A stretch of 62,416 bases of DNA, the filler included, from a bacterium (lineage in GTDB: Bacteria; JALSQH01), in NCBI GenBank assembly GCA_026985515.1. It is 8 parts of 8 records of this genome, joined end to end, with 100 filler letters (N's around TTAATTAATTAA, not from the genome) between each part and the next. Parts side by side here need not be neighbours in the genome. Positions count along the whole stretch, not along the records: positions 11,551 to 22,979 come from JALSQH010000141.1; 7 more parts are not named here. One strand, given 5' to 3'. Positions 1 through 62,416 of the stretch are shown here, in pieces (within the stretch, counting starts at the first letter, position 1; the number at the start of each line of letters is the position of its first letter). The notes beneath the pieces were generated by a model. It was not told the origin of the DNA. It did not search any database and saw only the letters and a list, made by a program, of their open reading frames with translations. Made by a program: the position numbers and the translations under genes.

Positions 1-103
1 TAACATCCTTCCAGACACCTCCCTCCTTATACCTCATTACCACACTGTCAGGTTTATTCCTGACTCTCTCCATAAAAACTTCTGTAAAATTGTTGTACTT
101 CAT
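1..103 (-). CDS. Long-chain fatty-acid--CoA ligase (AMP-dependent synthetase), N-terminal fragment running off the window start
   Basis: Not in the ORF track. Manual translation gives MKYNNFTEVFMERVRNKPDSVVMRYKEGGVWKDV..., with SD GAGGAGG upstream. The 'F.ERV...PD.V.MRYKE.G.WK.V' pattern is typical of FadD15-like acyl-CoA synthetase N-termini. Confidence 0.65.
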   Translation of the reverse strand, partial: MKYNNFTEVFMERVRNKPDSVVMRYKEGGVWKDV

Positions 104-181
104 CATCCCCTCCTCAAAAGGATTTTTAAGAATTTTAGCACTGAAATTTCTAAATCCAAAATCCATCACTGGATATCAAAT

Positions 182-1255
182 TCACCTCCCCAGATACCCT
201 CTCACCAGCTTCAGATATTTATTTCCATACTCAATGGCAGGTTCAATCTGGGTTCCCTCATGCCATTCATTAAAAGATGTTATGATAATCCAGTCTGGAT
301 TGAATTTTCTGGCTTCCTCAATCAGCATAGAGAAGAACAACCCGTTATTCCTGGGAAGCTCAAATGTAAAAGTTCTACCCAGTTTTCCATCGTCGTAACC
401 GGGAATAACAGTTAAGCCAAAAAGCAAATTGTATGAATGGGCAAAATCAGCCATTTCTGCATAGTGAGAAGGAGGGTCAAAGTTTGAGTAAAACTCAAGG
501 GCGGGATTGTAAACATGCACAGCCTCAAAGCCCATTCTGACGACTTGCTCCATTGCTGAGGAGAAGCGTGGAGTCATCACGTCTGCAACAAGAAGAAGAT
601 TGCACTTCTCTTTTGCCATGACAATCAAATCTAACCAGTCAATATAAAATCTGTGCCTCCATCTACTGAAGGAAGCAAGATCCCAGAAGGCGGGGAAGAT
701 GGCTCTACCGTAGAGAAACATTACAGGTCTTCCCCCGTAGCGATAAAACAGATTCCTCCCAACATATTTTCCACAGATGTAGTCCAAATCATCTTCAATG
801 GTCGCAGGAGAGGTAAAATTCCCCTCATAGTAGAGAGTTAGTCTGATTTTTCCCCCTGATCTTTCATCAATATTAAACAACTTTTCAAGGTTCCTGTCAG
901 TCAGATCCCCCCTGCCCCACCAGCTCACAATAAATGCATCTATACCTGCATACTCCGCCCACCTCAGATGCTGTTCTATCACAGCTGTGTCTGCTGAATC
1001 ATATGGACCAAGAAAAGGATGGAAAGGCGAAGCAATATCGGGGAGTCCGTCTATCTTTTTGTCGGGATTATGACCTGATGCATTCCAGTGAATCCACCTG
1101 CCAGACACTGAAGGGTTACCATACCAGGGATAGTAAAAAGCGAGAAGATCCGGTCCATTTCTCCCCTCCCCTTTCCTTTCACCACTTCCACAATGAGAAA
1201 GAAAAAAAGAAGAAACAAAAAGAATCAGCAATGCGCTGAAAATCTTCCCCTTTAT
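182..1255 (-). CDS. Glycoside hydrolase family 99-like (endo-alpha-mannosidase/mannanase-like) lipoprotein
   Basis: Motifs AFYYPWYG, HPFLGPYDSAD, GIDAFIVSWW and ITSFNEWHEGTQIEP (GH99 catalytic ExxE region); lipobox-like FLSHC. The ORF track starts at TTG 1231, but SD position suggests ATA at 1255 (see findings). Confidence 0.85.
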   Translation of the reverse strand: MKGKIFSALLILFVSSFFLSHCGSGERKGEGRNGPDLLAFYYPWYGNPSVSGRWIHWNASGHNPDKKIDGLPDIASPFHPFLGPYDSADTAVIEQHLRWAEYAGIDAFIVSWWGRGDLTDRNLEKLFNIDERSGGKIRLTLYYEGNFTSPATIEDDLDYICGKYVGRNLFYRYGGRPVMFLYGRAIFPAFWDLASFSRWRHRFYIDWLDLIVMAKEKCNLLLVADVMTPRFSSAMEQVVRMGFEAVHVYNPALEFYSNFDPPSHYAEMADFAHSYNLLFGLTVIPGYDDGKLGRTFTFELPRNNGLFFSMLIEEARKFNPDWIIITSFNEWHEGTQIEPAIEYGNKYLKLVRGYLGR

Positions 1256-1322
1256 ATTAACCTCCTTTCTCCTTGATTATACAACCAGATCCCCCAAAAA
1301 AGCAAAGCGGGAAAAGTATCCA

Positions 1323-1366
1323 TGAACGGTTCAAATCTTTACATCCCACTTTTCCTGTGCTACCAT
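1323..1366 (+). promoter_or_regulatory. Sigma70-type promoter (TTTACA-17-TACCAT, extended TG) with upstream palindrome TGAACGGTTCA
   Basis: -35 at 1338-1343, -10 at 1361-1366, ATG 7 nt downstream with no SD. Perfect inverted repeat TGAAC-G-GTTCA at 1323-1333. Confidence 0.5.
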
Positions 1367-1373
1367 TTTAGCA

Positions 1374-2594
1374 ATGGGAAGCTTCATTTTTAACAAGTTT
1401 GAACCTGAGAAGTGTACCTACTGTGGACTCTGTTTCAACAAATGTCCGGTATTGCATCTCCCCCTCGCCAAGGCGATAGAAGAAATGCATCGTCTGGTAG
1501 ATGGAGAAGAAACGGAACATGTTCTCCAGAAATGCGAAAGTTGTTTTGCATGCAACTACATATGTCCGGAAGAGGCAAATCCTGCCCAGCTTATTCTTCA
1601 ACGATGGCATGAAAAATATGAAAAAGAGGGTATGGCACCCTATGGGTCTTACTTCATTCCCCATGAAAGCAAAAATTTCAGAACATATGTGTTGGAGAGA
1701 CTCCCATCAGATGAGAAGGAAATTTTAAAGAAATGGGAAGATACTTCCCCTGTGGAAGAAATATTTTATCCCGGCTGCAACATAATAACTGTACCCTATC
1801 TCACAAGATCCAGAATTTTTGATGGTTATACCTTTCGTGGATCCCTCAAATACTGCTGCGGAGAAATGTACCTTCGAATGGGTCTACCTGAAAAAGCTGT
1901 TGAATCTGGATTGAAAGTAAAAAATTGGCTAAAAAAAATGGGAGTTAAAAAGGTCACAATTGCCTGCACTGCAGGTTACAATATGTTCACAAATGTTCTA
2001 CCTTCCCTTGGCGTTGAGATGGAAGTTGAATTTGAGCACTTCTACCCTGTACTCTTAAAAAAGCTCCTTTCAGGAGAACTTAAAGTTGTCAATCCACTTA
2101 ATCTTACCGCAACCATCCAGGACTCATGTTACGGTAAAATCTTTGGAGATAAATTTCTAAACACTGTAAGAAAAATCCTTGAAATCATTGGTGTAAAAGT
2201 GATAGATCCTCCAAAATCTCGTCACACTGGATTATGCTGTGGAATAGCAGGAGGATTCAGTCAGTACTCCAATTTCAATCCTCTCAGAATCACAATCTCA
2301 ACCATTCGAAGCCTGAGGAATCTGACCTCTTACCAGTCAGACATCATTGCTGTTTACTGTGCAGGGTGTCTTCAGATGCTTTCTGTGGGTAAAATAGTTT
2401 ATCCCACAAAGAGAAAAATATTTCATCTTCTTGAACTTGTACAGATCGCTATAGGTGAGGAACCCGACAGAAGGGTGGATCATCGAGCACGCCATTTTCT
2501 TGTCGGTACATTGATAAACCAGATTCCTCTGATGTTCAAAAAAGAAAGATACTACGTGGGAAAAATCTACACAGGAGAGGATGATGAAGTTTAA
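1374..2594 (+). CDS. (Fe-S)-binding oxidoreductase, HdrD/GlpC family (two 4Fe-4S motifs plus two CCG domains)
   Basis: CTYCGLCFNKCP and CESCFACNYICP ferredoxin motifs; YPGC..CCG..ACTAG and QDSC..CCG..YCAGC CCG domains. Confidence 0.85.
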   Translation: MGSFIFNKFEPEKCTYCGLCFNKCPVLHLPLAKAIEEMHRLVDGEETEHVLQKCESCFACNYICPEEANPAQLILQRWHEKYEKEGMAPYGSYFIPHESKNFRTYVLERLPSDEKEILKKWEDTSPVEEIFYPGCNIITVPYLTRSRIFDGYTFRGSLKYCCGEMYLRMGLPEKAVESGLKVKNWLKKMGVKKVTIACTAGYNMFTNVLPSLGVEMEVEFEHFYPVLLKKLLSGELKVVNPLNLTATIQDSCYGKIFGDKFLNTVRKILEIIGVKVIDPPKSRHTGLCCGIAGGFSQYSNFNPLRITISTIRSLRNLTSYQSDIIAVYCAGCLQMLSVGKIVYPTKRKIFHLLELVQIAIGEEPDRRVDHRARHFLVGTLINQIPLMFKKERYYVGKIYTGEDDEV

Positions 2595-4014
2595 CGGTTT
2601 TAAATATGACAGATGCCTCTACTGTGGAGAATGCTTTGCAAACTGTCCCGTGGTTAATCTATCAATTGACACAGCGATTGAAGAAATCATGAAACTTATC
2701 AGACACGATGTGGAGAACTCAATAATATTCTCAAGATGCACGACCTGCAATGTTTGTAACCTCTATTGTCCAGAAGATGCCCTCCCCTATGAACTTGTTC
2801 TTGAAAATTTTAACCTGATTGCTGAAAGGAGAGGCTTACCATTTTTAGCCCGCCTCGTATTTCCAGATGAACCTCACAATATGTGGTCACTTATGAAACA
2901 CCTTCTCCCGGAAGATGAAAAGAATCTGATAAAAAAGTGGAAAATCAATCTTAATAACTCTCACGAAACAGCTATTCTTGCCGGTTTCTATACAAATCTG
3001 ATCCCCTACATTGCCGATACAGAACTTCTTGGAAATCTCAGAGACCACATTATCGGCTATGAAGGTCTCTTTGGCTCAGGTGGTGACATGTACAAACTGG
3101 GACTTTTGAAGAAAACCTACCAGGTTGGCCTTCGTATGAAATACCATCTTGAAAACATCGGAGTGAAAAAACTTTACACCATGATGGAACCTGAGGCGGC
3201 AATGCTTAAGGAAGTTTATCCTCAGCGGTTTGGAATTAAATTTGACATTGAAATTGACACAGTGGACAATCTGCTCCTCCAAAAGATCAAAAGTGGCGAA
3301 ATTAAAATCAAAAAACCTCTCAACATGAGAGTAACCCTTCATGATAACTGCTGTTCACGATACTTCAATCTGAAGCCACAGGAGATCAGCAGAGAAATTA
3401 TAAAACTAACTGGAAATACACTTGTAGAAATGAAACATTCCCGTGAAAAAGCTCTCTGTTGTGGATGGGCAGCAACAATTCCCACTCTTTACAGGAAAAA
3501 ATTCAGCATAAAAGAAACCCTCTTTTACCTTCTTTACAGCCTTTATGTGAGAATAAAAGAAGCTGAGGAATCAGGAGCTGATGCCCTTGTAACTTCGTGT
3601 CACGCATGCACAATTTTCCTGACTCTTATGGCGGAACTCCTCAACAGCAATTTAAAAATACTGCATATTCAGGAACTTGTAAGACTTGCGTCTGGAGAAG
3701 ACTACAGGAGCAGAATTAACGAGAGAGTATGGGATCTTTTAGCCATCGTAATAAATCTGGTGGTGGAATGGATAAGATCCCCTTCAGGAGAAAAATACTT
3801 CTTTTCAAAAGAAACTCCACCCTTTGGGACAATAGAAATTGATGCTTCAGAAAATGAAATCAAAAGAACAAAGCTGGTCAGAAGCAGCATTGAAAAATTG
3901 AGGAAAAATAATCTCTTCCGCAATCAACTATCGATGATTTTAAAAAGATCACTTGAATTTTACGGTAAGTTTACCAACAGAAAAATAGAAGGCGGTAATC
4001 TTGTAGGTCTTTAA
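2581..4014 (+). CDS. Second HdrD/GlpC-family (Fe-S)-binding protein, paralog of the upstream gene, with a cysteine-free first CCG domain
   Basis: CLYCGECFANCP and CTTCNVCNLYCP; second CCG domain HDNCC..CCG..SCHAC intact; overlaps the upstream stop (translational coupling). Confidence 0.85.
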   Translation: MMKFNGFKYDRCLYCGECFANCPVVNLSIDTAIEEIMKLIRHDVENSIIFSRCTTCNVCNLYCPEDALPYELVLENFNLIAERRGLPFLARLVFPDEPHNMWSLMKHLLPEDEKNLIKKWKINLNNSHETAILAGFYTNLIPYIADTELLGNLRDHIIGYEGLFGSGGDMYKLGLLKKTYQVGLRMKYHLENIGVKKLYTMMEPEAAMLKEVYPQRFGIKFDIEIDTVDNLLLQKIKSGEIKIKKPLNMRVTLHDNCCSRYFNLKPQEISREIIKLTGNTLVEMKHSREKALCCGWAATIPTLYRKKFSIKETLFYLLYSLYVRIKEAEESGADALVTSCHACTIFLTLMAELLNSNLKILHIQELVRLASGEDYRSRINERVWDLLAIVINLVVEWIRSPSGEKYFFSKETPPFGTIEIDASENEIKRTKLVRSSIEKLRKNNLFRNQLSMILKRSLEFYGKFTNRKIEGGNLVGL

Positions 4015-4028
4015 GAAAGGAGGTCACG

Positions 4029-6734
4029 ATGAAGAAAATAGCTCTCTTTATCCTTCTGACCACAATACTGCTCTTTTCATGTTCCAGAGGTTCAGAAGAA
4101 AAAAACACAAAAATCAAAGAAATAAACACTGGTGCTTTGAAAAACAAAGTATATGTTTATTACGACGAATATCAGGTACCCCACATATATGCGATGAATG
4201 ACGGAGACCTTTACTGGACATTCGGATATATTGAAGCAAGAGATAGATTGTTTCAACTGGAGTTGTTCAGAAGACTTGCCACTGGCAGGTTGTCCGAATT
4301 GATAGGAGACATAGGTGGACTGATTACCCAGCTTGACTGGACAATGCGTGCAATGAATCTTACTCCAGAGGGAAGAGAAGTATGGGATTTAATGGTGGAA
4401 AAATCAAACCCTGCCATTGTGGATATAGTTAACAGGTTCGTTTCAGGGATAAATACTTACATTGATGAAATTAAGGCCGGAAAGGATGTGTACTACCCGG
4501 TTGAATTCAAGTATCTGAAAATAACCCCGGACCTGCTGGATCACTGGAAGGCAAGAGATGTTTTTGCAATCGACCGTCTGCTTACATTTTTTCTCTCAAC
4601 AACCCTTGATGAAGAATTTCTCTTTTCCTCCTGGTATGTAAATCTGAAAGGAAAAGATGACGATCTCTTAAACGAACTTCTTGACCTCAGACCGGTGGCG
4701 AAAACTCCCACCCTGCCCTATTTTTCCTGGAATGCTTCACCCTCACCGGCACCTGAAACAAATTCAAACTTTAGAAGTAGCTTACCATCAACACCCCTAA
4801 AAAATTTCTATACATTTCTGGAACTTGTAAGACAGGTTTTTCATCTTCCCTTTACAGGTTGGGCGAGTAACAACTTCGTCGTTTCTGGTGCAAAAAGTGC
4901 CACTGGTCACGCTTTTTTAGCAAATGACCCCCACCTTGAACTACTGAATCCATCCATTCTCTATGAACTTCACCTTGACTCAAAATCACTTCCAGGTGCA
5001 ACAGGAACTCTTGATGTTGAAGGTTTGACCTTTGTAGGTGTCCCGGCAATTGTGATAGGACACAATGAACATCTTGCGTGGGGTGGGACATTTCTGGGTT
5101 ACGATGTAACTGACCTTTACGCGGAAAAAATCACGATTCAGAATGGAAAAGATTACTTTTATCACAATGGAAACTGGTATCCTGTAAAACACTTCTTCCA
5201 TATCATCAAAGTCAGAAACTATCCATCCAACACATTTTCTGAAATTTATGCAGACTTCCCCTACATAAAATGGAATGACACAAACTGGCACGGGCCTCTC
5301 TTTCGCCTGACCAATCTTCCACCAACAGCGGGGTTTATACTAATGACTCCCTCCGGGATGAGAGGAATAGTAAACGTAGCAATAAAATGGACAGGAATGA
5401 TTCCAACCAGCGAGGCTGAGGCCTATATTGAAATTAACAGGGCAAAGACCTATGAAGATTTCGTAAGAGCAGCCAGATTGATAGGGGTTGGCGGACAGAA
5501 TCTTGTATTTGCAGATGATAATGGTAATATTGGATATGCTCCCTTTGCCCTCGTACCAAAACGTCAGTTATCTCCAGGTAGTAAGCCCTGGATGATAATG
5601 GATGGGACAGTGGATAACGAATGGACTGGATTTGTACCACTTGATGAACTTCCCCAGGTAACATGTAAAGAAGAAATTGAAAAATACAACCAAAGAGGCT
5701 TCATTGCCACTGCCAATAATGAACAGTATGGCGAGTCTTACGACAACGATCCCATGAATGGTAAGTATTACCTCATGTCTGATGCCGACATAGGATTCAG
5801 AGAAGAGAGAATCACTCATCTTTTAGAAAAGGGAGTCAAAGAGCACAAAATTGATATAAACTATCTTGAAAAAGTTCAGACAGATGACTACAGCCTGGTT
5901 GGAGAGTATTTCATGGATATTCTGAGAAAAAAATATCTCAATTCCAGTGAAGCAAAGAATCTCATTTCACAGGATAATCTTTCAAGTGCTCTGAACTACC
6001 TCTACAAATGGTCCTACTACACTCCTACAGGAACAGGTGATCCATTTGGGAAAAGGGTAACAGATTCAGAGATAAATGATAGCGTTGCCACAACCATATT
6101 TCATGCATGGATAAAAAGAATTGTGAAAAATACAATTTATGACGAACTGGATTTCTATGATGTGCCACATCCTTTCAATGAGTGGGGTGTAAAAATTCTC
6201 TACTACCTTCTGACAGCCACTTCCACCACTGATTCTCCAACATATGATCCTTCTCTCGGATACAGCAAACTTTTTGACGACATCAACACATCCAGGCAGG
6301 AAACTCCACTTGAAATAATTGTAAAATCTCTCAGAGAAACTGTGGAGTTCCTGTCAGAAAAAACCGGCAACGACAATCCATACTACTGGAGATGGGGAGA
6401 CTTTCACAAGTCACTCTTCATAGACCCATTCATACCATACACAAGGGGCCCCTTCCCGAGGGATGGCGGAGACTTTACCGTGAATGTTGGGAAAACAGAT
6501 TCAAGTGGAACAGACTTCACAAATACACATGCAGCTGTAACAAGATTTATTGTGGAATTGAATCCACATCATATAACAGCTATCAATTCTCTGCCTGGCT
6601 ATAATTCAGACAGATTTCCTCAACTCGAGCAGTACGACCAGCTCCCCCTGTGGCTCCACAATAAGTACCGCAAAATGCATTTCTACCTTCCCAACGTAAG
6701 AAAACATGTAACTGAGGAATTAATTTTAAGGTAG
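4029..6734 (+). CDS. Penicillin acylase family (S45, Ntn-hydrolase) lipoprotein, AHL-acylase/PvdQ-QuiP-like
   Basis: Lipobox LFSC; DEYQVPHIYA, GYIEARDRLFQLE, nucleophile site A-SNNFVVSG..ANDPHL, IGHNEHLAWG, GFIATANN, WRWGDFH; SD AAGGAGG. Confidence 0.9.
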   Translation: MKKIALFILLTTILLFSCSRGSEEKNTKIKEINTGALKNKVYVYYDEYQVPHIYAMNDGDLYWTFGYIEARDRLFQLELFRRLATGRLSELIGDIGGLITQLDWTMRAMNLTPEGREVWDLMVEKSNPAIVDIVNRFVSGINTYIDEIKAGKDVYYPVEFKYLKITPDLLDHWKARDVFAIDRLLTFFLSTTLDEEFLFSSWYVNLKGKDDDLLNELLDLRPVAKTPTLPYFSWNASPSPAPETNSNFRSSLPSTPLKNFYTFLELVRQVFHLPFTGWASNNFVVSGAKSATGHAFLANDPHLELLNPSILYELHLDSKSLPGATGTLDVEGLTFVGVPAIVIGHNEHLAWGGTFLGYDVTDLYAEKITIQNGKDYFYHNGNWYPVKHFFHIIKVRNYPSNTFSEIYADFPYIKWNDTNWHGPLFRLTNLPPTAGFILMTPSGMRGIVNVAIKWTGMIPTSEAEAYIEINRAKTYEDFVRAARLIGVGGQNLVFADDNGNIGYAPFALVPKRQLSPGSKPWMIMDGTVDNEWTGFVPLDELPQVTCKEEIEKYNQRGFIATANNEQYGESYDNDPMNGKYYLMSDADIGFREERITHLLEKGVKEHKIDINYLEKVQTDDYSLVGEYFMDILRKKYLNSSEAKNLISQDNLSSALNYLYKWSYYTPTGTGDPFGKRVTDSEINDSVATTIFHAWIKRIVKNTIYDELDFYDVPHPFNEWGVKILYYLLTATSTTDSPTYDPSLGYSKLFDDINTSRQETPLEIIVKSLRETVEFLSEKTGNDNPYYWRWGDFHKSLFIDPFIPYTRGPFPRDGGDFTVNVGKTDSSGTDFTNTHAAVTRFIVELNPHHITAINSLPGYNSDRFPQLEQYDQLPLWLHNKYRKMHFYLPNVRKHVTEELILR

Positions 6735-6856
6735 AAAAGGAGTTACCACCAACTTTTTAGAGTTTGTCAGTCTAATAAGTAACTGAAAAATCAGGATATA
6801 AAATATACTCCTAATTGATGCATGGAAAGTCACTGAAAAGCTGTTTTTTAGAAAAG

Positions 6857-6889
6857 AAAAAAGGGTGGGAGCAACCACCCTTTTTTTTT
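6857..6889. terminator. Bidirectional intrinsic terminator between the convergent acylase and ndk
   Basis: AAAAAA-GGGTGG-GAGCAA-CCACCC-TTTTTTTTT hairpin with A/T tracts on both sides, abutting the ndk stop. Confidence 0.85.
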
Positions 6890-7319
6890 ACTTCTCAGAA
6901 TTGACTATTTCAACTGTGCTGAAAAAATAAGGAATTTCAAAAGCAGCAGATTCAGGACTGTCAGAGCCATGGATGGTATTTTTCTCAATATCGGTGGCAA
7001 AATCCCTCCGGATGGTCCCGGGTGCAGCTTTGGATGGATCTGTAGCGCCCATGATTTCTCTAACTCTGGAAATAGCGTTCTCACCCTCAATCACCATTAC
7101 TACACATGGGCCTGATGTCATAAATTCAATCAAACTGTCAAAAAAGGGTTTATCCCTGTGAACATAGTAAAACCCTTCTGCCTGCTCCCTGCTGAGGTGG
7201 AGCATTTTCATGGCAGCAATTCTCAGCCCTGCATCCTCAAATCTCTTTATGATTTCACCAATTATGTTTTTCTCCACCCCATCAGGTTTTATAATTGAGA
7301 GGGTTCTTTCTACTGCCAT
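6888..7319 (-). CDS. ndk: Nucleoside-diphosphate kinase
   Basis: [32 protein letters not shown] (catalytic His). Confidence 0.98.
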
Positions 7320-7331
7320 TTTACACCTCTC

Positions 7332-7880
7332 TTATCCACCCTTTTTCAGAAGTTCCTCAATCCTCTTTACTCCCTCATCAAAAGCCTTCATGTTGAGATC
7401 AACAAAGGCAGGTGGTACTCTGTCCTTGATGGCCTGTCTGAGGGACTCTTCTTTCGGGATTCCTGTTACTGCATAAATTGCACCAAGTGCTATAACATTT
7501 GCCACCTGGACCTTTCCCATAACCTCTTTGGCAATTCTGTAAAAGGGAATCAGATAGGTCCTTTCATCAGGTTTCAATCCTGGATTAAGATCAGTATCAG
7601 CAACGATGATAACATCATCAGCAAGATTCACAGCAAAAGCGTGGAAAGATTTTTCATGAAAGGAAAGCATCACATTGATATTTGTTGCTCTGGGAAAAAT
7701 TATCGGTTCATCATCCACAATAACATCCACTTTTGTAGGCCCACCTCTAACAGCAGCGGTATAAGATGGACTCTGTACAGCATGCTTCCCCTCATACTTG
7801 ATCATGGCATTGGCAAAAATGACTCCAGCCAGGATTGCTCCCTGACCTCCTACTCCTGCGAATCTGTATTCCAAGTGCAT
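7332..7880 (-). CDS. korC: 2-oxoacid (2-oxoglutarate):ferredoxin oxidoreductase gamma subunit
   Basis: RFAGVGGQGAILAG, QSPSYTAAVRGG, ANVIALGA, NMKAFDEG; lies in the kor operon. Confidence 0.9.
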   Translation of the reverse strand: MHLEYRFAGVGGQGAILAGVIFANAMIKYEGKHAVQSPSYTAAVRGGPTKVDVIVDDEPIIFPRATNINVMLSFHEKSFHAFAVNLADDVIIVADTDLNPGLKPDERTYLIPFYRIAKEVMGKVQVANVIALGAIYAVTGIPKEESLRQAIKDRVPPAFVDLNMKAFDEGVKRIEELLKKGG

Positions 7881-7903
7881 TTCCTCGCTCCTTTCACGAT
7901 TTT

Positions 7904-8725
7904 TTACTTACTGGCACCTTTTACTCTTTCCACCATCTTAGCGTACTCTTCAGTATATTCGGGTCTGGTCTTCTTCACAAAAGTTCCAATTACAAACTTC
8001 CCTTCCAGCTCCTCAGGAGACATATCCTTTGCCTTCCTCAGTGGTACTTCTCTCTCCTTTATCCAGTGCCTGAGAACAAGCTGATCTCCCATTTTGTTTC
8101 TTCTTCCAAACTGAATATGGCAGTTGGAAACAACTTCAATTACTGAAAAACCTTTATTCTGCAAACCTTCCTTGATCTGTCTCTCCATGAGAGCAGGATT
8201 GTTCACAGTGGATCTTGCAACATAGGTAGCTCCAGCCCCTATTGCAAGATTGACAGTATCAAAGTTTGGTTCAACATTGCCATATGGCATTGTGGAAGCT
8301 CTGTATCCCGCAGGAGTTGTGGGTGAAACCTGACCTCCTGTCATCCCGTAAATCATGTTATTCAAAACGATGAGGGTAATATCAATGTTTCTTCTGCAGG
8401 CATGAATGAAGTGATTTCCACCAATAGCGAGAGCATCACCATCACCACTTACAACAATAACATGCTTATCAGGTCTGGCATGTTTGATTCCAGTAGCAAA
8501 GGCAAGAGCCCTTCCGTGGGTTGTGTGCAGAGTGTTAAAGTTAACATAACCGGGCATCCTTGAAGTGCAACCGATTCCAGAAACAAGGGCAACATCTTCC
8601 CTTTTCCAGCCCATTTTATGAACTGCCCTGATAATTGCCTTCATCAAAATACCAATTCCACAGCCCGGACACCATATGTTCGGGAATTTATCTTCTCTTA
8701 TGTATGGTTTGTAATTGAACGCCAT
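7904..8725 (-). CDS. korB: 2-oxoglutarate:ferredoxin oxidoreductase beta subunit (TPP-binding)
   Basis: WCPGCG, SGIGC, HTTHGRA, GDGDALAIGGNH, NNMIYGMTGGQ; start moved to MAFNYK at 8725 (SD GGAGG). Confidence 0.93.
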   Translation of the reverse strand: MAFNYKPYIREDKFPNIWCPGCGIGILMKAIIRAVHKMGWKREDVALVSGIGCTSRMPGYVNFNTLHTTHGRALAFATGIKHARPDKHVIVVSGDGDALAIGGNHFIHACRRNIDITLIVLNNMIYGMTGGQVSPTTPAGYRASTMPYGNVEPNFDTVNLAIGAGATYVARSTVNNPALMERQIKEGLQNKGFSVIEVVSNCHIQFGRRNKMGDQLVLRHWIKEREVPLRKAKDMSPEELEGKFVIGTFVKKTRPEYTEEYAKMVERVKGASK

Positions 8726-8726
8726 T

Positions 8727-9857
8727 TTACGCCACCTCCTTGATTTTCGCGAGAATTTCTGGAGGTTCAATTGGCTGTCCATTTGCTTTGAGCACTCCAT
8801 AAACGGGAGTTACCCCGCGAACAGCCCTCTCAACCTCACGAATCATCATTCCAAGATTCATCTCAGCAACAACCACAGCCTTCGCCTTTTCGGCAAGATC
8901 ATAAACCCTCTTTTCAGGGAATGGCCAGAGTGTAAGTGGTCTCAACAAACCAGCCTTTATTCCCTGCTCGCGAGCCCATTTAACAGCCACTTCGGCAGCA
9001 AGTCCGGTGGAACCAAAGGCGAAGACAAGGATTTCAGCATCTTCGGTGTAGTGTTCAACATTTTTCTCGAGCCACTCTCTGTTTCCAAAAACTTTCCTCA
9101 GCATTCTCTCAATCAGGGCACCACATTTCACCGGGTTTGTGGTGGGAAATCCAGTTTTATCATGGTGCAAACCTGTTGTATGGAAGGGATACTCAAAATA
9201 ACTACCCATGGGAGGAACATCTCCATAGGAATCATCGTAGGGCAGATACTCCTCAGGGGGAACAGTGGGCTTCGGTCTGTCTATGATCTCCAGTTCACTA
9301 TCATCAGGGATCATCACATCTCCTGTCATGTGACCAATAATCTCATCAAGAAGGAGAACCACGGGTGTTCTCAACTTCTCAGCTATATTGAAAGCCCTGA
9401 CTGTTTCCAGATAAACTTCCTCAAGGGTTCCAGGAGTCAAAACAACCACAGCGTGGTCACCATGGGTACCCCAGATAGCCTGCATAACATCACCCTGAGC
9501 AGGAAACGTGGGCAGTCCTGTGGATGGACCACCTCTCATAACATCAACAATCACCACTGGTGCCTCCACCATTGAAGCAAACCCAAGATTCTCCTGTTTG
9601 AGTGAAAAACCGGGACCACTTGTGGCAGTCATACTCTTCAAACCTGCCAGAGACGCACCGGTTGCAGCAGCCATGCTGGCAATCTCATCTTCCATCTGGA
9701 TGAACTTACCATCAACCTTGGGCAACAGCTCAGCCATCTTTTCAGCAATTTCTGACGATGGTGTTATGGGATATCCTGCATAAAAGCGGCAACCTGCGGC
9801 AATTGCCGCTCTTGCCACAGCCTCATTACCTGACATTACTTCTAATCTCTTAGCCAC
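8727..9857 (-). CDS. korA: 2-oxoglutarate:ferredoxin oxidoreductase alpha subunit
   Basis: GNEAVA, YAGYPITPSSEI, QMEDEIAS, TATSGPGFSLKQE, RGGPSTGLPT, EMNLG; GTG start at 9857 behind SD GAGGAGG. Confidence 0.93.
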   Translation of the reverse strand: MAKRLEVMSGNEAVARAAIAAGCRFYAGYPITPSSEIAEKMAELLPKVDGKFIQMEDEIASMAAATGASLAGLKSMTATSGPGFSLKQENLGFASMVEAPVVIVDVMRGGPSTGLPTFPAQGDVMQAIWGTHGDHAVVVLTPGTLEEVYLETVRAFNIAEKLRTPVVLLLDEIIGHMTGDVMIPDDSELEIIDRPKPTVPPEEYLPYDDSYGDVPPMGSYFEYPFHTTGLHHDKTGFPTTNPVKCGALIERMLRKVFGNREWLEKNVEHYTEDAEILVFAFGSTGLAAEVAVKWAREQGIKAGLLRPLTLWPFPEKRVYDLAEKAKAVVVAEMNLGMMIREVERAVRGVTPVYGVLKANGQPIEPPEILAKIKEVA

Positions 9858-10101
9858 TTTGTGCCTCCTCTTCCTGTGGTACTTCATAGACTTCAATTGC
9901 GAAGTCTGGACAACTCAATTCACAAAGATCACATCCAATACATTTGTCAATATCTTTAACATAAACAACCATTCCTTCCCATTTGGAAAGCATATCCTTC
10001 ATATCAAGAACATTCGTGGGACAGACATCCACACAGATGACACATCCCTTACACCACTCCTCATTTACCTCAATTCTGAACTTCTTCTTTGGCTTGGCCA
10101 T
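9850..10101 (-). CDS. korD: 2-oxoglutarate:ferredoxin oxidoreductase delta subunit (2x4Fe-4S)
   Basis: WCKGCVICVDVCP and CIGCDLCELSCPDFAI; directly upstream of korA. Confidence 0.9.
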   Translation of the reverse strand: MAKPKKKFRIEVNEEWCKGCVICVDVCPTNVLDMKDMLSKWEGMVVYVKDIDKCIGCDLCELSCPDFAIEVYEVPQEEEAQSG

Positions 10102-10124
10102 TGTTAACTCCCTTCTAAGATTTT

Positions 10125-11003
10125 TTACGCCTTACCCAGAACCTTAGCCATTGTTATACCGATTTCAGCGGGACTCTCCACAACATGGACTCCCGCCTCT
10201 CTGAGCGCAGCCATCTTCTCGGCTGCCGTTCCCTTCCCACCAGCAATAATGGCACCAGCATGACCCATTCTCTTGCCCGGAGGCGCCGTTCTTCCTGCTA
10301 TAAAGGCCACCACTGGCTTATCCACATTTTCTTTAATATATTCGGCAGCCTCTTCCTCAGCAGTACCACCAATCTCACCAATCATAACAATTGCCTCTGT
10401 CTGAGGATCTTCGTTAAAAAGCTTGATAATATCTTTATGGGTTGAACCTATTATGGGGTCACCACCAATTCCAACTGCAGTTGACTGCCCGAGCCCTAAC
10501 TGGGTCAATTGATAAACCGCCTCATAAGTCAGGGTACCACTTCTTGAAACAACCCCTATGGGACCAGGTGTGAATATATTACCAGGCATAATCCCCATCT
10601 TACCAACACCGGGAGTTATTACACCGGGACAGTTGGGTCCAATCAGCCTTGTATTACTATCCTCAAGATATCTGTGAACCTTCAGCATATCAAGGGCAGG
10701 AATTCCTTCAGTAATGGTTACGACCAGTTCGAGACCCGCGTCAATCGCCTCAATTATAGCATCTGCGGCAAAAGCGGGAGGAACAAAAATTATGGATGCA
10801 TTGGCTCCTGTTTCTCTAACAGCTTTTTCTACACTATCGAAAATTGGAATACCATTCTCATCCTTCGTTCCACCTTTCCCTGGAGTAACTCCTGCCACAA
10901 CCTTTGTTCCATACTCTACCATCTGTTTTGTGTGAAAGGATCCCTCCTTTCCCGTGATTCCCTGAACAAGAACTCTGGTATTTTCAGTCAATAAGATACT
11001 CAT
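10125..11003 (-). CDS. sucD: Succinyl-CoA synthetase alpha subunit
   Basis: [39 protein letters not shown] (phospho-His). Confidence 0.97.
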
Positions 11004-11021
11004 CTCTCCACTCCTTATTTT

Positions 11022-11450
11022 CTATTTTGCAAGGGCAACAACTTTCTGAGCCGCTTCTTTTAAGTCATTGGCAACTGTGAATTTTAATCCAGATTCCTCA
11101 AGCATCTTTCTTGCTATATCGGCATTGGTACCCTGCAACCTCACCACAACTGGTACTTTAACCTCTTTCACCTGAACAGCCTTAATTATTCCCTCAGCCA
11201 CTCTATCTCCTCTAACAATTCCACCAAAAATGTTAACAAGAATTGCCTTAACATTGGGGTCAGATAAAATGATTTCAAAAGCCTTGGCTACTCTGTCAGC
11301 ATTGGCAGCACCACCAACATCCAGAAAGTTTGCTGGCTCTCCACCTTCCAGTTTGATAATATCCATCGTGGCCATCGCGAGCCCAGCACCATTAACCATA
11401 CATCCTATATTTCCGTCAAGTTTTACATAGCTCAAATTCCACTCACCAGC
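11022..11450 (-). CDS. sucC: Succinyl-CoA synthetase beta subunit, C-terminal part (truncated by contig end)
   Basis: [49 protein letters not shown]; frame open to the linker. Confidence 0.95.
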
Positions 11451-11550
11451 NNNNNNNNNNNNNNNNNNNNNNNNNNNNNNNNNNNNNNNNNNNNTTAATT
11501 AATTAANNNNNNNNNNNNNNNNNNNNNNNNNNNNNNNNNNNNNNNNNNNN
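11451..11550. other. Artificial contig-joining linker
   Basis: N44-TTAATTAATTAA-N44; the core carries stops in all six frames. Confidence 0.98.
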
Positions 11551-11990
11551 GGTTTGTGACGGAGACAGACACGATGGGGTAAAGGCGGAGCAATCGTGGA
11601 ATGCCCGCAGAGGAAGACATCCTTTTTGCGGAGCCTCCCATCGGGTCGGCTGTGAAAGCGGTTTATTCAGGTGAAGCTACTGCCACGGAGTCACAGTTAA
11701 CGGAGGGACAGAAGGTCGGAAAGAGGGAAAAGTGAATAAACCTTGCAGGGCGGATGGAGACCTTCTGTCCCGGAGTGGTTTGTGACGGAGACAGACCCGA
11801 TGGGATAAAGGCGAAGCAATCGTGGAATGCCCGCAGAGGAAGACATCCTTTTTGCGGAGCCTCCCATCGGGTCGGCTGTGAAAGTGGTTTATGCAAGTGA
11901 ACTCACCGCCACGGAGTCATATTTAACGGAGGGACAGAAGGTCGGAAAGGGGGGGGGCGGAAAACGAACAACCTGCAAAGCGATTCCACA
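11551..11990 (+). repeat. Tandem 226-bp non-coding repeat (at least two units, first truncated by contig start); candidate structured ncRNA array
   Basis: 11551-11723 and 11777-11949 align without gaps, with 12 substitutions in 173 nt by manual count. Unit 2 is closed by the 13-bp inverted repeat GACCTTCTGTCCC (11759-11771) / GGGACAGAAGGTC (11931-11943). Confidence 0.9.
11759..11943 (+). ncRNA. Putative ~185-nt structured RNA of unknown family (complete unit 2 of the repeat)
   Basis: Nested stems: 13-bp terminal helix; TGTGAC/GTCATA; GACCCGATGGGA/TCCCATCGGGTC; AGGC/GCCT; CCGCAGAGGA/TCCTTTTTGCGG; GTGGT/ACCGC capped by TTTAT-GCAA-GTGAA. G-U pairs favour the + strand; ~55% GC by manual count. 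Confidence 0.55.
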
Positions 11991-12202
11991 TCCTTCTGCA
12001 ACTTGGCTATGAGAGGCAAAAAGAAGTTTTAAAACTCAACCCCGTCCACGGACGCAGCCTCGCAATGCCCCGAGGGTGGAAGGTGACATGGAATAAACCA
12101 CACCATGAAAAGCGGCCAATAAGATATAAACCTCATTTGATTTTTCACTACCATAAGATATAATAACTTCAACTGCAAAAATCCTCTAACCAGGGAAACA
12201 AT

Positions 12203-12817
12203 GTGGAGCATCTGATAAATTTTTTGGGTGGCTATTCAGCACACATAATTTACTTCCTCATATTCTTTTTTCTCATCCTCTGCGGGCTGGGATTCCCCGT
12301 TCCGGAGGACATAATCCTCCTCACCACAGGATATTTTGTCTATACTGGTGACATTCATCTCCTCCCGGCCCTCGTAATAACCTACTCTGCGGTTCTTGGC
12401 GGTGACACAATAATCTATATGATAGGTAAAATCTGGGGACTTAATATTCTCAAAAAGAAATTCTTCCGCAGGATTTTTTCCGAGAAAAAAATAGAAATAG
12501 TGAGGCATCATTTCAATCTCTACGGCAACAAAACCATCTTCTTTGCACGATTTGTCGTGGGCATAAGATCTGTTACCTTCTGGTCAGCTGGAGTCGTGGG
12601 GTTCCCCTACTGGAAATTCATCCTTTACGATGGTCTTGCAGCAATAATTTCTGTACCCGTAATCGTTTATCTCGGTTACTTCTTCGGAGAAAACATCGAA
12701 TACCTGGCAAAGAATATGAGAAAAGCAGAGTTTGCCCTTTCAATTGTTGGTGGACTTGCCATTCTCTTTCTCATTTACTATAGTGTAAAGAGATTTAAGA
12801 AGAGGGAGAGCACTTGA
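12203..12817 (+). CDS. dedA: DedA family membrane protein
   Basis: GLGFPVPEDIILL, LGGDTIIYMIG, IFFARFVVGIRS, KFILYDGLAA; GTG start. Confidence 0.93.
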   Translation: MEHLINFLGGYSAHIIYFLIFFFLILCGLGFPVPEDIILLTTGYFVYTGDIHLLPALVITYSAVLGGDTIIYMIGKIWGLNILKKKFFRRIFSEKKIEIVRHHFNLYGNKTIFFARFVVGIRSVTFWSAGVVGFPYWKFILYDGLAAIISVPVIVYLGYFFGENIEYLAKNMRKAEFALSIVGGLAILFLIYYSVKRFKKREST

Positions 12818-13590
12818 GAATAGCAATAATTTCAGTGGGAAGAGAGATACTCAGGGGGAGAGTCCTGGACACAAACTCCAACTACCTTGCCAGGGAATTA
12901 ACTGCCCTTGGTCACCAGGTGGTAAGGATTTCCCAGATTGACGATATCAGGGAGGAAATCATATGGGAAGTCAAATATGCTGCATCTTCACCTGTTGAAG
13001 TAATCATAACCACAGGTGGCCTTGGTCCCACATCTGATGATATAACAATTCCCTCCATAGCCGCTGCATTTGACACACCATGTTTTGAGAATAAAGAAGC
13101 ATTGAAGATAGTTGAAGAGAGATACAGATACTTTTACGAAAAAGGTGCTGTTGAATCACCTGACCTGACCCCTGAGAGGAAAAAGATGGCGTGCTTTCCA
13201 GAAGGAGCAGTACCACTCTTCAACAATGTGGGAGCCGCGCCAGGGATGAAGTGGGAAAAGAATGGAATTACAATCTACTCTCTCCCCGGCGTTCCTGCAG
13301 AGATGAAGTACATTTTTGAAAACCATATAAAGCCTGACCTGGAAGAAAGAAATATCTATCGTGAAAGATTTGTTGAAACCCCATGCAGAGATGAATCATT
13401 GCTGGAAAAATACATTTCAGATTTTAAAAAAAGAAACCCGGACATTTACATCAAATCTGTACCTGAAAAATTTGGAAAAGAAGTACGAATAAAAGTTGTA
13501 ATAGGAATGAGGGGAGACCGGGAAAAAATTGAGGAACTCCTCACTTCACTTGCTGGTGAGTTTTTAAAATCCATCAGGGAGCCCTGCTGA
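12814..13590 (+). CDS. Competence/damage-inducible protein A-like (MoCF_biosynth domain), lacking the C-terminal NMN deamidase domain
   Basis: SVGREILRGRVLDTNSNYLA, TTGGLGPTSDDIT, GAAPG, LPGVPAEM; only 258 aa. Confidence 0.85.
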   Translation: MRIAIISVGREILRGRVLDTNSNYLARELTALGHQVVRISQIDDIREEIIWEVKYAASSPVEVIITTGGLGPTSDDITIPSIAAAFDTPCFENKEALKIVEERYRYFYEKGAVESPDLTPERKKMACFPEGAVPLFNNVGAAPGMKWEKNGITIYSLPGVPAEMKYIFENHIKPDLEERNIYRERFVETPCRDESLLEKYISDFKKRNPDIYIKSVPEKFGKEVRIKVVIGMRGDREKIEELLTSLAGEFLKSIREPC

Positions 13591-14249
13591 TGAAAATGAT
13601 CGCAGCCTCCATTCTTTCTGCCGATTGCACGAAACTTGGAGAGGAGATAAAAAGAGTTGAAGAGGCCGGGGTTGACCTTATCCACATTGATGTAATGGAT
13701 GGTCACTTTGTTCCAAATATTACCATGGGTCCATTTGTTGTTGAATCCATCAGAAAAATAACAGATCTCCCCCTGGATGTGCACCTGATGATAGAAAACC
13801 CCATTTTTTTTGTTGAAGACTTCATAAGAGCGGGGGCAGACTGGATTTCAGTGCATGTTGAAGGTGAAAAACATCTGGAAAGAGTTCTTTCAAAAATCAG
13901 GTCAAAAGGAAAAAAAGCCGGTGTAGTTTATAATCCGGCAACCTCCATAGAGGGCTTTGAGTTTATTGAACATGTGGTTGATTTCGTCCTGATAATGACA
14001 GTAAATCCCGGTTTTGGGGGACAGAAAATGATAGAACCGGTTCTGAAAAAGGTAACGATGCTGAAGGAAAGATACAATCTTGAAGAGAAGGGTATCCCGG
14101 TGGAAGTTGATGGGGGAATAAAAGTGGAGAATATTAAAAAAGTTGCCCTTGCAGGAGCAGACATTTTTGTATCTGGCAGTGGAATATTCAAAAGCAATGA
14201 TTACAGGACCACAGTTGAAAAAATGAGGAGGATCATCAGTGAAATTTAA
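13590..14249 (+). CDS. rpe: Ribulose-phosphate 3-epimerase
   Basis: SILSAD, HIDVMDGHFVPNIT, DVHLMI, MTVNPGFGGQ, EVDGGI. Confidence 0.97.
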   Translation: MKMIAASILSADCTKLGEEIKRVEEAGVDLIHIDVMDGHFVPNITMGPFVVESIRKITDLPLDVHLMIENPIFFVEDFIRAGADWISVHVEGEKHLERVLSKIRSKGKKAGVVYNPATSIEGFEFIEHVVDFVLIMTVNPGFGGQKMIEPVLKKVTMLKERYNLEEKGIPVEVDGGIKVENIKKVALAGADIFVSGSGIFKSNDYRTTVEKMRRIISEI

Positions 14250-15747
14250 ATATCTCCTCATTGCCATTCTCGTCACAGGTCTGTTAATTGGGTGTCACAA
14301 AAAGAAGTTCAATCCGGGGGAAATTATTGTGGGACTTGAGGGAAGTCCCTCAATTTTTGATCCAAGGCTTGCCACAGATGCATATTCTGCGAGGATAAAC
14401 TCACTCATATATGATGGGCTGGTGAGGATAAATGAGAGGGGGGAAATTGCACCTGATCTTGCCGAAAAATGGGAAATAAAAGGGAAAAAAGTTATCTTTC
14501 ACATCAGAAAAGGGGTGAAATTTCACAATGGTAAAGAGCTCACCTCCAGAGACGTGAAGTGTACCATAGAGAGCATTCTTCATTCCCCCTCCCCTTACCG
14601 GAACAGCCTGAATACAATTGAGAAGATTGAAATACCTGATAGATACACTGTAATTCTCCACCTTAAACAGATTTTTGCTCCCCTTCTCACCGCTCTTGCT
14701 GTTGGAATAGTACCCTGTGGAGATGACCCGGACCACTTTAAACCTGTGGGAACAGGTCCATACATGTTGAAGGAGTTTAAAAGGGGAGAGGAGGTGGTTC
14801 TGACGAGATTTGAAAACTATTTCCTGGGTACTCCCCACCTCCAGAAAATAATTTTTAAAGTGATCCCTGACGACACAACAAGAATCATGGAACTCGAAAG
14901 GGGGGAAGTCTCACTACTCCAGAACTCAATCCCTCCAGATTTCCTTCCTGAGTTAAAGAAAAACGGGGAAATAGAAATAGTTATCAAACCTGGGGTAAAT
15001 GTCTCGTATCTTGGATTCAATCTTAAAGACCCCATCCTTTCCCGGGTAGAGGTTAGAAAAGCTATTGCTCTTGCAATAAACAGGGATGAAATTATAAAAC
15101 ATCTCCTGGGAGGACTTGCAAGTAAGGCCAGCTCCATTATATCTCCACAACTCTGGGCATATACACCTGTCACTGTACCTGGATATGACCCGGAGAAGGC
15201 AGAAAAACTTCTTGACAGGGCTGGATACAAAAGAGGTGCTGATGGAATAAGATTTTCACTGGAGTACAAAACATCCACAAACAGATTGAGAAGAAGAATA
15301 GCAGAAGTGATAGCAAGGCAACTGGAAAGGGTGGGAATCAGAGTGAAAGTGAGGAGTTATGAATTTGGAACATTTTTCAGTGACATAAGGAAGGGGAATT
15401 TTCAAATCTACTCACTAACCTGGGTGGGAATAACCGATCCTGATATTCTTTACTACGCCTTTGATTCCCACAGCATTCCTCCCGAGGGAGCAAACAGGGG
15501 TCATTATCACAATGAAGAATTTGATAAACTTGTTGAAGAGGCAAGACATACCTTCAATAAAAATAAGCGAAAAAAACTCTATGCAAAGGCTCTTAAAATA
15601 CTTGCAGAGGACCTTCCCATTTATCCTCTCTGGTATCACTTTAACATAATCGCTTACAGAAAGGGCCTCAGGGGCATAAAGATTCATCCGGGGGGAGATT
15701 ACTATTTTCTTAAAGATGTGTACTGGCTGAGATCCTCCGGAAAGTAA
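14239..15747 (+). CDS. Peptide/nickel ABC transporter substrate-binding lipoprotein (SBP family 5)
   Basis: Lipobox LIGC; IYDGLV, PDLAEKW, GVKFHNG..TSRDV, PVGTGPY, VRKAIALAINR. Confidence 0.92.
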   Translation: MKFKYLLIAILVTGLLIGCHKKKFNPGEIIVGLEGSPSIFDPRLATDAYSARINSLIYDGLVRINERGEIAPDLAEKWEIKGKKVIFHIRKGVKFHNGKELTSRDVKCTIESILHSPSPYRNSLNTIEKIEIPDRYTVILHLKQIFAPLLTALAVGIVPCGDDPDHFKPVGTGPYMLKEFKRGEEVVLTRFENYFLGTPHLQKIIFKVIPDDTTRIMELERGEVSLLQNSIPPDFLPELKKNGEIEIVIKPGVNVSYLGFNLKDPILSRVEVRKAIALAINRDEIIKHLLGGLASKASSIISPQLWAYTPVTVPGYDPEKAEKLLDRAGYKRGADGIRFSLEYKTSTNRLRRRIAEVIARQLERVGIRVKVRSYEFGTFFSDIRKGNFQIYSLTWVGITDPDILYYAFDSHSIPPEGANRGHYHNEEFDKLVEEARHTFNKNKRKKLYAKALKILAEDLPIYPLWYHFNIIAYRKGLRGIKIHPGGDYYFLKDVYWLRSSGK

Positions 15748-17456
15748 CTCCAGAGGATTCCGGGATGGATCAGAAAAGAGGGTTCACCATTTCTGAAAAA
15801 GTAGCCATAAAGATAGGGTACTGACCTGAAATCAGATGGTAATTCTCTAACAAGAACCATATCAATCTCTTCCACTTCCTCAATAAAATATCCAAGATAT
15901 TTCCCTCTAAACCCAAAGATAAGTGCTGTCCCGGATGGCACCCCCTTTACCTCTATCTTTTCTCCTCTAAACCTCACATTATCTGGATCATCCACTGAAA
16001 CAAGTGCCTCAACCATATAAGAGGGGAAAGCCACCCTTTCTCCATTCATCATCACAATTACCACATTCTGAAGAATCGCTGATCTGGGAATTTTGATTGT
16101 AAAAACAGTGCCTTTACCTCTCTCGCTTTCCACATATATAAAACCATAGAGTTTCTGAACCATCTCCTTTACAGCATCAAGTCCCACCCCCCGGCCAGCT
16201 ATAACATCCTTATTTTCCGAGGTGCTCATTCCCGGATGGAAAAGATACTGAAGGATTTCACTTTCAGAAAGATCTGCGATCTTCTCCTTCTCAACCAGAC
16301 CCATCTCAACAATTTTTTCCCTGACCCTCTCAATATCCACACCTCTTCCATCATCTGAAACCCTGATCTGAAATGCATCAGGAAAATCCTCTGCCTCTAT
16401 TTTAACTATTCCAGCTGGAGACTTGCCCATCTCTCTCCTTTCCTCGGGAGTTTCAATACCATGATAAACTGCATTCTTAATAATATGCACAAGTATGGAG
16501 TAAAGTTTATCAACCACCCCTCTATCGATCAAAACCCCTTTATCAACAATGGTGAGTATTACACGCTTTCCAAGTTCCTTTGAATAACTCTGCACCATCT
16601 CTTTCAAACCATCTTCAAGAATTTTCAGTGGTACCATCCTTATGTCAAGAAGCCTGTCATACATTTTCTCCACAAGCATATCCAGTTTAAAGGAAAGATC
16701 ATCATCCGGATCAAGTTTTCTTTTTATCTTCTCTTTGAGAAGAAAGAATTGTGTGAGGTCATCCATCAATCTATCAAGATCATCGATTCTTACTCTTAGC
16801 GTTTCCCCCAGAAGGGGCTTTTGCTCTGGAGATTCTACAGGAGAAACATTTACTCCTATTATTCCCTTTTCACCTTCCAGGAGATTATAAAGTTTCCCCA
16901 CATTTCCCTTTACAATAAGAGATAGAGGATTGGGATATTCACCCTTTTTAAGCAGGTTCTTATCTGCGTTGCTTCTGTAAATCTCAAGTTCCCTTCCAAT
17001 ATTTCTGATGAGTTTAAAAATGGTAGCTGATGGCATGGGAAGCGAGGATGAAAGGAAAATATCAACTTTAAATGTGCCTTCCCCTGAAGAAGTTTCTTTA
17101 ATTACAGGAACCAGGCCTTCTTTCTTCCCCTCTTTTTCCTCTTTCTCTTCTAACTCCACCCCACTCTCAATATATCTTTCAATCATTCTTTTTATTTCCC
17201 CGTAGATTCGGGAAATTTCCTCTCTTCCTTTTTCAAAGGCACTGATGGATGAAAAGTACTCCTCAAGTCTGTGAATTTTTTCAACAGTTCTGCTCAATCC
17301 CACTGTGGCACACATTCCCTTCAGAGAGTGGGCATGCCTGTAGGCTTCAGCAAGTTCTTTTTCACCGGGAAGGGAACCGGAAATTACGGATTCAATACCT
17401 TTTAGATGCTCCTGAGCTTCCTCAATAAATAATTCTCTCAGTCTTTCCTTTCTCAT
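15702..17456 (-). CDS. cheA: Chemotaxis histidine kinase CheA (DifE-like)
   Basis: Hpt AYRHAHSLKGM, dimerisation LRVRIDDLDRL, HIIKNAVYHGIE, DDGRG, FHPGMST..GRGVGLD, GKGTVF, C-terminal CheW-like domain. Confidence 0.93.
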   Translation of the reverse strand: MRKERLRELFIEEAQEHLKGIESVISGSLPGEKELAEAYRHAHSLKGMCATVGLSRTVEKIHRLEEYFSSISAFEKGREEISRIYGEIKRMIERYIESGVELEEKEEKEGKKEGLVPVIKETSSGEGTFKVDIFLSSSLPMPSATIFKLIRNIGRELEIYRSNADKNLLKKGEYPNPLSLIVKGNVGKLYNLLEGEKGIIGVNVSPVESPEQKPLLGETLRVRIDDLDRLMDDLTQFFLLKEKIKRKLDPDDDLSFKLDMLVEKMYDRLLDIRMVPLKILEDGLKEMVQSYSKELGKRVILTIVDKGVLIDRGVVDKLYSILVHIIKNAVYHGIETPEERREMGKSPAGIVKIEAEDFPDAFQIRVSDDGRGVDIERVREKIVEMGLVEKEKIADLSESEILQYLFHPGMSTSENKDVIAGRGVGLDAVKEMVQKLYGFIYVESERGKGTVFTIKIPRSAILQNVVIVMMNGERVAFPSYMVEALVSVDDPDNVRFRGEKIEVKGVPSGTALIFGFRGKYLGYFIEEVEEIDMVLVRELPSDFRSVPYLYGYFFRNGEPSFLIHPGILWSYFPEDLSQYTSLRK

Positions 17457-17815
17457 TTAAAAAGCTTATTCACCACCTTCTTTATATCTCTTCTGGAGAA
17501 GGGCTTCACAATGAATTCCTCAGCTCCCGCCTCAAGAGCTTCAACCACCACATTCTTCTGACCCAGGGTGGTTATAACGATTATTTTTGCATCGGGATCC
17601 TTCTCCTTTATCTCCTTAATTGCATCGATTCCATTCTTGCCCGGCATGACGATATCCATGGTCACAAGATCAGGCTTCAATTCCTGGTAGAGGTTAACTG
17701 CTGAATCCCCATCAAACGCTTCACCAACCACCTCAAAATCAAGGGATGTAAAAATCTCCTTCAACTTTTCCCTCATAAATCTCGCATCATCAGCAATCAA
17801 AACTCTCCTCTTCAT
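17453..17815 (-). CDS. cheY: Single-domain response regulator CheY (DifD-like)
   Basis: VLIADDARFMR, PDLVTMDIVMPGKNG, GAEEFIVKPF; start moved to MKRRV. Confidence 0.92.
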   Translation of the reverse strand: MKRRVLIADDARFMREKLKEIFTSLDFEVVGEAFDGDSAVNLYQELKPDLVTMDIVMPGKNGIDAIKEIKEKDPDAKIIVITTLGQKNVVVEALEAGAEEFIVKPFSRRDIKKVVNKLFK

Positions 17816-17831
17816 AACTCTCCTCACACCT

Positions 17832-18161
17832 TTATTCTGCAAATTCAATTATCCTGTAACGCTCCCCACCATACAAAAGCCAACCTTCTTCCTGTTCCAC
17901 CTTTTCGTCTTCAACTGTCGCCAGGATTCCCTCAATCTGAATCGTCCTTCCTCCTCTGAGAAAAAGGAAAAGCATGTGTTCTGCATTAACTCTGTTAATT
18001 ATAGCATAAATTTTCTCCCTGAAAACAACTGCCCCCTTCAAATCTTTCCCCCGGTAAAAGGGTATTGAAAAAACCTTCTCCACCTCCTCCACACCATCAA
18101 CCCTTTCCAGAGGGACTGCCAGAAGTGACCCATCAGAGCTTTTAACCAGAAAATACTTCAT
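17832..18161 (-). CDS. cheW: CheW-like coupling protein (divergent, DifC-like)
   Basis: LAVPLERVDGVEEVEKVFSIPF..LKGAVVFREKIYAII resembles CheW; lies between the MCP and cheY. Confidence 0.7.
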   Translation of the reverse strand: MKYFLVKSSDGSLLAVPLERVDGVEEVEKVFSIPFYRGKDLKGAVVFREKIYAIINRVNAEHMLFLFLRGGRTIQIEGILATVEDEKVEQEEGWLLYGGERYRIIEFAE

Positions 18162-19424
18162 CTATGTCCTGAATCTCATCACAAGTTGTCTCAGTTTCTC
18201 AGTTGACTCGTTTAACTTTTTCACTTCTTCGTAGATTTTCCCAAGGTATTCCACCTCATATTCGATGGACTTTGCTATTTCACTAAGGGAAATGGTTGTT
18301 TCTCTTGATATGGACGACGCCCTTTCAACATCGCCCGACACCGAATCAATTATTCTGCTCCCCTCAATAAATGAGGTCCCTATTTCCTTTATGCTTTTTG
18401 TAAAGCCATCAATATTATCTGAAACATTTTCAATTGCTTCATAAACATTGTCAAGGTTACTCTTCCCCTCTGTAACACTCTCACTGGTTTCCTCAATTGT
18501 GCTCCTGACAGCATTGCTTTTTTCTTTCAATTCTTCCATCACATTTCTGATTTCAGAAGTGGAATTTTTCGTATGAATGGCGAGATGTCTTATCTCCTCT
18601 GCAATAACAGAAAAACTCTCGCCATACTCACCGGCTCTCGTTGCCTCTATGGCTGCATTTACAGCAAGTATATCGGTTCTTCTCGCCACATCATCAATTA
18701 TCTCAACAAGTTCTTCAATCTCCTTTAATTTTCCAATCAGGGAGAGCATCCCGCTGCTTGAATTCTCAATGTTTGAAAGAACTCTTTTAAGATCGCTGAT
18801 AAGCTCCTCTACATTCTGCAAAATTCTCTTGCTTTTCCTTCCTGCTTCATCAGAGAGTTTTAAAATATCCATAACCTTCTTCACCTCTTCTTTCATCCTC
18901 TTCCTCAAATTTCCAAGAGAATCATTAACATTTTCAAAAATGTCCAGCTGCTCTTCCGCCTTCTTCACCAATCTCCTTGCCGAGCTGCCCACCTCTTCTG
19001 CCGCCACAGAGATGTTTTCAGATGATTCAAGAATATTTTTGGAGAGTTCATCTATCCCAAAGGAAACATTTTTTATCTCTTCAACCATTTCCCTCAGCCC
19101 TTCCCTCATGTTGAGAAGTTCGCTATACAATTTTGCAAGCTCATCATCAAAGAATCTCTTGAAAGAAGGAGTGTAACCGAGATCACCTTCTCTGATCCTT
19201 CTTGTAAAATTTCCAAGGGTTTCAACTGCCCTGTCAAGGGACCTTGACATCAGGATCCCTATGATGAGACCAACAGTTATGGCAATGGCAATTGAAACAA
19301 CGTTGTTGTACCACTCTCCCGGATTCAACCACTCAACCAGCACAAAACCAAGGATAACTGAAACAATCACAAAGAGAAAGGCAAAAATAAACTGATAGCC
19401 GATGTCAATTTTCAGTTTTCTCAT
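18162..19424 (-). CDS. Methyl-accepting chemotaxis protein with two TM helices and no periplasmic sensor domain (DifA-like)
   Basis: Two adjacent N-terminal hydrophobic helices with a ~8-aa loop, HAMP (GDL..DELAKL), signalling tip IDDVARRTDILAVNAAIEATRAGEYGESFSVIAEEIRHLA. Confidence 0.92.
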   Translation of the reverse strand: MRKLKIDIGYQFIFAFLFVIVSVILGFVLVEWLNPGEWYNNVVSIAIAITVGLIIGILMSRSLDRAVETLGNFTRRIREGDLGYTPSFKRFFDDELAKLYSELLNMREGLREMVEEIKNVSFGIDELSKNILESSENISVAAEEVGSSARRLVKKAEEQLDIFENVNDSLGNLRKRMKEEVKKVMDILKLSDEAGRKSKRILQNVEELISDLKRVLSNIENSSSGMLSLIGKLKEIEELVEIIDDVARRTDILAVNAAIEATRAGEYGESFSVIAEEIRHLAIHTKNSTSEIRNVMEELKEKSNAVRSTIEETSESVTEGKSNLDNVYEAIENVSDNIDGFTKSIKEIGTSFIEGSRIIDSVSGDVERASSISRETTISLSEIAKSIEYEVEYLGKIYEEVKKLNESTEKLRQLVMRFRT

Positions 19425-19445
19425 GAAACCTCTCCATTTTACATA

Positions 19446-19475
19446 ATTATAACCCCATTACCTTCCTGTTTGCAA
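19446..19475 (-). promoter_or_regulatory. Sigma70-type promoter of the chemosensory operon
   Basis: On the minus strand: TTGCAA-18 nt-TATAAT, followed by SD GGAGG and the MCP ATG. Confidence 0.55.
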
Positions 19476-19517
19476 AAAAATGTTATATGTAATACAATGA
19501 TGATTAAGGAGGGTAAG

Positions 19518-19841
19518 ATGAAAACACTCTTCTATTGTGAGGAACTCAATTACAGAAGCGTGAAATTTGATACTCGAATCTATTCCCTTGATCAGCGGTA
19601 TGTTATTACCAGAGACAACAAAAAGTACTTCACAAGAGTAACCAGCATCAAATTCAACAGAGATGGTACAAGAGAGATCATTCTGGAACTGGAAAAGGAC
19701 AATGTCAAAAGAGAGGAGAAAAAAATACCTGTTGAAGTTTCAACCCCTGTACCCTCATGGATAGACAGATTAATAAGGGACATTGAAGGGAAAAAAGGAA
19801 GGGTTTACTGGCACAGGAGAAGAAGAAAAAGGAAGTATTAG
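19518..19841 (+). CDS. Hypothetical protein with basic C-terminus
   Basis: SD AAGGAGG before ATG 19518; codon usage matches neighbours; ends in HRRRRKRKY; no family recognised. Confidence 0.6.
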   Translation: MKTLFYCEELNYRSVKFDTRIYSLDQRYVITRDNKKYFTRVTSIKFNRDGTREIILELEKDNVKREEKKIPVEVSTPVPSWIDRLIRDIEGKKGRVYWHRRRRKRKY

Positions 19842-19900
19842 TCTTGACAATTTTAAAAAAGTGTTATAAAACTTTTTGTGTCAAAGGCAGGTAGGTGGAT

Positions 19901-20110
19901 ATGGCAAACATACTGAAGGAACTGGAAAGGAAAAATGTGATTGTCTATTCTATGGGGGTAACATACAAGGGAATTCTCATTGAGGCAAATGAGACTGAGG
20001 TTTACCTCAGGACCCAGAATGGATGGGTCACCATCCCCATGGACAGAATCGCAAAAATAGCCCCTGCACCAGAGGAAAAAGATTTCACTGGAAGAACAAG
20101 AAAAAAATAA
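19901..20110 (+). CDS. Small protein with Sm/LSm-like fold pattern
   Basis: KNVIVYSMGVTYKGILIEANETEVYL..GWVTIPMDRIAKI matches the Sm1/Sm2 beta-strand pattern; TTGACA at 19844 upstream. Confidence 0.6.
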   Translation: MANILKELERKNVIVYSMGVTYKGILIEANETEVYLRTQNGWVTIPMDRIAKIAPAPEEKDFTGRTRKK

Positions 20111-20124
20111 TTTCCTGTCCATAA

Positions 20125-20904
20125 GTGGAAACAATTTTCGGAAAATGTGTTAATCCCGCCTTTATTGCTCTCAGAAGGAGAATTTTCAAAAGAGCCGGGG
20201 AGGCAACCAGAAAGTTCAAACTTATAGAAGAAGGTGATAGAATCCTTATAGGTTTTTCGGGGGGAAAAGATAGTTTTGTGCTGGTAGACTACCTGCACCA
20301 CCTCAGATTGAGCAGACCAGGAAAATTTCAGATAGAAGCTGCCATGGTTGATATGAATTTTCCAGAAGAAGAAGTGAATTTTATCAGGGGGATTCTGGAA
20401 AAGAATTCAATTCCTTTTCACCTGATTCCATCTAAAATACCCTCCATTGTAACAGGTAAAATGGAAAATCATAAAAATGCATGTGTGCTCTGTTCAAGAC
20501 TCAGAAGAGGGCTACTGTACTCCTTTGCAAGGGAACACAGATTCAACAAACTGGCACTGGGTCATAACGCCGACGATGTAATAGAAACTCTCCTTCTGAA
20601 TCTCTTTTATAATGGCAAAATAAAGGCAATGTCTCCCCGCTTTCTCAATGATGATGGCGATCTGATTGTAATCAGACCCCTCTACTATGTGATGGAAGAA
20701 GACACTCGAGCATACGCCAGAGAGTTAAATTGGAATGTTATCAACAATCCTTGCCCCCTCCAAAAATTCCGCGGGGAAAAGAGGGAAATTATAAAAAAGA
20801 TACTTAAAGAACTTGAAGAAGATTTTCCCGCTGTTAAGAAAAATATCATCAGATCGCTGGAAAAAATCGAGAAAAGATTTTTACCTCCCCCTCCAGACTC
20901 ATAA
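20125..20904 (+). CDS. ttcA: tRNA 2-thiocytidine(32) synthetase TtcA family
   Basis: PP-loop SGGKDS, CVLCSRLRRG, ALGHNADDVIETLLLN, VIRPL. Confidence 0.9.
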   Translation: METIFGKCVNPAFIALRRRIFKRAGEATRKFKLIEEGDRILIGFSGGKDSFVLVDYLHHLRLSRPGKFQIEAAMVDMNFPEEEVNFIRGILEKNSIPFHLIPSKIPSIVTGKMENHKNACVLCSRLRRGLLYSFAREHRFNKLALGHNADDVIETLLLNLFYNGKIKAMSPRFLNDDGDLIVIRPLYYVMEEDTRAYARELNWNVINNPCPLQKFRGEKREIIKKILKELEEDFPAVKKNIIRSLEKIEKRFLPPPPDS

Positions 20905-22587
20905 ATCCTCCGCTACCGGGATTCGCACCATAAATCTACTGCCCTTCCCCGGCTTGGAAGTAACCATGATTTTGCCGTTATTTTTCTCAAGGATATTTGA
21001 AACTATTGAGAGACCCAGCCCTGTTCCCTTTTCCCTTGTCGTGTAAAATGGTGTAAATATTCTGTCAATCTCCTCTGGAGGGATCCCTATACCATTATCC
21101 TCAATGGCTATCTCAATCTCGTTTCCCTCATGCAGTGAAGTTTCAATCAAAATCCATTTTTCTTCCTTGTCAAGGAACTGAAGTGCATTTTGAATAAGAT
21201 TAACAATTATCTCTTCAAGTTCGGTCCTGTCAAATTCAACAGGTGGCAGAGGTTCTGTAAGATTCAATTTTAACTCTATTCCGTTTTTCCTGAACTGGTA
21301 CTCAAAGAGAGAAAGAACCTCTTTTACTATTCTGTTAACATTGAGTTTTTCCTTTTTGCGGGAAGGCCTTGAGAAATGGAGAAGGTTTTCAAATAGTCTT
21401 GATACCCTTTCTGTATCGGCTATTATCTTCTGCAACTTATCCAGATCCGCTTCAGTTATCTCTCTTCCCCTGGAAAATTTATGAAGGAGCAATTGAGCGT
21501 AAGTGCTTATACCTGTTATGGGATTGTTAAGTTCATGTGCAATACCGGCAACCATCTGACCTATTGTGGCAAGTTTATCCTGCCTCAGCATCGCCGCCTC
21601 TGCTTCTCTTGCCTTCTCTTCCTGGATCTTTGCCCGAGTAACATCTTTAAATGAAACAATTTTAACATTCTCGTTAAGCATGGTTACATGTATTTCAAGA
21701 TATTTTTTCTTATCATTGACCAGAAGGGGATAATCAGACAATACCAGATCCTCCTCAGGTCTCACATTCACAATTAAGTCATAAAGACCGGTCTCTCTGA
21801 ATCTTTGAAGCAACTTTTCAAGCGTATCCGACTCAAAAATATCCATAATTCTTCTGTTGTAAAAACGAATATTCTCTCCCTCCCAGATAACCACCCCAAC
21901 AGGGAGAAAAGAGAGGACATCTTCAAGAAACTTCTCAAGTTCCTGGAATCTTTCCTTCTCCCGGTAAAGACTATCAAAGTTTTTTTCCATTCTCTTTCTC
22001 AGGGTTTCTATAATCAGTGTGAACAGAAGAATATAAAAAATCACACCAGGTATGAAGAAAAGATTTACAACCTCACCATAGTGAGCCTCAATAAAATCCC
22101 GAATAATGTTGGCTCCACCAAGCATCCCCCTGCTTTCAAGAACCCCTGTCAGAGAAAGGAGAAGGATTATGTAAAGGAGGAGTAAATTCTTATATTTTCC
22201 CTTATCAAACACAAAGGGAATATAAAGGACAACAGGAACAAAAAATATTGAAAGCTTGGAGGAAAAACAACCAAGATAGAGACAAACTGCGCTGAGGAGA
22301 AGAATATCAATGAGAGTTACGCCTCTTGCATACGCGCAAAGCCACCTGTTTCTTTCTGGTTCCTGGAATCTGTTAAAACGGCGCAGCAGAATAAAACTTG
22401 ACACAGCATAAATGAGAGAAATAACCAGAATTGTCGTGAGATAAACTGGTACAATACCAAGCACACCTATCCACGAGAAATATAGAAGGACAAAGGCAAC
22501 AAAAACTGCAAAAAATCTGTAGAGACATCCAAGAATTGATAAAACGTATATATCATCAGATGTGAGAAGATGTTTTTCCTGAGTCAT
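20899..22587 (-). CDS. Membrane sensor histidine kinase (PilS/NtrB-like: TM, PAS-like, HisKA, HATPase)
   Basis: About six TM segments; LATIGQMVAGIAHELNNPI, NLIQNA, EDNGIGI, FTPFYTT, GTGLGL. Confidence 0.92.
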   Translation of the reverse strand: MTQEKHLLTSDDIYVLSILGCLYRFFAVFVAFVLLYFSWIGVLGIVPVYLTTILVISLIYAVSSFILLRRFNRFQEPERNRWLCAYARGVTLIDILLLSAVCLYLGCFSSKLSIFFVPVVLYIPFVFDKGKYKNLLLLYIILLLSLTGVLESRGMLGGANIIRDFIEAHYGEVVNLFFIPGVIFYILLFTLIIETLRKRMEKNFDSLYREKERFQELEKFLEDVLSFLPVGVVIWEGENIRFYNRRIMDIFESDTLEKLLQRFRETGLYDLIVNVRPEEDLVLSDYPLLVNDKKKYLEIHVTMLNENVKIVSFKDVTRAKIQEEKAREAEAAMLRQDKLATIGQMVAGIAHELNNPITGISTYAQLLLHKFSRGREITEADLDKLQKIIADTERVSRLFENLLHFSRPSRKKEKLNVNRIVKEVLSLFEYQFRKNGIELKLNLTEPLPPVEFDRTELEEIIVNLIQNALQFLDKEEKWILIETSLHEGNEIEIAIEDNGIGIPPEEIDRIFTPFYTTREKGTGLGLSIVSNILEKNNGKIMVTSKPGKGSRFMVRIPVAEDL

Positions 22588-22979
22588 TCACTCCTCAAAT
22601 GAAATGTTAACTTTTATCTCCGTATCACCGAGTTTTATGATGTCCCCATCTTTCAGTTTCCTTGTAAAAACAAGCACTCCATTGAGGTAGGTTCCATTTT
22701 TACTTGCCAGGTCTCTCAGAAAAATATTCTCCCGTGTAATAGCCTCAATCACGGCATGCTTTCGTGACACTTTTATATCATCCAGAGGTATATCAACATC
22801 CTTCCTTCCTATTTTCACCCTTGACTTTCTGATGTGGAAAATTTTACCCCTGTCGTTTCCCTTTATAACTTCGAGGGTAAGGTTGAGTCCGGGAGGGAGA
22901 GGTAGTTCATCAAGATTGAAGGATGGCTGCATGATAGTGGTTTCTTCCTCAATATTCCCCTCCTCATCAAAGATTATTC
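22588..22979 (-). CDS. FHA domain protein (5'-truncated by contig end)
   Basis: KIGR, VSRKHA, DLASKNGTYLNG, LKDGDIIKLG; frame stays open upstream of the track start (IIFDEEGNIEEETTIMQP) to the linker. Confidence 0.9.
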
Positions 22980-23079
22980 NNNNNNNNNNNNNNNNNNNNN
23001 NNNNNNNNNNNNNNNNNNNNNNNTTAATTAATTAANNNNNNNNNNNNNNNNNNNNNNNNNNNNNNNNNNNNNNNNNNNN
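22980..23079. other. Artificial contig-joining linker
   Basis: N-run with TTAATTAATTAA core. Confidence 0.98.
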
Positions 23080-25653
23080 GAGCCGTCCATGGTAACCAAT
23101 CATATTGATTCTCTCACCCACCGTACCCCCCGCCACATGAGTTACAGGGGCTCGATAATAGGGTATCACTACCCCCTCTGAATAATTGGGTACTTCATCA
23201 GAGGTGTAAAAGGCATAATACCAGAGGGTATCTGGAGGTTGAGTGACCATTAAACTGCTTCCCTTCCCTCTGAAGAGAACCTCCCCATCATTATGAGAAA
23301 GGGGTACGCCAGTTTTATTTACAATAACTGTGACACCAGCAAAATCATTATTCGGAGGATTTATCCAGGTTATCCTGAAACTATCCGTTGTAAATGGATC
23401 GTGGAAGTTTATGTGGGTCACTTCTCCAGGTGGTTGAACATCTTTAACCTCCACACTAAAAGAGACCGGTTTGGAAAAATTGTTATTATAATCGTAGGCA
23501 TAAATGGCATAGTAATAAACATTCCCGGATACCACAGATAGATCAGTAAATTCAGAACTCATCCCCCTCAGCAGAATTACCCCTTCTGGATCAGTTGGTG
23601 AAACTGGATAACCTCCAGTTTTCCTGATAACCTCAACACCTGCAAGATCAGGATCCGAAGGCAGACTCCAGAAGATTTCTACCATGTTACCATCAGGGTC
23701 AGAATAGTATGTCACATCCGATACAGGAGATGGAGGCTGACTGTCAAAGGACCTAACTGTTATCTCATACGGTAAAGAATAATTCTGCCACTCATCGTAA
23801 ACACAGAAGGTATAGTTATAGTAGGCACCCGAGGCACCGGTGAGGGTGGAATCAAGGAAGGAATCTTCAGGATAAAATACAGATGCTATCTCATTATCGT
23901 TGCATGGGAGAAAGTAATCATCATCTGGACTCTCTGCCATTCTCCGAAGAATCTTCACTCCCTTAACATCGGGATCACCCGGATAAGTCCAGTTAAAGAA
24001 GATACTCCCGTCTCTCAATGATTCTGCCTCAACAGAAACAAGGGGATGAGGGGGAGTTGTGTCAATAACTGTGACTGTGGTTACAGCGGCGGGAGCAAGA
24101 TTACCCGTTTCATCTCTTGAAGACACAGCGTAACAGAGGTGAGCCCTGTCTGAGGGAAGAGGAGGATTCCTGTCCACATATTCTGATCCCTCCCCTGTCA
24201 GAACCACAGGATACCCTTCAGCACTCAGGGACTCAAGCTCATCAGGAGTATACAGATTTTTTCTGCACTTTCCATCAATAACATAAAGATTCACCCCTGC
24301 AAAGTCTGAATCTCCGGGATTTAACCACTGCAGGTAGACATACCCCTTTTCATCTGAAGAGGCGGTTAGAGAAGTAACAGGAGAGGGAGGTACGCTGTCA
24401 TGAGGAATAACAATAGATGTTACCCCTTCACTGTAATTGTATGAAGCATCAAGTGCGTATGCGGTATAGCAGTATTTCCTGTCATTTATACAACCACCAC
24501 CGCCGCATGAAAGATCCGTATATGTTGTTGAGGGTCCCGCATAAACAAGCATCCCACTCATGTAAGTTGGACAGGAATCTGGTGCAACGTAAATCTCAAC
24601 AAAGGCGAAGTCAGGATCAGATGGATTTTTCCACTCAAGAATTGAACCATTTCCAGGAGGATAGGGTCTGCCGCTAAAATTTTCTACAGGAGATGGGGGA
24701 ACCGTATCAGCCACAACCGGGACAGTAACACTTTTCGTCAGTCCCGTGGTACAATTTTCATACTGATCACAGGAAGTTATATGATAAGAAATCGTTTCAC
24801 CTGTCACGACACCCGTGTCAATATAGACCTCCTCAGTACCGGATGAAGTAAAAAGCAAATTTCCATCTCTGAACAGTTCAATATGATCAAAATCTGGATC
24901 CTCCGGATTAACCCACGAAACCACCACCCTGTCAGTTGCAGGTGAGACATAAAAAGCTTCAACATCTGGTGGAGGAGTAATATCAAAGGGTTCAGCCCAG
25001 ACCATGACTCCGGAGGAATAGTTCCCCGAATCGTCGTAGGTAAACAATCCGTAACAGTATCTGTGAAAATTTTTCACATCTCTATCTGTAAATCCTGTCA
25101 GCACTCCGTTGTAAAGCACCTCTCCATCTTCGTAACTCTGGGGACAGGAGCCCTCCCTCTTTACCACAATTACACCTTTAAAATCTGGATCCGGCGGATT
25201 TCTCCAGACAATTTTCACAAAGTTCTCCCCCTCTGTAACAGAAACATCATACACCTCTCCCGGTGGAGTGAGATCTGGTGGAATCTGTGGAATGGCCTGA
25301 ACCATCACTCCTTTTGAAAAATGTTTACCATCACTGGTGAAAATTTTGTAGTAATAAAGGACACCATTTGAAACTGCGTCATCATACACTGAGGTGGTGA
25401 GGTCAGAGAAATAGATCTCGGTACCATCTGTCACACCCTCTACAGGATAATTCTCCTTCCTTCTCACCATTATCTTCTTAACATGGGGATCATCGGGAAG
25501 AATCCATGAAATCAGGACAAATCTGTCACCCGTCTCAACATTGACCGCTATCACATCTTTCAGTTTCGGAGGAGGAGAAGGCTTCTCCTTCTCTTTGCCG
25601 CAGGAAGAAACAAAAAACACCAGGAAAAGAAGAAAGATTAAAACTCTCTTCAT
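23080..25653 (-). CDS. Large surface lipoprotein with eight tandem fibronectin-III-like domains (3'-truncated)
   Basis: Signal MKRVLIFLLFLVFFVSS-C; eight ~95-110 aa units with consensus DxxPPxxV..WxxPxDxDFxGV..Y.Y..F.YD..NYS. Confidence 0.85.
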
Positions 25654-25814
25654 AAGCACCCCCGCTTTATAGTATAGCAATAAACGTGCCTTGTAGAAAA
25701 GGTCAATTTTTGTATAATGAAACCATGATACTGGAATCAGGAATTTTTTGTATTGACTTTGCTGACCTTTCTGAAGTATTATTTATATTATTTAGAAAGA
25801 AGAGGAGAGAATAA

Positions 25815-27152
25815 ATGTTTGATCAGCTTTCCGACAGGCTAAACAGTGTAGTAAAGTATCTCAAAGGTCAGGGGAAAATAAAGGAAAGCAACATAGAAGA
25901 GGCTCTGCGAGAAGTAAGAATCAGTCTCCTTGAAGCCGATGTAAACTACGAAGTTGTTAAGCAATTCGTTGAAGATGTAAAAAAGAAGGCCCTTGGTCAG
26001 GAAGTAATAGGCAGTTTAACACCGGCCCAGCAGTTCATAAAAATTGTTTATGACGAACTTGTGGAAATAATGGGAGGAGAAACCTCTCTCCCCATGATTT
26101 CAGTTTCCCCACCGGCAGTGATAATGCTCGTTGGACTTCAGGGTTCAGGTAAAACAACCACAGCGGCAAAGCTTGGAATCTATCTCAAAAAGAAACATAA
26201 AAGAACCCCACTGCTGGTTCCTCTTGATGTTAGAAGACCCGCCGCTATTGAACAGTTAAAAGTTCTCGGGAACCAGGCACGGCTCTCAGTTTATGATACA
26301 GATCCATCAATGAATCCAGTTGAAATAGCAGAAAAGTCAAAAGAATATGCTCTCATGAGAGGTTACGATACAGTCATCTTTGACACTGCAGGACGTCTCC
26401 ATATAGATGAAGAATTGATGAAGGAATTGGAAGAGATTGAAAAGGTCTCTGACCCGGCAGAGGTGCTTCTTGTGGCAGATGCCATGACGGGACAGGATGC
26501 GGTGAATATTGCAAGGGAGTTTGATCAGCGACTGAATCTGACAGGAGTAATTCTCACAAAGGTAGACGGTGACACGAGGGGTGGAGCAGCCCTGTCAATT
26601 AAAGCTGTAACTGGCAAGCCCATTAAATTTATTGGTACAGGAGAAAAGCTGGAAGATATAGACCTGTTCCACCCGGATAGAATTGCTTCAAGAATACTGG
26701 ATATGGGAGATATTCTCACCCTTGTGGAAAAGGCTCAGGAAAAGGTGGATCAGAAAAAAGCAGCAAAACTGGCAGAAAAGATGCTGAAGAATGAGTACAC
26801 CCTCGAAGATTTCCTCGAACATATTCAGCAGATAAAGAAAATGGGTCCCCTTGAGGATCTGCTCAAGATGATCCCCGGTGCCAGGCAGATGATGAGGCAG
26901 ATGAAAAATGCCATACCACCTGATAAAGAACTGAAAAAAATAGAGGCAATCATTCTCTCAATGACAAAAGAGGAGAGAAGAAATCCGTCAATCATCAATG
27001 GATCAAGAAGACAGAGAATAGCACGGGGAAGTGGTACCACCGTTCAGGATGTCAACAGGGTGTTGAAAAGTTTTGTAGAAATGAGAAAATTAATGAGAAG
27101 GATTAACAAAAAGGGACTCAAAGGTATCCCGAGAGGAATGTTACCATTTTAA
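25815..27152 (+). CDS. ffh: Signal recognition particle protein Ffh
   Basis: [53 protein letters not shown] domain [11 protein letters not shown]. Confidence 0.98.
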
Positions 27153-27171
27153 AAAGGAGGTTACAGGATCA

Positions 27172-27441
27172 ATGGCAGTAAAGATCAGATTGATGAGGAT
27201 GGGTGCAAAGGATCAGCCATTTTACAGAATTGTGGCTGCTCACAGTGAATCCCCGAGGGATGGGAGATTTCTGGAAATCATAGGATACTACGATGTAAAA
27301 AAAGATCCACCGGAAATTAAATTTGATGTGGTAAAATTAAAAAAGTGGCTTGACAATGGAGCAATTCCGACTAAAATTGTAAAGGATCTGATGAAAAAGG
27401 CGAAGGTCAAAGAAAAACTGAAAGAACTGGAGAGCAGGTAA
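27172..27441 (+). CDS. rpsP: 30S ribosomal protein S16
   Basis: [29 protein letters not shown]. Confidence 0.97.
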
Positions 27442-27462
27442 AATCAAACGGGAAGGTGGAAG

Positions 27463-27702
27463 ATGAGCGAATTGAAGGAACTGGTTGAATTCATTGCAAA
27501 GAAACTGGTTGACAAACCTGACGAAGTAAAGGTAACAGAGGTAAATGCTGAAAGAACAACTGTTATTGAACTGAGAGTTGCCAAAGAAGACCTTGGCAAA
27601 ATAATCGGAAAAGAGGGTAAAACTGCCAAGGCGATAAGAACCATTCTGAGTGCAGCTTCTGCGAAACTGAACAAGAGAGTTTTTCTGGAAATTATTGAAT
27701 AA
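27463..27702 (+). CDS. khpA: KH domain RNA-binding protein KhpA (YlqC)
   Basis: [36 protein letters not shown]; canonical position after rpsP. Confidence 0.93.
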
Positions 27703-27736
27703 AGGAGGAGGGGGTTTACCCTCTTTCCTCTTTTTT
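27703..27736 (+). terminator. Terminator-like hairpin between khpA and trmD
   Basis: AGGAGGAGGG-GGTTTA-CCCTCTTTCCT stem (one bulge, one G-U) followed by CTTTTTT. Confidence 0.6.
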
Positions 27737-27740
27737 ACCC

Positions 27741-28478
27741 ATGATTTTTCATGTATTGACAATTTTCCCTGAGTATTTTTTATCACCTCTTTCTGTAAGC
27801 TTTCTAAAAAGAGCCATTGAGAGGCATATCATCACAGTTAATCTTGTTGACATAAGAAGTTACTCATCAGACAGGCATAGAAAAGTAGATGATGAAATAT
27901 ATGGGGCAGGGACGGGAATGCTCTTTCAGCCTGAGCCCGTTGCAAGAGCCATTGAAAATAATTTTGAGGGGAAAAATGGCATAAGAATATTCCTCACACC
28001 ATCGGGGAAAGTTCTTACTCAGAAGATATGTGAGGAGCTATCCAGTTATGAGGAGATACTTCTTCTCTGCGGCAGGTATGAGGGTATTGATCAGAGGGTA
28101 ATAGAAGAATACATTGACCTGGAAATTTCTGCAGGAGATTTTGTCCTTCCAGGAGGAGAATCAGCGGCTTTAATTGTAATGGAATGTGTCACCAGGTTGA
28201 TTCCGGGAAGCGTGGGAAAGGAAGACTCGGTCAGAAACGACTCCTTTACCACTGGACTGCTCGAGGGACCACACTACACACGACCATCAATCTGGAGGGG
28301 CAAAAAAGTACCGGAGGTCCTCCTGAGTGGAGATCATGGAAGAGTTGAAGAATGGAGATTAAAAGAAGCCCTGAGAAAAACCTACCATTTGAGACCTGAT
28401 CTGCTTCTCCAGAAAAAACTCTCTCCCTTAGAGAAAAAATTGCTCAAAGAGATCTGGTATGAAGATTGGGGAAAATGA
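27741..28478 (+). CDS. trmD: tRNA (guanine-N1)-methyltransferase
   Basis: VLTIFPE, VDDEIYGAGTGML, LCGRYEGIDQR, GDFVLPGGE, LLEGPHYTRP, VPEVLLSGDH. Confidence 0.96.
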   Translation: MIFHVLTIFPEYFLSPLSVSFLKRAIERHIITVNLVDIRSYSSDRHRKVDDEIYGAGTGMLFQPEPVARAIENNFEGKNGIRIFLTPSGKVLTQKICEELSSYEEILLLCGRYEGIDQRVIEEYIDLEISAGDFVLPGGESAALIVMECVTRLIPGSVGKEDSVRNDSFTTGLLEGPHYTRPSIWRGKKVPEVLLSGDHGRVEEWRLKEALRKTYHLRPDLLLQKKLSPLEKKLLKEIWYEDWGK

Positions 28479-29034
28479 ATCAAAAAATCTTTACATTGCC
28501 CTTGTTCACCATCCGGTTTATGATAAGGAGAGAAGGATCATATCCACATCAATTACAAATTACGATCTTCATGACCTCTCGCGTCTTGCAAGGACCTACT
28601 CTCTGGGTGGATTTTATCTGATTACACCACATCAAAAGCAGATAGAATTGATGGAAAAAATAAAGAAGCACTGGATAGAGGGAAAGGGGAAAATCCTTCA
28701 TCCAAACAGAGGGGAAGCGCTGAAGCTTTCAGTTTTTGTTCATTCAATAGAAGAGATGATAGAAGATCTCGAAACCAGGTACAGGGAAAAAATCATCACA
28801 GTTGGAACAACAGCAAGGGAAAATTACAAATATGTACCTCCTGAAAGGATCAGGAAAATGTTGATGGAACAGAAAAAAGTTGTTATAATTTTTGGTACTG
28901 GATATGGGCTGACAGATGAGACCTTAAAATCCCTTGATGACATTATTGAGCCAATCAGAGGAGTTGGAGAATTTAATCATCTGTCGGTCAGGTCGGCAGC
29001 CTCAATAATAATTGACAGAATTTTTAATTGCTAA
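28459..29034 (+). CDS. SPOUT-family RNA methyltransferase (DUF2168-type, commonly linked to trmD)
   Basis: ALVHHPV, SITNYDLHDLSR, IFGTGYGL, FNHLSVRSAASIIIDR. Confidence 0.88.
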   Translation: MKIGENESKNLYIALVHHPVYDKERRIISTSITNYDLHDLSRLARTYSLGGFYLITPHQKQIELMEKIKKHWIEGKGKILHPNRGEALKLSVFVHSIEEMIEDLETRYREKIITVGTTARENYKYVPPERIRKMLMEQKKVVIIFGTGYGLTDETLKSLDDIIEPIRGVGEFNHLSVRSAASIIIDRIFNC

Positions 29035-29046
29035 AAGGAGACGGAA

Positions 29047-29403
29047 ATGATAATTGAAGGGGTTGAAGAAAAGTACATGAGGAAAGACCTTCCCGAAATT
29101 CATCCCGGTGACACCGTAAGGGTATATTTCAAAGTAAAAGAGGGGAACAAGGAGAGAATCCAGCCTTTTGAAGGGATAGTCATTGCAATCAGAGGAGAAG
29201 GAGTAAAAAAGACCTTCACAGTAAGAAAGATCTCCTTTGGGATCGGAGTGGAAAGGATCTTCCCCTATCACTCACCTCTGATAGAAAAAATCGAGATAAA
29301 ACAGAGGGGAAGAGTCAGAAGAGCCAAACTCTACTACCTCCGTGGCAAAGTTGGGAAAGCTGCAAAAGTAAAGGCCCTGAGGAACTTCAAAAAAGAAAGT
29401 TAA
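29047..29403 (+). CDS. rplS: 50S ribosomal protein L19
   Basis: [46 protein letters not shown]. Confidence 0.98.
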
Positions 29404-29412
29404 ACATTTTGA

Positions 29413-31329
29413 ATGGAGTTAAAAGAATTTTTCGTTCAGAGTGTTGGGCCATTTTACTCAGCGACAAAATTCTCTTTTAAAAAGGGACTGAATGTAATCT
29501 ATGGAAGAAATGGTACCGGGAAAACCACTCTCTCTGTAACTCTCCTCTCCCTCTTCGATGAAGAATTTTCACTTAAAAATCGTGAAAAATTGAAACCATG
29601 GGTTCCACAGGATACCCCTCCCCGTGCTGGAATTATCTTCACCCGTGAAAACAGGGTGTTCAAATACCTGAAGGATTTTGAATCTGGTGGATCAATTCTC
29701 CAGGAGAAAAAGGATGGTAAATTTACCCCTGTTGCCAGAGGAAAGGAAATAGAAAATCTTTTCATTGATGAGCTGGATCTTCCCATAGCAGGGGATCTGA
29801 GAGAAATGATTTACATACCTGAAAAAATTGAATTTCCTGTGACAGTGGAGAGTTCCACACCTGCCTTTGAATCTTCACCCTTTGAGGGCTTTGAAATGGC
29901 TTCAGAACCTCACCCCTCAGAAAACAGGGAGGAGAGACTGAAAATTTTGAAAGAGGAGCTGGAACGAGCCGAGAGAATAGAAGAACTTGAATTCAAGATG
30001 GAGGGACTTGAACAGAAGCTCTTTGACCTCAATGAAAAGGTGGGTGAAATCAAAGAAATAGAAAAAGAGGTGGAAAAATTAAATGCCTTCATTAATAAGT
30101 ATTCAGAAATTCAGAACTTTCCGGTGGATTTTAAAGAAAAACTTTTAAAGGTAAAAGATCTGGAAAGGGAAGCTGAGGAGTTAGAGGAGGAACTTAAAGA
30201 AAAAGAAGAGGAACTGGGAGAAGAAGTTGAAAGCATCAAATCCTCATTCAAAAAGTATCAAAGGGATCCAAAATTTATTGCTGCCGTGGTTGTCACCCTT
30301 CTGGGATTTATTCTTCCCAATGTAACTCATCTACCGGGATGGTTTGTATTCTTTGGACTTGGCGGAATAGTTTTTACAGTCTACCTTATAACAGTCTTCT
30401 ATCCCTCTCATGAAAAGACGATAAAAGAGAAAGAGGAAAATGCAAAAACAATTCTTGACGAAGAAAAGAAAAAGATAAAAAGCATCAGAGACGAAGTGAA
30501 GGTTTTCTATGAACTGGGAGAGTATCTGGGCGTCAGCGATCCCAAGGAGATTGGAAAATTGATTGATGGATTCTGGGCATCGGTGAGAAAAAGGGAAGAG
30601 CTTGAAAAGGAGTTGCAGAGAAAAAAAGAGGAAATTAACTACGAGGAAGTTGAGGAGAAAAGGAGGGAAATAGAGGAGGAAATATCGAGAATAAAAGAGG
30701 AACTTCAGGAACTTGGAAGACCAACCATGGACATAAACACACTGAAACAGGAAATTGCAAAACTGGAGGGGAAGAAAGAAGCCCCTGAAACTACCCCGGA
30801 TGTGGGATTTTCCACCTTTTCGGACCAGGGCTTCGAAGCCATGCCGGTGGAGGAGAACAATGAAGCTCCACAGGTGTTTAAAAAGTTGCTTCAGTTAGGA
30901 GAAAAACTCTCCAGAAGAACAACTGATCAGTTAATTGCAGGGGTTCAGGACCGCTTTGACAGGTATCTCACCTTTCTCAGCAACAGAAGATTTATCAAAG
31001 CGACAATAGAAGAGGATTACTCCATAACCTTTACCTGTGCTCCTGCAGACAGAGAAGTGAGGTGGCATCTTCTATCTGAAGGGGATCTTATGATAATTTA
31101 CCTTGCCCTATATCTCAGCATTGTTGAACTGGTTTCCCTCAACAGGAATCTTCCCCTCATCGTGGATAATTCCTTCAGTCAGTTAGATGACTCAACTTTT
31201 ACCCTTCTCCTGAAGTTACTGAGAAAAATGGGTGAAAAGATCCAGATTATCCTCTTTTCCGGGAGGGAAATTGCTTTAAAGGCAGCTCACCATTCACTGA
31301 AATTGGGAGATCTATCCGGTGCTGTTTAA
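29413..31329 (+). CDS. SMC/Rad50-like (YhaN-type) coiled-coil P-loop protein with two central TM helices
   Basis: GLNVIYGRNGTGKTT Walker A, long coiled coils, hydrophobic hairpin FIAAVVVTLLGFILP..WFVFFGLGGIVFTVYLITVFY, C-terminal LSEGD and LPLIVDNSF. Confidence 0.8.
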   Translation: MELKEFFVQSVGPFYSATKFSFKKGLNVIYGRNGTGKTTLSVTLLSLFDEEFSLKNREKLKPWVPQDTPPRAGIIFTRENRVFKYLKDFESGGSILQEKKDGKFTPVARGKEIENLFIDELDLPIAGDLREMIYIPEKIEFPVTVESSTPAFESSPFEGFEMASEPHPSENREERLKILKEELERAERIEELEFKMEGLEQKLFDLNEKVGEIKEIEKEVEKLNAFINKYSEIQNFPVDFKEKLLKVKDLEREAEELEEELKEKEEELGEEVESIKSSFKKYQRDPKFIAAVVVTLLGFILPNVTHLPGWFVFFGLGGIVFTVYLITVFYPSHEKTIKEKEENAKTILDEEKKKIKSIRDEVKVFYELGEYLGVSDPKEIGKLIDGFWASVRKREELEKELQRKKEEINYEEVEEKRREIEEEISRIKEELQELGRPTMDINTLKQEIAKLEGKKEAPETTPDVGFSTFSDQGFEAMPVEENNEAPQVFKKLLQLGEKLSRRTTDQLIAGVQDRFDRYLTFLSNRRFIKATIEEDYSITFTCAPADREVRWHLLSEGDLMIIYLALYLSIVELVSLNRNLPLIVDNSFSQLDDSTFTLLLKLLRKMGEKIQIILFSGREIALKAAHHSLKLGDLSGAV

Positions 31330-31939
31330 AAAGCCTGGAATAAGTTTTGAGTGGGAAGATTACCTGATCTCCAGAGGATTAACGCCTGTTGCAGGAATAG
31401 ATGAAGCTGGAAGGGGTCCCCTCGCAGGGCCTGTGGTGGCAGCAGCGGCAATAATACTTGACAGAGAAAGTATCATCAAATCGGGTATCAATGATTCAAA
31501 ACAACTGGACAGAGAAAGGAGGGAAGAACTTTTTGAGTGGCTGATAAACTCAGAAGTTCTCATATGGGGAGCAGGAGCTGCAAGTGTAAGGGAAATTGAG
31601 AAATTTAACATTCTCAATGCCACATTCATTGCCATGAAAAGGGCAATAAACAATCTCCCCCTCAAACCAGGTGCGGTCCTTATAGATGGTAACAGAAAAA
31701 TTCCCGACCTTACCATTTTTCAGGCCACCGTTGTAAAGGGAGACAGTAAGAGCTACTCCATTGCGGCAGCATCCATTATTGCAAAGGTTCTGAGAGACAG
31801 ACTGATGAGAAAGCTGGCAAATTTCTACCCACAGTACGGATGGGAAAGAAATGTGGGGTATCCCACGAAGGACCATAAGAGAATGATAAAAAAAATTGGA
31901 ATAACTCCCCACCACAGAAAGAGCTTCATACATGAATAA
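31319..31939 (+). CDS. rnhB: Ribonuclease HII
   Basis: AGIDEAGRGPLAGPV, INDSKQL, LIDGN, KGDSKSYSIAAASIIAKV.RD, HHRKSF. Confidence 0.97.
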   Translation: MLFKKPGISFEWEDYLISRGLTPVAGIDEAGRGPLAGPVVAAAAIILDRESIIKSGINDSKQLDRERREELFEWLINSEVLIWGAGAASVREIEKFNILNATFIAMKRAINNLPLKPGAVLIDGNRKIPDLTIFQATVVKGDSKSYSIAAASIIAKVLRDRLMRKLANFYPQYGWERNVGYPTKDHKRMIKKIGITPHHRKSFIHE

Positions 31940-32297
31940 CAGGGAAAAGGGAAGAATTGCTGAAAATCTCGCTGAGGCATACTACAGATTCAGGGGTTAC
32001 AGGGTGGTTGCCAGAAATTTTCATTCACATTATGGTGAAATTGATCTGATACTGGAGAAAGGAAGAGAATTGAGAATTGTGGAGGTAAAATCCTCCTGGT
32101 ACAGAATAAGAGATAGAAATGAACTGGGTAACAGAGTAACAAGAAGAAAAATCAGACACTTAGCTTTTGCACTTGAGAAATTCCTTTCAATCAATGGAAG
32201 TAACTTTGAGAACAGAAGCTTCATCTTTGAAGTTCTTTTCGTGCTGGTGGGAAGGGAACATATTGAATTCCTCCCCTTCTCAGCTCCCGCAATTTAG
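31932..32297 (+). CDS. yraN: YraN family (UPF0102) putative nuclease
   Basis: GRIAENLA..GYRVVARNF..GEIDLI..IVEVK; canonical position after rnhB. Confidence 0.88.
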   Translation: MNNREKGRIAENLAEAYYRFRGYRVVARNFHSHYGEIDLILEKGRELRIVEVKSSWYRIRDRNELGNRVTRRKIRHLAFALEKFLSINGSNFENRSFIFEVLFVLVGREHIEFLPFSAPAI

Positions 32298-32382
32298 CAT
32301 ATTTTTGCAATGGACATTACCCCCTACCCCAATTCCTGCTTTATCATGAATTACCATGAATCTGGTTAAAGAGGGAGTCACT

Positions 32383-34245
32383 TTACCCCTTTTTCGCCTC
32401 CTGAGATCTGGCCTTCTCCATTTTTACTCTTTCCTGCTCTCTGAGCCTCTCCTCAGTCACCTTCAACATATCTGATATGGCTCCAATATGCTCTCTGAAA
32501 ATTGAAAGGAAATTCTCTTTGTCAAGCCATAACAACTTACAATCTGTTACAGCCCTGACAGTTGCAGTCCTTGGTACATCTTTAAGGAGTGCAATTTCGC
32601 CAAAATAGGAGCCAGGTCCAAGTTCAGCCAGCTTTATCTCCCTGTAATAATCATCAGTTATCTGCTCAAGAATGACCTCAACTTTCCCTTCCTGGAGGAG
32701 ATAAAACTTATCTCCCCTTTCTCCCTGTTTAATGATGGTTGTCCCCGCAGAAACTTCCATTGGTTTCATTTTACTTACAATTTCCAGAAGTTCTCTTGAG
32801 GAAAAGTCGCTGAAAAGGGGTAACCTTCTGAGAAATTGAGAGGTTCTGATGATAAATGTGATCTTCTCCCCGGGGCCAAAAGTTCCCATCAGGTACTTCC
32901 TGAAGGGCTCTTTTTCAAGTGAGATCAGTTCAATATCTGTTTTTGCTCTAACAGTTGCCGTTCTCTTTACATTCTCAATGAGGGCTATTTCACCAAAGCA
33001 ATCTCCCGGTCCAAGTTCCGCCACCACATGCTCCAGTCCGCTCTTCTCTTCATATATGACATCTGCGTAACCTGATCTTATAGTGTAGAACTTGTCCCCT
33101 TCCTCACCCTGAGTAACGATGTTCCTGCCTGCAGGGAATTTCTCAACCCTGAGAAACTTCATAATTTCACGAAGTTCACTTTCAGGAAGGGCGGAAAAGA
33201 GGGGAACCTGTTTCAATTCCTCAAGCATTTCCGGCTCAAAAGGTCTCACTATCCCCTTACCTGACTGAAATCTGAGCATGGCCTCTTTTATCACCGAAAC
33301 CACAAGAGCCACAAATCTGATAATCAGATAGGCAATCAGAAGCACGGCAAGAATTACAGCGGGGAGGAAGAGAAGCACAGTGAATACCCTGTAACCAGGA
33401 GGTTCAAAAATGAAGATGTCACCAAAGGCTGGATTAAGATAATACACACCTTCAATGGCGTCATAGAGGAAAATTATGTTGAAAATCTTAAAAGAAACAT
33501 AACCGAGGAGAACAAGCCAGAGGAGTCCATAAAGTCCCACCAGTGTATAAATCAGCTCCTCTCTGTAAGATTCCTTTGAAAGTTCCATCTTTCCCAGGAA
33601 AAAACGCCTTCTGAAAAAGGTGATGGTCCTCAGCCTGAGCTGGGAGATGTTGAAAATCTCCTCAAAAAGTTTTACTCCATCACTTTCAATAAACGGAATT
33701 GTTTGCAGAAAAATCATCAGAAGGGAGGTAAAAGTTGTCAATGATGCTATCTGGATGTATGAATTCCATTCACCCTGATAGAAAATAAAAAATGGTGCCA
33801 TAACAGCAATCGGGAAGAGATAGGAGATGAAAACCCCGGAATAATAAAATACCTTTTCTCTCCTTGACGACATTATTACATCAGCATCATCAACTCGGGG
33901 GAAAATCAAGCCATACAGAAAGTACAATTCAAGATTGAGAACACTGCGTTCCACAGCCTTCAGGCCAAGTCCTTTTATAAAAGCACGGTTAAAAAAGAGG
34001 AAAAGTACTACAAAGTAGGTAATAGTAAAACCCAGACCATACGACTCATTAACCTGAAAAAGATAATGGGGGACAGAGGACATTTCACTGAAAAAGAGAA
34101 TTATTCCCAGTACAGCAAGAATAAGAATGAGAGAGATCATGAAGGGACTGAAAACAAACTTCCCCATAAAATTGTACAGAGACTCAAAAAAGCCTTCAGC
34201 TGCATAGTAACCTGTCTGAAAGAACTTTATTCCTCTGAATAACTC
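32383..34245 (-). CDS. C-terminal part of a membrane protein: M50-like TM domain plus two cNMP-binding domains (continues on the next contig)
   Basis: Two cNMP domains (FGEIALIENVKRTATVRA; FGEIALLKDVPRTATVRA); multiple TM helices; 34111-34245 duplicates 34346-34480. Confidence 0.88.
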   Translation of the reverse strand, partial: ELFRGIKFFQTGYYAAEGFFESLYNFMGKFVFSPFMISLILILAVLGIILFFSEMSSVPHYLFQVNESYGLGFTITYFVVLFLFFNRAFIKGLGLKAVERSVLNLELYFLYGLIFPRVDDADVIMSSRREKVFYYSGVFISYLFPIAVMAPFFIFYQGEWNSYIQIASLTTFTSLLMIFLQTIPFIESDGVKLFEEIFNISQLRLRTITFFRRRFFLGKMELSKESYREELIYTLVGLYGLLWLVLLGYVSFKIFNIIFLYDAIEGVYYLNPAFGDIFIFEPPGYRVFTVLLFLPAVILAVLLIAYLIIRFVALVVSVIKEAMLRFQSGKGIVRPFEPEMLEELKQVPLFSALPESELREIMKFLRVEKFPAGRNIVTQGEEGDKFYTIRSGYADVIYEEKSGLEHVVAELGPGDCFGEIALIENVKRTATVRAKTDIELISLEKEPFRKYLMGTFGPGEKITFIIRTSQFLRRLPLFSDFSSRELLEIVSKMKPMEVSAGTTIIKQGERGDKFYLLQEGKVEVILEQITDDYYREIKLAELGPGSYFGEIALLKDVPRTATVRAVTDCKLLWLDKENFLSIFREHIGAISDMLKVTEERLREQERVKMEKARSQEAKKG

Positions 34246-34345
34246 NNNNNNNNNNNNNNNNNNNNNNNNNNNNNNNNNNNNNNNNNNNNTTAATTAATTA
34301 ANNNNNNNNNNNNNNNNNNNNNNNNNNNNNNNNNNNNNNNNNNNN
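34246..34345. other. Artificial linker between two contigs that actually overlap by 135 nt
   Basis: N-run with TTAATTAATTAA core; flanking sequences are duplicated. Confidence 0.97.
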
Positions 34346-34846
34346 TACAGCAATAATAAGAATGAGAGAGATCATGAAGGGACTGAAAACAAACTTCCCC
34401 ATAAAATTGTACAGAGACTCAAAAAAGCCTTCAGCTGCATAGTAACCTGTCTGAAAGAACTTTATTCCTCTGAATAACTCCGAAAAAATTTCATCAAAAG
34501 TTCTTCTTTTCCGGGGTCTTGGTATGATGCTCCAGAGCTGGTCAGAATTCTCAATAAAGCCATTTTCGGCAAGGGTTAAAATTAAATTTTTAACTTTTGT
34601 ACTTGATAATTCCCTGGTTTTCTCAAAATACAGTCTTACAAGTTGTTCAAAATTCTTCCTCCCATCCATATTCTCAAACAGATAAAATTCAGGAGCGGAG
34701 AGAGTAAGATACTTCATCTGTCTGGGATTTTTGAGGTAGTAAAATTCACCATCAACTTTTATCACCTGTACGGCCACATAATCTCTGATGGCTCTTGGCC
34801 TGAATCTTGAAAATTCCTTGATTCCCCTTCCCTGTTTGTTACTCAT
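34346..34846 (-). CDS. N-terminal part (PqqD/RRE-like domain) of the same cNMP membrane protein
   Basis: GEFYYLKNPRQMKYLTLSAPEFYLFENMDGRKNFEQL..VKNLILTLAENGFI. Ends in MGKFVFSPFMISLILI, identical to the start of the 32383-34167 ORF. SD GGGGAG favours a start at 34846. Confidence 0.85.
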
Positions 34847-34874
34847 TGATAGACTCCCCATCTAATTTCTTTAA

Positions 34875-34940
34875 ATGTTAACATTATGCACACAAAAGGT
34901 CAAATTTTTAGATTGACTTATCCAACTTTCTGCTTACATT
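34875..34940. promoter_or_regulatory. Back-to-back sigma70-type promoters for the cNMP protein (minus) and clpB (plus)
   Basis: Minus strand: TTGACC(34903-34898)-17-TAACAT with TG extension. Plus strand: TTGACT(34913-34918)-16-TACATT. Confidence 0.55.
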
Positions 34941-34982
34941 TTAGAAGGGAACACAAAAAATTTACCATAAGGAGGTGATAAA

Positions 34983-37586
34983 ATGTGGCCGGATAAATAC
35001 ACAATTAAAGCAAGGGAAGCAATACAACTTGCACATAAAGAGGTGATGAAAAGGGGACATCAGCAGATAGAACCTGAACATCTTCTCTATGCCCTTCTTG
35101 AACAGGAAGGAGGAATAACCGTACCTATTTTCCAGAAGATGGGTGTTGACCCTGCCGTGGTGAAAGCAAGGCTGGAAGAGGCATTCCAGCTTATACCCAG
35201 AGTGGAAGGCGCTCAGGCGGTGGACAGGATGTATGTTTCTCCAAAAGTTCAGGAAATTATGAACAAGGCTGAGGAAGAGGCTAAAAACCTGAAGGATGAG
35301 TATGTCAGCACCGAACATCTTCTCCTTGCCATGATAGAAGTCAGGGGGACAAAAGTTTACGATATACTCACCCAGTTAGGAGTTACCAGAGATCTTCTGA
35401 TGCAATCACTGATGCAGGTGAGAGGGCATCAGAGAGTTGTGGATGACAATCCTGAAGAAAAATACCAGGCTCTGGAAAAGTATGGTAGAGACCTGACAGA
35501 GCTTGCGAGGAGAGGAAAACTGGATCCAGTTATTGGAAGGGATGAGGAGATCAGGAGATCAATTCAGGTACTTCTGAGAAGGACCAAGAACAATCCCGTG
35601 CTGATAGGAGAACCGGGCGTTGGAAAGACAGCCATCGTTGAGGGAATCGCACAGAGGATTGTCAATGGTGATGTGCCAGAAGGATTGAAAAATAAGAGAA
35701 TCGTTGCCCTGGATATGGGAGCACTCTTAGCAGGAGCAAAATACAGGGGAGAATTTGAGGAAAGGCTGAAAGCAGTGATAAAGGAAGTGGTTGAATCTGA
35801 AGGCGAAATAATCCTCTTCATAGATGAGATCCACACCATTGTTGGTGCTGGTGCCGCTGAAGGTGCGGTGGATGCATCCAATATGCTGAAACCTGCCCTT
35901 GCACGGGGAGAGCTGAGGTGTATAGGTGCCACTACCCTTGATGAATACAGAAAATACATTGAAAAGGACAAAGCTCTCGAAAGAAGGTTTCAGCCCGTAT
36001 ATGTAAGAGAGCCCACAGTTGAAGAAACAATCGCGATTCTCAGAGGATTGAAAGAAAAGTATGAAGTTCATCATGGAGTGAGAATCACCGATGGTGCAAT
36101 CATTGCCGCCGCAAGACTCTCTCACAGATACATAACGGATAGATTCCTCCCGGACAAAGCAATTGACCTGATCGATGAGGCAGCGAGCCGTCTGAAGATG
36201 CAGATCCAGTCCGTTCCTGAACCAATTGATCAGCTCCAGAGGAAAATAATACAGTTAGAAATTGAAAAGCAGGCTCTCCAGAAGGAAACAGATGAAGCCA
36301 GCAAGGAAAGATTAAAGAAAGTGGAGGAAGAAATTGCAAATCTTCAGGAAAAACTGCAGCAACTGATGTCCAGATGGGAGGCTGAAAAGCAGGTTATTCA
36401 GAAAATTCAGGACATTAAAGCACGAATAGATGAAACAAAGATAAAAATCCAGCAGGCAGAGAGGACCGGTGATTACGACACCGCTGCAAGATTAAAATAT
36501 GGTGATCTGGTAAATCTTCAGAAGGAGCTGGAAGAAGCACAGAAGGAACTTGAAAAATTTGGCGAAGAAAGACTTCTAAAGGAAGAAGTCACCGAAGAAG
36601 ATATAGCAAAAATTGTTTCAGAATGGACTGGAATTCCTGTTTCCAAAATGCTTGAGAGTGAAAAGGAGAAACTCCTCAAAATGGAGGAGAGACTGCGGCA
36701 GAGGGTTGTTGGTCAGGATGAGGCTCTCAGAGCTGTTGCAAATGCCATCAGAAGGGCAAGGGCAGGCCTTCAGGACCCAAACAGGCCTCTTGGTAGTTTT
36801 ATCTTTCTGGGACCCACAGGGGTGGGTAAAACTGAGACAGCAAGATCACTTGCAGAGTTTCTCTTTGACGATGAGAACGCAATGATAAGAATAGACATGT
36901 CTGAGTATATGGAAAAACACTCAGTTGCAAGGCTCATAGGTGCTCCACCGGGATATGTGGGATATGAGGAAGGTGGCTATCTCACCGAGCAGGTGAGGAG
37001 ACGCCCATACTCAGTGGTGCTCTTTGACGAGATAGAGAAGGCTCATCCCGATGTTTTCAACATCCTCCTCCAGATTCTTGATGACGGAAGGCTGACTGAT
37101 AGTCATGGAAGGACAGTTGACTTTAAAAACACCGTCATCATAATGACTTCAAACATTGGTAGCCAGTTCATAACTGATGCTGCCAGGGTGGGTGACAGAG
37201 AAGAGGTGAGAAGAAGGGTTATGGATGCCCTCAGAGGTAACTTCAAACCTGAATTTCTCAACAGAATTGATGAAATAGTAATCTTCAATCCTCTCACGAG
37301 GGAACATATCAAGGGGATCATTGATATTCAGTTGAGAAGATTGAAGGAGAGACTCTCTGAAAGAAGAATGGATATTGAACTGACTGAGAGAGCAAAGGAT
37401 TACATTGCCGAGGTGGGTTACGATCCTGTTTATGGAGCAAGACCACTTAAAAGAGCCATCCAGAGATACATCCTTGATCCCCTTGCTGTGGAGATTCTTG
37501 AGGGTAAGTTTAAAGATGGTGACACAATAGTTGTTGATTACGACGACAGCGTAAAGAGAATTGTCTTCAAAAAGAAAGAAAAGTAA
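34983..37586 (+). CDS. clpB: ATP-dependent chaperone ClpB
   Basis: [23 protein letters not shown], coiled-coil M domain, [42 protein letters not shown]; 867 aa. Confidence 0.98.
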
Positions 37587-37590
37587 AAGT

Positions 37591-38247
37591 TCAGCGATGC
37601 CTCCTCACTCCCACTCTATCACAGTAGGGTGTGAGGGGGCACTCTGAACAGCGGGGAGAGAGAGGAGTACATATATTCTGGCCAAAGGTAACCAGCAGAT
37701 TGTTTATGTCCTTCCAGTACTTCTGTGGTAGTTTTTTTCTCAGGGCCATCTCCGTTTCTTCAGGAGTTTTTGTCTTAACATAACCCAATCTGTTCATGAT
37801 TCTGTGGACATGTGTATCAACGCATATTCCAGGCTTATCATATCCAAGCGTTAAAACCAGATTAGCAGTTTTTCTCCCGACACCGGGTAACTTCAGCAAT
37901 TCTTCCAGCGTATCGGGAACTTTACCTCCATATTTCTCCAGCAAAATTCTTGATATTTCAATTATTCTCCTGGCCTTATTTCTGTAAAATCCCACAGGAT
38001 AAATTAACTTCTGAATCTCCTCCGGGGAAAGCTTTACCATTTCCTGAGGCGTGGAAGCCCTGGTAAACAACCTCCTTGATGCCTCAGCAGTCACCTCATC
38101 CTTTGTTCTCAAACTGAGAAGAGTCGTTATGAGAATCTGGTAGGGTGTCCTTTTTTGATTGCTGTAAAGGGTGACAATGGGTGTGTTAAAATTTTTCGTC
38201 GTTTCCCGCAAAATTTTTACAACCTGAACAATATCACTGTCCTTCAT
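37591..38247 (-). CDS. nth: Endonuclease III (HhH-GPD, 4Fe-4S)
   Basis: [47 protein letters not shown]. Confidence 0.93.
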
Positions 38248-39113
38248 CTCAGGAAAAAAGCCAGTCTGCCACCCAGATGTTTCATGTAAAGCCCACCCGG
38301 AGATTTGTAGAAACCTGCTGCCGGGAGAAACAAACCAATCTTCTGTTCAAGTTCGCTGTCCAGTTTCATTTTAACGGTGAGATCAAGAATGGAATTTTCG
38401 AGAGGAGTTCTGAGCACAACGCTCCCTCCCACCTTCACATACCTCTGTCTGTCCCCAAGATTGAAATTCTCTATTCTCAATTTACCATTGTCAATCCTTC
38501 CCATAACCGAGAGGGTATCCAGTTTCAAGGTGTCGAGACCTATGAGTTTCAAATAACCACCATCAGAAAGAGTAACCCCTCTGCCCTCCACAGCCAGCAA
38601 TCCTCTGCTCTTTTCCCACTTCCCGGGATAGGAAATCTGGATTTTTCCCTTTAAAATACCTTCAAGCTTCGTACCCTGCAGTTTTTCCTCAAGAAAAGGA
38701 AGTCTGGAAAGATCAAGGGAGGAAAAATTCAGATCAAGATGAAAGGTCTCTCCAGAAGAAACAAATGCATTGACTTTCGCTGAAGGATCCTCAATTCTGA
38801 TATGAAGATCAAGCTTGCCACCGAGCAACTTTGTGTATGAAGGCTTCACGGAGACCTTCTCAAGGGAAAATTCTCCCGCAGGAAAAGTGAGGTGGAGGTT
38901 TTTCACCTTTATTCCTGAAAGGAGGGAGAATTTTAAATCTGAATAGGTTATGTTCAGATCACTTGAAGAGTTGAACCTTTCTATTATCTCATCAATGATT
39001 TCACCTCCCGGGAATGTTACAAATAAAAAAAGGAAAAAGAAAAGAAAGAAGAGGAGAAGATAAAAGAGCTTCTCCTTCTTCTCAATTTTTTCAACCCACT
39101 CTTCAACCTTCAT
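38244..39113 (-). CDS. gspN: Type II secretion system protein N (deltaproteobacterial GspN-like)
   Basis: N-terminal TM ending in 'TFP', beta-rich periplasmic body, [12 protein letters not shown]; follows GspL and GspM. Confidence 0.7.
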
Positions 39114-39116
39114 CTC

Positions 39117-39605
39117 CTACTCCACCTCAATCTGAAGTATCAACTCAAGATGATCTGGATCGGAAACTTTTTTTCTGATCTGTATTCTCCTCACTCTGGT
39201 GTTAAAACGGGAATTCTTTTCAATTTCAAAGAGAAAATCCACCACTTCACTGAGATTAAGATTATCCATTCTTATCTCAAAAACCTTTTTTCTATCACTC
39301 CTCAGAGGCTTAATGGATGTAACATTCTTCTCAAGTCCCAGTTTTCTCGTTCTGCTGCTGAGATAGGCGAGTATGGAGCCCCGGGTTGCCCTTTTACCAT
39401 TTTTACCCACAAGTTTTTTCAATCTAAGATACTCTGAAGCCAGCCTTTTAACCTCTGCCGCTTCTTTTCTTTTATACCTGAGTTTCCGCTCGTAGTAACT
39501 CTTCCCAGAGAGAAGTGACCACTCAACTATCAGAAATATCAGGGAAATGAGGATAAATATAGCAGCGGCAATTAAATACCTTCTGTTCTGCTGCGTTAAC
39601 TCCAT
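39117..39605 (-). CDS. gspM: Type II secretion system protein M (GspM-like)
   Basis: Single TM, coiled coil, ferredoxin-like C-terminus (EIRMDNLNLSEVVDFLFEIE..VRRIQIRK). Confidence 0.75.
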   Translation of the reverse strand: MELTQQNRRYLIAAAIFILISLIFLIVEWSLLSGKSYYERKLRYKRKEAAEVKRLASEYLRLKKLVGKNGKRATRGSILAYLSSRTRKLGLEKNVTSIKPLRSDRKKVFEIRMDNLNLSEVVDFLFEIEKNSRFNTRVRRIQIRKKVSDPDHLELILQIEVE

Positions 39606-41062
39606 TATTCACCTTTGAGTTTAGCCGTTATTGTAAAATCAACTCTCCCGCTCTTCTGAAGTTTCCTGGAATCAACAATGGCCACAGATTCCAGAACTCC
39701 GGAGTTTGAGAGAGATGATCTTATTTTCTCGAGCATGGAAAAATCGGAAGTTTCTCCTCTCAACCGCATATTACTTCCTTCGATGGTAAGATCAGTGACA
39801 GTGATATTTACATCTGACGGCATGGAAGAAGAAATTGACTTCAGCACATCTATAACTGCCATCTTTTTCTTCCCCCCTCCACTCTGCAACCTTTTTTTCA
39901 ATTCATCAATTCTGGATTGAAGAGTATCAACATAATCATAAAAAACAGTTTCTCCGGGAAGTGCCCTGTGGATGGCTTCAAGTTCCATCTTCTTTGTCTC
40001 AACATATTCCCTCTTTACCCTTGAATATGAAATAGCCGTGGAGATGATGATAAAAATAAGCACAAGAGTGTAGAGAATTCCTGTGGTCAGCAATCTGGGC
40101 CTCAACTCCGCCCACTCCTTCTCACCCTGTTCCGCTGGAAGTGCAAAGTTTATTTCATTTGTAAATGGACCTCTGAATCCGTTGAGGGCAAGGGCAAGGG
40201 GAAGATGAAAAGAGCTCTCAGGAGGTTCAGGGGGAAAATATCCTGCCAGATTTACACTGAGCACCTCACACTTAATCCCCGTAACTTTTCCAAGAATTTT
40301 CACAAGATTTTCTGGTCGAATCCCTCCTCCAGTCAGGTAAATCTTTTTTATTTCCCTCCCCGTTTGATTCCTGAAGGAGTAAATGGTCTGGAGAAGTTCA
40401 ACTGAAAGCAGCTTGAGGTAATCCTCAACCAGCCCCTCGGCAAGGGAATCTCCTCTCTTTATCTTCTCTGCATCCTCCCTCTCCACACTCTCCCTCTTCA
40501 TAATCATCTCTGTGAGCAAATCCCCACCTACAGAGAGATAACGGGGATAAAACTTCTTTCCTCCTGCCCACCCTGTAAAATTTGAATGATCATGTTCAAT
40601 GTCGAGGATCGCCACATCCTCTTCCTCTCCCACAAACTGAAAAAGGGTGGAAAGATAGAGAGATTCTATACCTATTCTGGATACGCTGAGGGAATTCTCC
40701 CTGAGAGTATCTGAAAATGATTCAATTTCTTCATTTTTAACAATTGCCACGAGAATAGTGGAGCCCCTGCCCTTTTCCCACATCTGAAAATCGTAGGTTA
40801 CCTCTTTCAGAGAAAAAGGTATTGTATCTTCAAGCTCAGAATCAAGAACCTGAAGAATTCTTCTTCTCTGAGTAAAGGGAAATCTGAGAATTCTGAAAGT
40901 CGTACCTCTTCCCGAAATGGCAGTTATTGTCGTTCCCTCTGGAGAAAAGTCTGAAAGAGAAGTCACTGTGACATCCTTCAGAGAAAACTCTCCCCTCTTT
41001 TTTTCAACTGTGACTGCTCTCACCCTTTTTCCTTCAACCACTATACCGGTGGAAAGAGCCAT
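39605..41062 (-). CDS. gspL: Type II secretion system protein L (PilM-like cytoplasmic domain, TM, PilN-like periplasmic domain)
   Basis: FPFTQRRRILQVLDSELEDTIPF, ILDIE, IYLTGGG, INF, TM helix, LRGETSDF. Confidence 0.8.
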   Translation of the reverse strand: MALSTGIVVEGKRVRAVTVEKKRGEFSLKDVTVTSLSDFSPEGTTITAISGRGTTFRILRFPFTQRRRILQVLDSELEDTIPFSLKEVTYDFQMWEKGRGSTILVAIVKNEEIESFSDTLRENSLSVSRIGIESLYLSTLFQFVGEEEDVAILDIEHDHSNFTGWAGGKKFYPRYLSVGGDLLTEMIMKRESVEREDAEKIKRGDSLAEGLVEDYLKLLSVELLQTIYSFRNQTGREIKKIYLTGGGIRPENLVKILGKVTGIKCEVLSVNLAGYFPPEPPESSFHLPLALALNGFRGPFTNEINFALPAEQGEKEWAELRPRLLTTGILYTLVLIFIIISTAISYSRVKREYVETKKMELEAIHRALPGETVFYDYVDTLQSRIDELKKRLQSGGGKKKMAVIDVLKSISSSMPSDVNITVTDLTIEGSNMRLRGETSDFSMLEKIRSSLSNSGVLESVAIVDSRKLQKSGRVDFTITAKLKGE

Positions 41063-41958
41063 CACTTAACTCCAATGGATAAGTACTTTTCTTTCCTTCT
41101 TTCCAGTCGTTTATTATCTCCCATTTTCCTCAGTTCCGCAATGTTTCTCAGGATGGCTTCTCTAATATGTTGAGAGGTCTCCTCTGGATCCCAGTGGGCA
41201 CCCCCTGGCGGCTCATCAATAACTTCGTCAATCAGTCCCAGTTCAAACAATTCTTCTGATAAGATCTTCATTCTTCTGGCAACTTCTTCGCTCCTTTCCT
41301 CCGTTCGATAAATTATGGTTGAAGAAGCCTCAGGTGCAATTACCATGAAAATAGTGTGTTTTAACATCAGGATCCTGTCTGCTAAACTGAAAGCTATGGC
41401 TCCACCACTTCCACCCTCTCCAATAACTACACCGAGAGTTGGTGTGGGGACCATATACATTTCGTGCAGCATAGTGGATATCCAGTATGCCATCCCCTCC
41501 TCTTCCCTTTCAAAACCGGGGAAAGTACCGGGATTGTCAACAAGGGTTACAACGGGCAGAAGGAAACGGGATGACATTTTCAACATTCTGATCCCTTTCC
41601 TTATACCTGCAGGGGAAAGGATGTTTTCCTTCCTCCTTGACTTCTCCTGAGCAACAACCACAAATTTCTCGTTACCCACCCTCCCCAGTCCAGCAATTAC
41701 CGATCTGTCCTCCCTCTGACATCTATCCCCCTTAATCTCCAAAAATTCGTCAAAGATCAATGGGATCAAATCACTGCTCCTGGGACGGGACGGATGTCTT
41801 GCAAGTTCCACCTTCTGCCAGTAGGTCAAATTTTCTTCTAACTTCTTCCTCTCCTCCAGAAACTTATCCCGAAGGATCTCCTTTTTTAAAGGATTTTTTG
41901 TTCTTACCAGACGCAGATAAAGGTCTCGGAGATCTTTCTCAAATTGCAGGAACCTCAT
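41062..41958 (-). CDS. accA: Acetyl-CoA carboxylase carboxyltransferase alpha subunit (divergent)
   Basis: LTYWQKVELARHPSRP, GDR, IGEGGSGGA, LIDEVIDEPPGGAH; several canonical motifs altered. Confidence 0.82.
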   Translation of the reverse strand: MRFLQFEKDLRDLYLRLVRTKNPLKKEILRDKFLEERKKLEENLTYWQKVELARHPSRPRSSDLIPLIFDEFLEIKGDRCQREDRSVIAGLGRVGNEKFVVVAQEKSRRKENILSPAGIRKGIRMLKMSSRFLLPVVTLVDNPGTFPGFEREEEGMAYWISTMLHEMYMVPTPTLGVVIGEGGSGGAIAFSLADRILMLKHTIFMVIAPEASSTIIYRTEERSEEVARRMKILSEELFELGLIDEVIDEPPGGAHWDPEETSQHIREAILRNIAELRKMGDNKRLERRKEKYLSIGVK

Positions 41959-42868
41959 TTCCCCTCAAAAACTCCTCAATTCTCTTGTTTACTTCCTCCT
42001 CCTCAGGTTTCAGGAAATAAAACCCTTTCTCCTTCCTGAACCATATGATCTGACGCCTCGCCAGATCCCATGTGGAGGAGAAAATTTTTTTCTTCAGCTC
42101 TTCAGTATCCCCAATTTTTCCTTCAAGATACAGAATCACTTCTCTATATCCGACAGATTGCAGTGGCTTAAGTTCCTTACTGTGCTTTTTAAGAATTTCT
42201 CTCACTTCATCTATCAATCCTTCCTCTATCATCTTCTCAATTCTGAGAGCTATTCTTCTCCTCAGTGTTTCTCTATCCCATGAGAGAAAGATTCCAAGAA
42301 AATTGTATGGTGAATCTGCAAAGGCATGCCTCTTCTGAAGCTCACTCATCCTCTCTCCCGTGAGATACCAGACCTCAAGAGCCCTTACTATTCTCACAAG
42401 ATCAGCAGGATGAAGTTTCCTGGCCGTCTCGGGATCAACCCTTTCAAGTTCTCTGTAAAGGGATCCAGGGGATAATTTTTCTCTCTCCTTCAGTTTTTCC
42501 CTTATTTTTTCATCCCGCTCAGGCTGCTCAAACAACCCGTGGAGCAGAGCTCTGATATAGAGACCAGTCCCCCCCACCACAATGGGAAGTCTCCCCCTGG
42601 AAAGAATCTCCTCAATTTTTTTTCTTGCGATTTTCATGTAGTCGTAGGCGGTAAAATTCACCTCCAGATCCACAAAACCATACAGGTGATGGGGAACTTC
42701 CTCCATCCACTCCTCAGGTGGTACCGCCGCCCCGATCTTCAATTCTCTGTAAACCTGCACAGAATCCGCATTAACAATCTCTCCCCCAAAGTGTTTCGCC
42801 ATTCTGTAGGCAATCTCACTTTTGCCAGATGCAGTTGGTCCAGATATAACGACTATCTTTGGTTTCAA
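41939..42868 (-). CDS. miaA: tRNA dimethylallyltransferase
   Basis: GPTASGKS, NADSVQVY, VPHHL, VGGTGLY, RIVRALEV, ARRQIIWF. Confidence 0.96.
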   Translation of the reverse strand: MKPKIVVISGPTASGKSEIAYRMAKHFGGEIVNADSVQVYRELKIGAAVPPEEWMEEVPHHLYGFVDLEVNFTAYDYMKIARKKIEEILSRGRLPIVVGGTGLYIRALLHGLFEQPERDEKIREKLKEREKLSPGSLYRELERVDPETARKLHPADLVRIVRALEVWYLTGERMSELQKRHAFADSPYNFLGIFLSWDRETLRRRIALRIEKMIEEGLIDEVREILKKHSKELKPLQSVGYREVILYLEGKIGDTEELKKKIFSSTWDLARRQIIWFRKEKGFYFLKPEEEEVNKRIEEFLRGNEVPAI

Positions 42869-44571
42869 TGTTCATCCCTCAAAAAGATCTTTTCAAACTG
42901 GGCTTTGCTCAATCTGTAAATTGCAGGCCTGCCATGGGGACAATACTTTGACTCCTCATACTTTTCCGCTTCTTGAATGAGGTACTTCATCCTTTCAAAA
43001 CTCAGGGGAGTGTTACCCTTGATGGCGCTCTTACACGCAACAGTGGCGGCAATTTTTTTTATGTACTCCTGAAGAGAGAGGGGTTCCCCTTCTTCCTCAA
43101 GTTCTACAATGACCTCCTCAACTATTTTTTCAACATCCTCACCGGTAAGGAGGGAAGGATAAGCGGTGAGATATATCCTTTGCCCTTTTCTCTCAAAACC
43201 AAATCCAAGAGATTCAAGGTAGGGAATCTGTCTCTCCAATATCTCCCTTTTCTCATCACTTAACTTCAACTCAACAGGAACCAGCAGGTACTGGGTTGCT
43301 CTGCTTTTTCCCTCAAAGTGTTCCATCAGTTTCAGGTAGAGTATCTTCTCATGAGTTGCATGCTGATCCATGAAGTAGAGAGAGTCCCCTTTCTGATAAA
43401 TTATGTAAGTACCAAAAGCCTGTCCCAGAATTTTGATTCCCTCATCTGTGGTCCCTGACAGGGATTCAAAGAACTTTTCACCTATTACAGAATGATTCCC
43501 TTCTCTGACCGGCGATGAAGTGGCATACTCCTCTCTTTCACTCTCCCTCACCCACACCTTTTCTACAGGCATGGTGGCTACCCCTTCAGGAGCAAAGGAG
43601 ATAATGCTCTCCCCTACAAAACTCATTATCTTTTTTTCGTTGAAAAATTTTACTTCAAGCTTTGAAGGATGAACATTAACATCAATCCACTCAGGGGGAA
43701 CTTCAAGGAAAAGCACAAATACCGGGTAACGATCAGGAGGTATGAAATTTCTGAAACTTTTTATGATGACGGCATCAAGAATCTGGTTTTTCACAAATCT
43801 CCCATTTACATAGGTGAAGATGTATGAACTTCTCTTCCTGGCAAAAGCTGGAGGAGCGTAAACGCCGCTTATTCTCATACCATCTCTCTCAAACGAGAAT
43901 TCAGTCAGATCATCCACAAAATCTTCTCCAGCAAAGATGGTTCTGACCCTTTCCTTTATCCCTCTGGAAGGGGGAAGATACAGTTTCCTTTTACCCTCTG
44001 CAGAAAAGGAGAATCCTACATTCCATGAGGAAATCGCCTCCTTCTTCACCACATCCCGGACATAGTTTTCCTCAGTGGAGCTTCTCTTCAAAAAGCGTAA
44101 CCTTGCAGGTGTATTGAAAAAGAGATACCTCACTATGACATCGGTACCCTCTGGAGCATTTGTCTCCACCGGTTCTCCCGCACTTCCCCCCTTCACCTCA
44201 ATTCTCCACCCCTCTTCACTCCCCCTTTCCCTTGTGGTTATGGTCAGATGTGAAACCGCCCCTATTGATGCAAGAGCCTCTCCTCTGAAGCCAAAAGTCC
44301 TGATGGCATAAAGATCATCAGGTTTCTCGATCTTGCTTGTTGTATGCTCCTGAACGGCAAGGAGGAGGTCATCTCTGCTCATTCCAGTACCATCATCTCT
44401 GACCCTTATGAGTCTTTTACCACCCTCCTCAACCCACACTTCAATTTTCGTGGCACCTGCATCAAGGGAATTCTCAATCAACTCCTTGACAACAGATGCG
44501 GGCCTCTCAACAACCTCCCCGGCAGCAATTTTTTCAACCAGTTCCGATGGCAGTTTTTTTATTCTTCCCAT
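42865..44571 (-). CDS. mutL: DNA mismatch repair endonuclease MutL
   Basis: IAAGEVVERPASVVKELIENSLDAGA, GFRGEALASI, DVNVHPSK, DQHATHEKILY, ACK and CPHGRP endonuclease motifs. Confidence 0.97.
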   Translation of the reverse strand: MGRIKKLPSELVEKIAAGEVVERPASVVKELIENSLDAGATKIEVWVEEGGKRLIRVRDDGTGMSRDDLLLAVQEHTTSKIEKPDDLYAIRTFGFRGEALASIGAVSHLTITTRERGSEEGWRIEVKGGSAGEPVETNAPEGTDVIVRYLFFNTPARLRFLKRSSTEENYVRDVVKKEAISSWNVGFSFSAEGKRKLYLPPSRGIKERVRTIFAGEDFVDDLTEFSFERDGMRISGVYAPPAFARKRSSYIFTYVNGRFVKNQILDAVIIKSFRNFIPPDRYPVFVLFLEVPPEWIDVNVHPSKLEVKFFNEKKIMSFVGESIISFAPEGVATMPVEKVWVRESEREEYATSSPVREGNHSVIGEKFFESLSGTTDEGIKILGQAFGTYIIYQKGDSLYFMDQHATHEKILYLKLMEHFEGKSRATQYLLVPVELKLSDEKREILERQIPYLESLGFGFERKGQRIYLTAYPSLLTGEDVEKIVEEVIVELEEEGEPLSLQEYIKKIAATVACKSAIKGNTPLSFERMKYLIQEAEKYEESKYCPHGRPAIYRLSKAQFEKIFLRDEH

Positions 44572-44608
44572 TTTTAAAACATTTCCTTTGTGCTACAATA
44601 AAGGGAAA

Positions 44609-45428
44609 ATGAAGAGAAAGTACCTCATAATTCCTGTTTTTAGTTTACTTGTTTTTTTTCTTTCTGTCTATACCATCGTAGAAATAAGAAAACCTGTTCC
44701 ACCCTCAACCTTTGAAACTGAGGTCCTCTTTTTTTCTTCACTTCCCCACACCCTGAACGCGCTCCACTGGATCAGGAAATTTCAGAAAAAGCCTGTAGAT
44801 TACTATCTGGTCAGAACAGTTGAGGAAATAGAAAAGGCCCTTCTACTCAAACCCACAGCAGGTTACCTCTGGCTGTGGGACGCAAAGTTGAGAAAGATGC
44901 TTGGTATGAGATACAAAAGTTTCGTGGAAACAGCACTGTGGATAGATCCCTACAGGATTAAACATGAAGATCTCCTCGACCTTCTCACCCCCGGGGAGAT
45001 CACCTCCTCCTCAGAAATCTACAGAACAAACCTTTTAGATAAACTCGTTCTGCTCAACAGAAACTGGAATTTCTTCAAAGAGCTATTTGAAAAGATATGG
45101 CAGGACAGGTATGGGAAAAAATTTCTACTGAAATGGGTGCCCGGAACAAAATGGGGAAAGGAGTATCTGGCCACATTTCTCGCCCTGAAGGGATACCCTG
45201 ACAGAAGTGTCACAATCCTTGAGGAACTGAAGGGGGAAAGGATAAACTGGAGGCCCCTCTGGGCTCTGATAAAAGTGGCTGAGAAGGAGGAAGGGAAGGG
45301 AGAAAGAAAGGTGGCAGAGAAGTTGCTTCTCAAAGTGTATGAAATGCAACCATATTTTGACAATATTGGCGTGAGAATTTTTAATTTTTACTACAGGGCT
45401 GGAGAAAAGGAAAAGGCCATGAAATTTT
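44609..45428 (+). CDS. Membrane-anchored TPR-like hypothetical protein (3'-truncated)
   Basis: Real start MKRKYLIIPV at 44609 (the track extension is antisense to mutL); N-terminal TM, helical TPR-like segments. Confidence 0.65.
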
Positions 45429-45528
45429 NNNNNNNNNNNNNNNNNNNNNNNNNNNNNNNNNNNNNNNNNNNNTTAATTAATTAANNNNNNNNNNNNNNNN
45501 NNNNNNNNNNNNNNNNNNNNNNNNNNNN
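45429..45528. other. Artificial contig-joining linker
   Basis: N-run with TTAATTAATTAA core. Confidence 0.98.
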
Positions 45529-45669
45529 TTTTCTGGAATTAATATTTTTCTGCATAGAAAACATAATGACAAAAAGTAAAACAAGGGACAGAGCAAATAT
45601 GATGAGGTGATTTCTGAGAGCAATTTTCCTTCTTTCTTCCTTAACAGGAAGCAAATTTATTCTTATCAT
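45529..45669 (-). CDS. pilN: Type IV pilus assembly protein PilN, N-terminal fragment
   Basis: MIRINLLP motif then TM; ATGA overlap with pilM. Confidence 0.9.
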
Positions 45670-46772
45670 GAATCATCCCTCCGTCTCAATGCTAATCCAA
45701 CCGGAACCGCCATCATTGGAGCATACTTTGTTACAATCTCGGGCTTATTCGAAACAAGATTTTCCGCTACTTTTATGTTCCTGAATGGATTCAGAAAATG
45801 AGTTGAAATGTCTGTCTTCTCTTCAATTATTCTCTGTAAACCAGGAGTGAGAGTACCACCACCACTCAACATAATTTTTGTTATCTTTTCCTCTGCATGA
45901 GAAACACTGTAGAAATCTATTGTTCTGGATATTTCCCCAGCAATTATTTCAGAAACTGAATCAATTATCTCAACCACCTCCTGAGAAATCACTTCTTCTC
46001 CGCTTTCAGATTCGGTATCTCCTCTCTTCAACTTTTCAGCTTCATCCGCACTAACACCCAGGTTTTTCTGAATTTCCTCAGTATAGGAGTTGCTTCCAAT
46101 AGTAAAATCCCTTACGACTATAGGAATACCATTCTTTATGATGTTGACATTTGTAAAAGATGCACCTATATTTACCAGAGCAACAACATTTTCCATTTCT
46201 TCGGGGTAATTTACTTCAAAAACATTCATAACTGCAAAGGCATCAATATCAATAACCACAGGTGTTAATCCTGCTTCATAGAGAACGGTGGTATAATCAC
46301 TTATCATATCCCGCTTGGCAGCTACAAGGATTATATCCATTTTACCGGGTTCAACTTCAGACTCGCCTATAATGTGATAGGCCAGATTAACTTCATCAAC
46401 TGAAAAAGTTATATGCTGTTCCGCTTCCCAGGTAATCTGCTCGTCAAGTTCGTCAGGGGTCATGTTGGGTACCATTATCTGCTTGACAATGACAGAACTT
46501 CCTCCAACTGAAGTGGCCACCTGCTTAACTTTTATTCCACACTCAGCAATTAGCTCAATGAGAGTATCTGTTACTGCAGCAGAATTCATTATACTACCTT
46601 CAACGATGGTGGTCGGAGGCAATTCTGCATAACATGCAGTTGTCAAAACATACTCATTCCCTTTCTGTACAACCTCAGCTATTTTTATTGCGAAAGAACC
46701 TATATCCACACCTATCAGCTTATTTGAAGTTAAAAAAGGTATTTTCTCAGCAAGAGTTTCAAGAAAACCCAT
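45666..46772 (-). CDS. pilM: Type IV pilus assembly protein PilM
   Basis: GVDIGSFAIK, WEAEQHI, LVAAKRD, VNIGAS, MLSGGG, VGLALR. Confidence 0.95.
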   Translation of the reverse strand: MGFLETLAEKIPFLTSNKLIGVDIGSFAIKIAEVVQKGNEYVLTTACYAELPPTTIVEGSIMNSAAVTDTLIELIAECGIKVKQVATSVGGSSVIVKQIMVPNMTPDELDEQITWEAEQHITFSVDEVNLAYHIIGESEVEPGKMDIILVAAKRDMISDYTTVLYEAGLTPVVIDIDAFAVMNVFEVNYPEEMENVVALVNIGASFTNVNIIKNGIPIVVRDFTIGSNSYTEEIQKNLGVSADEAEKLKRGDTESESGEEVISQEVVEIIDSVSEIIAGEISRTIDFYSVSHAEEKITKIMLSGGGTLTPGLQRIIEEKTDISTHFLNPFRNIKVAENLVSNKPEIVTKYAPMMAVPVGLALRRRDDS

Positions 46773-46776
46773 GAAA

Positions 46777-47007
46777 TTATTCCTCCACTTTTAATTCTTC
46801 CTCATCCTCAAAGGGACCAAAAACTTTCTTTTTGTCAGATAGTTTTAATCCCATAGCCAGGAGAATTTTTCTCTGCGTTTCAAGCCTGCAATTGGCTCCC
46901 TTTTCAATTCTGTTCAGAGTTACCAGAGAAATTCCTGCCTTTCTTGCAAGCTCTGATTTACTCATAAGTAATGCTTCTCTAAATTCCCTTACCCTGTTTT
47001 TTGGCAT
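46777..47007 (-). CDS. XRE-family helix-turn-helix regulator leading the pilMN operon
   Basis: NRVREFREALLMSKSELARKAGISLVTLNRIEKG; SD AAGGAG before ATG 47007. Confidence 0.88.
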   Translation of the reverse strand: MPKNRVREFREALLMSKSELARKAGISLVTLNRIEKGANCRLETQRKILLAMGLKLSDKKKVFGPFEDEEELKVEE

Positions 47008-47068
47008 TTCCCTATTCTCCTTAAGAGTATATATAACATTTTCACAATTCTGGCAAAATGTCAAGTAA

Positions 47069-47110
47069 TTTTATAAAAATTTTGCAAAACTTTATAAATT
47101 TTTTGCAAAA
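47069..47110. promoter_or_regulatory. Helically phased array of AT-rich palindromes (2 x 21-bp unit)
   Basis: TTTTATAAAA (47069), TTTTGCAAAA (47080), CTTTATAAAT (47090), TTTTGCAAAA (47101). Confidence 0.5.
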
Positions 47111-47181
47111 TATACATTATCTTGTGGTAAATCTTTCGAAACAACAAAATATTGAAAAAAGTGGTCCCAATAATGTTACAT

Positions 47182-47227
47182 TTGACTTTTTTTGACTTTC
47201 TGGTAGAATTTTGACTGATGGGTCGAA
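47182..47227 (+). promoter_or_regulatory. Promoter and probable autoregulatory operator of the TetR gene
   Basis: TTGACT-16-TAGAAT with TG extension; imperfect palindrome TTTGAC-TGATGG-GTCGAA overlaps the ATG. Confidence 0.5.
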
Positions 47228-47871
47228 TAAATTATTCAGAAAGGGTTCTTGCACGAAGAGAAAGGGAAAAGAGGGAAAGGATAGACACAATTCTTGATGC
47301 AGCACTGGAAGTTTTTTCCGAGAAGGGTTTTTACAATGCAAGGATGGAGGACATCGCAGAGAAAGCAGCTCTGGGTAAAGGAACCCTCTATTACTATTTC
47401 AGGACCAAGGAAGAACTCTATCTCACCCTTTTAAAACGGGAAGAATCAAGGCTAACAGAAACACTGGTATCTTCAATCAATCCCGACACCAGTATAGAAG
47501 ATTTCATCATACAGGTTGTGAGATTCTTCATAGATTACTTTTCTGAACATAAAGAGTACATCTCGGTCCTTTTCCCTATCCAGAGCGGATTTATATCTTT
47601 CAAGGACTCAGAACTTGTAAAAGAAATTGAGAATCTGAGAAGTGAATTTACTCACATCGCCGTAATGAGAGAAATGATAGAGAAGATTTTAGGAAGATGT
47701 AAACAGAAGGAATCGGGAGAAAGCATCCTCTATTTTCTGGCAATTATCATAAGAGGAATAGGTGATTTCATAAGGACAGGACAGAGTGAAAAGGTTAAAA
47801 AAAGTATTGAAAATATACTTTCCGAATTAAATCTTTGCAAAGAAAAGGAGCTCAGAGATGAAGTGGATTAA
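47218..47871 (+). CDS. TetR/AcrR family transcriptional regulator
   Basis: ILDAALEVFSEKGFYNARMEDIAEKAALGKGTLYYYFRTKEEL. Confidence 0.95.
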   Translation: MGRINYSERVLARREREKRERIDTILDAALEVFSEKGFYNARMEDIAEKAALGKGTLYYYFRTKEELYLTLLKREESRLTETLVSSINPDTSIEDFIIQVVRFFIDYFSEHKEYISVLFPIQSGFISFKDSELVKEIENLRSEFTHIAVMREMIEKILGRCKQKESGESILYFLAIIIRGIGDFIRTGQSEKVKKSIENILSELNLCKEKELRDEVD

Positions 47872-48265
47872 ACTGGTGGTAAAATATCCCCGCTTCTTCA
47901 TTATTACCCTCATACTCCTCACGATTTTCTTCGGATATGAGATAAAAAACATAAAAGTGGATGTTGACATTATACATTCACTTCCACAATCAATACCCGC
48001 CAAAAAACTCTACGACAAGATGAATGAAATTTTCCCGAGCAAGGAAATAATCCTTGTTGCCGTTGAATCACGAAGAGGAACAGTTTTTAAACCTGAGATT
48101 ATCAAAAAGGTTTATCAGCTCACCAGAGAATTTGAAAACATCAAAGACCTGTACAAGGTTATCAGCCCGACCAATGTTGACATAATTGAAGCATCCCCCG
48201 AGGGGATGGAAATTCATCCGATATTAAGAAAGATCCCCAAAACCCCTGAAGAGATCCAGGAATTT
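47858..48265 (+). CDS. MMPL/RND family transporter, N-terminal fragment
   Basis: N-terminal TM after 'VVKYPR', 'IKVDVDI..LP', 'EIFPSKEIILVAV', 'VISPTNV' typical of MMPL exporters; follows TetR. Confidence 0.75.
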
Positions 48266-48365
48266 NNNNNNNNNNNNNNNNNNNNNNNNNNNNNNNNNNN
48301 NNNNNNNNNTTAATTAATTAANNNNNNNNNNNNNNNNNNNNNNNNNNNNNNNNNNNNNNNNNNNN
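48266..48365. other. Artificial contig-joining linker
   Basis: N-run with TTAATTAATTAA core. Confidence 0.98.
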
Positions 48366-48819
48366 ATAACTAATAAAAATTTTAAACTTTTTATTGCAAG
48401 TAAGCATCTTTATCACCCAACATGGCGTATAACTCCTTCATATCCGCATTGAGTATTATTTCCCAATACTGCAGTATACCCGCACCATTGCGTATATGCC
48501 TTACTTTCCCTCCAATCTTAAAGTAATCTTTCAAAATTTGCAAAGTGTCTGTTTTCCTTAGCAAATCGCAACAATTCATCTTCCTCTTTCACACATTTTA
48601 ATCCTTCATACCCCAAATAAACTTTACCCTTTACTCCTAGTATACATTACCTCCTCTCCCCCGTCAACCTTGCGCTTTGACTCAAAAAAATATTTCTTCC
48701 GAAAGGTATGATGTTTATTAAAAGTTGGATAACCAAAATCTCTGATCCCGCCCTGAAAGTCACAGTTCCACTTAACCTCGGGAGACGAATAACTTTAATT
48801 ACAAAATGTCCCCCCCCTT

Positions 48820-48848
48820 TTGCCATACTCCCCCCATCTGAATATAAT
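48820..48848 (+). promoter_or_regulatory. Sigma70 promoter of speB
   Basis: TTGCCA-17-TATAAT, 18 nt upstream of the ATG. Confidence 0.7.
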
Positions 48849-48866
48849 ATCAACAAAGGTTGAAGT

Positions 48867-49730
48867 ATGAGGATTCACGACTCCACCGGAAAATTCCTGG
48901 GTTATCAGGCGGATATTGAAGAAGCGGAGTTTGTTATTATCCCCTTCCCCTATGAATTCACCACAACTTTCGGGAAGGGAACGGGAAGGGGACCCCTTAA
49001 AGTGCTGGAAGTTTCAGACTATCTGGAGACTTACGAGGAGGAAACAGGGGAAGAACCATATTTGAGAGGTATTCACACTTATGAACCAGTTATCGCTGAC
49101 GAATTCAAAGGGGAAGAAGATATTGAAAAAGTAGGTGAAATCTACCTGCCTTTGATTGAGAAGAGAAAAAAAATCATTACCATTGGAGGGGAACACTCCA
49201 TCTCCTACCCCATCATAAAGGCATTTATCAAATATTACGGAAACATCGGTGTTATTCACTTTGATGCTCATGGTGACTACAGGAACACCTATGAGGGCTC
49301 ACCATACAACCACGCCTGCGTAATGAGAAGAGTGGCAGACACTGGCGTAAAAATAGTTTCTGCCGGCATCAGAGCAATCTCAAAGGAGGAAATAGATTTC
49401 GTAAGAGCCTCAAATTCAATAAAACTCTTCTTTGCCCATGAAATTCACAGTGACCAGAGGTGGATTCAAAAAAGTCTGGAGTTTTTACCGGAAAAGGTTT
49501 ACATCACCATAGATGTGGACGCCCTTGATCCTTCCCTTATCAGAGCAACAGGCACACCGGAGCCGGGTGGATTTGAGTGGTACAGTTTTTTAACAATTTT
49601 AAAGAAAATATTCCAGGCAAAGGAAGTCATCGGAGTTGATGTAGTGGAAATCTGTCCTGACCCACCCTATGAAGTGTCAACCTACACAGTTGCAAAACTG
49701 ATCTACAAAATTATCGCTTACTGGAAATGA
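48867..49730 (+). CDS. speB: Agmatinase (ureohydrolase family)
   Basis: GGEHSIS, HFDAHGDYR, YNHACVMRR, TIDVDALDP, TGTPEPGG, DVVE. Confidence 0.92.
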   Translation: MRIHDSTGKFLGYQADIEEAEFVIIPFPYEFTTTFGKGTGRGPLKVLEVSDYLETYEEETGEEPYLRGIHTYEPVIADEFKGEEDIEKVGEIYLPLIEKRKKIITIGGEHSISYPIIKAFIKYYGNIGVIHFDAHGDYRNTYEGSPYNHACVMRRVADTGVKIVSAGIRAISKEEIDFVRASNSIKLFFAHEIHSDQRWIQKSLEFLPEKVYITIDVDALDPSLIRATGTPEPGGFEWYSFLTILKKIFQAKEVIGVDVVEICPDPPYEVSTYTVAKLIYKIIAYWK

Positions 49731-50860
49731 AAATTTTAAAAATCTTCCTTATCGCTGTTTCTCTTATTCTTATTGTTTACCACGACATAACAATTTCACA
49801 GAAAACAGGAACAAGTTTAGACAAAGAATTTCTCAGAAAATCCTTTCCACATTACACAAGAATAATTGAGAAAAACTCTCCTTTCAGACACTGGCTCGTC
49901 TTCAGTGGAGAAAAGTTTGCCGGGGTAATTTTTTACACTGAGGATGCAGGCATAAAAGTAAATGGATATGGAGGTCCGCTAAATCTTATCGTTGCCATGA
50001 ATCCTTCAGGAAAAATTATATCTGTGGAATTGAGGGAAAACTACGAGACTCCAGCCTATCTCGTCAAATTGAAAAACTTCATGAAAAGTTTCAGAGGCAA
50101 GAGCATAAGCGAAGCTGAAACAATCTCCACCGTGGCAGGTGCCACTGTAAGTTCCAGAGCCATAAAGGAAAGTGTTATCAGAGCCTCAAAAAGAGTGGCA
50201 AAAGAAGTTCTTCACCTCACTGCTTCAGGGAAACAACCATCCAGGCACATTCCCTTAAAAGTCACAGGTGGCATACTCCTTTTTGCTGCAATACTCCTCA
50301 CCGCCACACTGTTTAAAAAAAGATTGTGGAGAATAATTGTGGATATCTCCGGTGTGATAATCATTGGTTTTTTCCTTAATCTTCCGCTTTCAATTGATCA
50401 CATTTTCAGGGTGCTTGAACTGAACCTGCCAGACCTCCTGTCTGGAATCGGCATTGTAATCATACTTCTTGTTGCAATAATACCTTCAATTTTCGGGGAA
50501 AATATATACTGCCAGTATGTATGCCCCTTTGGTGCTCTCCAGAGACTTGAGGCAATAATCAGCCCCTTTAAAATTCAGCCAGGAAAAAAGTTTAAAAGCA
50601 AAAGATCCCTCATAAGAGATCTGATACTCTTTATCCTTATCCTCCTCCACTTTGGATTAAATCTGAAGGGAGTATCTGCAATAGAACCCTACTCCACCTT
50701 TTTCACCCTTGAAATTTCAGGTGCCGTTCTCATCTATGTGGTTGTGATCCTGATTATATCCTTCTTTTTCCCCATGTTCTGGTGCACCTATCTCTGTCCC
50801 ACTGGAGCTTTTCTTGATAACATAAAAATTTATTCACCCCGCAGAAAAAGATCACCGTAA
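49727..50860 (+). CDS. FMN-binding membrane electron-transfer protein, RdhC(PceC)/NosR-like
   Basis: Extracytoplasmic FMN-binding domain (GYGGP, ETPAY, VAGATVSS flavinylation Thr), ~5 TM helices, two CX3CP motifs (CQYVCP, CTYLCP). Confidence 0.85.
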   Translation: MKILKIFLIAVSLILIVYHDITISQKTGTSLDKEFLRKSFPHYTRIIEKNSPFRHWLVFSGEKFAGVIFYTEDAGIKVNGYGGPLNLIVAMNPSGKIISVELRENYETPAYLVKLKNFMKSFRGKSISEAETISTVAGATVSSRAIKESVIRASKRVAKEVLHLTASGKQPSRHIPLKVTGGILLFAAILLTATLFKKRLWRIIVDISGVIIIGFFLNLPLSIDHIFRVLELNLPDLLSGIGIVIILLVAIIPSIFGENIYCQYVCPFGALQRLEAIISPFKIQPGKKFKSKRSLIRDLILFILILLHFGLNLKGVSAIEPYSTFFTLEISGAVLIYVVVILIISFFFPMFWCTYLCPTGAFLDNIKIYSPRRKRSP

Positions 50861-51101
50861 TCTCTTAAAAATTCACCAGGAATGGCGTTTTTCTCCGCAA
50901 TTTCCCCATAAACCTTCCCACCCTCTGTGAGAATCCTCCTGTACCCATGTGCATAATCAACATAGTAGAGGCCAAATCGAGGGAAGAAACTCCCCCATTC
51001 ATAATTATCCATGAGCGACCAGTGGAGGTATCCCCGGACATCAATTCCATCCTGAATCGCCTTCCAGAGCCAGTAGAGGTGAGCAACAATAAACTCTGCA
51101 C
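50830..51101 (-). CDS. Glycoside hydrolase family 1, C-terminal fragment
   Basis: Manual translation AEFIVAHLYWLWKAIQDGIDVRGYLHWSLMDNYEWGSFFPRFGLYYVDY is the GH1 C-terminal signature. Confidence 0.92.
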
Positions 51102-51201
51102 NNNNNNNNNNNNNNNNNNNNNNNNNNNNNNNNNNNNNNNNNNNNTTAATTAATTAANNNNNNNNNNNNNNNNNNNNNNNNNNNNNNNNNNNNNNNNNNN
51201 N
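51102..51201. other. Artificial contig-joining linker
   Basis: N-run with TTAATTAATTAA core. Confidence 0.98.
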
Positions 51202-52041
51202 AAGGATATAATTGAAGTAATTGACAAGATTCAAAAAATACAGAAAAGTCTGGTTGAGGCGAGTCCTTTTATCAGCTACATACCATATGCTTCTTTTTAT
51301 TCAGCCAACTGGAAAGGTCTGAATAAAGGAAAGCAGATTTTTCTACCTTACCCTTTTATACCTTCTTTTAACTATGGGGAAAGTAGAGGGGGGAATTCAT
51401 CTATTCTTGAAAAATTTCAGCTGAAGCTTTATCTCACATGGAATCCTGGAAAAGTGGCGAAGGGACTACTGAAAGAAGTAATTGAGGTGTTAAAGAGGGA
51501 AGCCGGTGCAATTGATAAGGAGGAAAAGGTGAAACTCGAGAAGGAGAGCAGGAAAATTGCCGGGAGAAAATGCAAGAAAATTTGCAGAAAAAAAGGAGCA
51601 GGTTTAAAAAGTGTCGAAGGAGAATGTACAAAAAAACTGGGCAGCGTAACAGAAAAATTTTCAAAAAAGCTGTATGGAGTTCTGGTTAAAGCTCTGTCAA
51701 AAGCAGCTGAGAAGCTTTATTCCAAAATTGATTCATGGGATCCTGGTAAGGAGTGTAAAATTCTGGGTATGGAAATCCCTGTTCCTGCTGTTCTGGAGGA
51801 TAATTTTTATCAGAAGCAGAGGATAGGTACCCTTGGAATCTGGATAAATAAAGAGAAGCCTCCTCTTTCATGGCTTGAGTACAGATCAAAATCTAAAATC
51901 CCGGTAGAAATAGGGTTTTCCAGAGCCATGCCATACAGTTCTGCTGATAATGGCGATGTTCCCATTGTTCCTGACTGGAAGGGTGTTTTTGTTCCTCCTG
52001 ATCTGATTGACGCCATCGGAGGTAGTAATGGGAAGAGATAA
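51202..52041 (+). CDS. Hypothetical protein, possibly TadG-like pilus accessory (5'-truncated)
   Basis: Frame is open from the contig start. C-terminal 'SRAMPY..PIVPDWKGVFVP' loosely resembles TadG-like C-termini; precedes pilin-like genes. Confidence 0.5.
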   Translation, partial: KDIIEVIDKIQKIQKSLVEASPFISYIPYASFYSANWKGLNKGKQIFLPYPFIPSFNYGESRGGNSSILEKFQLKLYLTWNPGKVAKGLLKEVIEVLKREAGAIDKEEKVKLEKESRKIAGRKCKKICRKKGAGLKSVEGECTKKLGSVTEKFSKKLYGVLVKALSKAAEKLYSKIDSWDPGKECKILGMEIPVPAVLEDNFYQKQRIGTLGIWINKEKPPLSWLEYRSKSKIPVEIGFSRAMPYSSADNGDVPIVPDWKGVFVPPDLIDAIGGSNGKR

Positions 52042-52378
52042 AAGGGGAAATGTGTTGATAGTTGGTCTTACAGGTGTAATTCTTGTTTCATCACTGATGT
52101 TATTCTTTATGCAGATGGGGTTATCCCATTTTAACCATTTGAGATGCATGGATCTTTCAGAAAAGTTGGCATATTTTCAATACTACCGTGTCCTCAAAGA
52201 TGGCCTGAAGAATCAACTCAGGAAAAAGTACTCAGCCATGACGTCTGATGGGAAAGTTAAAATTTCTGTAAAAGACAGCTTCTCCGGAGTGAATGTAACT
52301 GTTTCCATGGAATCACCAGGGGGATACATGGTGAAGGATAAATTCAGAATTTCAGCACCGGGGAGGATAAACTGGTGA
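52028..52378 (+). CDS. Prepilin-like (TadE-like) protein
   Basis: MGRDKRG|NVLIVGLTGVILVSSLMLFF: short basic leader, Gly, then a hydrophobic helix; SD GGAGG. Confidence 0.55.
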   Translation: MGRDKRGNVLIVGLTGVILVSSLMLFFMQMGLSHFNHLRCMDLSEKLAYFQYYRVLKDGLKNQLRKKYSAMTSDGKVKISVKDSFSGVNVTVSMESPGGYMVKDKFRISAPGRINW

Positions 52379-53709
52379 AAAGGTTTTTTGTTGCATTAAG
52401 TATGTTGCTCCTGTGGACCACTGTATTGATTCCTGTACCTGTTAGAGAGACTAGTTTGACCAGCGACCCAGCTGAATATGTTGCATCAATGATTGAAAAT
52501 TATCTTCCTGTGAGATTGAACGAATTTTATTTTAACGGGATTAAGTTTTCTTATCTTCAGACCATAACGGATAAAAGGGAGGAAGCGAAGAGACTAATAA
52601 GACTGATCAGAGGAGTGGAGAAAAAAGATTCTGAGATCAAGTTCAGGAGTTTTATTAAAAAGAGCAGGAAAAAGAAGAAGATTCCTGTCCCACTTTTTAC
52701 TCTTCCAGTTGTAACTGAGGATAAGAATGTTGAGTTCAGGCTTGATTTTGCAGTTCCTGTTTCCAGGGCTGCCAGTCCCGAAGAGGTGAGGAAGTACCTC
52801 AGTGATCTCTATGCAAAGGAAGTGATGGGGTTGAGTGATCTGGTGGCTCTCGTTGAAATGGCATACTGTAATGGCTGGATAACATCTGATCAAATTGCAG
52901 AGACACTGGTTCCACCTTTCAAAATAGCGGGATTATTAAAACTTGATCTTTCGCCTTTATACAGAAAGATGTTTCCATTTCTTTACGATGAGAAAAGAAA
53001 GGATGAATTCTGTTATTCAGATTATCTTGAGCGGGCCATTGAGACACTTAAACCTGTAGCCGGATTTTCTGTAAATATTCTTTCGAAGAAGAAGGGGAAC
53101 TGGCATATATCTGCTTTGATAGCCCATAACCTGATTTTTGAAAAGTTTCTTCCTCTAATGAGACCAGGTAAATACTATCTTTCAGTTACTGTTCCCACTC
53201 TTGGCGGGTGCGGTGAGGTTTTGACAGTGATTGATTATAAAGGTTTTAAAATGAAATTGAAAAAAAGAAAGCTCACCGGAAGGTTTAACCTTGCATTAAG
53301 CGACATTCCATCTGATCAGCTCATGGAATGTGCAGCTGAAAAGTATAGAGAAAAAGGGTGGATAGAATTTTCTCCTTCGGAAGTAACGAGAGCGGTGTCC
53401 AGGAATTTTAATATGGCCGGGGAAAAGCTTGCCCCGTATCTGGAGAGGAGTGATCTTTTTCTTCCCGTAATATCCGGTGGAGATTTTTCAGTGAAGGAGA
53501 GTGTGGAAGATGCAGGAAGATATATCAGAGATATTGTTGATCATCTTGGAGAAATGGAAAGGAGTCTGACTCAGAGCATCAGGTTCCTTTTCTCATCCGG
53601 TGGAAAAGATGAGGGTATGGTAGTCCTTGCAGGAGGAAGTATGGAGGTCAGGCTGGATAAGAGAGATGAGAAGAAGTTTTCCACAATTATGATTCTGGAG
53701 GTTAAGTAA
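52375..53709 (+). CDS. Exported hypothetical protein in the Tad-like cluster
   Basis: N-terminal signal/TM; GTGA and TAATG overlaps with both neighbours; no family recognised. Confidence 0.7.
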   Translation: MKRFFVALSMLLLWTTVLIPVPVRETSLTSDPAEYVASMIENYLPVRLNEFYFNGIKFSYLQTITDKREEAKRLIRLIRGVEKKDSEIKFRSFIKKSRKKKKIPVPLFTLPVVTEDKNVEFRLDFAVPVSRAASPEEVRKYLSDLYAKEVMGLSDLVALVEMAYCNGWITSDQIAETLVPPFKIAGLLKLDLSPLYRKMFPFLYDEKRKDEFCYSDYLERAIETLKPVAGFSVNILSKKKGNWHISALIAHNLIFEKFLPLMRPGKYYLSVTVPTLGGCGEVLTVIDYKGFKMKLKKRKLTGRFNLALSDIPSDQLMECAAEKYREKGWIEFSPSEVTRAVSRNFNMAGEKLAPYLERSDLFLPVISGGDFSVKESVEDAGRYIRDIVDHLGEMERSLTQSIRFLFSSGGKDEGMVVLAGGSMEVRLDKRDEKKFSTIMILEVK

Positions 53710-53858
53710 TGGAGGTTAAGGGACAGGTGAGTCTGGAGTATCTGATTATGACAATTTTTGTGGTGATTCCTATGTTATTGATGATCGGATACATCGTTCA
53801 TAAACTCGCATATCTTTATCACGTTGAGGATCTGATGATGAAGATTCCCATTTTGTAG
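53709..53858 (+). CDS. Small class III signal-peptide (Flp/Tad pilin-like) protein, 49 aa
   Basis: Not in the ORF track: MEVKG|QVSLEYLIMTIFVVIPMLLMIGYIVHKLAYLYHVEDLMMKIPIL, with the G|Q..LEY (E+5, Y+6) prepilin motif. Confidence 0.75.
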   Translation: MEVKGQVSLEYLIMTIFVVIPMLLMIGYIVHKLAYLYHVEDLMMKIPIL

Positions 53859-53868
53859 GAGGGAGAAG

Positions 53869-53922
53869 ATGAATAAAAGGGAAAGGGTTGTTCTGGTAAT
53901 ATCAATTCTTTCAGGTTTGCTG
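53869..53922 (+). CDS. N-terminal fragment of a membrane-anchored protein, plausibly CpaB/RcpC
   Basis: SD GGAGGG; MNKRERVVLVISILSGLL; identity inferred from position only. Confidence 0.4.
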
Positions 53923-54022
53923 NNNNNNNNNNNNNNNNNNNNNNNNNNNNNNNNNNNNNNNNNNNNTTAATTAATTAANNNNNNNNNNNNNNNNNNNNNN
54001 NNNNNNNNNNNNNNNNNNNNNN
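53923..54022. other. Artificial contig-joining linker
   Basis: N-run with TTAATTAATTAA core. Confidence 0.98.
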
Positions 54023-54733
54023 GTAAAGTATGTCGCTGGCAACCAGGGAAGTTTTTGGCAGATCCATAATCCATTGAAGAGATGCAATTCCTAACGTGCC
54101 AGGTCCACTTATTGATTCAAGTTTGTATGAGTGGTGAAGATAGGTTTCAGAGGTAGGTGGATAAAAGTACCCAACTATTTTTTCTTTGATCCTGTCATAA
54201 TCATAATAAAATTGGTCAAAGTATCGTATCGGATGAAAGAGATTCACAATATTCATGTTCCTGTCATTCAGGTAGCTGAAGAATTTATTCAGCAAAGGTT
54301 CACCCGCCTGATTCCATGTAACTGTAGCTTTTGAAATAGTGATTCTTAGGTTAAATTCAGGATTTGTCCCTTCTATGTGAATCGGGGTGATGCTTGCATA
54401 TGAAAGGGTTTCATCTTTATCGGGAAAGAGATTCCTGTTAAAATCTTCAAAGGCGGCAACAGCAAAGTCTCCCTGAAGTTTTTCCCAGATTATCCATGTG
54501 AATTGCCCCGGACCTTCCAGCTCTTTGTATAGAAGGGGGAATGTACCGGTGGCAGGAGTTACTTCAGCAGGCCATATACCAATAACAATCGGAGCATCCG
54601 GATGCATAAAATCGCTTACTGAACCTTTTATTTTAATCATAGTACTATTTTGATTACATCCGCCGACAATTACAGAAAGAAGTGCAATCACAGTAAAGAA
54701 AAAGAGCATAATTTTATTTTTTCTACCCGTCAT
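54023..54733 (-). CDS. Hypothetical lipoprotein (3'-truncated)
   Basis: SD GGAGGT then MTGRKNKIMLFFFTVIALLSVIVGG-C; GDFAVAAFEDFNRNLFPD resembles DUF2141-type Ca-binding loops. Confidence 0.7.
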
Positions 54734-54798
54734 TTTTAACACCTCCACGCTAATTTAGTATAATATATTGAAGTTCTAAAATCAAACTGGAGGCATTA

Positions 54799-55944
54799 AT
54801 GACAGAGAGAGTTTCGGGTCTTACTCCTTTTTATGTTATGGAGATTCTGGAACTATCACAGGAAATGGAAAAGAAGGGTGAAAGGGTGATTCACCTTGAA
54901 GTTGGTGAACCTGACTTCCAGACACCTGAAGTAATAAAAAGGGCCGCAATTGAGGCTCTGGAAAAGGGAGAAACATTTTATACGAACAGCATGGGAATTA
55001 CGGAGTTAAGGGAAGCAATTGCGAATTTTTACCTTGAGGAATATGGGGTAAAAGTGGAACCGGAAAATATACTTGTGACCTCAGGCACTTCTCCTGCAAT
55101 GCTCATTATTTTTCTTGCGCTTGTTGAAAAGGGGAAAAAGGTCATTATTACTGAACCTTCATACCCATGTTACAAAAATTTTATCAGAGTTGTTGAAGCT
55201 CAGGCTGTACATGTTAAGCTGGAGGCAGATAATGGTTTTATTCCGGACCCTGCAGAGATAAAGAGACTTGTTGATGATGGTACAGCGGCCATTATGGTTA
55301 ATTCTCCGAATAATCCAACTGGTGCTGTTTACCCTGAGGATGTTCTGAAGGAAATTGCATCTCTGGGTGTTCCCATTATATCTGACGAAATTTATCATGG
55401 TCTGACCTATGGCGTAAAGGCAGAAACGGTTTTGAAGTATACAGAGAATGCTTTTGTAATAAATGGTTTTTCAAAGGCGTATGCGATGACAGGTTTCAGA
55501 CTGGGATATGTAATTTTCCCTTCAGGCTGGAGAAGGATTTTTCAGAATATGCACCAGAATTTCTTTATTTCTGCCAATTCCTTTGTACAGTGGGCGGGGG
55601 TTGCAGCATTAACAAAGGCAAAGAAAGAAAAAGAAGATATGAGGCGCAAATTTGAGAGAAGAAGAGAAGTATTACTGGGTGAACTTGAAAAGTATGGTCT
55701 TTCACCTCAGGTTCCTCCTGCCGGTGCATTTTATATTATGGTGGACCTGCGAAAATGGATTGCCAGTTCCCTCGACTTTGCAAAAAAGCTTCTCATAAAT
55801 GAGAAAGTAGCTGTAACACCTGGAATGGATTTCGGACCAGCAGGTGAAGGAATGATAAGGCTTGCATATACGGTGGATGAAGAGGATCTGATTGAAGGGG
55901 TCAAAAGGATTGTGAAATTTCTGAAGGAGAATTATGGTTTCTGA
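54799..55944 (+). CDS. PLP-dependent class I aminotransferase (aspartate aminotransferase-like)
   Basis: HLEVGEPDF, NSPNNPTG, ISDEIYHGL, NGFSKAYAMTGFRLGY, GAFY. Confidence 0.95.
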   Translation: MTERVSGLTPFYVMEILELSQEMEKKGERVIHLEVGEPDFQTPEVIKRAAIEALEKGETFYTNSMGITELREAIANFYLEEYGVKVEPENILVTSGTSPAMLIIFLALVEKGKKVIITEPSYPCYKNFIRVVEAQAVHVKLEADNGFIPDPAEIKRLVDDGTAAIMVNSPNNPTGAVYPEDVLKEIASLGVPIISDEIYHGLTYGVKAETVLKYTENAFVINGFSKAYAMTGFRLGYVIFPSGWRRIFQNMHQNFFISANSFVQWAGVAALTKAKKEKEDMRRKFERRREVLLGELEKYGLSPQVPPAGAFYIMVDLRKWIASSLDFAKKLLINEKVAVTPGMDFGPAGEGMIRLAYTVDEEDLIEGVKRIVKFLKENYGF

Positions 55945-56533
55945 TTACAGACCTGGAAAGGTTGAATTTATTGGAGGTACTCTTGATCCCTCAAATTTCA
56001 AGATTCCCGATCTCCCCTGTATTGTCTTTGCTGGTAGATCAAATGTGGGTAAATCTTCCCTTCTCAATATGCTGCTTGGTAGAAAAATTGCTCATACAGG
56101 GAAAAAGCCTGGAAAAACAAGAGCCATAAATTTTTTCATTGTTGATGACAGAATAATTTTCGTGGATCTACCCGGTTACGGGTATGCAAAGGTTTCCCAT
56201 GAATTGCAGGAAAAGTGGAGAAAAGCAGTAGATATTTTTCTCAGACATCCCTGTGTAAGGGGAGGGATAATACTTATAGATATAAGGCATCCACCTATGA
56301 AGAATGATCTCATACTGTTCAATTACTTTTTGAGTATTCCACTTAACTTCCGGGTTGTTCTCACCAAGGCTGACAAACTTGGCAGAAATCAGCAGGTGAG
56401 GATGAGGAATCTCATTTCAAAGGAGCTGAAAATTCCTCCATCTGAGCTTATTGTAACATCTGCCAGAACTGGTGAGGGAGCTGAAGATTTGTGGAAAGTA
56501 ATTTTTGAAATGACGGGGGTTGACTTATCCTGA
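55934..56533 (+). CDS. engB: Ribosome biogenesis GTPase YihA/YsxC
   Basis: GRSNVGKSSLLN, PGKTRAINF, DLPGYGYAKV, LTKADKL, TSA. Confidence 0.96.
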   Translation: MVSDYRPGKVEFIGGTLDPSNFKIPDLPCIVFAGRSNVGKSSLLNMLLGRKIAHTGKKPGKTRAINFFIVDDRIIFVDLPGYGYAKVSHELQEKWRKAVDIFLRHPCVRGGIILIDIRHPPMKNDLILFNYFLSIPLNFRVVLTKADKLGRNQQVRMRNLISKELKIPPSELIVTSARTGEGAEDLWKVIFEMTGVDLS

Positions 56534-56598
56534 AATGAAGTTTGTTTAATTGCTGGATAGTTGTTATAATAACTCACGAAAAAATCAGGAGGTGAGGG

Positions 56599-57150
56599 AT
56601 GAAGAAAATTGTGATTTTTGTCGTTGCTTCTTTTTTGTTTTTCTTTTCTTTCAATTTAAAGGCTTTTGATCTTGATATCTATGGTAGAATCGGGGGGTTG
56701 AAGGTTTATCACCCCGAGTATGAAGATGTGAAGTGGGGGCTTGAACTTGACCTTGGAGGAACGCTTGGAATAACGAATCTACTCAGCGTTGATGTCAGGG
56801 GAGGATATGGTTATGTGCAGGTTAAAAATCCGCACATAAACGCAAATACTCAGACGGTAGAATGGAAGTACTACAAGACAATTCCCTTTGTTGTTTCTCT
56901 GGAACTGACGCCTTTAAAATTTCTTCCCATCATAAATCCTTATTTTATTGCCGGTCTTGGAACATGGAAGATTATGGATGAGACCAGATCAACCAAGCAA
57001 TCTTTTGGTGGTAATGTTGGAGTGGGGATTGAATTTAAAGGTGGATGTATAGGGTTTGATGTTAGATTCCTGTATGAATTGCCCGACTTCAGTTCTCACT
57101 ACAGAGATTACTATATTTCTATTGCACCCGTATTGTTTCTTGGTTTTTAA
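56599..57150 (+). CDS. Small outer-membrane beta-barrel protein
   Basis: Signal peptide, alternating beta-strands (INPYFIAGLG, GGNVGVGIEF, FDVRFLY), C-terminal Phe. Confidence 0.8.
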   Translation: MKKIVIFVVASFLFFFSFNLKAFDLDIYGRIGGLKVYHPEYEDVKWGLELDLGGTLGITNLLSVDVRGGYGYVQVKNPHINANTQTVEWKYYKTIPFVVSLELTPLKFLPIINPYFIAGLGTWKIMDETRSTKQSFGGNVGVGIEFKGGCIGFDVRFLYELPDFSSHYRDYYISIAPVLFLGF

Positions 57151-57168
57151 TTCTGCTGGAGGATCGGC

Positions 57169-59814
57169 GTGAAAAAATTTTTTTCTGCTGTTGCTCTGCT
57201 GCTATTCATCTCCTGTGTACCTCATAATGTTAAAAAGGAGGAGTTAACTTCAATGGGAAATAGCGGTGAAGTTATTTCTTTCAAACTTGAAAATGGGCTT
57301 ACGGTATTGCTCAAGCCTGATCACAGATCAAAGGCGGTCGCTGTACAGATGTGGGTGAAGGTTGGAGGAGCAGATGAATCGGATAGCGAAGCCGGGATCT
57401 CTCATGTAGTGGAACATATGCTTTTTAAAGGGACCGAAAAAAGGGGAGTTGGTGAAATTGCCCGTGAAGTTGAATCTGTTGGGGGAGACATCAATGCATA
57501 CACCTCAGATGACGAAACTGTGTTTCATCTGGTTGTTCCTTCGAGTTATACTTCCCTTGGCCTTGATATTATTGCAGATATGATTCAGCATTCCAGATTT
57601 GATCCCGAAGAATTTTCAAGAGAAAAGGAAGTTATTCTTGAAGAAATAAGAAGATCAAGGGATGACCCAAGGAGAAGACTATATGAAGAATTGATGAAAT
57701 TGGTATATAAAAAGCATCCCTATGGTCGGCCAGTAATTGGATATCCAGATATTGTGGCAAAGTTTACAAGGGATCAGGTCTACAATCACTACAAAAAGTG
57801 GTATGTTCCCAATAACATGGTTCTGGTAGTTGTGGGTGATTTTGATCCTGTAAAGGTTAAAAAAGAAATTGAGGATCTGTACAGAGACTTTAAACCTCAT
57901 CCTGTTCATCACAGTCGTCCCGAGGAGCCCTATGAAGATTCCCTCAGAGTGGAAGTGGTAAGGAGTGATGTACCCAAGGCGTATCTCTCCATAGCATATT
58001 TGACCACACCTCTCAAAAGCAGGTATACGGTTCCCCTTGATATATTTTCCGATTTCCTTACGGGAGAGAATAACAGGATTTTGACTAAGCTCCTTAAAGA
58101 TAAGGAGAAACTTGTTTATTTCCTGAATAGTTATGATTATACACCGGAGGATAGAGGAACTTTTGTGATAACAGCTTATCTTGAGCCAGAGAATGTTGTA
58201 AAAGTTGCAGAGGAGATAAGCAGAACTATTTCAAGATATAGAGAAGAGCTTATTCCGGAAGATATGCTGGATCTTTTGAAAAGGGAAACTGAGAGGGATT
58301 TCATCTTTGCAAGGGAAACTGTGCAGGGGCAGGCAAGAGATCTCGGTTCATTTCAGCTCCTTGCAGGAGATTACAGGTATGAAAAAGAGTACCTGAAGAG
58401 AATCAGAGAGGTAACACCTGAAGAGGTGAGAGAGGCAGTCAGGAGCTATTTAAAACCTGAGAGGGCAAGAATCGTGGTGATGATTCCTCAGAACTCAGAT
58501 ATTGAGCCTTCTGTCCTTAAAAGTCAGATTGAAAAAGCCTGGTTTCACGGAAAAGGTATTGAAAAGGAGATTTCCGGTGAAAATCTTGGAGAGGTTGAAA
58601 AGTTCACAATTGGGGGTATTGATCTGATTTACAGATACCGTGATTCTCTTCCAACTGCTGCATTTACGGCTGTTATTCCTGGAGGAATAATTGCTGATCC
58701 GCCCGGGAAAGCAGGGTTGAATTATGTTCTTGCCCACATGTGGAGTAAAAGAAGCGAAAGTTTTTCTCCTGCTCAGCTTGCCAGTGAGCTTGACAGGATT
58801 GGTGGAAGCCTCTCAATTAATCCTAACAGAGATACAATTACAATCACCTTTACTTTTCTGAGTCGCTACATGGATGATGCCCTTTCTCTGTTTCAGGAGA
58901 TTCTTCTTCATCCTTCTTTTGTTGAGGATGATCTTGATGAAGCGAGATCTGACGCCATTGCCATACTTGAATCCCTTGAAAATAACATGTGGAGATATAC
59001 ACTTGGAAAGTTTCTCTCCCTTTATTATGCCTCCCATCCGTATGGTCACCTTGTTCAGGGAAAAGTTGAGGATCTGAGAAAGATAACTCTTGAGGATGTT
59101 AAGGAACTCTATCACAAGTTAATTTCCCAGAGGCCTCTGATTCTTTCTGTGGTGGGTTCTGTAGACAGGGAAAAAGTGCTCGAGGGTATCAGAGATATTT
59201 CCCATGATTTACCTCCAGCAGGTGTGAGGATCTCCTATCCAGAGCCTGAAGTTATAACCGGGAAAACCTACTTTGAGAGAAAGAAAAAACACCAGACCCA
59301 TATTCTTCTCTCCTTTCCGGGAGTATCTATAAACGACAGAGATAGAATAGCACTGGAGGTTGTGGAAAATATCCTGGGGGGAATGGGTAATAGACTTTTT
59401 GTGGATCTGAGAGACAGAAAGAGTCTTGCCTATGTTGTAAGTGCAGCCAATGTTTCCCCTTACAGGAGAGGTTTTTTTATGATTTATCTTGCCACTGCAC
59501 CGCAAAAAGTAAAAATAGCTCTCTCCTCTCTGAAAGAGGAGGTGGAGAAAATAGTTAAGGATGGATTTACGGATAAGGAACTGGAGGATGCTAAAAGATT
59601 TATGATCGGTTCCATGGATGTTGCACTTCAGTCAAATTCTTCCCTTGCCAATACCTATGCCATAAATGAGTTTTATCACTCAGATCCTTTATTTTTCGAA
59701 AAGAAAAAGAAGATCATTGAATCAATAACCCTGAAAGATGTGAATAATGTTGCAAAGAAATATTTTGATTTGAAAAAGGCTGACTGGGTAATTGTGGGCG
59801 AGGAAGGGAGATGA
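57169..59814 (+). CDS. M16 family zinc protease (PqqL-like) lipoprotein
   Basis: Lipobox FISC; LENGL, HVVEHMLFKGT (HxxEH), NAYT, second M16 half, RLFVDLRDRKSLAY. Confidence 0.93.
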   Translation: MKKFFSAVALLLFISCVPHNVKKEELTSMGNSGEVISFKLENGLTVLLKPDHRSKAVAVQMWVKVGGADESDSEAGISHVVEHMLFKGTEKRGVGEIAREVESVGGDINAYTSDDETVFHLVVPSSYTSLGLDIIADMIQHSRFDPEEFSREKEVILEEIRRSRDDPRRRLYEELMKLVYKKHPYGRPVIGYPDIVAKFTRDQVYNHYKKWYVPNNMVLVVVGDFDPVKVKKEIEDLYRDFKPHPVHHSRPEEPYEDSLRVEVVRSDVPKAYLSIAYLTTPLKSRYTVPLDIFSDFLTGENNRILTKLLKDKEKLVYFLNSYDYTPEDRGTFVITAYLEPENVVKVAEEISRTISRYREELIPEDMLDLLKRETERDFIFARETVQGQARDLGSFQLLAGDYRYEKEYLKRIREVTPEEVREAVRSYLKPERARIVVMIPQNSDIEPSVLKSQIEKAWFHGKGIEKEISGENLGEVEKFTIGGIDLIYRYRDSLPTAAFTAVIPGGIIADPPGKAGLNYVLAHMWSKRSESFSPAQLASELDRIGGSLSINPNRDTITITFTFLSRYMDDALSLFQEILLHPSFVEDDLDEARSDAIAILESLENNMWRYTLGKFLSLYYASHPYGHLVQGKVEDLRKITLEDVKELYHKLISQRPLILSVVGSVDREKVLEGIRDISHDLPPAGVRISYPEPEVITGKTYFERKKKHQTHILLSFPGVSINDRDRIALEVVENILGGMGNRLFVDLRDRKSLAYVVSAANVSPYRRGFFMIYLATAPQKVKIALSSLKEEVEKIVKDGFTDKELEDAKRFMIGSMDVALQSNSSLANTYAINEFYHSDPLFFEKKKKIIESITLKDVNNVAKKYFDLKKADWVIVGEEGR

Positions 59815-61460
59815 TGAATTTGATGGAGAAGAAAATCACAGCTGAAGTGGCAAGATGGGGAGTTGTTGCAGATTATGAGAGAATCCCTTCTGAAATTGTG
59901 AAAAGGTTAAGGTATCAGATTCTGGGAATGCTTGGTTCATTTTTCGGTAGTTTGAGAACAGATATGGGTAAAAGGTTTTTTGACCATCTTGTTTCTATTG
60001 CTCGACCGGGGGAAATACCTGTACCGGCAACAGATAAAAAGGTTTCACTGGAGGATGCTCTGAGGATATACACCAGTATGAGCATGCTTCTGGATTACGA
60101 TGATTACCTGTTCATGGGACATACGGGTCACTCAGCAGTGTGGACATCTCTTCTGGCAGGGTTAAAATTCCAGAAGAGCAGCAGGGAAATTCTTACCGGG
60201 ATCGCTATTGGAAATGAGGCTGGCGGCAGACTTGGTGGGGCAGTTCTCCTTGGACCTCATAACGGACAGATGTGGAGTTTTATTCATGGTGTGAATTCTG
60301 CCCTGATTTATGGGAGGTTTTCTGGCCTTGATTTTGAGCAGATTCTTAACGCTGTATCGCTTTACCTCTATCAGCCACATTACCCTCTCTATCCCGGTTT
60401 TATGAACTCAGATGCCAAGATTTTAACTGCTGCGAGGCCTGTCATTGAGGGTATTCATGCCGTTGAAATTGCACGGGGAGGTTTTGGAGGTTACGAAAGA
60501 ATTATTGAAGGAAAGAGAGGATTGCTGGAAAATTTTTCCATTGTGCCTTTTGATTTTCTGATTTCCGATTTTGGCAGATCATGGGTAACTTATTCACTTG
60601 CTGTGAAAATTTATCCCGGGTGCGCCTATATTGATACCACAATGGATGCTTTAAATGAAATTTTCAGAGAAAAGGAAATTGATCCTGATAAAATCAGGGA
60701 AGTCCACATAAGGGCCAATCTTCTAACATTTCAAATGAATAGAATTGCTGAGGATTACTTTGATCCTGCATTTCTTTCCCCTATAAACATAAATTTCAAT
60801 TTGAAGATCAACACCGCTCTTTTCCTTCTGAACGGCAGGCTTACACCGGAGCTTTTGAGCGTTGGTTACCTGTCGGATAACAGAAGAAAGATTCTCAATC
60901 TTGCTGAGAGGATAAAAATTGAACACTGGTGGCCCCATACATTTGACACAATTTATGCTGCGTTTAATTCAATGAACTGGGAAAAATTGATTGGTACAAC
61001 TGGACATCTGGATTTAAAAAATCTGAAAAATCAACTTGAAAAGTATCATGGTTCTTCCGGGGTGGAAATTTCAATGAGGGAATTTCTGCATCTCAGAAAA
61101 GTGTTACCGCCAGAGAAGAAAAAATTTCTTCACAGAATCATCTTGAAAAGCTTGAAAAACAGAGTTGTTAAAGGTGAGGAAGGGGATTTTTCTCTGAAGG
61201 ATATCAATTTTGAGAAGTTCAGCATGCCTTTTGGAGTGGATGTTGAGATTGTAATGGAGAATGGATCAACTTTTGGAAAATCTGTCTCTATTCCGGAGGG
61301 GGTATCATATAAAGAGGGCTTTGAAGAGAAAGTTAAGATGAAGTTTATTGAAAATGCTCTCCCATTTATAGGGAGGGAGAGAAGCGAAGAAGTTATTGAA
61401 ATCGTGGAAAATTTTGAAGAAAAGCCAGCTTATCTTCTCTTTGAAAAACTTACGGGTTAA
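59811..61460 (+). CDS. MmgE/PrpD family protein
   Basis: LDYDD..GHTGH, KIYPGCAY, 'IDPDKIREVHI', C-terminal KF; longer than typical members. Confidence 0.85.
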   Translation: MMNLMEKKITAEVARWGVVADYERIPSEIVKRLRYQILGMLGSFFGSLRTDMGKRFFDHLVSIARPGEIPVPATDKKVSLEDALRIYTSMSMLLDYDDYLFMGHTGHSAVWTSLLAGLKFQKSSREILTGIAIGNEAGGRLGGAVLLGPHNGQMWSFIHGVNSALIYGRFSGLDFEQILNAVSLYLYQPHYPLYPGFMNSDAKILTAARPVIEGIHAVEIARGGFGGYERIIEGKRGLLENFSIVPFDFLISDFGRSWVTYSLAVKIYPGCAYIDTTMDALNEIFREKEIDPDKIREVHIRANLLTFQMNRIAEDYFDPAFLSPININFNLKINTALFLLNGRLTPELLSVGYLSDNRRKILNLAERIKIEHWWPHTFDTIYAAFNSMNWEKLIGTTGHLDLKNLKNQLEKYHGSSGVEISMREFLHLRKVLPPEKKKFLHRIILKSLKNRVVKGEEGDFSLKDINFEKFSMPFGVDVEIVMENGSTFGKSVSIPEGVSYKEGFEEKVKMKFIENALPFIGRERSEEVIEIVENFEEKPAYLLFEKLTG

Positions 61461-61512
61461 TTGTGGAATATATCTCCCTCAACTGGTATAATTAAGGCAG
61501 AAGGAGGAGAAA

Positions 61513-61770
61513 ATGTTTGGTGGTCTTGGTACAAGCGAAATAATATTAATTCTACTTATTGTCCTGATAATCTTTGGTGCCGGCAAGTTACCTGAGGTTG
61601 GAGCTGGACTTGGAAAAGCAATAAGAAATTTCAAGAAGGCATCAAGTGGAGAAGATGTGGTGGATGTGACCCCCAGAAAAGAGGAAGAGAGTAAGAAAGA
61701 AATTCCACCTTCTCAGGCTCAGGATATTTCTGCTGAATCAAAAACAGAAGAAAAGGACAGAGTCAATTAG
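61513..61770 (+). CDS. tatA: Twin-arginine translocase subunit TatA
   Basis: [34 protein letters not shown]. Confidence 0.96.
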
Positions 61771-62416
61771 TTTTTTGCTGAGTGGTATATCTTTCAAGAA
61801 GCTCTTCCGCTCTTCTCCTTAAGTGGGGAGAGAGGGTTTTGTCTCTTGTTATTTCTTTTAGATCCTGTTTCATGAGAAAGTTCAGGAACTTTAATGCCAC
61901 ATCAAGAGGAGTGAAAGGGTTCAGTACTATGGCTTTTCGTATGTTGTACCTCATATTCCACCTGGGGTGAGTTGAGATCAACCTCAGTACCTCTGGATTG
62001 TTTGGCCTTTTGGTGATTATAGCCAGAATATCCCTTTCGGTGGCTCTCGGATTGTTCAGGAGATTCTTGACAACCTGTGGGTCTCTTACTGTTCTTATTT
62101 TTTCAATGGTGTTTCTATCGGGCTTCCTGGCCAGGAATTTCTTTTCGCCAAGGGTCAGTTCCCTTACTTCAACATGTTCATCTTTGGAAGGTATATAGTT
62201 TTGAATTTTCTTCTGCTTCTTCTGTAACCTCATATATGCCATGTGGATAATATCTCTCAGTTCGTCAACATCTTCTTTTTCCAGGAGATTCTTGTAGATT
62301 TCCCCTATCTTTGTGAGCCCCAGCTTTTCAACAAAAACTTCTTCATAAAGAAGGCTCATTATTGTTAAAAGGTAGCCCTCCTTTTTCCCTTCTTTTGATT
62401 TCCGATAAATATGTGC
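61763..62416 (-). CDS. Conserved helical-repeat hypothetical protein (5'-truncated by window end)
   Basis: [48 protein letters not shown] pattern; frame open to 62416. Confidence 0.75.

Follow-up and report, generated by a model that had tools for sequence, protein, structure and literature searches.

The tandem array that opens one of the contigs in the window (the whole 62,416-nt stretch of DNA analysed here) belongs to a high-copy family of non-coding repeats with a fixed architecture, a recurring motif of constant geometry and uneven conservation along the unit. Beyond what an earlier note on this DNA had described, the family is dispersed and includes truncated copies, decayed copies and one inverted copy, and therefore presents the usual picture of interspersed repeat DNA rather than that of an RNA gene. 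With about even confidence, we read it as an interspersed repeat confined to one lineage, akin to the REP/BIME, REPIN and BOX elements, and recognised as a folded single strand. The leading alternative, quite possible though in our judgement less probable, is a structured non-coding RNA that is present in many copies and would be read from the + strand. In that case a Y-shaped scaffold of about 185 nt would bind a protein, probably a dimer, through its GGA loops and a single-stranded stretch, and each array would form one precursor that titrates or assembles many protein copies in the manner of CsrB/RsmZ, outside that family.

The window consists of eight contig pieces joined by artificial spacers of the form N44-TTAATTAATTAA-N44. 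One such spacer occupies 11451–11550, and the piece that begins at 11551 and runs to 22979 matches a whole metagenome contig of 11,429 nt (L005) letter for letter, which confirms that the contig starts inside a repeat unit. A repeat search aligned 11551–11727 with 11777–11953, two copies of 177 nt that match without gaps at 164 of 177 positions (93%) with a spacing of 226, in agreement with the gap-free tandem pair and the period first described. TRF did not report the array in the window, where fewer than two copies are present; run on the complete array of contig L007, it returned a period of 225, 2.2 copies and 92% matches.

On the + strand, unit 1 (11551–11717) lacks its first ~18 nt, cut by the contig start, and with them the 5′ arm of its terminal helix. 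It is followed by a linker with a G-run and an A-rich composition (11718–11758) and by the complete unit 2 (11759–11943), which is bounded by the 13-bp terminal helix P1 (11759–11771/11931–11943). The array ends at 11944–12002 (+) with a last linker and then a degenerate 5′ arm of P1 (CCTTCTG, 11992–11998), and tails like this one also close the arrays in contigs L004, L006 and L007. The repeat is thus an alternation of 13-bp inverted arms, a 159-nt core and a 41-nt linker. Its G+C content is 54.8% in 11551–11990, as against 37–43% for the eight window pieces, so that the earlier figure of ~55% and the contrast with the flanks both hold; the unit, at 55%, lies 14 points above the genome (about 41%). 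A DedA/VTT-domain membrane protein gene follows downstream (12203–12817, +) and is mentioned for context. It is preceded by a promoter-like site of its own (12137–12164, +; TTGATT-16-TATAAT, 10/12), and therefore need not depend on the array.

Scanning metagenome contigs with one 20-mer brought up five loci, namely the window contig L005, L004, L006, L007 and L003, the last of which was set aside as a chance match inside an ORF. The remaining four contigs, all of one metagenome, carry at least five arrays. Units are 90–96% identical across loci, and copies within an array are no more alike than copies from different arrays. In L007, the array reads in sense order as a leader, a remnant of the 3′ third of a unit, two full units and the degenerate tail, all between unique flanks. 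In L006, the leader passes directly into the tail without a full unit; a ParE/antitoxin pair on the other strand comes next, followed by a 5′-truncated unit and one full unit. Contig L004 ends inside a unit. The 5′ ends of the arrays are cut at differing positions of the unit, whereas the 3′ ends share the one degenerate tail.

Parts of the L007 stretch are present in four DNA runs from two studies, with variants in the runs of the second study, and a contig of run X2 contains one unit more than L007 (joint 2460->2255). The suspicion that the duplication might be a mis-assembly can be dropped, given the two full units between unique flanks in L007, the additional unit in another run and the tandem form on independent contigs and in runs of two studies. 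In run X1, contig depth summed to 35–425 for units, 8–12 for flanks and ~20 for the leader; unit depth is therefore 3–50 times that of the flanks, although a summed contig depth is not a copy number. The same run also shows many different loose ends (18 of 30 listed). Qualitatively, unit copies are far more numerous than those in hand, while the depth of the lipoprotein-side leader described below suggests that it occurs at two loci only. In one contig of run X4 (depth 4.5, one of four runs), the core is inverted exactly at the 13-bp arms, with a sense linker and 13-bp arm joined to the reverse complement of the core.

Within the 62-kb window, blastn, nhmmer and a 13-mer scan with two mismatches found no further unit copies. 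The 13-bp arm has three exact matches in the 62 kb, all of them in the array, and one match with two mismatches that we attribute to chance. Local alignment against shuffles detected no decayed remnants beyond the array tails in four of five flanks; in the L004 flank, 11 nt of the 5′ arm could be recognised (P 0.01). The stretch at 12040–12100 of the window, which had looked like a unit remnant, was dropped as a candidate.

Unit 2 folds at −88.3 kcal/mol with a z-score of −6.4, and none of 200 shuffles was as good; the core without its terminal helix still reaches z −3.6. The predicted structure is Y-shaped, about 185 nt long, multi-branched as the earlier note had proposed, and closed by the 13-bp helix. 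Both of its long helices, P1 and the 12-bp P3 (11794–11805/11862–11873), show the perfect complementarity claimed for them. P3 encloses the best-conserved part of the unit in an inner domain (11794–11873, +), and a G-U-rich side arm, P5-P6, follows (11874–11916, +). Several finer details needed correction. The supposed 9x9 internal loop next to the terminal helix is actually a 3x3 GGA/GGA loop, followed by 2 bp and a small loop. The A at 11571, thought to break a pair, is the majority state (five of six copies). The GNRA tetraloop of the arm is not conserved, GCAA being present in two of seven copies and TCAA, TCAG or TAAA in the rest. The differences said to keep the pairing are wobble changes, and the arm helix is 87% paired over the seven copies.

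The two strands differ in how well they fold. The reverse strand has a z-score of −6.5, and this likeness of the z-scores on both strands speaks against an RNA gene; in energy, however, the reverse strand of unit 2 is 10 kcal/mol less stable than the sense strand. Among the four full units the sense fold is the better one in three, where the antisense fold is 6–10 kcal/mol worse, and the antisense fold is better in one. Sense folds contain 4–6 G-U pairs and antisense folds 1–4, with the G-U-rich side arm lost on the antisense strand, and purines predominate on the sense strand (G 34.5%, A 26%, C 21%, T 18%). These sense-strand preferences favor a functional RNA, as do the strong folds of the unit and its core and the G+C excess over the genome. 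G+C-rich islands in the A+T-rich genomes of thermophiles are a classic sign of RNA genes, which counts against a purely DNA-level repeat.

The most distinctive feature of the unit is the word CGGAG. A full unit contains six of these words where 0.5 would be expected, a number reached by 0 of 20,000 shuffles, and all six lie on one strand. The ratio of sense to antisense words is 10:0 for the window array and its surroundings (750 nt scanned), 13:1 for L007, 11:2 for L006 and 5:0 for L004; of 64 matches in the whole window, 10 fall within the 440 array bases. In unit 2 the words span 11771–11931 (+), with starts at 11771, 11786, 11855, 11912 and 11927 and the sixth position reading CGAAG, and in unit 1 they occur on the + strand at 11560, 11586, 11629, 11686 and 11701. 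Three of the six are preceded by A (ACGGAG), and GGA itself occurs 12–15 times per unit.

In the predicted fold, the words face each other in nested order, the first exactly opposite the sixth, the second opposite the fifth and the third opposite the fourth. Every pair generates the same symmetric loop, C-GGA-G/C-GGA-G, in which the C and the last G are Watson-Crick paired and GGA is set against GGA. For each of the four full units the minimum-energy fold already contains two of the three loops, and a fold with all three costs only 1.3–6 kcal/mol more. None of the hairpin loops of the unit fold contains a whole GGA; the CGGAG words are located at internal loops or helix ends. Duplication of a DNA palindrome would place CTCCG opposite CGGAG, so the GGA loops do not stem from a DNA palindrome, and for that reason the modeled arrangement of CGGAG words points to a function of one folded strand. 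Three identical GGA loops would suit an RNA, and to the extent that they fit a protein-binding platform made of RNA as well as one made of DNA they weigh against the repeat-element reading.

Diversity, pairing, covariation and loop counts were taken from an alignment of seven copies. Nucleotide diversity (pi) is 0.064 over the unit and 0.24 in the linker, the most variable part of the repeat (p 5e-8), in line with the earlier remark that linkers diverge more than units. Within the unit, pi is 0.024 in the 56-nt centre, 0 in the junction before P3 (J2/3), 0.02–0.04 in the closing helix and 0.14 in the side arm, the unit's most variable part. A 70-nt stretch at 11815–11884 (+; 11589–11658 in unit 1) is the same in both window copies, has a pi of 0.024 over the seven copies and contains an 18-nt segment that is unpaired or weakly paired in the fold. 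The peaks of constraint at the centre and in J2/3 argue for an RNA. Similarly, the ten-fold spread in diversity between core (0.024) and linker (0.24), together with a best-kept stretch that is partly unpaired, fits copies under selection and is unlike a purely selfish element.

Base pairing itself leaves little trace in the variation. The covariation check put forward in the earlier note gave 95.1% paired cells as against 95.0% after shuffling, a score matched by 178 of 500 shuffles and a double change at one base pair only. Nor do variable columns differ between paired (21 of 128) and unpaired (13 of 57) positions (p 0.31). Both results count against an RNA gene, and the covariation result also agrees with a repeat element, but at 90–96% identity the copies are too alike for a fair test, and the covariation result therefore counts weakly either way.

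The repeat unit is non-coding. Six copies include the start codon of its longest reading frame, and of these two carry stops in that frame and one is frameshifted; the seventh copy is truncated and without that codon. Copy differences are spread evenly over codon positions (15/14/15), the period (226) is not divisible by 3 and a Pfam search with four repeat ORFs gave no match, so that a coding repeat is rejected and the earlier statement that no credible ORF exists stands.

Known RNA families were searched with Rfam 15, which returned 0 matches at gathering thresholds over the whole window. At E<=10, 11551–12250 gave three chance-level matches only, at 14–17 bits against thresholds of 44–80. 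Rfam thereby rejects a known ribozyme, riboswitch, 6S RNA, RNase P, SRP, tmRNA or large ncRNA, and agrees with the earlier note, which could place the unit in no such family. One exact 20-mer scanned against 185,579 species genomes, a test of a single word, produced two chance matches of 20–23 nt (L001, L002); collections of phages and plasmids searched with blastn contained no match, and three 20-mer scans of viral contigs gave 0. A search of the literature on tandem non-coding RNA arrays in vent microbes found nothing relevant. The repeat family thus appears to be undescribed within Rfam, the phage and plasmid collections, the one-word scan of species genomes and the viral contigs.

The genes around the arrays are of several kinds. 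The sense-upstream side is known at three loci, and at each of them the gene there is divergent; a sense transcript would therefore need a start of its own, and could have one, which is compatible with an RNA gene. Simple scans of three loci found no sigma-70-like sense promoter, no terminator-like site and, within units, no promoter-like site in either direction. On the far side the genes are mutually unrelated (the DedA protein, a 321-aa protein, a 99-aa protein and the end of an RNase G operon). Among 111 different ORFs in the window and three contigs (~85 kb), no transposase, RAYT, recombinase or CsrA domain was detected.

A divergent lipoprotein gene lies on the sense-upstream side of the array in both L006 and L007, and the two proteins are paralogs with 37–39% identity over about 290 residues. 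The leader between gene and array is 90% identical in the two contigs and 100% identical over about 125 nt. It includes a conserved promoter-like site aimed at the lipoprotein gene, TTGACT-(16–17 nt)-TACACT with an upstream TG. It also has a weak sigma-28-type match (TAAA, 14 nt, −10 box 5/8), found post hoc, which we take to be a lead only. The identical stretch and this weak match would favor a non-coding RNA with its own start, whereas the apparent restriction of the leader to two loci would not. These neighbours lend some substance to the suggestion of the earlier note that a partner gene lies upstream; however, the gene is on the other strand, encodes an exported protein and adjoins the array at apparently two loci only.

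The features that match a repeat element are the dispersal, the copy number, the variable number of units, the ragged 5′ ends with a uniform 3′ tail, the inserted toxin-antitoxin pair, the inverted core and the unrelated neighbours. The negative scans of three loci for a sense promoter or terminator, and covariation no higher than in shuffles, are in keeping with it as well. As an interspersed repeat, arrays would grow and shrink through duplication and loss of units and would be copied into new intergenic sites, where their edges would then decay. The feature that would stay constant is the fold of one strand, that is, the Y shape with its 13-bp closing helix, three GGA loops and an unpaired conserved stretch, and this constancy suggests that a trans-acting protein may recognise the folded single strand. 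Any transcript crossing an array would take the same fold, and effects on neighbouring genes would be a by-product. We infer the spread as DNA, the reading of the loops by a protein, and the strand and molecule (DNA or RNA) that is read.

Of the known systems, the REP/BIME/REPIN repeats offer the closest parallel. In Pseudomonas fluorescens SBW25, inverted REPs 112 and 72 bp apart form ordered tandem arrays, to which a next-neighbour peak at 184 bp is assigned; these hold up to 12 REPs per array at eleven sites, and two of them are nearly identical (PMC3116915). The family described here shares with those repeats the near-identical arrays at distant sites (PMC3116915). It likewise consists of non-coding, intergenic sequences in many copies, with ordered tandem arrays in which spacers of two kinds separate the short inverted repeats, and its arms are better kept than the hairpin spacer, as in REP/BIME. 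Unlike REPs, the arms are only 13 bp long and are not themselves palindromes, the long 159-nt ‘spacer’ is the best-conserved and most structured part, solo copies were not seen in the 62-kb window and there is no sequence similarity. In size the unit also exceeds a REP or BOX module several-fold, and its structure is much more elaborate.

BOX elements follow the layout boxA-boxB(n)-boxC, and the arrays resemble them in that distinct end modules enclose tandem internal modules whose number varies. BOX elements are about 45–60 nt and mostly dispersed singly, whereas the present unit is 226 nt, multi-branched, G+C-rich and found in arrays only. BOX of Streptococcus pneumoniae is presented as a modular, structured, lineage-restricted repeat that is thought to affect co-transcribed genes, and the extensive secondary structure and narrow lineage are points in common with our family (PMC3049150).

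What sits less easily with a repeat element is the large elaborate fold, the G+C excess, the lack of solo arms in 62 kb and the lack of a transposase, RAYT or recombinase gene in ~85 kb. The G+C excess, complex fold, one-strand purine loops and uneven conservation agree with a fold of one strand that is under selection, RNA being the simplest candidate. The complex fold, the purine-loop module and the uneven conservation could also be selected by a transposase or recombinase that binds single-stranded DNA. The earlier proposal of a functional structured RNA array accordingly fares in two ways: its non-coding nature, strong structure and reality as an array stand, whereas covariation and the sense promoter and terminator sought at three loci did not bear it out. 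Such an array is neither established nor dismissed by these results, and the observation behind it is real and richer than first described. Tens of copies, ragged 5′ truncations, an inserted toxin-antitoxin pair and an inverted core would moreover be unusual for RNA genes. We consider it possible, and advance it tentatively as the more specific and somewhat more doubtful form of this alternative, that the family is a new structured RNA class in which ~185-nt Y modules with three GGA loops, expressed from tandem arrays at numerous loci, sequester or assemble a dimeric RNA-binding protein.

The resemblance to CsrB/RsmZ is best taken as a functional analogy only. The density of GGA is comparable, with 12–15 words per 226 nt against 22 in CsrB, and the ACGGAG words share the GGA core of CsrA sites (PMC7652899). 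Two GGA sites per symmetric loop would also suit a dimer. CsrA sites, however, are defined by GGA in hairpin loops, and sponges of this type expose many GGA motifs there or in single strands (PMC7652899), whereas here the GGA words lie within internal loops of long stable helices, with none whole in a hairpin loop, and because of this a CsrB-like sponge would remain an analogy. A further difference is that the units are unframed by a promoter or terminator at the three loci scanned.

An improbable alternative is that the arrays switch or control surface lipoprotein genes at the DNA level, either through a core flipped by a site-specific recombinase or as an upstream protein-binding region. A 185-bp segment with 13-bp arms is within the size range of known invertible promoters, and the X4 contig has its core inverted at just these arms; the inversion, however, comes from one low-depth contig (4.5) in one of four runs. 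The arrays in L006 and L007 abut the conserved promoter-like site aimed at the lipoprotein paralogs, the leader is kept at 90% identity while the lipoproteins have diverged to 37–39%, and a (TCAT)6 simple repeat lies just upstream of the L006 gene. Yet the arrays in the window and L004 adjoin other genes, and the leader, judged by its depth, belongs to just two loci. The scans of three loci detected no promoter-like site within a unit, whichever way it might point, and the contigs examined yielded no recombinase gene; flipping would leave the elaborate inner fold and the one-strand CGGAG words unexplained.

Still less likely, and in our opinion very unlikely, is a regulatory RNA from the antisense strand, whose six CUCCG words, one of them in a site with CCUCC, and C/U-rich loops could pair with the ribosome-binding sites of mRNAs in the manner of C-rich small RNAs. 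The z-score of −6.5, the better fold in one of four units and the shared direction with the upstream operon and lipoprotein gene in L007 are in its favor. Set against this, the antisense strand loses the G-U-rich side arm and 6–10 kcal/mol in three of four units, its three loops turn into pyrimidine-pyrimidine mismatches, and in the window no upstream gene runs the same way as the antisense strand. An assembly artefact, a protein-coding repeat or a described RNA family, suggested by the contig break inside a unit and by short ORFs that cross units, is practically negligible in view of the tandem form in independent contigs and runs of two studies, the disrupted ORFs and the Rfam result at E<=10.

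Two classes of element were considered for their outward likeness and rejected. The unit recalls a MITE in being ~185 bp, non-coding, bounded by perfect 13-bp terminal inverted repeats, hairpin-like in its fold and present in many copies. MITEs are usually not G+C-rich, as this unit is. Unlike MITEs, every copy seen sits in a head-to-tail array with a shared conserved linker, no independent or solo insertions were found and there is no evidence of target-site duplications. A type III toxin-antitoxin RNA array (ToxI-like) or a CRISPR does not agree with a unit of 226 nt as against repeats of ~30–40 nt, with mutually homologous linkers where a CRISPR has unique spacers, or with downstream genes that differ between loci where a ToxI-like array is directly followed by a toxin gene.

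As repeat DNA, the family would count as an exceptionally large and intricate relative of the REP/BIME and BOX elements, and its readable single-strand features would suit it well to studies of repeat recognition and spread. As RNA, it would represent a new class of structured molecules built on a repeated module for protein binding, from a lineage of which only a handful of metagenome bins are known; and were an RNA sponge or scaffold the true function, it would amount to an independent invention in a scarcely sampled lineage, with Desulfobacterota and Myxococcota as its nearest named relatives. In either case, the geometry of the CGGAG loops provides a concrete, testable handle.

The source organism is an uncultured, diderm, chemotactic bacterium from a hydrothermal-vent metagenome. 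A protein atlas search with the lipoprotein found next to two of the arrays gave no usable match, and its family is rare, with six proteins at E<=0.001 among 5.8 billion, the query included. The Ffh protein of the organism has three relatives at 88–90% identity, and the next, at ~60%, are proteins of Desulfobacterota and Myxococcota.

The window (1-62416) consists of eight contig pieces with stop-codon spacers at the joints, and along its whole length no Rfam family, tRNA and rRNA included, reached threshold. On L006 and L007, two further contigs of the same metagenome that carry arrays of the unit with their sense direction on the minus strand, a lipoprotein gene lies beside the array. Both genes, at L007:2709-4730 and L006:4747-6504, are on the plus strand, and each encodes a signal peptide with a lipobox cysteine. 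The two products are paralogs without a Pfam match, and their family is very rare, with only six proteins, query included, found at E<=0.001 in a search of 5.8 billion proteins. Whereas the proteins share 37-39% identity, the regions upstream of their genes are 90-100% identical and contain, at both loci, a promoter-like site (TTGACT/TACACT).

Within the leader, the intergenic stretch between lipoprotein gene and array, a stretch of about 125 nt is 100% identical in both loci (L007:2484-2600 and L006:4517-4640, sense direction minus). Two features of this stretch were found post hoc: a 7-bp inverted repeat flanking the lipoprotein promoter-like site and, in the sense direction, a weak sigma-28-like match (TAAA, 14 nt, −10 box 5/8). 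At L006, a perfect (TCAT)x6.2 simple repeat (4724-4748) separates the promoter-like site from the point where the lipoprotein gene probably starts; simple repeats of this kind are a frequent cause of slipped-strand phase variation.

Other genes accompany the L006 array. A ParE-type toxin gene and its small upstream partner (3966-4404, plus strand) sit within the repeat region, with a remnant of leader plus tail, the degenerate array 3′ end, on one side and a 5′-truncated unit on the other. Some 0.5 kb beyond the downstream end of the array, the sense strand carries a gene (2794-3018, minus strand) for a 74-aa product whose domain for binding single-stranded nucleic acid resembles PurA/DUF3276. 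Purine-rich single strands are the ligands of Pur proteins, but because this gene was found at a single locus, its proximity to the array may be coincidence.

Units from different loci that are truncated at the 5′ side (contig loose ends; L006:3890), only about five cases in all, tend to be cut at positions ~95-101 and ~150-152 in the numbering of the L007 unit, immediately 3′ of the two inner hairpins with the highest stability; array 3′ ends, in contrast, are uniform. Polymerase stalling or hairpin-mediated deletion could produce such clustering. In one contig (record 28) of X4, one of four DNA runs from two studies compared with the L007 stretch, the sequence matching L007:2260-2353 runs from sense linker and 13-bp arm directly into the reverse complement of the core; the core is therefore inverted at its arms in this related population.
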